A stretch of 64,000 bases of DNA from Squalus acanthias (taxonomy: Eukaryota). The position numbers and the translations under genes are program-made. The stretch covers positions 75,766,001 to 75,830,000 of the forward strand of contig CM059432.1 of NCBI GenBank assembly GCA_030390025.1, in the 5' to 3' direction. Shown here piece after piece: positions 1-64,000 of the stretch; the stretch's first letter is position 1, and each line of letters begins with the position of its first letter. The notes below the pieces were generated by a model that was not told the origin of the DNA, did not search any database, and saw only the letters and a program-made list of their open reading frames with translations.

Positions 1-990
1 AGACCACCCATACAGCGGGTCTTCAGGGAGCACGTCTCCTACCCGAGCTTCACTGAGGAGCAATGCCTCAGGCGCCTTCCCGTCACAAAGGAGGCTGTCA
101 CTGAGCTATGTCACCTGCTGCAGCCGCAACTCGAGCCTCCAACCAGGGGATGGACAGCACTGCCTGTGGCTGCTAAGGTCACCATGGCCATTAACTTTTA
201 TGCAACAGGCTCCTTCCAAGCTGCAGAAGGTGACATCAGCGACATTTCCCAGTTTGCAGTCCACCGTTGTATCAGGGAGGTCACCGAGGCTCTCTATGCC
301 GGGAAGAATATTTATATCTCTTTCCCAATGGACAGAGCGAAGCAGGATGAGAGAGAACTAGGTTTTGCCCACATTGCAGGCTTCCCCAGGGTGCAAGGTG
401 CCGTAGACTGCACGCTCATTGCCTTGCGTGCATCCCATCACCACCCTAGCATCTTTCTGAATAGAAAGGGATTCCACTCCCTCAACATCCAGCTTGTTTA
501 TTACCACAGGCAGTGCATCATACAGGTCTGTGGCTGGTTTCCTGGCAGCAGTCATGATTCATTCATCCTGCGCTAGTTCTCTGTGCTGCCTTTATTTCAG
601 CCAGGTCACAAGCTGGCTACTTGGCCGCAGTGGCTATCCCTTTCAGACATGGCTCATGATGCCTGTCAGGAACCTGGGCGCAGCTGCAGAGCCATGCCGC
701 AACTAGAAACATCATTGAGCAAACTGTCTGCGTGCTCAAGCAACGCTTCCACTGCCTATCCCACTCTGGAGGAGCTTTGCAGTGCAGTCCTGACTCTATC
801 TCCAGATTTGTGGTCATCTGCTGCATGCTGCATAACTTAGAGATAATGAAGAACCAGTCCTTATCACCACCTGGGCAACAAGAAGGGCAGGAGGAGGGGG
901 AGAAGGATGAAGAGCAGGAGCAGTATTGACTACTACTGCCCCTAGCTGCCAGAGATCTTAGAGAACAGTTCATCCTAGATCGCTTCATGT
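1..990 (+). pseudogene. Degenerate PIF/Harbinger (HARBI1-type) DDE transposase, 5' end outside window
   Basis: ORFs 166-576 and 732-929 carry Harbinger motifs (LNFYATGSFQ-like, GFPRVQGAVDCT, NRKGFHSLNIQLV, FPGSSHDSFIL, LKQRFHCL, CCMLHN, acidic tail); broken by stops and deletions. Confidence 0.9.
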
Positions 991-1253
991 GAACCATCCC
1001 TCCCATCCCCAATACACCAAAGGTTCCACAATCCTTATCACCACCGTCTTTACTAACACCATTCAATTGCCTTTCTTTCACTCCAGTCTTATCGATCTTG
1101 CCCTCACTTCACTACAAATATTAACACCAACACTAAATCCAGAACAAAAAATTGATCAAACAACTCAATTCCATCTGTGTCTAATAGTCAACAGAAATAA
1201 ATAAGAATCACCCCTGTACAACCCATTAGCGATTGTCTTCTTTGCTCATTTAC

Positions 1254-1378
1254 CTATCCTAGGGATCCTATTGTGTGTTTCCCCAGCAGGATGTCCCTGC
1301 TTCTGTCCACCACCTGGACCAGGGCCTCCAACACGGCATCAGAAAATCTGGGTGCCCTCTCTGGATCTCTTCCTGCCA
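1254..1378 (-). pseudogene. Harbinger Myb/SANT-like gene, exon 1 remnant, convergent with the transposase at 1-990
   Basis: MAGRDPERAPRFSDAVLEALVQVVDRSRDILL matches the N-terminus of the other Myb/SANT ORFs in the window. Confidence 0.75.
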
Positions 1379-1574
1379 TTTTTTTCCATCTGGGAAAGTT
1401 TCCCTTTTGTCCGCAGCCAGAGTGTACCTCCCCTTTTAAAGGTTCTGACAGCATTTAAGTGGCGTCAGAGATGGCCAATTTCTCCCTCCTCCCAAACAGA
1501 CCTGCAATCAATGAAATGGTCGTACTTGCTCCACGCCCGAATCATTGTATTGAGCTGCCAGCATCAATTTCATA

Positions 1575-1787
1575 TGGTGCCATGGAATTTTTTACGTCCA
1601 CCCGAGAGAGCAGACGGGATCTCAGTTTAGCGTCTCATTTGAAAGACAGCCCCTCCGACAGTGTAGCACTCCCTCAACACTGCACTAAAGTGCCAGCATA
1701 GATTATATGCTCAAGTCTTTGGAGTGGGGTTGAACCCGCAACCTTCTGACTCCAAGGCAAAAGAGCCCGCACTGAGCCAAGGCTGAA
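1575..1787 (-). mobile_element. Deu-SINE (SacSINE1/AmnSINE1-like), tRNA-derived head plus core
   Basis: Minus strand reads TGGCTCAGTG (A-box-like) ... GGTTCAACCCC (B-box-like), followed by a core shared with 58212-58590. Confidence 0.75.
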
Positions 1788-1904
1788 ACCTAAGTCAAGT
1801 TTTACCCAAAATTAACAAGCATCTTGTAAATTCAAAAACATAATTCAACAAAATATATTATTTAACTCAGATGACATAGACTCCTGTTATGTTCCATATA
1901 CTGC

Positions 1905-2100
1905 ATAAGAACATAAGAAATGGGAGCAGGAGTAGGCCATTTGGCCCCTCGAGCCTGCTCCGCCATTCAATAAGATCATGGCTGATCTTCTACTTCCACA
2001 CCACTTTCCTGCACTATCCCCATATCCCTTGATTCCCTTAATATCCCAAAATCTATCAATCTTGGTCTTGAATATACTCAAGACAGAGATTGATAGATTT
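1905..2100 (-). mobile_element. CR1 LINE 3' end fragment
   Basis: IDRFWDIKGIKGYG C-terminus, conserved 3' hairpin GGCGGAGCAGGCTCG..GGCCTACTCCTGCTCC and TTCTTATG tail. Confidence 0.85.
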
Positions 2101-2376
2101 TTGAGTATTAATATACTATTTGATCATATGTTTGTACATATCCTTATAACGTTCAATCCTGTCGATAAGTAGATATTTATTCAGCTCTTTTTTTGGAGAT
2201 GTCAATCAACACAGCATTTACTGCATGGCTGTTTCATGTTTCCACTCTTCTGTGGTGGAAAGAAAAAGTTTATTATCTCTAGTCTTGCTTGAAGCTTGTA
2301 ATTTTAATCCTGTGTCTTCTAGTTCTGTGCTCACAGTCTAAGACAAATAGGGTGCTTACAATTTACATTATCTATT

Positions 2377-2547
2377 AAGAAAGAAAGACCTTGCTTTTAC
2401 ACAGTGCCTTATCACATCTCTCAGGGCATCCTAAAACACTTCACATCCAATGAATTACTTTTTGAAGTGCAGTCACTGTTGTTTTGTGGGTAAACACAGC
2501 AGCCAGCTTTCACACAGCAAGGTCCCACAAATAGCAAATGAGATAAT
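2377..2547 (-). mobile_element. Deu-SINE 3' part
   Basis: Reverse complement resembles 10220-10376; ends at the left TIR of the MITE at 2548. Confidence 0.65.
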
Positions 2548-2917
2548 GGCCGGTATTTTCCGATGCCTACGGGTGTGTACAGGCTGTATACACACCCGTA
2601 GGGACATCGAAAATGTCGGTTTCAGGCATGCGAAGCGCATGCGCTGAAAACCGGCATTTCTGATCTGTCAAGAATGCTCTTGACAGATCGGACGCCTGCC
2701 CTAGAGAAGGGCCTCTGCGGGCGGATAGTTCCGCTTTCTGGAGAACCTCCGCCCGCAGAAAACCCTTAGAAATCTTACGCCTGGTAAAAGCAGGCGTAAG
2801 GCCTGCTTTTACCAGCATAAGAGTTGAAAAAAGTAAAAAAAAATTTTTTCACTCATTTACAATTTAAAAATACTTTTTAAAAAAGGTAAGTTTATTTTTA
2901 GCCCCGTAAAAAACTTT

Positions 2918-5190
2918 GGCCCAAAAATTTGTGTTGATACGCGAGAGTACAAAAAACCTCCCTGGGATATCGGGAAAAATAGGGACATTGGCAAAGGAGG
3001 AACTGACGCAAATCAATATCTCTAAGGATATGGTGTTAAGGAAGCTAAAGGGATTGAAGGCGGACAAATCCCCAGGGCCTGATAACATGCATCCTAGGGT
3101 ACTGAAGGAGGTGGCCCTAGAGATAGCGGATGCACTAAGTATGATTTTTCAGAATTCATTAGACTCGGGAACAGTGCCCATGGATTGGAGGGTAGCTAAC
3201 GTTACCCCACTATTCAAAAAGGGGGGTAGGGAAAAAGCAGGTAATTACAGACCTGTAAGCCTTACATCAGTTGTGGGCAAAATGCTGGAGTCCATCATTA
3301 AGGATGAAATAGCGGAGCACTTAGCAAATGGGGACAGGATAGGACAGAGTCAACATGGATTTACAAAGGGTAAATCGTGCTTGACTAATCTATTGGAATT
3401 TTTTGAGGGAGTAACTGGTAAAATAGATGGGGGAGAGCCAGTAGATGTGGTGTACCTGGACTTCCAAAAGGCCTTCGACAAGGTCCCACATAAAAGATTA
3501 GCATGGAAAATTGAAGCTCATGGGATAAAGGGGAAAGTATTGACGTGGATAGAGAACTGGCTGTCAGATAGAAAACAGAGAGTTGGAATAAACGGCTCAT
3601 TTTCTGAATGGCAGGCAGTAACAAGTGGGGTACCACAGGGATCTGTCCTGGGTCCCCAGCTGTTCACAATTTACATTAATGACCTGGATCAGGGAGTCGG
3701 ATGCAGCATTTCCAAATTTGCAGACGACACTAAACTAGGAGGGGGGGTGGGCTCAGAGGAGGAGACCAGAAAGCTCCAGAGCGATTTGGACAGACTGGGT
3801 GATTGGGCGGATAAATGGCAGATGCACTATAATGTGGACAAGTGCGAAGTTATCCACCTTGGGTGCAGGAACGGGAGGGCAAATTATTATTTAAATGGCA
3901 ATAAATTGGGAGAGGGGGAAGTACAGAGAGACCTGGGTGTTCTTGTACACCAGTCACTGAAGGCGAGCATGCAGGTTCAACAGGCGGTCAAGAAGGCAAA
4001 CGGTATGCTGGCCTTCATAGCAAAAGGGTTGGAATACAGGAACAGGGATACCTTGCTGCAGCTGTACAGGGCACTGGTGAGACCACACCTCGAGTACTGT
4101 GTTCAGTTTTGGTCGCCTCATCTGAGGAAAGATGTTCTTGCCATGGAGGGGGTGCAGCGGCGATTCACCAGGCTGATACCAGGAATGGCGGGATTGACCT
4201 ATGAGGAGAGACTATGTAGTTTAGGGATGTACACACTGGAGTTTAGAAGATTGAGAGGGGACCTCATAGAAGTGTATAAAATTCTGACAGGTCTAGACAG
4301 ACTAGATGCAGAAGGAATGTTTCCCTTGGCGGGTGAGAACAGAACTAGAGGACATAATTTAAGGATAAGGGCTAAACCATTTAGGACAGAAATGAGGGGG
4401 AATTTCTTCACTCAGAGGGTGGTGAACCTGTGGAACTCATTGCTACAGAGGGCAGTGTACGCCAGCTCATTAAATATATTTAAGAGGGAATTAGATATAT
4501 TTCTACAGGCAAAAGGGGTTAAGGGTTACGGAGAGAAGGCGGGGACGGGATACTGAATTGGAGGATCAGCCATGATCTCATTAAATGGCGGAGCAGGCTC
4601 GAAGGGCCGGATGGCCTACTCCTGCTCCTATCTTCTATGTATCTATCTATGTATCTATGTAGTACGCACTGTGTACTCTCGCGTATTCTGTCTCCAATTG
4701 CCGGTTTTCTGCATGCACTGCGCATGTGCTGAAAACCGGCACTTGGTGAATGGAAAAGGGGGCGGTTCCTAGGTGAACCGCGTGCGCGCTACAGACTGCG
4801 CGCATGCAGTGCACTTAGTGGTTTCAACGCGCAGGTAAGTATTTAAAATGGTTAATTTATTTAACTATACTTATTTTATTAATGTGATGGTTTTTTTTAA
4901 ATTTAATTGAGGTTTAGCTGTTCTTTTGGGGGGCTATAGTATTCATAGCTTTCACAGCACTTATGTGAAAGTTATGAATGGAAGATGGTGTGCTGCCATT
5001 GGCTCTAACTGAGTCACGTGATCCCACAGCTCCCACGAATTAACTGCGCCTGTGGGATACGCAAGCCCAGCACAGCAGCTGTCCAGAACATCAAGTTCGT
5101 GCGAGCTGGAACTGAAAAAGCCAACGCGCAGTGAGAGATCGCGGGGAAGCCTTACCCTCGCACGAAGGCTTCCTCACGAATTTTTGGGCC
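2918..5190. mobile_element. MITE family B inserted in MITE A, itself carrying a CR1
   Basis: TIRs GGCCCAAAAATTTGTG / CACGAATTTTTGGGCC with TTT TSD (2915-2917, 5191-5193); internal part recurs at about 25990-26461. Confidence 0.8.
2951..4660 (+). mobile_element. 5'-truncated CR1 LINE with uninterrupted RT and C-terminal ORF2 frame (to 4556)
   Basis: KSPGPD, NYRPVSLTS, QHGF, DFQKAFD, GVPQGSVLGP, FADD motifs; CR1 3' hairpin and CTATGT tail; AGTAC TSD at 2946-2950 and 4661-4665. Confidence 0.95.
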
Positions 5191-5803
5191 TTTAATTATT
5201 TTTACAAAAAATTACATTTTTGTTTAAAATATTTAATTTATTGTAATTTTAACTCATTTTAAAAACGTGATGGTTTTGAAAAAATTTATTTAGGGGGAAA
5301 AATTTGGTTGGTTTGCGCCTCCCGTTAGCGCCTTAAGAGGGCGCTAATGGGGCGCAAAGCAACTAGCGCCCGGGCGCGGCGATATCTGCGCCACTCGTGA
5401 AATTGACCAGACATTTTGCGGCGGCGCTAAACACTACCACCACGATCTCCTGCGCCCGCAGATCTTGACGTCAGTCGAGCGTGCAACACCCTTGTGGCGC
5501 CCCGGACCGGATATTGAGTGGCGCCCCCCCTCCTTTTCGCCTGGTGCAAGCTACGACAGGGAGACTGGAATGTTTCCCAGTCGGTGTGGGGCTGGGGGAG
5601 CGCTATTTAAAGGCGGCCACTTCCTGGCTTTTTCTGTGATAGACATTTTTGCACCACTCATTCTGACAGAGAGAAAGATTCTGAGAGAGAGAAGGAGAGA
5701 CTTCTGCATAGAGTCAACGCTGTGTGAAGTAGTTTTGGCTACTGAGCATCACTTTGCAGGTACTTTTGGATTTGACCTTCATTACTTCGATTACCAAGAG
5801 ACT

Positions 5804-6944
5804 ATGGGGGCTGCACAGACTCGGGGCGTCGTCCTGCGCCTGCAGAATCGGAGGCAACAGAGACGCAGAGAGAGAAAGTGGCAATCATGGCCAGACGGAG
5901 GAGGGTCAACAGGCCTCTGTACAGAAGACCTTACCCTCCCAGGGTATTTCGGCAACAATTCTCCTACATTAGTTTGTCCGAGGAGCAGTGTTTGCGCAGG
6001 CTGCGCTTCAGCAAGGAGGTGGTCACTGAGCTCTACCACCTGCTGCAGCCAGATCTGCAGCCTCAACTGAGGACCAGGACGTCTCTATCGGTGGCAGTGA
6101 AGATCACAGTGGCTCTGAACTTTTATGCCACCGGCTCCTTTCAAGCAGCTACTGGGGACATCGCCAATATCTCCCAGTTTGCGGTCCATTGCTGTATCCG
6201 TCAGGTCACAAATGCCCTCTATAAAAGGAGATGCCAGTACATCTCTTTCCCGATGACCCGGACCAAACAGCATGAACGCGCATTGGGCTTGCGAGGATAG
6301 CGGGCTTCCCCATGGTGCAGGGCGCCATTGACTGCACGCATGTGGCATTGCGGGCACCGCATGAGAATGCAGAGGTTTTCCGAAACCGCAAGGTGTTCCA
6401 CTCCTTAAATGTCCAGTTGGTCTGTGACCACAGACAGCTGATACTCGCAGTCAATGCCCGCTATCCTGGCAGCAGCCATGATGCTTTCATCCTGCACCAG
6501 ACTGCTGTGCCAGAACTTTTCCAGGCACCGCATCAGCCAAGTGGTTCGCTCCTCGGGGACAAGGGTTATCCACTGTACACCTGGCTGATGACACCGCTCA
6601 GTAACCCCAACACCCCTGCTGAGCTGCGGTACAACGAGAGCCATCTCGCCACCAGGAACATCATTGAGCAGACGATCGGTGTGCTGAAGCAACGTTTCCG
6701 CTGTCTGGACCACTCAGGAGGAGCCCTGCAGTACTCGCCTGAGCGAGTCTCCCTCTTCATAGTTGTGTGCTGCATGCTGCATAATCTGGTAATCCTCAGG
6801 ACCCAGCCAATGCCACCAGGCCTTGGAGCACCACCGGAGGAGGAGGAGGAGGATGATCATCAGCAGCACCAAGGCGGGAGGGAGGCCCACAATGTTGAAA
6901 CTGCAAGGGCCGTCCGTCAACGGCTGATAACAAGCCGCTTCTAG
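5804..6944 (+). pseudogene. H1 Harbinger DDE transposase with two frameshifts (near 5875 and near 6290)
   Basis: ORFs 5878-6300 and 6312-6944: LRRLRFSKE HTH region, catalytic motifs GAIDCTH, GDKGYP, IIEQTIGVLKQRFRCL, and CCMLHN. Confidence 0.92.
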
Positions 6945-7928
6945 GCCCCTGCTGAGGAAATGGCTTCTGCCATGGAGAACAACATGAATGAAACCAACCC
7001 GCAACCCCTAAGCCGGCCAAGGCAGCAATGAGTCCAAAGGCCAAACCTGTACATTTTGAATACAAAAACTTTTTTATTTTACAAACTCTGTGTGTGTCAT
7101 TTCTTCATGACAAACTAATAGAAACAAACACAAAAAATCATTCATTAACATAACTGGTTCTCACAACCTGGAGATAATGTCCAAAACACTAAACAAAAGT
7201 TTGAACATCAACCTCGGCCTTTAATAAAAAATTGACCAACATTTCGTCACACCTCCTACTTTTTGCCCATCGAGGGTGATCTCCTTCCCTTGCGCACTTC
7301 CCACCCTACTGCTCCTCCGTAATGGGGCCCCAGTGGCTGCAGCAAGGCTGGTGGAAGGCTGCTGATTGTCAGAACCTGAGACTACAGATGCCCTTGAAGG
7401 AGGCCTCGACCAGCTCTGGGCCTGGAGGGCCCGGCTGCAGACTGCACCAACTCTGCATGGGCGACAGCAGTCTGGGCTACAGGCGGTGGCAAGTGCAATG
7501 GGGAAGTGACAGTGGTGGCAGCAGGAATGCTGTCATCTTGAGAGAGGACAGCAACTCCCTGCTCGACCGACACACTGGCACTCCCACGGGGCAGGACTTC
7601 AGCATCCGGAGCAATCTGCTGGAGCACAGATTGCTGGCCTGCTGCGGCGCGGTGAGAGCCCCGGGGAAATGTGTCCGAACCAGCGACAATGGCAGCAGTC
7701 AGTGCTTGCGTGGCCTCAATCTGAGTCTGCATGAGAGCAGTCAGAGATGGGGTCATGGCAGCCAATGACTGAATTGCAGCACTAAGCTTTAGCGTGGCAC
7801 CCGCCTGTGCTACAGCGAAGTGCTCTACACTCCTTGCCAGTGCATTCGGGCACCCTTCCCACTGCACCCATGAGCTGAGTGTGTATGTCCACTGCCTGGG
7901 TGTTCATTTCAGCAATGAGCCACTCCTC

Positions 7929-8250
7929 CGGGTTTCCTCCGGGTGCTCCGGTTTCCTCCCACAGTCCAAAAATGTGTGGGTTAGGTTGATTTGGCTATGA
8001 TAAATTGACCCTTAGTGTTAGGGGGGATTAAATATGTGGGGTTATGGGGATAGGATGGGATATGTTAGGGGGAATTAAATACGTGGGGTTACGGGGGTAG
8101 GGTGGGATATGTGTACTGTGGGGATTAAAGCAGGGACAGGGTACTGGATTTGGATGATCAGCCATGATCGTATTGAATGGCGGAGCAGGCTCGACGGGCC
8201 GAATGGCCTACTCCTGCTCCTAGATTCTATGTTTCTATGTTTCTATGTTT
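7929..8250 (+). mobile_element. HE1-like V-SINE, 5'-truncated, with CR1-derived tail
   Basis: V-domain GGGTTTCCTCCGGGTGCTCCGGTTTCCTCCCACAGTCC, CR1-type 3' hairpin, (TTTCTATG)n tail, probable CCTC TSD. Confidence 0.85.
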
Positions 8251-8894
8251 CCTCTGCGTTCAGTGCAGCAGGACTCGCTGGCCTACTCTCCCTCTGGGGA
8301 GAAGGCCCCCGAGCTTCCCTACCCCCATGGTGTTTCTGCAGCCCGCTGGGTCCTGGAGCTTCACCCTCATCAGACCCTTTCTCCCTGCTCCCCTCCAGGG
8401 AAGACGTGTTCCCAGTGTGGGCATGGGCTTCCTTGGGAGAGGGTGGTGCTGATGATCCGGCTTCCTCTTCCTCCTCGCCTGCAGCTTCACTCCCACTGGC
8501 AGCTTGAGGGCCCGTCTCCTCAGCTGGTGAATCACCATCTGAAAGCAGAGAGGTACAAGAGTGGCTTTAGCGTGAGGACAGGGGGGCAGTAAGGGAGGAA
8601 GGAGTGCAGCGATTTAGTAAGTTGGATTGAAAGTGTCAAAGGCTGGTGTTGTGAGGGACAAGTGGAATGAGAGAGGAGAGAAAGCTGATGACCTTACCAT
8701 TGCTGTCCCGAACGGGGTCGGCCTCTCCAGGGGCGACGGGACCGATCACCTGGCTTGCTACAATCCTGTGGACGCGCGCCTCAAGATCGCTGAGGGGTTG
8801 CAGCTGAGGCCGCCCTCCACCCGTCCGTTGCTGCTGTCTCCTATTATGAGATAGCTTGGCCTGCAAGAAAAAGGACGGCGTCTGAGTAAATATA

Positions 8895-9000
8895 CAGCCA
8901 TGGTCTTGCCTGATGTGCCTCCCATAATTGAATAGCCCTTAATGTAAGCAGCCATGGTCTTGCCTGATGTGCCTCCCATAATTGAATAGCCCTTAATGTA
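8895..9000. repeat. 54-bp tandem duplication in intron 1 of the H1 Myb gene
   Basis: CAGCCATGGTCTTGCC...CCTTAATGTA starts at both 8895 and 8949. Confidence 0.9.
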
Positions 9001-10136
9001 TGCAAAGTGTGGAATGTGCGTGTGTGTTTCATGAGAGGGCCATAGGTGTTGGATGAGTGTTGGGCATTGGGGTTTCAAGACCCTCTGGCCATTGAGTGAG
9101 GTTGAGATGGAGGGATGGAGAGGTATTGAAAAAAAGCCACTCACCCTGACGACCCGAGTGAGGTCGTTGAACTGTTTGCGACATTGTATATGGGTCCTGG
9201 GCACCATACTCCTGGAGGAGACATGCTGAGCCACCTCCCTCCACACTCTTCTGTAGTCGCGCGGCAAAGGCCTCCTGCCACTCTCAGGGAAGAGTATAGA
9301 TCTTCTGCGCTCCACCGCGCCAACCAGAGCCTCCAAGGCCCGCTCGCTGAAGCGTTGAGCTCGTTCTCTCACCCTCTCCATAGTCCTTGGCTGGAAAATG
9401 TAGTCACAGGTCTCTCCAGGCCGAGATTCAAGGCTCCAATGAGTAGGGTGTGGCTGGAGAGCAAGATCGACCCTCCCCTTTAAGAACTGTCCGGCGCCAG
9501 TGTGTCTGTGTTCCATCGCTAACTGACATCACCTGCACTGCGCCAGCGCTCTGAGTTAGCGCCTCGCTCCTCAGCCTTTCCGCCTTAAGACAGGTGTGCA
9601 GCGCCTGATTTAGCGCTCCAATCACCTCCAGGGGCGATAAAAGCCAAGTTTGCAGTCAGAGGTGATAATTAGCGGCAGGCGCTAAATTTTGCGCCTGGCC
9701 GATAATTGCGCCCCAAATGGGGCAATACTGAATTTCACCCCCTTAATGTTTTACTGTGTTTTTGGGGTGATCTCCATTCATATATTTGACAGGTCTATCT
9801 GTCAAAAGTATGAAGGGAGATTCCCTTCTCCTATTGGCTCCCTATGGCCCACGTGATCCCAGGGACGCTTGCGAACTGCATGCGCCTCTGGGATACGTGG
9901 ACCCTGCGCATTTCGACTTTGGAGAGGCCCAGGAGCGGAAGTGTCCGAACCTCAGGACCCCTCAGGTAAGTTTGTAGATTTTTTTCCGATAGGAGGCATC
10001 TGCACGCAGGAAGCCTCCTATCGGAAACTACGGGCCACTGTTTTAAGTATCTTGCATCTGCATATATTCCATTATAAATTACTGTGGCCACATTTATAAT
10101 GGAAACTGCCTATGTAAACTTAGCACAATGTAATTA

Positions 10137-10376
10137 GCAGGGGAGTTATCCCCGGTGTCCTGGCCAATATTTATCCCTCAACCAACATAACAAAAACAGA
10201 TTATCTGGTCATTATCACATTGCTGTTTGTGGGACCGTGCTGTATGCAAATTGGCTGCCGCGTTTCCCACATTACAACAGTGACTTCAAAAAATACTTCA
10301 TTGCCTGTAAAGTGCTTTGAGACGTTCGGTGGTCGTGAAAGGCGCTATATAAATGCAAGTCTTTCAAGTCTTTCTT
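10137..10376 (+). mobile_element. Deu-SINE 3' half
   Basis: Deu-core-like sequence ending AAGGCGCTATATAAATGCAAGTCTTTC; TAATTA TSD at 10131-10136 and 10377-10382. Confidence 0.8.
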
Positions 10377-11281
10377 TAATTACAGCCTCCCATCAGTGAT
10401 GGCAATATAGTGCCTGGTTTGCATCTCCCAGCTCTTCAGTCTCCACTGCAGAGAAACTCTAAAGCTAAACCAACTATACTGCTCTACTTTCCAAATTGGT
10501 GTCAATTTTGTCAAAGTATTATATAAAATAAGGATATATGGCCCCAGTTAACCCTATCCCCCTGGGCAGGAATGGGAAAGGTGATCAGTTAAAACTCCAC
10601 AAATGGACTTACTGCCCCTATCCACTGGAAACCAGCCAACCGCCATTTTAATTGTAGCACTGAAATGTGTCAGAAAGGCACTCACTGGAAACAGGCAAGG
10701 GATGAATAAATATATGCAAATCAGAATTTCATGAGGTCATTGGGACTCCACGGGCTGGATTTTCAATGACCCGTGGAGTCGGGTTTGGAGGCGTGTGGGG
10801 GGTTAAAGTTGCAGATTCGGGGGTCCCGACCCCATCCCGACTCCAACACACCTCCACGCAATTTTGACAAAATCGGTCGCGGGGTTCCCGACTCCGTCCC
10901 GCCTCCAAGAGGCGGGAGAGACCATTAACCCCCTTAATAATCCCTAAAGTGGTTCAGTAATGCCATTTTGAAGCATTTTAGGTAGTTTAACCCTTTTCCC
11001 ACGTGAAGCACGCCTGATGGGAAACACTCCAGTGAAACCTGGCGGGAGCACAAGTGGATTGCTGACTCTAAGCTGCAGCTCAACCTTTAAATAGGAGATT
11101 TGATCAGCCATCAATTGCAGGTGGCAGGACTTTGTTGTCACAGGTCTGGGGGAACTTTTAGAAGGCATAACCACAGCTCTGGAAGTTTGGAGCCTGACAC
11201 CCATCTCCAGTGTGACCTCCTGGGAAACCCCTCTCGCCACCCTCATTGAGCGCTTCCTCAACTGAGACATATACCAGAGGC

Positions 11282-11899
11282 ATGGGAGCCATTTATTTCT
11301 TTCCCTCCTGGGTATCCGATGAGGACGAACAACAGCCGTGGCACCAGCAGAACCATGAACAACAGCAGCACCAACAGCAGCAGCAACAGCAGGAGCGCCA
11401 AGCTGCTGCTCACCCACCTGAAGCTGCACAGGACAGAAGGGGCCAGCGCATGTCAGGCCGTCGGCGCAGGAGATACCCCCCAAACAGGGTCTACAGACAG
11501 AGGGTCAGCTACCTCAACATGTCTGAGCAGCAGTGCCAAAGGCGGCTCCGACTTTCGCGAGAGGTAGTGGGTGACATCTGCGCAATGCTGCAACAAGACC
11601 TGGAGCCCAGAGGACCAGGTGGACGCCCCTTACCAGTGGCCGTCAAAGTCACCACCGCACTCAACTTTTTTGCCTCAGGCTCATTCCAGGAATCAGCAGC
11701 AGACATCAGCGGCATCTCCCAGATGCCGGAGGACCAAGTGGCTCCTCACATAGCCTCCTCAGATGAGGAGGAGGAGGAGGAGGAGGAGGAGAGAGAGAAC
11801 GAACAACTTGCAGAGGCCCCTCAACCAGCGGCAGCATTACGCGAGACCATAGCTGCCCGGAATGCAAGGAATGCACTCATCTTGGCCAGATTTGCTTAG
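11282..11899 (+). CDS. H2 transposase-derived ORF (205 aa): N-terminal/HTH region fused in frame to the acidic C-tail, DDE core absent
   Basis: [10 protein letters not shown]...[28 protein letters not shown] joins directly to MPEDQ...EEEE...[11 protein letters not shown]; no DCTH, GDKGY or IEQ motifs; expression unknown. Confidence 0.6.
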
Positions 11900-12156
11900 C
11901 CTAGACAAGAAAGCACTTTTGCCTCACAGCTTCTTACCAGAGCTACGACAATGGCCCAGACCCAGCGGATCCCTAACAATGTGACCACCATACTGACAAT
12001 TGCAAGTTATCCTAAGGCCTCATTGTGGAAGTCCCATTAACGAAATGACAGACGCCACAACTGCAGCTGTAGCCATCAGAGTTTTTATTTAAACTTTACA
12101 CCTGATGGCTTTTTCACAATACACATCAAAATTCACCCAAGTGACTACCCTTTTGA

Positions 12157-14121
12157 CTATTTGTGCAGTTTCTTTCTCTTACGCATGCTCCTACGTGGTG
12201 CTTCCCCTGTGGCTTCAGCAGAAGTGGAGGCCCCCTGCTCACTTTGTTGCTGCTCCTGTCTCGACTCCTTTGGCGGGCGTCCTCTGGGGTTGCGAACCTG
12301 CGAGGGCTTGGCAACAGTCTGCTGCTCCTACAGCTGGGCAGGGGTTGAGACGCTGATCTCACTTGGGTGCGGACTCTGGTGGGGCTCTGACCAAGGACCT
12401 GTCAGTGGCATGGAAGTGTGAGCGCTTGGAGAGGAGCCCCCACCTCCTTGTTGTGTGCCACCAACATCCCTCTCATGGGTCAGGTCCACCTCAGCGCTTG
12501 CAAGTGGCTTGAGAGCATCTTGCTGCACATCAGGGGGGACATGGGGACCCGTATCTGCACTGGATGTCCTACTCAGAAGGACTTCCACGAAGGTCTGGTT
12601 TCTCTGTTCAATAGATGACCATCGCTCCTCCAGAGATGTCATTCTATTCTGAACAATGACCATGTTTTCTGCACTCTGGCGACTTATCTCCTCCATAGCC
12701 GTAGCCATCCTCTCATCTACTGTAGCCATCCTTTCCACGGAGGTTGCCATCCTTTCCGTGGTGATGCGTTCATGCGCAATGACTGCACAAAGGCTCTGCT
12801 GATGTTCGCTATGGACTCCTCCATTCGCTCCACACTCGCAGCGACCCTGGAGACAAAACCTGTCAAAGACTCCTGCATCTGTTCCTGGAGTCCCAGCACC
12901 GCTGATCTTATGGATGGACCCAGAGGCAGAGGGTCGACATGCAGCTGAGCCGAGCTAGGAGAGTCCTGCGCCCTCCGACTAGGACTCTCTACTGCTGTCC
13001 CTGTCTCCACCATCTGCTGATGCTCACTTGTGAGCTGTGATACACCAGGTGACAACACTACACTATGTCCCAAGGGTCCCACCGAGGTGTGAGTGTCTGC
13101 GCTGGTGCTGGGTGCGCTGAGTTCTGCTGACGCTGCGCCCTCAGAGGTTGCAGCTTCCTCTGAGGAGTCTGTCTGCTCAGGCTCTTCCTCCTGGCTAGTG
13201 GGGACGGGTGCTTGCGATGGTCCTGTGGGGGAGTAAAGGAAAGAGTCAGAGATGTGATGCCAAGGTTACATGCACATTGCATATTGCAGATGATCATAAA
13301 TCCATCTGTTAGAGCTTCAGATTCATTATCAGCGACTCATGCAATGTCAATGAGAGAGATGGAACACTATCCAGTCACCAGCTTGCTCTGATGCACCCGT
13401 CTGTCCGTCCCCCACTTGCGTTTCCTCCTCTACGCCCACGATCTTTAGGACCGCATCCTCCCAGGGGGTGAGCTGGGCTAATGAGGGTGGCCCTCCTCCT
13501 GTCCTGGCTCTTTCCCTTTTATTGTGAGCTCTCTTTTCCTGCAATGAGGGAGACAAGTGGAGTTTGAGTGTGATTGAAGGAGTGAGTGTAGAGAATCCAT
13601 AGCATAGATGCTTAGAAGGAGACAAAGATGGATTGAGGTGGCGAGACTAAGGGCCCTCCCTGTGTGTTGTAAGTTGTTTTCAAAGCATGACAGTGATAGG
13701 GAGTGTGAGGGCTGCATAGTCAAATAGTAAGGTGAATGTGACCATAGAGGGAGAGGGAATGGGTAAGGGTGCATGGATGTCAGTGTCAAGTGGGATATGG
13801 AGGAAGAGGTTGCTTAAGCTGAGTGCTGGTGAGGAGAGGCAATGGGGATCAGATTGAGGGTGAAGGGAAAGTCATACTCACTTTAGCAGTATGTAGAAGG
13901 TCATGAAACCTCTTCCTGTACTGGATCCAGGTTCTGCATGTTAATGATAAGGAGGTGACCTCCTGGGCGATCTGGACCCACACAGCCTTTGTCTGCTGGG
14001 GAGGCTTCTTCCTCCCTGAGGAGGGGAAGAGCACCTCCCTGTTTGCTCTTGCTCCATCCACCAAACCCTGAAGGGCAACGTCATGGAACCTGGGAGCAGC
14101 CCTGGGCTGTTGGCTGGCCAT
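12157..14121 (-). pseudogene. H2 Myb/SANT-like gene, 3 exons (14121-13882, 13538-13379, 13222 to about 12157); one frameshift near 12765 and one premature stop at 12328
   Basis: MASQQPRAAPRFHDVALQGLV...WVQIAQEV...YRKRFHDLLHTAK then GTGAGT; TGCAG then EKRAHNKRERARTGGG; CACAG acceptor; same intron phases as H1. Confidence 0.85.
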
Positions 14122-14689
14122 TCCTGCTGCAGGTGACTTTAGATTAGAGGTCCAAAAGCTTGGCAGCCTGCAGAGGAAGCAAGGCTTGTTGCAGACCTTA
14201 AATGCAGCAGCAATGATGACATCATCGGAGGTGACTTTCAGACTGGAATAACTCATTGGCCATGGGTTCCCACACGTTGGAACTCAATTGGCCAATTAAG
14301 TTAAAATCGCATCATTCATCCACATTAATCTGGAGTCGGTGGGGCAACACGAAATGCGGGTAACACGACCCCAACCCGACCCCAAGACAAAATCCAGCCC
14401 CACGTTATTTTAACTGGGCGGGTCACAGCTTGGGTCAGAAACTGACTGACCAGAACTGCTACAAGAATTTAAAGGGGAACTTAGCTGAAACTGAAACTTA
14501 GCATTAAAGAACAGCGAAACCATTCGGCCAACCTCTATATCAGTGATATTCTGACAGCTGCAACGAAGAGACAATACACCAAATTTCCAAATGTGAAATA
14601 AATGATGAATTTATTTACAAACAGAAATGTGAACTGCAATCCTTTGACACCCAAGTGCTCAACCCATAGTACTCTTCTAACAGACGGTT

Positions 14690-16940
14690 TCCTCACTCTA
14701 CAATCCCTACAAGAGGCTCCCCAGTGACTTCGGAAGGGCTGGTGGAAGGCTGCTGTTGCTCATGTGGGGACCCTTGAGATGACCGTGGCCGGTGATTCCT
14801 GGGTGCTCGAGCCTGAGAGGGCACGACTACATAGTGCTGCACTTCGGCTTCTGCCGGGGCCGTCTGGCTCAACTGGCTTTCTGGAACCGTACTGGGTTTT
14901 GGCTGAGGGGGCAGCAAAGGTGCATACGTGCTTACGTCCTGAGAGAGGGCAGCACATGCCGCCCCTGCTGCACCACTGCCACTCCCAGGAGGCTGGGGCT
15001 TATCACTTCCACTGATCTGCAGGATGGCAGACTGCGGAAGGTGAGTGACTGCTTGATGCCCCTATCCACTTGCTCCACCAACTTCTTCAAGGTGGACGTC
15101 TGTCTATCCAAGGCATAGGCTTGAGCCCAGAGTCTGCGCGACAGCCGCTTAAGCTTTCACCAAAGCTACAAAGCCTGTGAACATGGACTCCATTTGTGAG
15201 GGAACATAGGAACAGGAGTAGGCCATTTAGCTCTCGAGCCTGATCTGCCATTCAGTGAGATCATGGCTGATCTGTGACCTAACTCCATATACCCGCCTTT
15301 GGTCCATATCCCTTAATACCTTTGATTAACAAAAATCTATTAATCTCAGGTTTAAAATTAACAATTGACCCAGCATCAACAGCCGTTTGCGGAAGAGAGC
15401 TCCAAATTTCTACCACCCTTTGCTTGTAGAAGTATTTCCTAACTTCACTCCTGAAAGACCTAGCTCTAACTTTTAGGCTATGACCCCGGCTACAGCGTCC
15501 CGGGAGGTGGCCACTTTCTCCAAGGTAGATTGCAGAGTGCTGATGTCATGTGAGAGGACACCACTCAGGCTGCAAGTGGACTCCTCCATACTTTCAGCTA
15601 GGATGGTGAAATTCCTTGGCAGGACTTCTATTACCTTGTACAGCTGCTTGTGTGAAGTCAGCAGTTTTCTTCTCATTGCTTGGGCCCTGAAGTAATCATC
15701 TCTGTCCTGCTCAGCAGAGTTGAGACAGGACCTCGCCCTCCAACGAGCTGTTTCCTGGGCTGTCCCTGCCACCCTTGCCTGCTCTTGCGCACTAGTGCTA
15801 GGTGAATCAATACATGCAGACCCCTCTACCTCGCTCTCACAGAATCATAGAATGGTTACAGCACGGAAGAAGGCCATTCAGCCCGTCGAGCCCGTGCCGG
15901 CTCTCTAAGCCAGCCGTGTTGCCAATATCTGCCCTGGTGCTTGGGAGTGATGGCGCGTTTAACGGTGCCTCCTCATAAGGACTATCCTCCTCTGAGATGT
16001 CTTCTTCAGGGGCTGTGGCTGTTGAGAAGGATCTAGAGGAAAGAAAAAGGGAAGAGGGTTGGGATGGCATTGGGATACTGCACAGTTGCAGAAGACATGC
16101 ATCACAATGTGACTTGATGTAATCAAGTTGGCTGAATGTGCGTTTTTCCAGTGCTTAATAAAGGGGTACACGCCATTGTCAGAGACCCTGTTCAGTGAAG
16201 CCCCCAGCCCCGAAATGGCCGATGCGCACAGCTCTGGCAGGCCCACAAATTTCCATGGCCTGCTGGTCCAGCTTGGTCAGGATCATGAGATTAGCTGGTG
16301 CTCCCCTGATCTTGCTCCTCTCGCCATTACTCTGCCCGTTTTGTCCTGCGAGGAATAGCAGGCAAGAGTTAGTGAGCGGCTACTGAAAAGCAGCGTGCAG
16401 ATGGGTGGGGTTTGTGCTGGTAGTGCATATGCTGAGAGGGTGAAGAAGCAACATGCAAGCAGGATGAAGAGGTGTTGAATGGGAAGCAAGTGTCTGGAGT
16501 GTGAAGCGAGGAAGGAGTCCTTTGATTGTGCAAAGGCTAGCAAGTGAGGGGAAAATGTTGCTAGTGGCTGGTGTGAAGGGAGAAAGAAGAGGTGTGTGGC
16601 CTTGTGCTGGGTGGTGAAGAAAGTGATAGAGGGGAGATAATTGTTGAGAGTGCTAGGGGAGGCAGTGAAGTACTGCTGCCTGTGTTGTAAAGAGAGAGAG
16701 AGATAAATGAAGAGCAGTACTCATCCCTGCTACTCTAGTGAGGTCATTGAAGCATTTGCAGGTCCTGGGGTGACACTCCTGTAGCTGCCAACCTCTGCAG
16801 TCGCTCTCCATGTCTGGCAGACAACGTGTTTGGCAAGCCCTGCCACTGCTGGAGAACAGGAGTTCCTCCTCACTCTCACCTCTTCCACAAGCACATCCAG
16901 GGAGGCTTCTAAGAACCTTGGTGCTTGCCTCATACTCATT
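14690..16940 (-). pseudogene. H3 Myb/SANT-like gene remnant, heavily decayed, with CR1 tail insertions
   Basis: MSMRQAPRFLEASLDVLVEEVRVRR...CKCFNDLTRVA; downstream RRKLLTSHKQL...SMEEST and a low-complexity C-terminus like H1 and H2. Confidence 0.7.
15200..15482 (-). mobile_element. CR1 3' fragment
   Basis: CR1 3' hairpin/tail and the reverse complement of the FRSEVRKYF-type C-terminus. Confidence 0.8.
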
Positions 16941-17147
16941 TCCCAGAAGATTTTCTTCCACCACCTTGCAAATGAAAGAAGCTGCAAAAGAATTAAACCT
17001 CACTTTAAGAGCTGCATTCCTGCTTTAAATAGGCCTTTGGCTGACCCGCCATAAATTACGCCCCAGAACTGGGTGGGTTTCCTTTGAGGGCAGCCAATTC
17101 AATTGGAAACCTGCCATTGACATATTAATGAGGCCCGGGAGGTAAAA

Positions 17148-18945
17148 TAGAAACATAGAATCATAGAATGGTTACAGCACAGAAGGAGGCCATTCAGCCT
17201 GTTGAGCCCGTGCCAGCTCTCTGCAAGAGCACTTCAGCTAGTCCCACTCCCCCGCCCTTTCCCTGTAGCCTTGAAAAAAAAATTCCTTCAGGTACTTATC
17301 CAATTCCCTTTTGAAAGGCACAACTGAATCTGCCTCCACCACCCTTTCAGGCAGTGCATTCCAGATCCTAACCACTCACTGCGTAAAAAAGTTTTTCCTC
17401 ATGTCGCCTTTGGTTCTTCTGCCAATCACCTTAAATCTGTATCCTCTGGTTCTCGACCCTTCTGCCAATGGGAACAGTTTCTCTCTATCTATTCTGTCTA
17501 GACCCCCTCATGATTTTGAACACCTCTATCAAATCTCCTCTCAATCTTCTCTGCTCTAAGGAGAACAACCCCAGCTCCTCCAGTCTATCCACGTAACTGA
17601 AATCCCTCATCCCTGGAACCATTCTTGTAAACCTTTTCTGCATCCTCTCTAAGGCCTTCACATCCTTCCTAAAGTGTGGTGCCCAGAATACTCCTGTGGA
17701 GGCCGAACCTATGGCTCTATTTAAGAAGCCCAGGATCCTGTATGCTTTTTTAACTGCTTTCTCAACCTGCCCTGCCACCTTCAACAATTTGTACACATAT
17801 ACCACCAGGTTTCCCTGTTCATGCACCCCCTTTAGAATTGTACCCTTTAGTTTATATTGCCTCTCCTCGTTCTTCCTACCAAAATGTATCACTTCACACT
17901 TTTCTGCATTAAATTTCATCTGCCACGTGTCCGCCCATTCCACCAGCCTGTCCACGTCCTCCTGAAGTCTATCACTGTCCTCCTCACTGTTCACTATATT
18001 TCCAAGTTTTGTTTCATCTGCAAATTTTGAAATTGTGCCCTGTACACCCAAGTCTAAGTCATTAATATATATCAAGAAAAGCAGTGGTCCTAACACCGAC
18101 CCTTGGTGAACACCACTGTATACCTTCCTCCAGTCCGAAAAACAACCGTTCACCACTACTCTCTGTTTCCTGTCACTTAGCCAATTTCGTATCCATGCTG
18201 CCACTGTCCCTTTTATTCCATGGGCTTCAACTTTGCTGGCAAGCCTATTATGTGGCACTTTATCAAATACCTTTTGGAAGTCCATGTACACCACGTCAAC
18301 CGCACTGCCCTCATCAACCCTCTCTGTTACCTCATCAAAAAACTCAATCAAGTTAGTTAAACACGATTTGCCTTTAAAAAATCTATGCTGGCTTTCCTTA
18401 ATTAATCCACACTTGTCCAAGTGACTGTTAATTTTGTCCCAGATTATCATTTCTAAAAGCTTCCCCACTATCGAGGTTAAACTGACTGACCTGTAGTTGC
18501 TTTATTTATCCTTCCACCCTCTTTTTTGAAGGGTGTAACATTTTCAATTCTCCAGTCCTCTGGCACCAGCCCCGCATCCAAGGAGGATTGGAAGATTATG
18601 GCCAGTACCTCCCCAATTTCTACCTTTACTTCTCTCAGCATCCTAGGATGTATCCCATCGGTCCTGGTGACTTTTCTACTTGATAAGTACAGCCAGCCTT
18701 TCTAGTACCTCCTCCTTATCAATTTTTATTCCATCCAGTATCTCAACTATCTCCTCTTTCACTATGACTTTGGCAGCATCTTCTTGCTTGGTAAAGACAG
18801 ATGCAAAATACTCACTTAGTATCTCAGCATGCCCTCTGCCTCTATGCGTAGGTCTCCATTTTGGTCCCTAATCGGCCCCACCCCACCTCTTACTACCCTT
18901 TTACTATTTATATGCCTAGAGAAGACTTTTGGATTCTCTTTTATA
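17148..18945 (-). mobile_element. 5'-truncated CR1 LINE
   Basis: ORF 17485-18468 has RT motifs (KGKSCLTNL, DFQKVFD, QGSVLGP, FADE); (TTCTATGA)n tail; same subfamily as 37462-40075. Confidence 0.92.
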
Positions 18946-20589
18946 TACCCCGAGCCTGTTCTCAACAGCGGCAGGTGAGTATTAAACTCACCTCGCTACT
19001 GACCCGTCCAAAACCTACCCAGAGTTAAAATCGGGGCCTATGACTTTAAAATGGGGAATGAATGTCTCTGTGCCTTGAGCCAATTATTCCTGGCCCTAAA
19101 ACTGCACTTCAGCTACAGGCTACACTTGATCTTGACTGTGTGTAAAGTCATGGGATATCGACCAGTGACCGTTAACTTGGTTTTGATGGTGTTGGTTAAA
19201 GAGAGGAATGTTGGCACTTTTAGCATCTTAAAGCCCAGGATCATGTTGCCCTTCAATCTTCTTTTCCCCAATGAAAATAACTCTGTTTTTCTCCCCTCAT
19301 AAATTAGACTTCTAAGTCCTTAACAGAAAGGTTTGAGTCATCTTCCTTGCTTTTATCTGATCTCTCTCCAATGCATTAGGTAGTGTGCCCAAAACTAAAA
19401 AAAGATTCCAAATGTAGCCTCACCAGCAATCTGTGTAAGGTAAAAATAACTTATCAAATGCATTTGTGATATATCCCAGCACTTGACTAACTGTGTTAAT
19501 AATATAGTGACATCGACTGGATACTTTCAGTGAATCATCAGTATTCACAACCAAATCGTCTTCCTTCTCCACTTTCTCTAATGGACATTACTTCATTGTT
19601 ATACACCTGTTTGATTTTTTTCTCTGCCATTGCATATTATATTATCATTATCCATATTAATACACAGCTGCCATTCCTTAGCCTGAGGGTACCAAGCTTC
19701 ATGGGGCTTCTTGGTGTATATTTGGAGCCTTGAGGCCACATATAAAATGTAAATCCTCATGCTCATTAATTTGCATATATATTATATATATATAATTAGG
19801 ATTTGTCCATCAATGAGGCAACAGCACTAAGAACAATCCTTTTCAAACCTCCAGGTCCACACACAACGCAGCAAATATTAAAAAGATAAATGCAAATTGG
19901 ATTGTCTGAGTTTCAAGGCCTGGATTGAGGGGTTCAGGGCAGCAATGATCCGTGGTCTATGTTTGGACATAACCTGCCTTAACCAATCTGCTTAATTGGT
20001 CCAAATACAAAGCCAGTAGATCTTTAAACCAAAACAAGACTGATACAAGTCTTTGGAGTGAACAGTCCTTTGTCTTTGTATGATATTTCAAACCACAGTA
20101 AGAGGGTGATCACAGGCAATGAATAAGTGTGAATAGACAACTTCAAGCTCAATATTTACACACACAAATCTGGTTCTCTAGCTTTAATTTGCCTAAATCT
20201 TGCATACAAGCAGGCTTTACGGAACAAAATTAAATTATAATATTGCTTACTTTTGCACCTTATTATAGGTGCAAACCCTCACAATTTATACAGGGTTTTC
20301 ACCTCGCTGAGAATCTTTAGCAAACAGTGCTAATATTTTTGCTGTTTTTTCTCTGCTGTTCTGTCCTAGCTTCAAAAAGTAAACTAATTAATATAGCAGC
20401 ATAGTTTACAAATGCTCCTTTAGGTAAAAACCACCTTTATAGCTTACAGTAGGTTTTTACTTATGCTAAAGAACACTCATGCCATGCTTGCTAATGTACT
20501 GAATTAAATTAAATGGGAGCACCCGATGTGTCAGTATATGCACTGTGAGTGTAAAAATGAATCATACAAACTAAGAAGGTCTAAATGTC

Positions 20590-20930
20590 AATTTGTAATG
20601 AATTAGCTGATCTCAGCCAAGATAGCGACAGGAATGCTACAATTAGCTTCAGTGTCTCTAGGCTAGGAAGGACAAAAAGCAACCAGGGTTCCCTCTCCTG
20701 ATTGTTGCCTGGTAACGCCTGCCAGAAAGTGCTTGTGCTTGTGCTTGGATGGCAGCTGAGAACAGTTGTGATGCCCCCATGATAAAATAAGCTTGTGGCC
20801 ATTTGCTGTCCTAGCTAATACATGAAGAATGGCCACTTTTGTGAGTTAACAAGGAGAGGCCAGCATGGAACTGATAGCTCAGCATGAATTAGTGCCTTCA
20901 GGAGAGGAAGGGAGCAAACTGGAGGGGGTA
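20590..20930 (+). repeat. Old unclassified interspersed repeat, SINE-like
   Basis: Similar to the reverse complement of about 36730-37060 and to about 27860-27990 (GCTACAATT..CTAGG..GGGTTCC; ATGAAGAATG(G/A)CCAC). Confidence 0.5.
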
Positions 20931-21182
20931 AAGCCAAAAGAGTAGAATTGAGGCCAGGAATGCAAACTCTGTTCGAGGCAAGCTTCATGTGGTGTGTCCA
21001 TCACTTCATATGCAATGTTTTTTAAGTTATTATAGTTACATTTTCAAAACAAATATTTCTGAAATCAATCTTACATTTTTTATTCATACCTCAGACCAAA
21101 GAACCCCATCTTCAATCAGTTTTCATTTCTTATAAAATTCTATTCAACATTTAACTATTCATGTCACTAAGCGCAGACCTTT

Positions 21183-21906
21183 GGGGGAGAAATTGAGTTG
21201 CGCCCCCTTTGGGGCGCTAACTTCGCCCCCCAGAAAAATTAGCGTCCCCGCGGCCGAAATTGAGTGGTAGCGCCCCAAGAGGGAAGCAGGACACTACTGG
21301 AAGCGCCCGGCCTCCCTCTTGGGGCACTGCAAGGGAATATTGCGGCGCTACATGCCGCAGCGCATTGCAGGCCTTCCTCCCCTTCTTAAAGGGGAGGGGC
21401 CTTGCGCAGCGCGACCCAGGGACCAGCTGGGCCACCGTGGACCGGAGTGTCGGCAAAAGAGCCCGGCACTCAAGAGAAGTGCCGGGCTCATGGAGCGCAG
21501 CCGGCTCTCCGCGGTGGGGCGGGTCAGGAGGCCGGGGACGGCAACGGAGGCAGGTGCTGGCAGGCGGCCAGCAACAAAAATGGTCGCCCGGCACCTCACC
21601 TTTAAGCAGCGCTGCCCCGGCCGTAGGTAACACCCCTGACCCCGTCGGACATAGCGTCCGGCGGTAAGTCAGGGGACACTACTGAAGATCGCGGCCAGGG
21701 CACGAGCGGGGCGCTGCGCACGGCAATGATGTCATCGCCAGCGGTGCAGCACCGCAGGGCGCTAACAGTTACCGCCGCCGCTAACCTCCTGCTGAATTTC
21801 GTGGGAGGTGTTGGAGGCGCCGCGCCTGGGCGCTAGTTGCTTTGCGCCCCGTTAGCGCCCTCTTAGGGCGCTAACGGGAGGCGCAAAGCAACCGAATTTT
21901 TCCCCC
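21183..21906. mobile_element. GC/CpG-rich Harbinger MITE family C
   Basis: TIRs GGGGGAGAAATT / AATTTTTCCCCC, TTT TSD; one end matches the H1 left end; homologous to 32247-32997 and 41579-42350. Confidence 0.88.
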
Positions 21907-22385
21907 TTTGTCTATAATATTCTTTCACGTTACTGTCTCCAACATGCTTCTTTCATTTATATTTTAAGTAACAGCATTTTTGAGTCAGCAAAAATGATTA
22001 ACGGGGTACCTTCACTGCTTCCAATTTTTTGGTATAGTCATACTATCGGTAACACGACATTCAAACTTGCTATGTCATAAAAAATATGAAAGGAAGAACT
22101 TGCATTTATATAGCACCTTTCACAACCCCAGGACATCCCAAAGCACTTCACACAAAGTACTTTTGAAGCAGAGTCACTGCTGTAATGTAGGGAAATACAG
22201 GAGTGACCAGTGCTGCTGAACCCAAGAGGATAGTTGGTGCAGACCTGAAATTTGTAACATTGTGACAACTTATCTGAATTTTATATTAACTATGTGTGTG
22301 CACTTCTTGTCAACTTCATCTATTATAAATTTCTATGTCCACATTTATATTGAAAATGGCCTCTGTGAACTTGTCAAGCTGTAAT

Positions 22386-23442
22386 GATAAATGGGTCATT
22401 TTCTGGTTGGCAAACGGTAACTAGTGGGGTGCCACAGGGATCGGTGCTGAGGCCTCAACTATTTACAATCTACATTAATGACTTGGATGAAGGGACCGAG
22501 TGTAATGTAGCCAAGTTTGTGGATGATATAAAGATGGGTGGGAAAGCAAGTTGTGCAGAGGACTCAAAGAATCTGCAAAGGGATATAGACAGGCTAAGTG
22601 AGTGGGCAAACATTTGGCAGATGGAGTATAATGTGGGAAAGTGCGAGGTTATCCACTTTGGCAGGAAAAATAAAAAAGCAAATTTTTATTTAAATGGAGC
22701 GAGATTACAAAATGCTACCGTTCAGAGGGACCTGGGGGTCCTTGTGCATGAAATACAAAAAGTTAGCATGCAGGTGCAGCAAGTAATCAAAAAGGCAAAT
22801 GGAATGTTGGCCTTTATTGCAAGGGGGTTGGAGTATAAAAGCAGGGAAGTCCTGCTACAACTGTACAGGGTATTGGTGAGACCACACCTTGAGTACTGCG
22901 TACAGTTTTGGTCTCCTTATTTAAGGAAGGATATACTTGCATTGGAGGCAGTTCAGAGACGATTCACTAGGTTAATTCCAGAGATGAGGGGGTTGACTTA
23001 TGAAGAAAGGTTGAGCAGATTGGGCCTATACTCATTGGAATTTAGAAGAATGAGAGGTGATCTTATTGAAACATATAAGATACTGAGGGGGCTCGACAAG
23101 GTAGATGTAGAAAGGATGTTTCCCCTCGTGGGGAAATCTCGAACTCAGGGCATAGTTTCAGAATAAAGGGTCGCCCTTTTAGAACTGAGATGAGGAGGGA
23201 TTTCTTCTCTCAGAGGGTCGTAAATCTGTGGAATTCTCTGCCCCAGAGAGCCGTGGAGGCTGGGTCATTAACTACATTTAAGGTGGAGATAGACAGATTT
23301 TTGCAAGATAAGGGAATGAAGGGTTATGGGAAGCGGGCAGGGAAGTGGCTTTGAGCCCAAGATCAGCCATGATCTTATTGAATGGCGGAGCAGGCTCGAG
23401 CGGCCAAGTGGCCTATTCCTGCTCCTATTTCTTATGTTCTTA
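22386..23442 (+). mobile_element. 5'-truncated CR1 LINE
   Basis: ORF 22384-23166 (GVPQGSVL, FVDD, RPHLEYC) plus 3' hairpin and TTCTTATG tail. Confidence 0.92.
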
Positions 23443-25507
23443 TACCCTCCTGTCAATGGACCATTACAGTGCCACCACTGGTGGAAGGATATAATTGGAA
23501 TATGAAAAGTTTATGAGCGAAGACATCTTGTTGGGCTGCCTGCCTCACCAGCAGCAACCCTCAGGTAAGTCCTGGGAGGGGAGATTGGAGTGGGCTGCGG
23601 TGAGGGGAAGTGGGGGACCATGACTCCTGTGGAGCTGGGGGAGCACTCCTGCTCCTCTGGATCTACAGAATAAGTTTTTAAACAAAAAAAACAATTTTTT
23701 TCACCTTTACCACGGATGGCCCTGCTCATATCTAACTAATTTCTCGATGGGATTCTTCAACAGACGTTATGCCCCTCATTTATATATTTAAGGCACTGAC
23801 GCCTGTTTTTGGCGTCCACCCAGGACGCCTAAAAAAAGGCCCTCATGAATTTAGCGGTAAGAACCAATGTTTGCGCAACAATTGGCACAGGCTATCCCAC
23901 TGCTAAATTGATATGATTTGCACCCGTTTTACATCCCAAAAATGGACGTAATGCATACCAATTTTTCCCACGGGTGTTTTAAGGGAAAAATTGAAATTTG
24001 AAGCAGAGGAACATACAGAGTTATGGTGGAAAAACAGGGCAGTAGGATTAGTTTCAGATTGCTCTATCAAAGACTCAGCACAGATATGATGGGCAAAACT
24101 GCCTCCTTCCGTGCAGTAAACGTCTATGGTTCTATGGATTTCTGCTGGAAAGTACATTAGTGTAAAATCTGCGTGAGGGTAGGTTGTGATGCCTCCACAG
24201 TCAAATAATCCACCAAAACTTATTGTCCCGGCCCCCACATAAAGAATGACTACTTGCATGAGGTACTGGAGGACAGCTGCCACTCATGGTAGGAGTCTGC
24301 ACCTTTGGAAGAGGAAGAGAAAAAACTGGAATTGGTGGAAAATAGGTTCTGCTACAGTGACATCATGCAGAGGGATTGTGGGTAAGATTTTCTATTTCTG
24401 CTGTCACTGGATTGGAACCTCATCTAATTGAATTAGATAACTTCAGGGAATCTATTTCCTCTTGGAGGCCTTATAGCGTCCAACACAAACCAGCCAGAAG
24501 TTTTGTGAGCATCAATCAGTTGCCTTTAAACTGAATTATGATGATTCCATTTATTTGTAGGCTCGATTTTGCGACTATAGTGCATCTACTAAATAGTTCA
24601 CAGCCCTAATGGTATTTGGTGATATAGTAATGGTATTTAGCAGTGTGTTAAACTTGAGTTATATTTTATTTCCCTTCCATAGACAGGGAAATATCAGTGT
24701 CCCATAGGAAATGCCACTAACAAAATGCAGTCATTTGGTGGTTCACTGCCACTGATCTCATTATATATTCTTCAAATGGAAAGATACTGGATTTAAGCGC
24801 CCATTCCCCATAATGCAAGGATTCTCGATTTCCTTAGTGGCAATTTTAACATTCTGAAAACATATGGTTCCACAACTGGATGTGAAATTGTGCCTTATAT
24901 ATCCTGCAGTACGTGAGAGACTTCCATGCAGTGCCAGAACAAAGCACCATAGAAAGTCATGTAAACTAGCAGACAGATATTTATTCTGTTGGTCTACCTA
25001 TTACGTTGTACCACTGATTAAAATAAAATAAAGCTGTAAGAATGCTGATGCAAAGCATGAACATGAAACTTGACCTTGCATCTCATGGGGTATTGTGAAA
25101 GAATAGTTTTGCATTTAACTTAATGACATAATCCCACTGGAAATAATTCGAGACAGCGGCACAGTCACCAGCACTGCCATGTAGTGAGATCAGGATCTCT
25201 AAATGAGAGAAAATTCTGCAAGCAGTTAATTTCTGCAAATAATTTCATGGCAGCAAATCACAGAATTTGATACTTTAGCATCTGCTTTCTGTCACTTTGC
25301 TTTGCAGGTAATTATGATAGATTACATTACTGGCCAGAATACATTTTGAAACAAAGTACAAATGAAGACAAAACAGGGTTTCTAAAGAGGTTTTACCCAC
25401 AACAGTATGCATTAGCAGCACTCAGCTAAAATGTTAATAAGCCTTTTGATTAGAACCATGACATGACCTGATACACTTTATTCTCACTATGAAAAAGTGT
25501 TAACATT

Positions 25508-26892
25508 GGGCCAGAATTTGCTGTAGCAGGGCATCTAACATTGTTTGCTGTTAGTTAGACTTGGCCCAGCACTTTTTAACAATGTTCCCTCCAAATTTTC
25601 TTTGTTGTGCACGGTCTGTTTATTTAAATTAGTTCCGCGGCCGCTGCGTGGTATCTTAGAGGGAACGACTTGTGAGCAGCCTGCACAATACCTTATAGAT
25701 TGCTGGGTGGCCGCACACGCGCAGCTGAGCGGGAACATTGCTCTTCAGCTCAAAACATTTTTGCCCACAAAGTTGTTGAAAGTGCAAGCTAATAACTGCG
25801 CAGCAAGGGAAACAGAGCATCTGAGACCCGAGCGAACAGGGCAACCAACAGGGTATCTCCTTAACCAATGAGATTCAAAGATTGGGAAATGAATATGGGA
25901 CGGACTGAGAAGGAGGGGGAATTAAAGGGGGTGAATTCAATAAAAGACAGGTACAGAAAGAGAAATAAAGAGAGGCAAAGAAAGATTGGCACTTCATGCT
26001 TTGGACGCGCAGGTAAGTAGGGAAGATTTTGGAAATGTAAAAAGGAGGAGTAAGACCCGCTTTTAAGAAGGTAAGTAGTGAATTAAGTATTTTTTTGAAT
26101 TTTTTTTTACAGGTATATCTTTTTTATAGACTTTAAAGACAGGTAAGTTTATTTTTATAGCTTTTTAAAAGATTTTAAATTTTTTCAAAAATTTAATTTT
26201 TTATTTAAAATGGTTAATTTAATTAACTATACTTATTTTATTAATGTGATGGTTTTTTTTTTAAATTTAATTGAGGTTTAGCTGTTATTTTGGGGGGGTG
26301 TAAGATTCATAAAGCTGTGAGACTTATGAATGGAAGATGGTGTGCTGCCATTGGCTCTAACTGAGTCACGTGATCCCACAGCTCGCACGAATTAACTACG
26401 CCGCTGGGATACGCAAGCCCAGCACAGCTGATGTCTGGAACATCAATTTCGTGCGAGCTGGATCAGAAAAAGCATAAGCGAGGTGAGATTAAGAGATAGA
26501 GATAAAAGAGGCAGAAAGGAAAAGTAAGAAAAAATAAATTTAATTTAAAATTTGACATTTTTAAAATCTCCCCGAAAATATTTGAAACCTGAAGGAATGA
26601 GAATCCACACTTGTAATAGTTAAATTTTGGTGCCAGACAGGTTGATTGGCAGTCATTAACACTTATAATGTTGTTAAAAGGGTTCTTACGCATATAATGA
26701 AAAGACTTAACTCTCTGTGGCAAGTTTAATGGGCAATTAATGGGCAAATATAGAAGTTCCTAAAAAAAAGGGGAAGCTAAGGGCGAGATGCTATTTTCGT
26801 GAAGCTAATGGCAGAGTGGTGCAACTCAGATAGCAACTTTTGGATATTCACATTTAACCACGCATCTGCTCCTCACCTGAAGTTGCTGTATC
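25508..26892. mobile_element. Decayed non-autonomous DNA element (left end GGGCCAGAATTT) with nested inserts; right end not found
   Basis: Terminus resembles the other Harbinger-type MITE ends; contains a MITE-B internal fragment (about 25990-26461) and a small hAT-like MITE. Confidence 0.45.
25580..25740. mobile_element. Small hAT-like MITE
   Basis: TIR CAATGTTCCC / GGGAACATTG; 8-bp flanks match only partly (CTTTTTAA / CTCTTCAG). Confidence 0.5.
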
Positions 26893-27294
26893 ATGGGATG
26901 TTTTATTACGTTAAAGGTGCTATATAAATGCAAGTTGTTGTTGTTGATGACATGATATTTAATAATTTGATATTCTGACCAGCCGTACTGCCTTTTTATT
27001 TATTCTCTGCTCTTTTTATATTTATAGCTATTTTTGTCTTCGACCTGTCCCTCTTGAGGTCCACCTCCATTATTTACCAGTAGGGGGCAAAAGCCAACAG
27101 TAAAGGATGAGATGAGAAAGGGAAGCAAATTTGAGGGTGAGGAAGAAATGCTAAATGGAAGGGAAACAAATGATGAACCTAGTGAATGGGGCTGAAGAGT
27201 GGGGTGCACACCAATGGTGCATAGTGGCAGGAAAGTGCGATAATGATGGACTAACAACAGATAATAGACAATGTTGAGGTAAAAAGATCACGGA

Positions 27295-27480
27295 TTCCAG
27301 AAATCTGAAATAAAACAGGAGCTGCTGGAAATGTACATAAAGCTAATCAGCATCTGAAAAAGAAATAGGTTGATTAGAAATCGCTGTTCTGATGAAGAGT
27401 CTCACCTGAAACATTAACCTAACTTTCTTTTTCAGTTGCCTGATCTGCTGCTTATTTCCAGCATTTTCTGTTTTTTATGG
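27295..27480. repeat. Inverted pair of Penelope-type terminal-repeat remnants with a hammerhead-like core
   Basis: Arms GCTGGAAAT..CAGCATCTG and CTGCTG..ATTTCCAGC; CTGATGA (27389-27395) followed by GAAAC (27408-27412). Confidence 0.55.
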
Positions 27481-28701
27481 TACTTGTTGGTCAGATTCAA
27501 TAATATGGACTAGAGTATAAATTACCAAAGCAAGTTTACCGATCAGATACAATGAGGACACAGGGACGAAAAAAAATGCCAGTTCTTGCTCTATGGCCAT
27601 AACTTTCAGCATTTTATTTTTTGTATACAAAGAAATAGAGGTCCACAAAATATGAGCTTTCTTAAATCCATGAACATTGCATAAAATAATTCAACAGCAT
27701 AAAACCCAAGCATTTCAGAGAGGATTATTAATGAAATGTTATCAGGTGCATTTTTGGACAGTAAGATCAAAGCAGGAGACAGCCAAAATGTATTTTTTTT
27801 GCTGTTACAAGTAGCTTAACTACCCTGCTGGGAAGATGTATGATCGGGACATGAATGACTTTTGCCGTGATTACTCTTCTCTCCCCTATCCACTGTTGAA
27901 TAGTCTGCCAACATTCACTATCTAGACTCACAGATGAAGAATGACCACTTCAACAAGCTATCTGAAGAGTACTGTTGCCATAGAAAAAATCTTGACAGGA
28001 GAAAAATGGGCTAACTACAAAATGGTAGTGAAATGAGCACTTTTTCTCACTGAGAATTTGTAACAGGCAGCCTTAATGCACAGCACTGTTTCAAAAGGAG
28101 CAATTGTGGTTCACCCTCACTGGCCTAGAAATTGGATTGAGCTGTTCCCATTTTACAGGCATAAACCAGGTGCCTAAGGGTCCAATATGGTGGGGACCAT
28201 GCGCGCAGCTCACTCTGTGCCAGAAGTGTGCCGCCCACCATATTGGGTAGGACTCCTCCGTAGGAGTCCAGGATAAATGCTGGAAACATGCATTAGGCCC
28301 TTTGAATATGCAAAAAGGGAGTCTAATGCTTGTTTCAGGCCCCTTTGCGAAATTGGATTGCAAATGAGCGCAGCGTGTGTGGTGCATGCTGTGGCCTGCC
28401 TGGGAGAGGTCATCTATTTTCCCTGTCTACTGGTAAATAATTTTAGAGCAGAAGGACAGGCTAGGGTGTGTGGCCCAAAAAAGTGTTCTTTATACAAATG
28501 CACGGAGTATAAGGAATAACTTGAATGAACTGCAGGTGCAAATTCAAATTGGAGGGTATGACATGGTAGCCATTACTGAGACATAGCTGCAAGACGGTCA
28601 GGGCTGGGAACTAAATATACCAGGTTACAAGGTCTACAGGAAAGATAGGGAAAATGGCAGCTAGTGATTAAGGATGAAATCACTTCAATGATAAGAGAGG
28701 A

Positions 28702-28963
28702 TTTTTTTTTATTCATTGGATGTGGGCATCGCTGGCAAGGCCAGCATTTATTGCCCATCCCTAATTGCCCTTGAGAAGGTGGTGGCTGAGCCGCCTTGAA
28801 TACAACTGAGTGGCTTGCTGGTCCATTTCAGAGGGCAGTTAAGAGTCAACCACATTGCTGTGAGTCTGGAGTCACATATAGGCCAGACCGGGTAAGGACG
28901 GCAGATTTCCTTCCCTAAAGGGCATTAGTGAATCAGATGGGTTTTTACGACAATCTGGTAGTT
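28702..28963 (-). mobile_element. SINE sharing its body with the 5' UTR of the LINE at 55061-56905; poly(A)-tailed, head lost
   Basis: 28801-28963 closely matches 56647-56775; AATAAA and A-tail on the minus strand. Confidence 0.75.
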
Positions 28964-28964
28964 T

Positions 28965-30715
28965 CTACTAAGGCTGCAACTTCGCCAACCGAGGTGGGTC
29001 CGGGGCGGCCGGGGTCAGTAGCGTGGTCCCAGCCCGCTGCCTGCTCCAGCCCGCTCTCTCCAAGTGATTTTCCTTTGATTGGGCTTGTTAAGCTCACCCA
29101 GCGAGGTTCCCGGCCAATTAAAAGGAAGCGGGTCTGATGACGTCATGTGATTTCCTGGTTTCCTTAAAGGGGCCATGTCCAAATTGATTTTGACAGTTGT
29201 GCTGTCAGTGTCTACAGCATTGAGGTGCTGCAAACACTGACAAGCACTGCACAAAGGTGCAGGGCTGCACCTAGGCTCTCCCATGATTCCCTCCATATGC
29301 TTATGGAGGGAGTCACAGCACGCTGGGAGGTTCTCTTCCCTTCAAATGGGCGGAAGAGACCTCTCCAGGAGACCAACGCAGCCTGGTTGCACATTGCACA
29401 GGAGGGCACAAGCAGGGATGTCGTCAGGAGGACCAGGCTGCAGTGGCGCAAACCTTTCAATGATCTCAGTAGATCACGAAACGTTATTCCAAGCTACACT
29501 CAACCTCATCCTGCTGTGCCACACATCACATCCCCATCACTCTGCCTTCCCTACCCTACTCCTGCATATCTTTACTCACACCAACTTACCTTGCACCTCC
29601 ACCCATCCCTCTCTATCTACATTATCACTTCTCCATCTCACTAGCCACCCCTCACATTCACCCTCATCCTACTGCAAGCATATCAACTAACAACACACAA
29701 GGGTAGGCACTTGGGTGATTTAGCCAATGTTCATGTGAAGATTCTGGTAATGTGCTGTCAAACATTGAAGTCTTTATGTTCAACATTTTGCCTTCTTGGA
29801 CAGATTTGTGTACACCTTTGGAAGTTGCAGTAAATGGTGAGACATAAGGGTACCGCCCCCCCCCCCACAATGGTGATGAGTGTGAAAGGAATGGCTTGGA
29901 CATTGTAGGGATGCTTTATGGTGCTGGTGTGGGGTGGTACCAACCTGGCATATCATGTGGTAGCCAGGGTGTACAGCGTCAAATGAAGTAAATCTGGCCA
30001 TGGTGAGGCCATCACTGGCATCCTGGGCAGCAATGTGGTCGGGTGCTGATGACTTGTGCCCTGTGCAGCATCAGATGATGGTGTTGAAGTTTGGTGCTGT
30101 TGTTGGTGATGTTGGTGTTGGGGCTGATCGTGGAGGGATTCTGAGGACCAAGGTGAGATTTTTTGAAGGGCACCGATGTTGCTGGAATAGATGGTAGCTG
30201 AAGTTGAGATGACAGAAGCGATCTGTCAGTGGTGAGAGAGGTTGCTCCAACGAGGTGACAGTGGATAGAGAGTTTACTCCAAACACTTCCAAACTGCATA
30301 CAGCTCAAAAGTGTCTTCCAAATCCTGAAGGCTCAAGCTTCTGACATTGGAAATTGAACAGCTGCGAAATGGGAGCTTTTATACCACTTTTGCAGCTGTC
30401 ACCTATTCACAGCAATGGAGAGTCATCGAGAACCCGACACACTTACCTGACGTGATCCCCGAGCGACAGGAACCTTGTGGAAAAGTTGGAAAAATGCCTA
30501 GAAGGGGTAAAATGCTGTTTGACTACATTTAAAGACCCTCTTAACTATCTCAATTGGCTGAGTGCTGAGTCTGCAAAGCACAGGCAGACCCCACACTTGG
30601 GAAACTGACACAGAGGCAGGTCAGAGCGGGATCCCGACCCGCTGTCAATCTTTTAGATTTTGACAGCGGACCCACCTCCGAACCCGCCCTCTGAGCGGCG
30701 GCAAAATTCCGGCCT
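28965..30715. mobile_element. Decayed Harbinger remnant (H4) in reverse orientation, H2-like
   Basis: Myb/SANT exon 1 on + (RAAPRLSHDSL...WLHIAQE...WRKPFNDLSRS, about 29255-29480); transposase C-tail on - (IAAQDASDGLTMARFT, about 29990-30040); terminus AAAATTCCGGCC. Confidence 0.7.
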
Positions 30716-32246
30716 AAGATTCTTGATTTGGGTAAGGCCAACTTCAAAGGGATGAGACAGAGACTGTCACAGTAAACTGGGCAAATCTGTTCAATGGGTA
30801 AAACGACAGAAGATCAGTGGGAGATGTTCAAAAAAGAATTTAAGGTGATACAGAACCAGTTTATACCCCTGAGGGGCAAGAGCTCTACTTGATGAACGAA
30901 ACAGCCATGGGCAACTAAAGAGGCAAGGGACAGCATAAAACTAAAAGAAAAAGCATAACAAAATGCAAAAATTAGCACAGATCCTGGCGAATGGGAAAGA
31001 TACAAAGAATAGCAAAGGGTCACAAAACAGATCTGTAAGAGCTACAAAAAGGGAATATGAAAAGAAACTTGCAAGGGATATTAAAATCAACACAAATTTT
31101 TTTTACAATTCTATTAGGAAAAAGAGGGTGTCAGAGCAATGTTGGCCCCTTAAAAACTGAAAGCGGTGATATTGTCAATGACAATAAGGAAATGGTGGAC
31201 ATGTTGAATAATTTCTTTGTGTCAGTATTTACAGTAGACGAAGAGGATAGCATACCAGAAATCCCAAGGAAAATAATATTGAATCAGGGACAGGGACTCA
31301 ATAAAATTAATGTAAGTAAAATAACAATAATGAAGAAAATAATGGCACTAAAGAGTAACAAATCCCCAGGACCAGATGGTTTCCATCCCATGGTTTTAAA
31401 GGATGTAGGCGAGCACAGTGCAGATGCCCTAACTATAATCTTCCAAAGTTCTCTCGATTCAGCAACCATTCATTTAGATTGGAAAATTGCACATGTCACT
31501 CTGCTATTTAAAAATGGTGAGAGAGGGAAACCAGGGAATTATAGGCCAGTTAGCCTAACATCTGTTGTCGGGAAATTGCTAGAGTCTATAATTAAAGGTA
31601 GGGTGACTGAACATCTCGAAAATTTTCAGTTGATCAGAGAGAAGCCAGCATGGATTTGTGAAAGGTAGGTCATGCCTGACAAACCTGATTGAATTTTTTG
31701 AGGAGGTGACTAAAGTAGTGGACAGGGGAATATCTATGGATGTTATTTATATGGACTTCCAGAAGGCATTTGATAAAGTCCCACACAAGAGACTGTTAAC
31801 TAGGGTAGAAGCCCACGGAATTGAGGGCAAATTATTGACCTGTTTAGGAAATTGGCTGAGCGGCAGAAGACAGGCAGCAGGGATAATGGGCAGGTACTCA
31901 AATTGGCAGGATGTGACTAGTGGTGTCCCACAGGGATCTGTGTTGGGGCCTCAACTATTCATAGTATTTATTAACAACTTAGATGATGGCATAGAAAGTC
32001 ATATATCAAAATTTGCCGATGACACAAAGATAGGTGGCATTGTAGGCAGTGTAGATGGAAGCAAAAAATTACAAAGGGATATTGATAGATTAAGTGAATG
32101 GGCAAAACTGTGGCAAATGGATTTCAATGTAAGCAAATGTGAGGTCATCCACTTTGGACCTTAAAAGGATAGAACAGGGTACTTTCTAAATGGTGAAAGG
32201 TTAAAAACAGTGGAGGTCCAAAGAGACTTGGGGGTCCAGGTACATA

Positions 32247-32997
32247 GGGGGAAAAATTTGGTTGCTTTGTGCCTCCCGATAGCGCCCTAAGAGGGTGCTA
32301 ATGGGGCACAAAGCAACTAGCACCCAGGCGCGGCGCCGCCAACCCCTCCCGCGAAATTCAGCGGGAGGTTAGCAGCGGCGGTAACCGTTAGCGCCCTGTG
32401 GCGCTGGCGATGACATCATCGCCGTGCGCAGCGCCCCGCTCGCGATCTTCGGTAATGCCCCCTGACTTACCGCCGGATGCTATGTCTGACGGGGTCTGGG
32501 GGGCCTACCTGTGGCCGGGGCGGCGCTAATTAAAGGCAAGGTGCCGGGCGGCCATTTTTGTTGCTGGCCACCTGCCAGCACCTGCCCCCGTTACCGTCCC
32601 CGGCCTCCTCTTCAGCCCCCCCGCGGAGTGCCGGCTGCGCTCTGTGAGCCCGGCACTTCTCTTGAGTGCCGGGCCCTTTTGCCAGTACTCTGAGCCCTGG
32701 TGGCCCAGCTGGGCCCCGGGTCGCGCTGCGCAAGGCCCCTCCCCTTTAAGAAGGGGAGGAAGGCCTGCAGTACCGCGGCGCTATGTGCCGCAGCTCATGG
32801 CGCTGCGGCACATAGCGCCGTGATATTCCCTCGCAGTGCCCCAAGAGGGAGGCGAGGCGCTTCCAGTAGAGCCCCGCTTCCCTCTTGGGGCGCTACCGAT
32901 GAATTTCAGCCGCGGGGGCGCTAATTTTTTTGGGGCACTAAAAGTAGCGCCCCTGCGAAGTTAGCGCCCCAAAGGGGGCGCGACTCAATTTTCCCCC
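32247..32997. mobile_element. Harbinger MITE family C inserted in CR1 ORF2
   Basis: TIRs GGGGGAAAAATT / AATTTTCCCCC, ATA TSD; CR1 sequence resumes afterwards. Confidence 0.9.
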
Positions 32998-33809
32998 ATA
33001 GATCATTAAAATGTCATGAACAGGTACAGAAAATAAACAAAAAGGCTAATGGGATGCTGGCCTTTATATATAGAGGACTAGAATACAAGGGGGTAGAAGT
33101 TATGCTACAGCTATATAAAACCTGGTTAGACCACACCTGGAGTACTGTGAGCAGTTCAGGGCACCACACCTTAGAAAGGATATATTGGCCTTGGAGGGAG
33201 TGCAGTGTAGGTTTACCAGAATGATACCCGGACTTCAAGGGTTAGGTTACGAGGAGAGATTACACAAATTAGAGTTGTATTCCCTGGAATTTAGAAGGTT
33301 AAGGGGTGATCTGATCAAAATTTTCAAAATATTAAGGGGAACAGATACGGTAGATAGAGAGAAACTATTTCCACTGGTTGGGGAGTCTAGGACTAGGGGC
33401 CATAGTCTAAAAGTTAGAGCCAAACCTTTCAGGAGTGAAATTAGGAATCACTTCTACACACAAAGGGTGGTAGAAGTTTGGAACTCTCTTCTGCAAACGG
33501 CAATTGATGCTAGATCAATTGTTAATTTTAAATCGGAGTTTGATAGCTTTCTGTTAACCAAAGGTATTAAGGGATATGGGCCAAAGGCGGGTATGTGGAG
33601 TTAGGTCACAGATCAGCAATGATCTCATTGAATGGTGGAGCAGGCTCGAGGGGCTGAATGGCCTACTCCTGGTCCTATGTTCCTATAATGGGGTGGACCT
33701 AAAGAGGGACAGGTCAAAGACAAAAATAGCTATAAATATAAAAAGAGTGGAGAATAAATGAAAAGGCAGTAAGGCTGGCCAGAATATTCAGTTATTAAAT
33801 ATCATGTCA

Positions 33810-34015
33810 TCAACAACAACAACTTGTATTTATATAGCACCTTTAAGGTAGTAAAACATCCCAAGGCACTGCACAGGAGCCGAATCAAACAAAATTTGTC
33901 ACCGAGCCACATAAGGAGATATTAGGACAGAATTACCAAAAGCTTGGTGAAAGAGGTAGGTTTCAAGAAGCACATTAAAGGAGGAGAGCGAGGTAGAGAG
34001 GTGCAGAGGTTTACG
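33810..34015 (-). mobile_element. L2 LINE 3' end
   Basis: Reverse complement of the L2 3' UTR seen at 61370-61566, with a (GTT)n tail. Confidence 0.75.
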
Positions 34016-35386
34016 GAAATGTCTGGCAATTTATAGAGTGTGCCATTATTTCTCCATCTTGGGGTGCACTGTAATGATAATTAGAAATTCCAGTTTATGG
34101 AAGGCGTATTAAGAATACAATTGAGAAGTGCATTGAAAAGTACTCTTAAAAAGTAGAATTTATTTTAAAGTAATTCCTGTTCACATAAGCACTGAGCAGT
34201 TTGTTTTTATGTGGGATCCATAGTAAAACATTGTACATATACCATTACAATATTTAGTATTATGGTATTTAATTTACATTACTGTGCTCTGCAAGGTGTT
34301 CAAATGTTTACCAGAAAGATTCATTCTACATCTATTTACATTTATATTTTCATCTCAGAATTTGTTAAGATGAAAACTATATTTGCATAATGATCTGCAT
34401 TCTGAAAATAGTCAAATTCTCTCCTAACTGCATCACAAATTGGTGTCACATTTAGATTTGACAATTACCTTGGTAGAAATTGGGGCATCTTAGAAAAGGA
34501 TGTATATTATCATCCAATTCAAATATTTTAGACAGTCCAGCTAAAATGGGAGCATCTGTTCTTAAGGGATGGAGCAGTTCTCTTGGAAACACCACTATTG
34601 TGGACATTGGATATATACTTGAAAAGGAAAAAATTGCAGGGCTATGGGGAAAGAGCGGTGGAGTGGGACTTATTGGATAGCTCTTTCAAAAAGCTAGCAC
34701 AGGCAAAATGGGCCGAATGGCCTCCTTCTGTGCTGTATGATCCTATGATTTTATTCTATGATTTGCTTAATAAATGTAGGGATGTGTGTTTCCCTTTTGG
34801 AGGCAGTGTAAGTTTGTGCTAGATAATATGCTTGGTACAAAATTCTTTCTGTTTTCAACAAAAGACTGCCCCTCCCTACGACCTCCAACTGCTCACCCCT
34901 CCGCGATCTCTGAGTGCTCACCCCGCTACGATCTCTGACTGCCCCTCCCTACGACCTCCGATTGCTCACCTCCCCCCCCACCGCGATCTCCAACTACTCA
35001 CCCCCACAATCTCCGAGTGCTCACCCCGATCTCCAACTCCCCCCACCGCCCAGTGATCTCCAACAGGCGGTCAGCCTGTCAATCTGGCTGGCTGTCGGGC
35101 AGGAAAGCTGTTCAGAAACTTTAAAAGACATCCTGTGCTTATTTTCAGCAGGACAGCCAGGAAACCCATAGTACCGGGTTTCCCATTTGGAAATCCAACT
35201 CCAGCCCTTCACGGTCCCAAATAAATATCAGAGCCACTGACTCTCCTCATAGTCAACCTACTCTGCAAGGCTGACTCATGGCTCCTCTCCCACATGTCCT
35301 AATGCAGACAATTCATCTAGTTTCTCCTCCCATGCCCACAAGATCACTTCTGGCTTCCCTCAGATGGTCTCCTCCAATTCATACTA

Positions 35387-36109
35387 GGGCTAGAAATTGG
35401 GTTGCTTTGCACCTCTCGTTAGCACTAACTGGGCGCAAATGCCCTAGCGCCCGGGCATGGCGCCACTAATGCCTCTAGTGAAATTCTGCAGGAGGTTAGC
35501 GGTGGCGGTAGCCGGTAGCGCCCCACTCCGCTGCACCAGCAATGATGACGTCATCGCCGTACACAGCGCCCCGTTTGCGCTCTGGCAGCAAATGTCCCTT
35601 GCGCCCCCTGATCTATCGCCGGATGATATGTGTGACAGGATCAGGGGGCGGTTTTGCAGTGTCGGTAGCGGGCGGCGGCGCAATTTAAAGGGCAGGTGTC
35701 GGGCGGCCATTTTTATTTTGGCCGACTGCCAGCAGCTGCCCTCTTTCACATTTGTATGCGATGTGCCGGCTGCGATCGCTCAGCCCGGCACTCCTCTTGA
35801 GTGCCAGGCTGTTTCCATGGCACCCCACTCCCTGGTTGTCTGGCAGGGCCCCCGTGCGCACAGCACTAGGCCCCTCCCCTTTAATCAGGAGAGGAGGCCT
35901 GCAATGACGCGGCGCTGCTGCACTTAGCGCCGCGACATTGAGTAGTAGCACCCCAAGAGGTGGTGAAGCACTTCCAGCAGCGCTCCACCCCCTGTTTGGG
36001 GCACTACTACTGAATTTACGGGGTAGGGCCGCTAACTTTTTCAGGGCGCTAAAATTAGCGCCCCGGCGAGGTTAGGGCCCCAAAATGGGTTATACCCAAT
36101 TTTCCCCCC
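35387..36109. mobile_element. Older relative of MITE family C
   Basis: GGGCTAGAAATTGGG / CCCAATTTTCCCCCC ends, TAGCGCC subterminal motifs, colinear with 32247-32997. Confidence 0.75.
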
Positions 36110-37124
36110 GTATATGCTATCTCTTGGTAATACAATCTGCAAGTATGGGATAGCGCCTCTAAATACATACTTCGGTCTCCTTCCTAAATTCCTTTACTTC
36201 CTGCTCAGTGTCTACCTCTGTCCACTGTAAATCACTCTAAAATGTTCTTTCAAATAAATATATAAATGGAAGTTCTTGCAGCTAGAAATCTATATTCACA
36301 GAAGCAGGAGGCCCCTGGATATTCTGTGTTTCTGTGACTTTAATATCAGTGCTTGGTCAGAGCCCATAGGCTAGGTATAAATTAGGAGAATAAGTTACAC
36401 TTGTGAGGGTCCTCTGTTATAAAATTTTGTTTACAATGGAAGGTAGTATGAGTGAGTGAGAAAGTATAACAAAGCAGACAAGTGTAATGCTGTTTATATG
36501 GCGCCTTTCAGGAACTGTTTGGTTCAAGTTGGCTGTCGTTAAAGGGGAAGGAAAGTCTAATGGAGTTTACTTTTCATTCAAAGTACTTTCCCATTTTCTA
36601 TGTTAACTAAAATTTATATTTGTAAACATCTTTTGTAATGTCTCAAATATTTGTTTTCTGAAAGTGACATGATTTTAATGTATACTGAAGGTGATCAAAA
36701 ATGAACATTTATATCATTATTATTTTTGGCCCATTTTCCCCCTCCTACTGCCCTAATAGTGTTGCCTCTTTGCTGGGAAAACATCCTCAAGTATCTCACT
36801 CAACTGACCATTCTTCATTCGCCAGTCTAAGCAGTGACTTTTGACAGGCTAATCACCATGGAGAACACTGCAGCAAAGCCTGGTCCTGTCCTCCTCTTAT
36901 ATTCCTGCACAATTCCAGCACGGGTTTCCAGATAGTAATTGGAAACAGGAACCCGAGCAGATTTTCCCTCTCCTAGCTCAGAGGTGCTGAAGAAAATTGT
37001 AGTATCTTTACCGCCACTCTGGTTACCTCAGCACAGAGTGGGAAACAAACCTGAAGCTTTCTGCTCTTTTAGTTGACTGGATTATAATAAACCACATGGT
37101 TATGTGTAATAAAATAGCAAATAG

Positions 37125-40075
<2,951 letters not shown>

Positions 40076-40705
40076 CTCATCTGCTGCTGAATCCCTCATC
40101 CATGCCTTTGTTACCTCCAGCCTTGACTATTCCAACGTTCTCTTGGCAGGACTCCCATCTTCCACCCTACATAAACTTGAGCTCATCCAAAACTCTGCTG
40201 CCAGTATCATAACTCGCAGCAAGTACTGTTCACCCATCACCCCTGTGCTCGCTGACCTATATTGGCTCCCGATCTGGCAACGCCGCAATTTTAAAACTCT
40301 CATCCTTGTTTTCAAATCCCTCCATGCCCCTCTCCGCCAACCCCCCCGCCCCCCCCCCCCCCCTGCATCTGTGTAACCTTCTCTAGCCCGACAACCCTCC
40401 AAGATCTATGCGCTCCCGCTCCTCCTATTCTGGCTTCTTGCACGTCCCCTATTTTAATCGCTCCACCATTGGCGGCCGTGTTTTCAGCTGCCTAGGCCCT
40501 AAACTCTGGAATTCCCTCCCTAAGCCTCTCCAGCCCTTTACCTCTCGCTCCTCCTTTAAGATGCTCCTCAAAACCTACCTCCATCTGTCCTAATATCTCC
40601 TTATGTGGCTCAGTGTCAACATTTGTTTGATAACACTCCTGTGAAGCGCCTTGGGATGTTTTACTACGTTAAAGGTGCTATATAAATGCAAGTTGTTGTT
40701 GTTGA
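40076..40705 (+). mobile_element. L2 LINE 3' fragment
   Basis: LAGLPSSTLHKLELIQNSAA, HITPVL/LHWLP-like and FSCLGPKLWNSLP motifs; (GTT)n tail. Confidence 0.88.
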
Positions 40706-41578
40706 AAGCACCTCTGTTACACATTGTCTGCATTTGGAAACTAAAAAAATGTTCAGCTCACGTTGACCCACAAGCACTCACTGTGCCCAATGGTGGTCCA
40801 TTCCTAGGGGAACCAAAAGACATGCTTCCCTGGAAAATGTCACATTTTATATTAAAATAGTTAATTCTGGTTCATTTTGAACACTTTTTTACTTGGTACA
40901 TTTTTAAAAACTGTATAAATCTATGGAGTGAGCCACTGAATTAAAAGGTTATCGGTTCGAGCCGCACTCCAGCCAGTCCCGGCGAGTGGAGGTAAGAGAT
41001 ACGGTCCCTGAATACTGCCTTGACATCTAGTAGTGTACTCGTGTCCGATGGGAGTGGAGTGGCGAATCCCCATCGCATAATAGGTTTTGCAGTCTTGCAC
41101 ATGTGTCAACATATTGCTACATCAGTATTCCCAATGCGTTATGAATCTTTTTGTTTAATACCCTAGAACTATCGCTTCAGAAATAAATTTGTGGATACTT
41201 TTAACATTTTCTCACCTCTCCCGTTGAAAGAATTCTCACACACAAGCTCTCACACAAGGTTAGAAATAGGAACAGGTGTTTACATCCTGCAACTGGTTTT
41301 GCTATTTCCCATTCTCAATATGCCTGAAAAGGTTCCCAGTTTGGTCCACATGTAATAACTCTTTGAGGGTGGTTGGAATCTGGAATTCACTGCCTGAAAG
41401 GATGGTAGAGGCAGGAACCCTCACAACATTCAAGAAGCATTTAGATGAGCAATTGAAATGCCATAGCATACAAGGCTACGGACCAAGTGCTGGAAAATGG
41501 GATTAGAATAGACAGGGCTTGATGGCCGGTGCGGACACGATGGGCTGAAGGGCCTCTTTCTGTGCTGTATAACTCTAT

Positions 41579-42350
41579 GGGGTAAAAATTGAGTCGCGCC
41601 CCATTTGGGGCGCTAACCTCGCCGGGGCGCGACTTTTAGCGCCCCGAAAAAATTAGCGGCCCCGCGCCGGAACTTCAGTGGTTGCGCCCCAATAGGGAAG
41701 CGGGGCGCTACTGGAAGCACCCCGCATCCCTCTTGGGGCGCTGCGAGTGAATATCCTGGCGCTACGTGCCGCAGCGCCACGCGCTGCGGCACGTCGCGCC
41801 GCGGTATTGCAGGCCTTCCTCCCCTTCTTAAAGGGGAGGGACCCTGCGTAGCGCGAACCGGGGCCCAGCTGGGCCCCCAGGGATCGGGAGTGCCGGCAAA
41901 AGAGCCCGGCACTCAAGAGAAGTGCCGGGCTCTTGGAGCGCAGCCGGCACTTCACGGTGGGGGGGCTTCACGGGGCCGGGGACAGCAACGGGGGCAGGTG
42001 CTGGCAGGCGGCCAGCAACAAAAATGGCCGCCTGCCACCTCCCCTTTAAATATCGCCGCCCCGGCCGCACGTACGCCTCCCTGAACCCGTCGGACATAGC
42101 GTCTGGCGGTAAATCAGGGGGCGCGACTGAAGATCACGGCCGGGGCGCGAGCGGGGTGCTGCGCACGGCGATGACGTCATCGCCGGCGGCGCAGCGCCAC
42201 AGGGCGCTACCGGCTGCCGCCGCCGCTAACCTCCCACTAAATTTTTCGGGAGGCGTGGGCGGCGCTGCGCCCGGGCGTTAGCTGCTTTACGCCCCATTAG
42301 CGCCCTCTTAAGGCGCTAACGGGAGGCGCAAGCAGCTGAATTTTTCCCCC
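41579..42350. mobile_element. Harbinger MITE family C, CpG-rich (probably young), inserted in the tail of a short CR1 fragment (about 41365-42362)
   Basis: TIRs GGGGTAAAAATT / AATTTTTCCCCC, TAT TSD. Confidence 0.9.
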
Positions 42351-43105
42351 TATGACTCTATAACCACTTTGGGCATATAATTGTGCTCATGTACGATTTG
42401 GTGAAACCGGGTCCTAGTTATTTGATTATTTTTGAGTAACTCATTACCGTGGAATCAGCCAATGGACAGTCTCAATGTAGCCATTCAGTATTTGTTGGGC
42501 ACAGAAGGAGTGATGGTGAATTCTTTTGGCACATAACATACTCAGAAAATATTTCTGGTCAATATAATAATCAGCCCTCAGATAACCCTTAAGTACTGAA
42601 TATGAACACAAGTGTGGAGCACTGTTACTCTCCAGTAAACCGCTTACTGCTACTGATCCTGATAAACTGTTTCAAAATGTAAGGTGATATTGCACTTGTG
42701 CCACTGCTCGGCTTGCCTGCAGAGCTGACTCAGTAATGTAGAGAGACCACCACAACTCACTAACTCTAGCAATTCAAAGAGCATCACATGGCACTTTTAC
42801 ACTGGCACTGGCACTGGCACTGGCTCAGTTCAGATCGCAGGAGGGTAGATTGTGTGTGCTGGCTCCCTGTGTTTCTACTGATCAGAATAATCTGGGCCTA
42901 TGATTCTGCTATTGGAATAAGAGATACTTGTTTTAATAATGGAATATGGAAAACCTATGTAAGGAAAAGCTAAACAAGTATCAATGTCAAAGTCTCTATA
43001 CTTAACTTCCACTTCAGAGTAAGCAGAACTTTCAAGCACAAATAAAAAAATCCTGGTAATCTGTGTTTGCTGTTGTCAGGAATGAATATTCCCACTGTTA
43101 TTATT

Positions 43106-43860
43106 GGGCCGTATTTTCCGATCGGAGGCTTTCTGTGTGCGGAGGCCTCCGATCTGGAAAAAATCTACGGATTTACCTGAGGGCTCCCAAGGTCCGGACA
43201 CTTCCGCTCCTGGGCCTCTCCAACTCGAAATGCGCAGGGCCCACGTATCCCAGAGGTGCATGCAGTTCACAAGCATCCCTGGGATCACGTGGGCCATGGG
43301 GAGCCAATAGGAGAAGGGAATCTCCCTTCATACACTTGACAGATAGACCTGTCAAATATATGAATGGAGATCACCCCAAAAACACTGTAAAACATTCAAT
43401 ACATTTTTTTTTAAATCTCATTTTTAAAATGAGTTGAAATTACAATAAATTAAATATTTTAATCAAAAATGTAATTTTTTGAAAAAAATAATTAAAGTTT
43501 TTTACAGGGTTAAATATAAACTTACCTTTTTTAAAGTATTTTTAAATGATAAATGAGTGAAATTTTTTTTTTTACTTTTTTCAAATCTTATGCTGGTAAA
43601 AGCAGGCCTTATGCCTGCTTTTACCAGGCGTAAGATTTCTATGGGTTTTCTGCGGGCGGAGGGTCTCCAGAAAGCGGAACTATCTGCCCACAGAGGCCCT
43701 TCTCTAGGGCAGGCGTCCGATCTGTCAAGAGCATTCTTGACAGATCGGAAATGCCGGTTTTCGACGCATGCGCTTGGCATGCCTGAAACCGGCATTTCCG
43801 ATGTCCCTATGGGTGTGTACACAGCGCGTACACACCTATAGGGATCGGAATATACGGCCC
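43106..43860. mobile_element. Intact MITE family A copy
   Basis: TIRs GGGCCGTATTTTCCGATC / GATCGGAATATACGGCCC, ATT TSD. Confidence 0.9.
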
Positions 43861-44028
43861 ATTAAGTTTAATAAGGCAGTTTGGGGCAGATAGTTCCTAA
43901 AAATCCCAGGAGCAACCCTAGAAACTCTGCTCAAGAACTAAGTAGAAAAATTATAAATGTTGAAAATCTGAAATATAAAAATTACTGGAAGTGCACAGCA
44001 GGTCAGTCAGCATCTGAAAGGGAAAGTA

Positions 44029-44320
44029 GGTTAATGTTTCTCAAGTGATCCATTCTCAGAGCTGGGTTAATGTTTCTCAAGTGATCCGTTCTCAGAGCTG
44101 GGTTAATGTTTCTCAAGTGATCCGTTCTCAGAGCTGGGTTAATGTTTCTCAAGTGACCCGTTCTCAGAGCTGGGTCAATGTTTCTCAAGTGACCCGTTCT
44201 CAGAGCTGGGTTAATGTTTCTCAAGTGATCCGTTCTCAGAGCTGGGTTAATGTTTCTCAAGTGATCCGTTCTCAGAGCTGGGTTAATGTTTCTCAAGTGA
44301 CCCGTTCTCAGAGCTGGGTT
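44029..44320. repeat. 36-bp tandem repeat x8 inside a Penelope-type inverted repeat remnant (about 43960-44380)
   Basis: Unit GGTTAATGTTTCTCAAGTGA(T/C)CCGTTCTCAGAGCTG; flanked by inverted arms CAGCAGGTCAGTCAGCATC / GATGTTGACTGACCTGCTG. Confidence 0.95.
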
Positions 44321-44780
44321 GGATCTGAATCACTTTTTGATGTTGACTGACCTGCTGCACATTTCCAGCATTTTTTGTTATTGCTGCTCATAAGTTGCCA
44401 TGCTGACACTGTGGGAATGTTGGTGTTGCAGCAGCTGCTGTACTGGTCAAAGCTTTTTCAGTGAACTTTCCCTTAAAACTTATACGAAATTTGTATCACC
44501 ACCTGCAATAGTTGCTGCTGTTGTATTGCCAATGGCATTATTGCCTTCTGATGCATATGAGGTGGCATCATGGTGATGCTGCGCCTTTAAGACTTTATGC
44601 AGCCAGCGTATATTGGAAAATCATGGGTGCACTGCCCATTTTCCATCCATTATGGCAGGGGTCCTTGCAAAATTTACCCTTTTGTATCTGGTCATAAATA
44701 GTATCTTATGGGGGTTTGCTTATAGTGCTGTCATGTTTAAAAATCAAAGCAAACTTTGACTGACAGCTGACTGACTCTTC

Positions 44781-45501
44781 GGGCTGGATTTTCAATGACC
44801 CGTGGAGTCGGGTTTGGAAGCGTGTGGGGGGTTAAAGTGGGGTCGGGGGTCCCGACCCCATCCCACCTCCACGCAATTTTGACAAAATCAGTCGCAGGGT
44901 TCCCGACTCCGTCCCGCCTCCAAGAGGCGGGAGAGGCCATTAAACCCCTTAACAAGCCCTAAATTGGCTCTGTAATGCCATTTTGAAACGTTTTAGCTAG
45001 TTTAACCCTTTTCCGACGTGAAGTACGCCTGATGTGAAACACTGCAGTAAAACCTGGCGGGAGCACAAGTGGATAGCTGACTATCGGCTGCAGGTGCACT
45101 GTTACAACGGAGATGTGATGAAGGTAGTAGTAGTATTAGGTCTGAAAGTTGATGCTGCTGCATTGAATGTCTTCAGAGACTGCCTGGCCTTGCTGTGAGA
45201 GGACCTGGATGGAAAAAAATCATTTTCATTCTCTCTCTCTCTCTCTCTCTCTCGTGTGCCAGGTCCACTCACAGCAAAGGCCAGGCAATCTCTGAGACCA
45301 GGCAGTCTCTGCAATGATGACATCATCAGAGGCGACTTTCAGACTCAAACCACTAATTGGTTCATGGGTTCCCACATGCTGGAACTCAATTGCCCAATTA
45401 AGTTAAAATTGCATCATTCATCCACATTAATCTGGAGTCGGGGGGGAACACGAAATGCGGATCACACGACCCCAACCCGACCCCAAGACAAAATCCAGCC
45501 C
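44781..45501. mobile_element. H2-family MITE (family D)
   Basis: TIR GGGCTGGATTTT; ends near-identical to the H2 ends; inverted homolog at 51058-51813. Confidence 0.9.
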
Positions 45502-45737
45502 TCCATGCACAGAACAGATGACTGGCCACCCCATATGACTGCCAAAGAAAATCTGAGATAAATGGCTTGCTTTTAGCAGAGATTTAGTGCCCTAGAAATG
45601 AACAGGGAACAGATCGGTATGTAAAGAAAACCTGCTGTAAATAAAAAGTTGCTCCTATCAGTTGTTCTCAGATGGATTAGACTGTGTAGAACAAAACAGA
45701 CCAAAATTGATATGTCTCTCTCAGTTACAAACACCAC

Positions 45738-45923
45738 GGGGGTAATTTTGACTTTGTGCAATAGTGTAAAATGGGTGATAGCAAATAGGCAACTCATTTT
45801 ACAATTCTCCCTATTTCTGTTTCAATTGGAATCAATAGAAATAAAACTCAGGAGAGATGTAAAATGGGTTGCCAACTCGCTCTCACCCGTTTTACGCTAT
45901 TACACAAAGTCAAAATTACCCCC
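45738..45923. mobile_element. 186-bp fold-back MITE
   Basis: GGGGGTAATTTTGACTTTGTG / CACAAAGTCAAAATTACCCCC, with complementarity extending through most of the element; flanks CAC/TAC. Confidence 0.8.
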
Positions 45924-47499
45924 TACTTTTTCTGGGGTTAGCAGTCACATCTGTTTCTAACAGCTTAAGCATGTTCTTGGCAGCCTTTTGAAGCCATTGA
46001 CGGAAGGTGGGTAAATGCAGTGTTAACGGATATATGTCTAGGATAAGACCGCGCAATCCTCAAGTGTATGTCTCAAGTTGTGTCTAGTGGACTACACTAG
46101 TCAAATCTTCTGAGAAAAATACTATTGTTTGTAATTTTGAAGAAAAGTGACGTGCCAGCATCCTTAAAACTCATTATCAGGTGGCTGGTCTTCTAAACAT
46201 GGTCATTTACTTCATTGTGTTTCCAACACGAGGCAGGAAAACATAAAGCCAGACTTGGCTCCCAGCAATGTCTGCTGCTCTGTGCGTATTCTTTCATATG
46301 ATCTACAGGGATTTATTTTCCCAGAGGATGTAGCCATTGTGGAACATATCCTGAAGTACTGCATTATGGGTAGGATATTTTTGAAAACACCTTTAAACTA
46401 AAACATTCTGAGTTGATTTCTCCCAGTATGTTCTGCTACTAAGCTTCTTTACTGAAAAGCTTAAAACAATACAAATGTGTTACTTTCACTGAATAGGCTG
46501 CTACTCTCTACAGGTCACTGAGCATGGTCCATGCAACCAGGGGACCAGTGATATTTGGAGGATCCATAATCATGTTTCTATGACACTTAACATCAGAACT
46601 TAGAGACATGCTTCCAAAATGCAGCTAAATAATTAGTAATGCCAATAAAATGACTGCTTAGTTAGTTGGTTGCTCAAGTGTACAGTGAAAGGGAAATGGT
46701 GTTTCCATGAACAGGCAGTAGCCAGACTTTCCACTCCTGCGGCTTATCACACAATTCAAGGATTGGAATTAGTTTCACTGTGAGCTGTGCATGTATTGTA
46801 ATGTTTTTTATATTCAACCAAGGTGTAGATCTTGGCCCAAGGTAATGGAGAAGACTGCAGGCCACAATTCAGATTGTGCTTATCTGCACAGGAGGACATA
46901 TATGTTGACAGACAAGCCAAGACTAATCACTAGAGATAGCAGCTTCTTCCCCCCAAGAATCAAAACATTTAAAAGGTAATAGAAACTCACTAAGCTAACT
47001 GGAGCTTTTCACAGTTTAAGCTGTGCAAAAGCATGCTGGGATTGAATAGAACACAAGTTAACATCCTTAAATTGATGTGATCTGTCCTAATACCTCCTTA
47101 TGTGGCTCGCTATCAAATTTTGTTTGATCACACCTGTGAAGCGCCTTGGGACATTTTTTGTTGTTGATTTTCTATTTTGCTTCTTGGTGTTATGAAATTA
47201 TCAAAGTTCCTAATAATCCAGCATCAATTGATAATGGAATAACAGCTAAGTTTATTATATTTGAAAACAACTTTACATTCAGGCAACATTCAGAAGCTCA
47301 ATCCCTGCTACAACCTCCATCTTGCAGATTGACCTAAGTCCTCAATTTAGTTCTGACTGGTTGTGCTTAATTTAACATTGATGGAACATTTATAAATTTT
47401 CATACTCAAACTGATGTATCATTACACTTGGTACATTCATGTGGCCTACAATTTCCCTCTTTTCATGCACGTTCTAATTTTATCCAACTTGTGTTTACA

Positions 47500-49535
47500 T
47501 CAATAGAACGTAGTCAACGGCCCTCTCCCCCTCCACAGAGGCCCGCACCCCTTTGCCAAGCATCTAAATAGATATTTGAACAGTCATTGCAGTCTGTGAC
47601 TGCCTGATCTGTAACTACTCCAGGGATGCCAATGCTCCCTAAACATGCTTATTGATTGGTTTCAGAGCAGAACTTTGGGCAGCTAAAATGCATTGTGAAT
47701 CACTGCCTCAAGATAAGGCTCTCAGCATGTTGAAACTGACTCAAGATAGCATCTTTAAGATTTGAGCCCCAGGCCTCAATAGAAGCAGTGTGAGCATTCA
47801 TGAGAGATGCTCCCACCGTGTCTATGGCCTGTGCAATGGAAGGTTTTTCTGCAGATGTCACAGGAGTTGCTATGTGGCCCCTTGCTGACTGCAGGGCAGA
47901 CAACTGTTAGTCATAAAGTCATAGGGGGAGAAATTCAGTATCGCCCCATTTGGGGCGCAATTATCGGCCGGGCGCAAAGATTAGCGCCTGGCGCTAATTA
48001 TCGCCACCGACTGCAAACTTGACTTTTATCGCCCCTGGAGGTGATTGCAGCGCTATATCAGGCACTTCACACCTGTCTTAAGGCGCAAAGGCCGAGGAGC
48101 GAGGCGCTACCTCAGAGCGCTGGCGAAGCTCATGTAATGTCAGTCAGCAATGGAACACACACACAATGGCATGGGCCAGTTCTTAAAGGGGATGGTTAAT
48201 CTTGCTTTCCATCCACATCCTGCTCATTGCAGCCTTGAATCTCGGCCTGGAGAGACTTGCACATCAAATGTGCTGGAAAGAACAATGGAGAGTACCAGGC
48301 AAAGAGCTCAGAGTGCAGCCCCCACAGTCTCTGCTAAATCGATACAAGGAATGGCAAATCAAAATGAACCTGCAAAGTGCTGCTCAGTACCCAAAACTCC
48401 TTCACACAACGTTGAATCTCTCCAGAAGTCTCTCCCTCTCTCTCTCAGAATGCGTAGTTCAAAAATGGCACCAACAATAAAAGGCAGGAAGCGGTCACCT
48501 TTAAATAGCGCTCCCCCTTTCCCTTCATGACTGCAGAACGCTCCCCTCAACCTGTCGTTGCTAGCGTCAGGCGGTAAGGCAGGGGGCGCCACTCAATATC
48601 CGCTCCGGGGCGATACCGGGGCGTTGCACACTCGAGTGACGTCATGATCTGCCGGCGCAGGAGATCGTGGCGGTAGTGTTTAGCGCCACCGCAAAATGTC
48701 TAGTTAATTTCGCGAGCGGCGCAAACTTCGCCGCGCCTGGGCGCTAGATGCTTTGCGCCCCATTAGCGCCCTCTTAAGGCGCTAACGGGAGGCGCAACCA
48801 ACTGAATTTTTCCCCCATAGAGTCATAACGGCACAGAAGGAGGCCATTCGGGCCATCGAGTCTGCACCGGCTCTCTGTAGAGCAATCCAGTCAGTCCCAT
48901 TCCCCCGCTTTATCCCCGTAGCCCTATAAGTTTATTTCCCTCATTAGTCTATTACAGATTCAAGCAGTGGACTCCTCCATACTCTTCCCCAGATTTTGGA
49001 AAGTATTTTGCACAGCCACAAGTGGCTCGTGTTGACGATTCTGCTCAGACAACAATCTGTGTTTGCAAGCAGGCTCTGTGAGGTCTGAATCCTTAGATGC
49101 AATAGCAGGAACTGTACTGGACCTCTTGTCAGCAGTTGCCATCAACGCCACTTGTTGCTCCTCATCTGTGCAGTTATGTACCCTGTGCTACCTCTTCAGT
49201 ACATCTAGGTAACCTGTTCTCACTGCTTTGCATTTTCCAGCATTGAAGAATTAAACTGTTAGCAGAAAGGATTTTCTTGTATGTCTTCTTGGAGCAGGAG
49301 CTTATCATATAGAATAGTATGTTGACTTATCTTAGCAAATTTCTTAAGATCTGACATCTTTTTTACATGTTTTGGCAGCTCCTGTGGGTCCTGAATACTA
49401 CATTCACTCGTCCTAACATTCCGGCTACACCAGGTGCTCCTAGGAGATTGGTGGCCATCACTCCTTAACTCATTCCAGTAGGGCTTCTAGTATTGGGTCG
49501 GTAAACCTGGATTTCCTCCCTATACAATGCTCCAT
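47500..49535 (-). pseudogene. Very decayed Harbinger Myb/SANT-like gene remnant (H5), interrupted by a CR1 tail and a MITE
   Basis: MEHCIGRKSRFTDPILEALLE* from 49535; HRLLSEQNRQHEPL...KSMEEST (48960-49151) parallels the H3 segment. Confidence 0.55.
47924..48816. mobile_element. Internal-deletion derivative of H1 (893 bp, reverse orientation)
   Basis: Matches the H1 right end (9742 to about 9360) joined to the H1 left end (about 5775 to 5293); ATA TSD. Confidence 0.92.
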
Positions 49536-50192
49536 ACTTCTAACATTGCTCAGAAAACCGCTGTATTGGCCTTCACCATACTATTTCAGCTGTTTAAACG
49601 GCTTATAGCTGCATTTCGCAGCTCATTGTCAGTGTTATTGATTTTGTTGTTTCATTAGATGGCCTGTAGTGCAGGTGTTAAAATGCACATTTTACAGCAG
49701 CTCCAGGAAATAGTAAAATGGGCACTTAGTCATCATGGTTAATAAATCCAACCAAAAGTAGCACTCAGTTAATCTCTGCAGTAGTGCACCAACAGTAATT
49801 GCTGGGCTATAATATCAACAAAGTGTTCATAGACCGTTAACTCTTCCTGCACCCACCTCAGTGTATTCCGTTCTCTCATCAAAATGATGGATTGTGATAT
49901 AGTTTCTCAATATTTAAGTGGGGCTGACATCACAGTAACATGAACAGGGCTTTAATAATCTCCTCTAATTAAAATCAAAGCTTTACCCAATAATTAAAAC
50001 AAATACCACAATATTGATTGGGGAATTGTACTCCACGCCCAATGAACAGTAATTCATGTGCTTACGACATGTTGTAGATGTTACATTTCATTATCAATTA
50101 CCGTCAGGGGTTGTGCTTCCCTAATTTGAAGAAAACTTGCATTGCCATTAAGAATTGAATGTGAAAATGGACAATATAATTGAATATTATTT

Positions 50193-53100
50193 ACATAAGA
50201 AATAGGAGCAGGAGTAGGCCATACGGCCCCTTGAGCCTGCTCCGCCATTCAATACGATCATGGCTGATCATCGACCTCAACTCCACTTTCCCGCCCGATC
50301 TCCATATCCCTTGATTCCCCTCGAGTCCAAAAATCTATCTATCTCAGCCTTGAATATACTCAAAGACTCAGCATTCACAGCCCTCTGGGGCAGAGAATTC
50401 CAAAGATTCACAACCCTCTGAGTGTAGAAATTCCTCCTCATCTCAGTCTTAAATGGCCTACCCCTTACTCTGAGACTATGCCCCCTAGTTCTCGACACTC
50501 CAGCCAGGGGAAACAACCTCTCAGCATGTACCCTGTCAATCCCCTTCAGAATCTTGTATGTTTCAATGAGATCACATCTCAATCTTCTAAACTCCAGAGA
50601 GTATAGCCCCATTCTACACAATCTCTCATCATAGGACAGCCTTCTCATCTCAGGAATCAATCTAGTGAACCTTTGTTTCACCACCTCCAAGGCAAGTATA
50701 TCCTTCCTTAGATAAGGAGACCAAGACTGTGCGCAGTACTCCAGGTGTGGTCTCACCAAGGCCCTGTACAATTGTAGCAAGACTTCCTTATGTCAACCCC
50801 CTTGCAATAAAGGCCAACATGCCATTTGCCTTCCTTATTGCTTGCTGTACCTGCATGCTAGCTTTCTGTGTTTCTTGCACGAGGACACCCAAATATCTCT
50901 GAACACCAACATTTGAAAGTTTCTCACCATTTAAAAAATATTCTGTTTTTCTATTCTTCCTACCAAAGTGAATAACCTCACATTTCCCTACATTTTACTC
51001 CATCTGCCACCTTACTCCCACTCACTTAGTCTATCCATATCCCTTTGCAGACACTATGGGCTGGATTTTGTCTTGGGGTCGGGTTGGGGTCGTGTTATCC
51101 GCATTTCGTGTTCCCCACCCGACTCCAGATTAATGTGGATCAATGATGCAATTTTCACTTAATTGGGCAATTGAGTTCTAGCATGTGGGAACCCATGAAC
51201 TAATTAGTGGTTTGAGTCTGAAAGTCGCCTCTGATGATGTCATCATTGCTGACTGGTCTCAGAGATTGTCTGGCTGTTGGTGAGAGAGGAGCCTGGCTTT
51301 TGATGTGAGTGGACCTGGATGGGGGTGACGAGAGAGAGAGAGAGAGCATTTTTTGCATCCAAGTCCTCTCACAGCAAAGGCCATGCAGTCTCTAAAGATA
51401 TTCAATGCAGTAGCATCAGAGGCGACTTTCAGACCTAATACTACTACTACTACCACCTTCATCACATCTCCGTTGTAATAGTGGACCTGCAGCCGATAGT
51501 CAGCTATCCACTTGTGCTCCCGCCAGGTTTCACTGGAGTGTTTCACACCAGGCGTGCTTCACGTCGGAAAAGGGTTAAACTAGCTAAAACGTTTCAAAAT
51601 GGCATTACAGAGCCAATTTAGGGCTTGTTAAGGGCTTTAATGGCCTCTCCCGCCTCTTGGAGGCGGAACGGAGTCGGGAACCCCATGACTGATTTTGTCA
51701 AAATTGCGTGGAGGTGGGATGGAGTCGGGATGGGGTCGGGACCCCCGACCCCGCAAATTTAACCCCCCACACGCCTCCAAACCCGACTCCATGGGTCATT
51801 CAAAATCCAGCCCTTTGTGTTCTCCTCACAGCTTACTGTCCCTCCTAGCTTTGGATCATCAGCAAACCTGGATACATTACATTTGGTCCCTTCATCTAGG
51901 TCATTAATATAGATTGTAAATAGCTGAGGCCCCAACATTGATCCTTGCGGCACCCCACTAGTTACAGTCTGCCAACCTGAAAAAGATCTGTTTATCCCTA
52001 CTCTGTTTTCTGTCCGTTAACCACTCCTCTATCCATGCTACTATATTACCCCCAACCCCATGAGCCCTTGTGTAATAACCTTTTATGTGGCACCTTATTG
52101 AATGCCTTTTGGAAATCCAAATATACTACATCCACTTGTTCCCCTTTCTCTACCCTGCTAGTTACATCCTCAAAAAACTCTAATAAATTTGTCAAACACG
52201 ATTTCCCTTTCATAAAACCATGTTGACTCTGCCTAATCTTGTTATGATTTTCTAAGTGCCCTGATACCACTTCCTTAACAATGGATTCCAGCATTTTCCC
52301 GACGACTGTAGTTCCCTGTTTTTTCTCTCCCTCCTTTCTTGAATAGCGATGTTACATTTGCGACCTTCCAATCCGCTGGGACCGTTCTAGAATCTAGGGA
52401 ATTTTGGAAGATCAAAACCAATGCATCCACTATCTCTTCAGCTGCCTCTTTTAGATTCTTTTAGAACCTTAGAATGTAGGCCGTCAGGTCCAGGGGATTT
52501 GTCGGCTTTTAGTCCCATTAGTTTCTCTAGTACTTTTTCTCTACTTATATTAATTATGTTAAGTTCCTCATCCTCATTAGACTCTTGTTTATCCACCATT
52601 TTGGTATGCTTTTTGTGCCTTCTACAGTGAAGACAGATACAAAATATTTGTTTAACGTTTCTACCATTTCCTTATTCCCCATAATATTTTCTCCTGTCTC
52701 AGCCTCTAAAGGACCAACGTTTACTTTTGCTACTCTCTTCCTTTTTACATACTTGTAGAAGCTCTTACAATCTGCTTTTATATCTCTTGCTAGTTTTCTC
52801 TCATTCTATTTTTTTCCTTTTTATCAACTTTTTGGTCAACCTTTGCTGGTTTCTGAAACTCTCCCAATCCTCAGGCTTACTATTATTCTTTGCAACATTA
52901 AAAGCTTCTTCTTTCAATCTAATGCTATCCTTAACTTCTTTAGTTAGTCACGGTTGGATCACTTTTCCTGTGGAGTTTTTGTTTCTCAATAGAATGTATT
53001 TTTGTTGAGAATTATGAAATATTTCTTTAAATGATAGCCACTGCTTATCTACCACCATACCTTTTAATCTATTTTTCCAATCTACCTTAGCCAACTTGCC

Positions 53101-54725
53101 CCTCATACCTATGTAATTGGCTTTATTTAAGTTTAAGACTCTAGTTTTGGACTTAGGCAAGTCACTCTCAAACTTAATGTGAAAGTCTATCATATTATGA
53201 TCACTCTGCCCCAGAGGATCTTTTACTATGAGATTGCTAATTAACCCTGTCTCATTACACAATACAAGATCTAAAATAGCTTGTTCCCTGGTTGGTTCCA
53301 TGAGGTATTGTTCTAGGAAACTACATTCCATGAGCTCAACCTCCAGACTACCTTTGCCAATTTGATTTGTCCAGTCTATATGAAGGTTAAAGTCCCCCAT
53401 GATTATTGCATTACCTTTGTTGCAAGCTCCTACTATTTCTTGATTAATATTCTGTCCAATGGTATAGCTACTGTTAGGGGGCCTATATACTACTCCCACC
53501 AGTGTTTTCTACCGTTTGTTATTCCTTATCTCCACCCATACTGATTCTAGTTCATGATCTTCCGAGCTGAGATCCTTTCTCTCTACTGTCCTCATGTCAT
53601 CCTTTATTATCAGGGCTACTCCCCCTCCTTTTCCATTCTGCCTGTCTTTTCAAAATGTCAAGTACCCTGGAACATTTAGTTCCCAACCTTGGCCACCTTG
53701 CAACCACGTCTCTGTAATGGCTATTAGATCAAACCCATTTATCTCTATTTGTGCCACTAGTTCATCTATCTTGTTACGAATGCTTTGTGCATTCAGATAA
53801 AGAGCCTTTAATTGAAATTTTTTACCATTATTCCCTGCTTTGACCTTATTTTCTGCTGCCCTGCTACCATTAAACTCTCTGTTCCTTCCTGTCTCACACT
53901 GCTTATTTTTATCCAAATCACTACACTGCTCTCTTGCCTTGACCTTTCTCTTTAGATTTCTAAATTTCCCCTCACCTGACCCCCCCGACCCCCCTTTTTT
54001 AGTTTAAAGCCCTATCTACAGCCCTAGTTATTCGATTTGCCAGGACGCTGGTCCCAGCCCGGTTTAAGTGGAGCCCGTCCCAATGGAACAGCTCCCTCTT
54101 TCCCCAGTACTGGTGCCAATGCCCCATGAATTGAAACCCCTTCTTCCCACACCATTCTTTGAGCCACGCATTTAACTCTCTGATCTGCTTGACCGTATGC
54201 CAATTTGCGCGTGGCTCAGGTAGTAATCCAAAGATTATTACCCTTGAGGTTCTGCTTATTAATATAGACCCTAGCTTCTCAAACTCCCTTAGCAGAACCT
54301 CATTCTTAGTTCTACCTACGTCGTTGGTTCCTACATGGACCACGACAATTGGATCCTCCCCTTCCCACTCCAAGTTCTCCTCCAGCCTTGAGGAGATATC
54401 CTTAATCCTGGCACCGGGCAGGCAACACAGCCTTCGGAACTCTCTTTCGCGACTGCAGAGAACAGTATCTATCCCTGACTATACTGTCCCCTACTACTAC
54501 CACATTCCTTCCTTCTTCCCCAACTTGGATGGCCCCCTGTACCACGGTGCCGCGGTCAGTTTGCCCATCCTCCCTGCAGTCCTTTTCCTCATCCATACAG
54601 GTAGAAAGTATCTCATACCTATTGGATAAGGTCCAGGTCTGAGGCTCCTCCATCACTGCATCCTGGGTCCCCATTCCTCCCTGTCCCTGACCACTGACGA
54701 ACTCTAAAGTACTAGTTAACCTAAA
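50193..54725 (-). mobile_element. Near full-length degenerate CR1 LINE with esterase-type ORF1 and EN/RT ORF2
   Basis: ORF1 SGNH-like motifs VVVGDSIVR and VHVGTND (53999-54674); EN motifs YLNAQSIRNK, AITETWL, GVVYRPP, GDFN, SDH; RT fragments; 3' tail. Confidence 0.93.
51058..51813. mobile_element. H2-family MITE (family D) inserted in CR1 RT
   Basis: TIR GGGCTGGATTTT / AAAATCCAGCCC; reverse complement of 44781-45501. Confidence 0.9.
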
Positions 54726-55060
54726 GTATCATCAAAGAGAAGTTACACTGAGCTGTATTTAATAAGAAATTAGTTTCCTCGCCTCCGCCTTTGAAGATGA
54801 GAATTAGGAAGAACATGATAAATAATTAAGATGTACTTCATGTATTGTGGACACCGTTTTTCAGAAGAAGCGCTAATTATTTACGGGATCTATAATTTTA
54901 AATATTTTAAAAGATGTGTTAGTTAAAGGTAATTTTTGAAAGAAATCTTTGTATTTTTAGTGGACTTCCAAAAGGCGTTTGACAAAGTGGCACATAATAG
55001 GCTAGCCGGCAAAGTTGAAGCCCATGGAATAAAAGGGACAGTGGCAGCATGGAGACAAAA

Positions 55061-56905
55061 TTGGATTGGATTTGTCCTGCTTTTTGTGGACAGGTCAAAC
55101 CTGGGCAGTTTTCCACATTGTCGGATAGATGCCAGTGTTATAGCTGTACTGGAACAGCTTGGCTAGAGGCCTAGCTAGTTTTGGAGCACAAGTCTTCAGC
55201 ACGACAGCCGGGATGTTGTCGGGGCCCTCAGCCTTTGCTGTATTCAGTGCGTTCAGCCATTTCTTTGATATCACGTGGAGTGAATCAAATTGCCTGAAGA
55301 CTGGCTTCTGTGGTGGTGGGGGCCTCAGGAGGAGGCTGATATGGATCATCCACTCGGCACTTCTGGCTGAAGATGGTTGCAAATGCTTCAGCTTTGTTTT
55401 TTGCACTTACATGCTGGGCACCACCATCTTTGAGGATGGGGATATTCATGGAGCCTCCTCCTCCCATTAGTTGTTTAATGGTCCACCACCATTCACGACT
55501 GGATGTGGCAGGACTGCAGAGCTTTGATCTGATCCGTTGATTGTGGGATCGCTTAGCTCTGTCTGTAGCATGCTGCCTCCGCTTTTTAGCATGCATGTAG
55601 TCCTGTGTTGCAGCTTCCCCAGGTTGGCACCTCATTTTTAGGTACGCCTGGTGCTGCTCCTGGCATGCTCTTCTACACTCCTTATTGAACCAGTGTTGTT
55701 CCACTGGCTTGATGGCAATGTTAGAGTGAGGTCTATGCCAGGCCAGGAGGTTACAGATTGTGGTGGAATACAATTCTGCTGCTGCTGATGCCCCACAGCG
55801 TCTCATGGATGCCCAGTTTTGAGCTGCTAGATCTGTTCTGAATCTATCCCATTTAGCACAGTGGTAGTTCCAGACAACATGATGGAGGGTGTCCTCAGTG
55901 TGAAGACGGGACTTCGTCTCCTCAATGACTGTGCGGTGGTCACTACTACCAACGCTGTCATGGACAGATGCATCTGCGACAGGTAGATTGGTGAGGATGA
56001 GGTCACATAGGTATTTCCTTCGTGTTGGTTCTCACCACCTGTCGCAGGCTCAGACTAGCAGCTATATCCTTCAGGACTCGGCCAGCTCGGTCAGTAGTGG
56101 TGCTACCGAGCCACTCTTGGTGATGGACATTGAAGTCCCCCACCCAGAGTACATTCTGTGCCCTTGCTACTCTCAGTGCTTCTTCCAAGTGGTGTTCAAC
56201 ATGGAGGATTACTGATTCATCAGCTGAGGGAGGGCGGTAGGTAGTAATCAGCAGGAGATTTCCTTGCCCATGCTTGACCTGAAGCCATATGAGTCAATGT
56301 TGAGGACTCCCAGGGCCACTCCTTCCCAACTGTATACCACTGTGTCGCCACCCCTGGTGGGCCTGTCCTGCCGGTCGGACAGGGCATACCCAGGGATGGT
56401 GATGGAGGAGTTTGGGACATTGGCTGAAAGGTATGATTCTGTGAGTATGACTATGTCAGGCTGTTGCTTGACTAGTCTGTGTGACAGCTCTCCCAATTTT
56501 GGCACAAGTTCGCAGATGTTGCTGAGGAGGACTTTGCAGGATTGACTGGGCTGGGTGTGCCGTTGTGGTGTCCAAAGCCAGTGCCCAGGTCGATGCCAGG
56601 TGGTCCGTCCGGTTTTAGTCTTATTGTTTTTTGTAGGGTTTTCTTTTACAACTGAGTGGCTTGCTAGGCCATTTCAGAGGGCAGTTAAGAGTCAACCACA
56701 TTGCTGTGGGTCTGGAGTCACATATAGGCCAGACCAGGTAAGGATGGCAGATTTCCTACGATAATCTGATAGTTTCATGGTCACCATTACTGATACTAGC
56801 TTTTTATTCCAGAGTTATCTTAACTAACCGTGGTGGGATTTGAACTCACATTTCAGGATCATTAGTCCAGGATTACTAGTCCAGTAGCATAACCACTATG
56901 CTACC
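55061..56905 (-). mobile_element. Non-LTR retrotransposon (CR1/L2-group, distinct from the other CR1s here): tRNA-derived 5' head, no ORF1, EN domain and RT start; 3' part missing
   Basis: A-box TAGCATAGTGG (56903-56893), B-box GTTCAAATCC (56845-56836); PDIVILTESYL, GDFNVHH, WFNKEC, KAEGPDNIP...LKTCAP..LAKLFQ, PVHKKQDKSNP. Confidence 0.85.
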
Positions 56906-57715
56906 ATTCCCAGTGTTACCACTGAGTCAATCAAATCCATTTCCAAGTTTGGATCGAGTGTTACAACAATAGAAGTGTTACGAATAATGTGCGACAGAAA
57001 ACGCGTGAAGGGGAAAGTGTTATAGAAAGTAGTCTGACACTTATAGGAAGTGTATGTTACGCGGGAAATGTTTAATACATTATAGAACTGTTTAAATGGA
57101 GAAACCAGTGTCTAATGATGCTAGAAGCAGCAGAAAAAAAACTACAAAATACCATGAGAATTATTTCATTGCTAGTGACATTGTTGATTAATTTACAAAT
57201 GATTTATTGAATTTGCAAACCTTTCACTGAAGGAAATGTAATGGAGGTCCTTGCACCTCACATCCAGACTCTCTCAGGGCTGACTTTGACCACCTCTCCA
57301 TTTCCAAATTTGGATCAAGTGTTGGATAGAGTTTAATAAAATAAAAGCAGGCTTTTGAGAGTCATAAAGCAGGTTATCAGTCAGTACAGCCAAGCCACGT
57401 GCTAAGCTGTAACCAACTCCAAAGAACACATAATTATGCCTGATTCAGCAGGCTTTATTCTACCCACAGCTGAGCAATATAACTGAATCAACCAAATACT
57501 CCACCTGCACACACAGTAATTTCTGAACTTACGAACATGCATTCTGCTGTGTCTCAGAAGCTACATGGCAGTGGACTTATGTTAATACACACAGTCAAAC
57601 ATAATCATCTTTTCTCAATTCCTGGTAACAGTGAGTGACAGCCAGAGGTAACTCAAACCTGGAGTAAAAGAGCAATATTTTCCAATTACTACCACTACTG
57701 TGCAGGCTCTCCTAC

Positions 57716-58590
57716 AAAAAGAAAAGAAAGGCTTACATTTATATAGCCCCTTCGTAGGCTGCACCCAGGGAAACCAGCCCTAAGGATCGCTTGCAACAAA
57801 GAAGGTAAGTAACTCACCTAAATATGGAGCTGGGAAAAGCAGGAGTGCTCCTCCCAACCCCACTTTTAACCCTCCTCCCAATCGCCGCCATACCTGACCC
57901 CCAATTTTTTCGCTCCCAGCCTCCTTTCCCGACCCCTGATCCTGACTGACCAGGGGGTTTAGAACTGCCTCAAGGTGAACTAATTTTGGAAAGGGGACCT
58001 CAAACAGGCCTTAGGGCCCTCATTTGCTCAAGAAAAGGGTCGAACGTCTGTTCAGGCATGGGTAAAGGATACCTTGTAGTTGTGCTTACCAATATGGTGG
58101 GCTGCGCACTTCCTCCTGGAAATGTGCGCATACTTCCTGCCCGCCATATTGAGGCCTTAGTAGTCCGTGTAGCGCCTGAAAAATGGGTGCTGCGTGGACC
58201 AATTTCTAGGCTTTGAAGTGTAATCACTGTTGTAATGTAGGAAAAGCAGCAGCTAACTTACGCATAGCAAGCTCCCACAAACAATAATAAAATAAATGAC
58301 CACATTATCTGTTTTTTGGGTGATGCTTGAGGAATAAATATTGGCCAGGACACACTCCCCTGCTCTTCTTCGAATATTGCCATGGGATCTTTTACATGTA
58401 CCTGAGGGGGCAGGCGGGCCCTTGGTGTAAGGACTCATCCGAAAGACGGCAACTCCGACAGTGCAGTACTCCCTAAGTACTGCATTGGGTGTCAGCCTGG
58501 ATTATATGCTCAAGTAGACTGGAATCTCTGGAGTGGGGCTCGAACCCACAACCTTCTGACTTAAAGGTGAGAGTATTACCACTGAGTCAA
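57716..58590 (-). mobile_element. Near full-length Deu-SINE interrupted by a decayed MITE-like segment (about 57752-58211)
   Basis: A-box TGACTCAGTGG, B-box GGTTCGAGCC, Deu core, and tail GCTATATAAATGTAAGCCTTTC. Confidence 0.8.
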
Positions 58591-59114
58591 TGTAATTCTG
58601 TCAGGACAACCTCTGCAAAGAGGGCTCTTTAACAAAGCTTCTTTGCTAATCCCTTCTACTGGGGTTCAGTGGAAACTGCTGATGTAAACTTGTCAAGCTG
58701 TAATTACACCCACCTGCCAGCGGTGAAATGAATGCCTCAGTTTTGTATCTCCCAGCTCCTCAGCCTATATTGCAGAGAAACTCTTATGCTGCAACCATCT
58801 CTTACCTTCCAAGTTGATGCACAAATTAAAATGAACAAACTTGGGGCAAATGCACAGAATTATGGAAGATGTGCATGTAAATATTTTTATTAATATTAAT
58901 GAGTCCAAGTCATAAAATGGGTGCAAGCTCTTCAGCTCAGTAAATGCAGAAGATTAATGTAGGAATTGGTGCTGGTCATGCTCTCTCAATTCTGTACGGA
59001 TTGTGCACCTACTCTCCCAGCAAGCTAGACTGCTCAATCTGTCCTACAAACTGCCTTTAATGTAGTAAAATGCCACAAAACACTTCATGAGGGAAAGGAT
59101 TGGAGATTAAACAA

Positions 59115-61566
59115 GGATCTCTGATCACTTCCTTGTATCACTCTCCACCCATACCCCCTTCCCCCTCCCAACCCTGTGTTCGCCCCTGGAAAAATCTCTC
59201 TCCCAATTCACTAACAACAACACTTTCAAAAAACCAACTGTCCAGCCTTTGGCCTTTCTTTCACTATGACATTTCTGCAGCTACCGATCTGCTCAACCAC
59301 ACCCTCACCTCCACCTTTGTTGCCCTAGTCCCCATTAAAACCATTACTCTCTCTCACCCGGGTCATTCTCCCTGGTGCAGCCCTCATCTCCGCTCCCTTA
59401 AGTGCAAGCGATGCAGACTTGAACATATATGGCGGACAACTGGTTTAGCCATTCATCGCCAGAACTGGCTGGACCACATAAAGCACTATCAGGTCCTGCT
59501 CTCATCTGCCAAAACTGCTCACTATTCCAGTGTCATCCTGGAATGCAAAATAACCCTCGGCTTCTTTTCTCTACTGCAAACCATCTTCTGCATGGATTGT
59601 GCACCTACTCTCCCAGCAAGCTGGACTGCTCAATCTGCCCTATAAACTGCCTTTATTGTAGTAAAATGCTTCAAGGCACTTCATGACGGGAAAGATTGGA
59701 GATTAAACAGGGATCTCTGATCACTTCCCTGTCTCCTCCACCCTCACCTCCAATAACAAGTATGCAGAGCTCCTGGACTTCTTTGTCACTAAAATTGAGA
59801 CCATCCGTTTAGCTGCCTTTGCCACTTCCCTCCCTTCCCCCAGCCCACCGGGCCAAGCTTCTCCCCCTGCCCTAGCCCTGAATTTGCGTCTTTCTCTAGT
59901 TTCTCTCCTATCTCCCCTCATGCTCTCTGAGCTCATCTTGTCCATGAGACCCACCTCCTGCTCCTTCGACCCTATTCCCACTAAACTGCTGACCACCCAA
60001 ATTCCCTTCCTGGTCCCGATGTTAGCTGATATTGTGAACGGGTCTCGCTCCTCAGGTACTGTCCCCCTCCTTTAAAATCTGCTGTCATCGCCCCTCTCCT
60101 CAAAAAGCCAACCCTTGACACCTCCGTCCTTGCAAACTACCGCCCCATCTCAACCTCCCTTTCCTCTCCAATGTCCTTGAATGTGCTGTCATCTCCCAAA
60201 TTCATGCCCATCATTCCCAGAACTCCATGTTTGAATCCCTCCAATCAGGTTTCCCTCCTGCCACAGTACCAAAATGGCTCTTTTCAAAGTCACAAATGAC
60301 ATCCTTTGTGACTGTGATACAGGTAAACTATCCCTTCTCGTGCTTCTCGACCTGTCTGCAGCCTTGGCTCGGTTGACCACTCCATCCTCCTCCAACACCT
60401 CCACACCGTCATCTAGCTGGGTGGGACTGCACTCACCTGGTTCCATTCTTATCGATCTAATCATAACCAGAGAATTACCTGCAATGGCTTCTCTTCCCGC
60501 TCCCGTATCGTTACCTCTGGTTTCCCCCAAGGATCTATCCTTGGCCCTCTCCTATTTCTCATCTACATGCTGCCCCTTGGTGACATCATCCAAAAACACA
60601 GCGTCAGTTTCCACATGTACGCTGATGATACCCAGCTCTACCTCACCATCACCTCTCCCGACCACTCCACTGTCTCTAAATTGTCAGACTGCTTGTCCGA
60701 CATCCAGCACTGGATGAGCAGAAATTTCCTCCAAATAAATATTGGGAAGACCGAAGCCATTGTCTTCGGTCCCCACCACAAACTCCGTTCCCTAGCCTCC
60801 GACTACATCCCTCTCCCTGGCAACTGTCTGAGGCTGAACCAGACTGTTTGCAATCTTGATGTCATATTTGACCCCGAGATGAGCTTCCGACCACATATCC
60901 ACACCATCACGAAGACCGCCTACTTCCACCTCTGGAACATCGCCCGACTCTGCCCCTGCCTCAGCTCATCTGCTGCTAAAACCCTCATCCATACCTTTGT
61001 TACCTCGAGACTTGACTATTCCAATGCACGCTTGGCCGGCCTCCCATCTTCCACTCTCTGTAAACTTGAGGTCATCTAAAATCTGCTGCCTGTTTCCTAA
61101 CTCACAACAAGTCCCGTTCACCCATCACTCCTGTGCTCGGTGCCCTACATTGGCTCCCATTTAAGCAATGCCTCGATTTTAAAATTCTCATATTTGTTTT
61201 CAAATCCCTCCATGGCCTCGCCCTTCCCTATCTCTGTAATCTCCTCCAGCCCCATAACCCCGAGATATCTGCGCTCCTCCAATTCTGGCCTCTTGCATAT
61301 CCCTGATGTTAATCACTCCACCATTGGTGGCCGTGCCTTCAGCTGCTGAGGCCCTAAGCTCTGGAATTCCCTCCCTAAAACTCTCTACCTCTCTTTCCTC
61401 CTTTAAGATGGTCCTTAAAGCCTACCTCTTTGACGAAGCTTTTAGTCACCTGCCCTAATTTCTCCTTATGTGGCTTGGTGTCAAATTTTGTTTGATAACG
61501 CTGCTGTGAAGCACCTTGAGACGTTTTACTACATTAAAGGCGCTATATAAATACAAGTTGTTGTTG
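59115..61566 (+). mobile_element. 5'-truncated degenerate L2 LINE
   Basis: SDH at the EN end, DPIPTKLL, LVLLDLSAA, FHMYADDTQLY, SRLDYSNA; (GTT)n tail. Confidence 0.92.
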
Positions 61567-61719
61567 CTGAGTTAGAGGAGGGACTGAAAGATTGTGAAAA
61601 GGTAGGTTTTATGGAGGTTTTGATGGTGGCGAGAGATGTAGCAAGCTGGAGGAGTTTAGGAAGTGATTTTAGAGTGTAGGGGCATAGTAATGGGGGAGTG
61701 GATGGAGGGAGGGAACCTG

Positions 61720-62284
61720 GACTAGTGTGTGCAGTTTTGGTCTCCTTACCTAAGAAAGGATATACTTGCCATAGAGGGAGTGCAGTGAAGGTTCACCAGA
61801 CTGATTCCTGGGATGGCAGGACTGTCGTATGAGGAGAGATTGGGTCGACTAGGCCTGTATTCACTAGAGTTTAGAAGAATGAGAGGGGATCTCATTGAAA
61901 TGTATAAATTCTGCCAGGGCTAGACAGACTGAATGCAGGGAGGATGTTTCCCCTGGCTGGGGGGTCTAGAACGAGGGGTCACAGTCTCAGGATACGAGGT
62001 AGGACATTTAGGACTGAGATGAGGAGAAATTTCTTCACTCAGAGGGTGGTGAACCTGTGGAATTCTCTACCACAGAAGGCTGTGGAGGCCAAGTCACTGA
62101 ATATATTTAAGAAGGAGATAGATAGATTGATTTCTAGTCACAAAAGGCATCAAGGGGTATGGGGAGAGAGTGGGAATATGGTATTGAGATAGAGGATCAG
62201 CCATGATCATATTGAATGGCGGAGCAGGCTCGAGGGCCGAATGGCCTACTCCTGCTCCTATTTTTCTATGTTTCTAGGTTTCTA
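61720..62284 (+). mobile_element. CR1 3' fragment
   Basis: RTRGHSLRI...FFTQRVVNLWNSLP plus 3' hairpin and tail. Confidence 0.9.
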
Positions 62285-62789
62285 AAGCTATAAAGCAGCC
62301 TGACCTAGAGGAGCAGAGTGTGTGAACTGGGACTTAGGGCTGGAAAGGATTATAGTGGGAGGGAGGAGCAAGGCTATAGAATGATATGTAAAGTAGGGCA
62401 AACATGAGAGAGATGGATATAAATTGTTTACTGATGATTGGAAAATGTTTCAGTTTAACTATTTCAGGACAGACTATAAGATTGGGAGAGAGAACGCCAT
62501 GTATTGTCAGCTGGCGATAGGAACTGCCCTAGAGTGTCAGCCTCAGGAGCATTTGACGTTTCAGAATCCAGTCAAAGTGTGGTGCTGCTGATTGAAATTG
62601 CCCTTCAGTAATGATCTCAGAGGTATATTTAAGGTTTGATGAGCTTTCCTTGGCTGTGTTTCATTTGCTTCAGATTAAGTAAAACTGGGGAGCATTGCTT
62701 GATTATAAAGTAGACTGTGTGGTATTGATGTAACTTTTCTGACATTGGAAACATACTCCTGCGATGTAGTAACTAAAAAAAAATCCAAA

Positions 62790-62890
62790 AGGGAGAACAG
62801 AAAATGCTAAAAATGAACAGCAGGTTGGTTAGCATCTGAAATATAAAGATAGATTAATATTTTGGGTTTGACCCATCATCAGAATTGGCG
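62790..62890 (-). repeat. Penelope-type terminal-repeat remnant with decayed hammerhead-like core
   Basis: Minus strand CTGATGA-TGGGTCAAACCC-AAAA; same arm family as 27295-27480 and 43960-44380. Confidence 0.45.
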
Positions 62891-63541
62891 CATTCAGTCT
62901 GCATGAGCCCTTTTATAGACTGATGAGGGCAAGTTTGGACATGGCCAAGAAAGCAAGTTCACAACTACTATGTGCTTCTAATTAGAAAAATTGAATTTCA
63001 TCGCTATTAAAAGCTACAAAAAAATACAGATCGGGATCTTCAAAACACAGCCTACAATCTGGGGCTTGAGCAGATAATGTTGCTCTCCTGTAGATTCCTC
63101 AACAAGCCAGGACCAAGTATATTATTACAGGGTTTAACTAGGTCCCATGGGTAAAAATTGCTTTTCTGTCAGTGTTAGTAATACAACTGTTCAATGTTCC
63201 ATGTATTAAATACAGTCAGAAGGTGGTGAGAGTGAAATAGAACACTGTTGTCAGGATGAATAGTTTTTAAATCAGATAGGTTGCTGAACATTGGCGAGTG
63301 AAATGGAGTTTGGTGAGTCTTGTGTTTGGGAAACAAAATGATAGAATGATGGATGACCACTGTGATAGTGTGTTTGAAACGGTGGATATTTCTGTTGCTA
63401 AACTAAAGTATACAATCCTTTTTATGATTCAGGATTTGAAATAGGAAGCAGTAATGTTGGGCAAGGTGTCTGATTTCAGTCAGATTAAGGACAATGAACA
63501 TAGAAAGGTGAGATAGAGAGAAAGAAACCAAAGCACATAAT

Positions 63542-64000
63542 GGGCTGGAAATTGCGGTCGGAGGCTTCCCGCGGGCAAATGCCTCCGAACCGCATGAAAA
63601 GTATGCAGCTACCTGGTGCCTCGCATCTTCGGACTCTTGCGGTCCTGGGCCTGCAGCTGTGCGTAAAGGCCCACGTATCCCAGGGAGCATGTGGTTTGCA
63701 AGCGTCCCTGGAATCACGTGGGCTGGCCCAACCAATCACAAAGGAGGATTCCCATTATGCTTATGGGGATTCCATTTACGTACAGAATCCCCATAAGCAT
63801 AATATTAATCCCCTAAAAAGTACATTTTAGCAACACTGAAATAAAAATAAATCCTCACGTTAAAAATGAATGAATTTTTTTTTTTTTAAATGGGTCAAAA
63901 ATAACCTAAAACTAATTTGAGGTTTTTGAATGTTTAAATTATTTTTAAAAATGTATTTTAATATTTATTTAAACCCTCATGCTGGTAAAAGTAGGCCTTA
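63542..64000. mobile_element. MITE related to family A, running off the window end
   Basis: GGGCTGGAAATTGCGG start; colinear with 43106-43610 (GGCCCACGTATCCCAG, TCACGTGG, CCAAT, ATGCTGGTAAAAG). Confidence 0.75.

Follow-up and report, generated by a model that had tools for sequence, protein, structure and literature searches.

LINEs are conventionally regarded as Pol II transcripts, and elements transcribed by Pol III as short and non-coding. Zenon elements of sharks and rays are LINEs that lack ORF1 and carry poly(A) (Stuart et al., 2026; PMC13343379), and the supplement of that paper provides seven elasmobranch Zenon consensuses from five species (CarCar, HypSab, RhiTyp, ScyCan and SquAca). 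SINE pieces within LINE leaders are already known, and RTE-1_DAn and related elements represent an RTE LINE that holds tRNA-like sequence (Kojima, 2018; PMC5786205). The IGR IRESs of dicistroviruses, 142–168 nt in length, initiate translation at a GCU or ACA codon behind an anticodon mimic (PMC10275262; PMC10516663; PMC12221177).

The window analysed here is a 64,000-nucleotide stretch of the Squalus acanthias genome (contig CM059432.1, positions 75,766,001 to 75,830,000). Its minus strand carries a LINE copy that, from a comparison of the first 400 nt by eye, is a member of the elasmobranch Zenon family, with the following features (window positions):

55063–56911, minus strand: decayed Zenon LINE copy, tRNA-headed and 3′-truncated, covering family positions 2–1928 of about 3310
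56828–56911, minus strand: tRNA-Ser-like head (Rfam tRNA match, copy alignment, similarity to the tRNA-Ser(AGA) gene of the genome)
56893–56903, minus strand: A box, predicted element of a Pol III type 2 promoter (sequence)
56836–56846, minus strand: B box, predicted element of the same promoter type (sequence)
56647–56760, minus strand: conserved leader block, ~150 nt in intact copies, with 35 nt deleted in the window copy
56652–56677, minus strand: predicted terminal hairpin (folds and pair-keeping variants among 99 copies)
56672–56664, minus strand: in-frame ATG-GCC-TAG mini-frame inside the hairpin (sequence)
56667–56661, minus strand: 7-nt anticodon-like loop of the hairpin (fold)
56646–56648, minus strand: in-frame TAA preceding the long frame, carried by 78 of 99 LINE-type copies
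56637–56635, minus strand: codon conserved as GCT in the family, CCT in the window copy (copy alignment)
55925–56535, minus strand: AP-endonuclease domain, broken by frameshift (PF14529, E 5.9e-10; tblastn 74–90% to the family protein)
55063–55924, minus strand: linker, then the first part of the RT region, RT core absent (sequence, family alignment)

The copy shares 91% identity with the family majority sequence in alignment and is dead: it ends at 55063, lacks the RT core, and its frame is broken near 56290, 56029 and 55266. The initial annotation, made from the sequence alone, had described a tRNA-like head running through a SINE-like body into an AP-endonuclease, with no ORF1 and no ATG at the endonuclease start. 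The domain, the missing ORF1, the missing in-frame ATG, and the A and B boxes (56903–56893 and 56846–56836) are all as described. The SINE-like body of about 300 nt is indeed there as a leader, but this leader measures ~330 nt in intact copies, of which the window copy has lost 63 nt. What had been taken for a second SINE-head remnant at 56912–56930 is flanking DNA that is not common to the family, the 5′-end of the element being 56911, and within this flank lies an A-box-like word.

A query for the join between head and endonuclease gave 6423 candidate places, the best 40 of which were scored, the window copy among them; 26 of the 39 other places span the whole join. The 37 loci that were fetched have ~3.3 kb in common and unrelated flanks, and a majority sequence was built from 23 fetched loci and the window copy. 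The family layout, ~3.3 kb in length, comprises a tRNA-Ser-like head, a ~330-nt leader, a single endonuclease-RT frame of 972 codons and a poly(A) tail. No other frame in the majority sequence exceeds 120 codons, and the lack of ORF1 holds family-wide, the endonuclease-RT frame standing alone. Full-length copies end in poly(A), with AATAAA motifs at the 3′-end of the majority sequence; beside these copies there were no consistent target-site duplications, only matches of 4–7 nt at chance level. A head-independent sample, consisting of the first 30 of 3730 exact matches to an endonuclease-start motif (two rows being one duplicated locus), contained 19 copies reaching the first 40 nt, three reaching the first 95, six reaching the leader body and two with the frame only, and none of these 30 unselected copies had an alternative shared 5′ sequence upstream of the endonuclease. 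Family copies in the genome number in the thousands. Since exact matches in the genome number 43,036 for a late-frame motif, compared with 3730 for the endonuclease-start motif, most of these copies are 5′-truncated, as is usual for LINE copies.

The join also appears outside this genome. Contigs from two other organisms (runs X10 and X12) bridge leader and frame, and all seven published elasmobranch consensuses open with the same head and match the leader; two hagfish Zenons and one coelacanth Zenon have no head and contain T4 runs (first 400 nt of each, by eye). A chance juxtaposition at this locus of a SINE and a fragment of a headless LINE would agree with the A-box-like word in the flank and with how common short head-plus-tail elements are (17 of 30 unselected leader matches). 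However, the identical join recurs at many loci with unrelated flanks, in the contigs of other organisms and in the published consensuses, so this explanation is refuted and retains next to no probability. The join is a family-wide trait and not chance. A headless sister family was also sought, and with a 70% relative as query only the tRNA-headed family was returned as best matches. Among 80 metagenome loci there was no leader or tail homology, and low-threshold tRNA calls were scattered, none of them at 5′-ends; viral contigs yielded no relatives.

The head can be aligned to the tRNA-Ser(AGA) gene of this genome, in a donor comparison that was aimed at tRNA-Ser only and leaves other tRNA donors unranked. 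Its Rfam tRNA match (56904–56832, minus strand) is sub-threshold, at 23 bits vs. a gathering score of 29 (E 0.41), and ARAGORN called no tRNA on the head of the window copy. In the alignment of the 23 loci and the window copy, the 5′-end of the family is sharp, falling on a G that lies 8 nt upstream of the A box. Column conservation across copies is 97.6% in the B box compared with 92.5% in the stretch of head that separates the boxes, and both head stems stay paired in subfamily variants through A-T/G-T and T-A/T-G switches. By eye, all seven published elasmobranch Zenon consensuses have the A box, and three of the seven have a textbook B box. An array of ~57 tRNA-Ser genes, many at ~1.7 kb spacing, is found at G000:C889:337854-866516.

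Other elements in the window include three pieces of CR1, the longest of which served as a control for T-runs, and a short relative of the Zenon copy itself:

51813–54726, minus strand: CR1 LINE copy whose ORF1 encodes an esterase (GDSL-type) and whose ORF2 encodes an endonuclease-RT
50193–51058: second CR1 piece
54933–55062, plus strand: short CR1-type RT fragment, opposite in orientation to the Zenon copy and adjoining its cut-off point
28698–28965, minus strand: SINE-like derivative, the leader fused to the last ~100 nt of the LINE and poly(A)

A Deu-domain SINE-like sequence, presumably SacSINE1-like, is found at about 57730–58500 on the minus strand, interrupted by other DNA.

The initial annotation had also put the sense strand of 55061–56905 at no TTTT and about five TTT, against about 13 TTTT runs on the opposite strand, and the exact counts are 0, 5 and 13. 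For the window copy alone, base shuffles place the absence of TTTT within chance (P=0.076) and give P=0.0066 for the TTT count. The 3.3-kb sense strand of the majority sequence contains no T4 and seven T3, compared with 18 A4. Against shuffled controls, the proposed avoidance of terminators holds in part. The absence of T4 from the frame does not by itself depart from expectation when codon usage is kept (0 vs. 1.8 expected, p=0.11) or in dinucleotide shuffles (p=0.20), and it does so with codons redrawn (0 vs. 3.6 expected, p=0.016). The shorter runs carry the signal: T3 occurs five times in the frame vs. 11.1 in synonymous shuffles (p=0.003), T-rich 5-mers once vs. 7.5 expected (p=0.005), and at synonymous C/T sites the use of T falls with the length of the run that it makes, from 139/337 for a run of one through 39/141 and 5/40 to 0/2 for runs of four or more (0.41, 0.28, 0.12 and 0/2; p=0.0006). 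The motifs TTTVT, TVTTT, TTVTTT and TTTVTT, which we take to be non-canonical Pol III terminators, are absent from the sense strand of the majority sequence and occur 3–15 times on the opposite strand. Individual copies contain 27 T4 in 151 kb, with 33 of 52 rows free of T4 (a few rows being duplicated); new T-runs are created by 0/30 shared variants vs. 70/710 singletons, a difference that is not significant (p=0.10).

In the comparison with other LINE families, the T-run trend was flat in CR1, in L187 and in 67 pooled relatives. The sense strand of the neighbouring CR1 contains T4 runs, nine of them within 51700–54000. L187 is an unrelated long-frame LINE of the same genome, presumably L1/Tx1-like, with equal T content and nine T4. 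The 67 relatives, which are those of the 80 metagenome loci with a frame of at least 450 codons, are distant (23–42% identity) and mostly T-richer than the Zenon family; T4 is present in all 67, at no fewer than 1.17 per kb, including two with a T content near that of the family, and a milder dip in T use is seen when L101 and L124 are taken singly. A T-run avoidance specific to this family and strand is thus supported. The closest protein relatives of the family share 35–43% identity with it, and some are low in Phe. Four Zenon-like proteins (P0010, P0012, P0013 and P0016) contain 1.6–1.8% Phe vs. a mean of 3.5%, as low as the window family, and their families might also be T-run avoiders. 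L187 itself belongs with L178, L186, L191 and L192 to a young, C-rich LINE family with intact frames of up to 1306 codons and 22–24% identity to the Zenon protein, several copies of which are paired ~7 kb apart.

The first in-frame Met of the long frame is codon 286, beyond the endonuclease. The frame was nevertheless functional and under purifying selection in the past, with shared non-CpG variants being 19 synonymous to 23 replacement, compared with 400 to 1206 among singletons (p=0.006). Of 47 rows, five of them duplicates, 35 preserve the frame through the length variants right after the stop, which are in part triplet repeats, and a basic extension of 30–40 residues precedes the endonuclease in relatives and in the Zenon family alike. 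A functional frame that follows a TAA and has its first Met at codon 286 implies either an AUG-less start or an AUG provided by splicing, and no AUG-supplying exon was common to the 30 unselected endonuclease-start copies. The majority sequence has seven ATGs and an in-frame stop upstream of the frame. Frameshifting from the +1 upstream frame was rejected as a route, as one common variant introduces a stop there, and so was the mini-frame ATG as the true start, given the TAA in frame downstream of it in 78/99 copies. Three published consensuses have no TAA stop between the mini-frame ATG and the long frame, and readthrough from that ATG would therefore be possible there.

By eye, the leader hardly varies over its last 150 nt in five species, comprising sharks and a ray. 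Variants that keep the pairs of the predicted terminal hairpin include G-C to G-T (25 copies), C-G to T-G (nine) and A-C to A-T (eight), and pairs at those positions are broken in 11 copies. The hairpin loop resembles an anticodon loop carrying AGC, and 12 nt past the stem lies an in-frame GCT that all five species conserve. A match between loop and codon triplet is also found in 7/43 comparable hairpins elsewhere in the element, the second base of the loop (U) varies in 24/98 copies, and the loop-codon pairing shows no covariation. The folding energy of the leader is unremarkable (z −1.7), Rfam at E up to 10 recovered no IRES family on the intact leader, and the list of leader helices held no clear nested pseudoknots. 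Ribosome entry through a tRNA-mimic hairpin, at which the conserved hairpin hints, would be rather unlikely. Most of the remaining probability falls to reinitiation or readthrough at the mini-frame, or to a near-cognate start; the former two are live alternatives because the hairpin holds an in-frame ATG-GCC-TAG, and reinitiation has been documented for L1 and SART1 (PMC5972666).

Short derivatives of the LINE accompany the long copies. Among 30 unselected matches to the end of the leader, out of 6167 in all, 13 run on into the frame, and the other 17 skip to the final 60–170 nt of the element. The derivative in the window shares 95% identity with family positions 165–329 and 92% with 3214–3316. 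Joints differ in position between derivatives, and some retain the first codons of the frame. Others lack the terminal hairpin, which is thus dispensable for being copied. The derivatives appear to have arisen repeatedly from the LINE through internal deletion, comparable with the origin of Persaeus from an insect Zenon (PMC6740152) and, given their Pol III head, they probably behave as SINEs. The short elements also include an older subfamily marked by diagnostic changes in the leader (L275, L277, L278 and L290); one member gains a G-C hairpin pair and loses the mini-frame ATG, and others break upstream stems.

Any account of this family must accommodate a head that forms its 5′-end, avoidance of T-runs, an AUG-less frame with a history of purifying selection, and derivatives that keep both ends. 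From these sequence features, we estimate a probability of about 0.6 that, in elasmobranch Zenon, Pol III transcription and AUG-less translation concern the same RNA. An ancestral Zenon would have captured a SINE head in the ancestor of sharks and rays. TFIIIC and Pol III would initiate at the first G, transcribe 3.3 kb and stop at whichever T-run comes first in the flank, which is where Pol III terminates on Alu. An internal terminator would cost the RNA the 3′-end required in reverse transcription, which would explain selection against T-runs. More tentatively, the conserved 150-nt block of the leader may bring ribosomes to the uncapped RNA, and translation may begin at or just past the conserved GCT codon. 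Transcription by Pol III predicts both a conserved type 2 promoter placed exactly at the 5′-end and a loss of T-runs specific to strand and family, and we know of no Pol II pressure that predicts the two together. The weak processivity of Pol III, which limits SINE length (PMC10886601), counts against a 3.3-kb Pol III RNA.

The family could instead be an ordinary Pol II LINE, transcribed from an internal promoter or by host read-through, in which the head is carried along passively or serves the short derivatives only. Its poverty in T-runs would then stem from some other pressure, such as avoidance of U-rich splice or decay signals. Such a LINE would suit the AATAAA motifs at the 3′-end, the precedent of SINE pieces in LINE leaders (PMC5786205), the absence of ORF1 from Zenons of all phyla, headed or headless (PMC13343379), and the finding that two null models leave the absence of T4, taken by itself, within chance. 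Nonetheless, five species share one 5′-end, 8 nt ahead of the A box, LINE-type copies have kept the boxes and the head stems, and two other LINEs of the same genome lack the T-run trend. Ordinary scanning would, moreover, be blocked by the seven upstream ATGs and the in-frame stop. We therefore consider this explanation, Pol II transcription together with a different source of the T-run poverty, to be unlikely. A life cycle split between polymerases is another possibility, with Pol III RNA being copied into insertions and the protein coming from capped Pol II transcripts, perhaps spliced to obtain an AUG. This accounts for the head and for terminator avoidance, since the copied RNA would be a Pol III product, and it makes cap-independent translation unnecessary, in keeping with the lack of an IRES signal in the leader (folding, Rfam); Pol III RNAs are also able to retrotranspose in culture without ORF1 (PMC2666806). 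We judge it improbable, as purifying selection in copying lineages is easier to understand if each RNA encodes its own protein, and no AUG-supplying exon is common to the copies.

If Pol III does transcribe the translated RNA, elasmobranch Zenon would represent a naturally occurring Pol III messenger RNA, whose layout has persisted in both sharks and rays and which has reached tens of thousands of copies in one genome. The boundary between SINEs and LINEs would be erased, SINEs being able to arise through simple LINE deletion, and the 330-nt leader would offer a defined sequence with which to study translation of an uncapped, AUG-less cellular RNA in a vertebrate.

The family is already catalogued as Zenon: the elasmobranch elements of Stuart et al. 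(2026; PMC13343379) have near-identical first 400 nt, the same length of ~3.3 kb, one endonuclease-RT frame, no ORF1 and poly(A). The terms ‘tRNA’, ‘pol III’ and ‘start codon’ have zero occurrences in the main text of that paper, and the head, the T-run avoidance and the missing AUG are accordingly undescribed there. The literature searched, with Repbase, Dfam, subscription journals and bioRxiv supplements outside its scope, described neither a coding LINE driven by Pol III nor a tRNA-headed Zenon, so that the head, T-run avoidance and AUG-less frame were not found in print. The Zenon leader resembles the type 6 IRESs of dicistroviruses in a block of ~150 nt ahead of an AUG-less frame, a candidate GCU start (GCU or ACA in the viral elements) and an anticodon-like hairpin loop (PMC10275262; PMC10516663; PMC12221177). 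Unlike them, it has no Rfam match, no demonstrated pseudoknots and no placed L1.1 motif pair, and its loop-codon match amounts to at most 3–4 bp, compared with a pseudoknot in the viral IRES. A reading built on this analogy, in which a 3.3-kb Pol III RNA would be translated without cap, AUG or initiator tRNA, with a tRNA-mimic leader setting the ribosome on GCT, is rather unlikely. RTE-1_DAn, compared by description only, likewise holds tRNA-like sequence, and belongs to the RTE clade (PMC5786205). Lepidopteran Zenon and its derivative Persaeus offer the same pairing of a single-ORF CR1-group LINE with short derivatives that keep both ends; however, Persaeus is described without tRNA homology or a Pol III promoter, whereas the elasmobranch LINE and its derivatives are both headed (PMC6740152). 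The SINE2 elements of Kojima (2018; PMC5786205) share with the family a head with A and B boxes, a conserved body, a LINE tail and the absence of internal T4. The Zenon head is tRNA-derived and has both boxes, with an Rfam score below the gathering cut-off; the 3.3-kb LINE is neither short nor non-coding, and only the short derivatives are both. Unlike SINE2, these SINE-like forms derive from the LINE by deletion, and whereas SINE2 elements are non-coding, head and body in elasmobranch Zenon constitute the 5′-end of a coding LINE.
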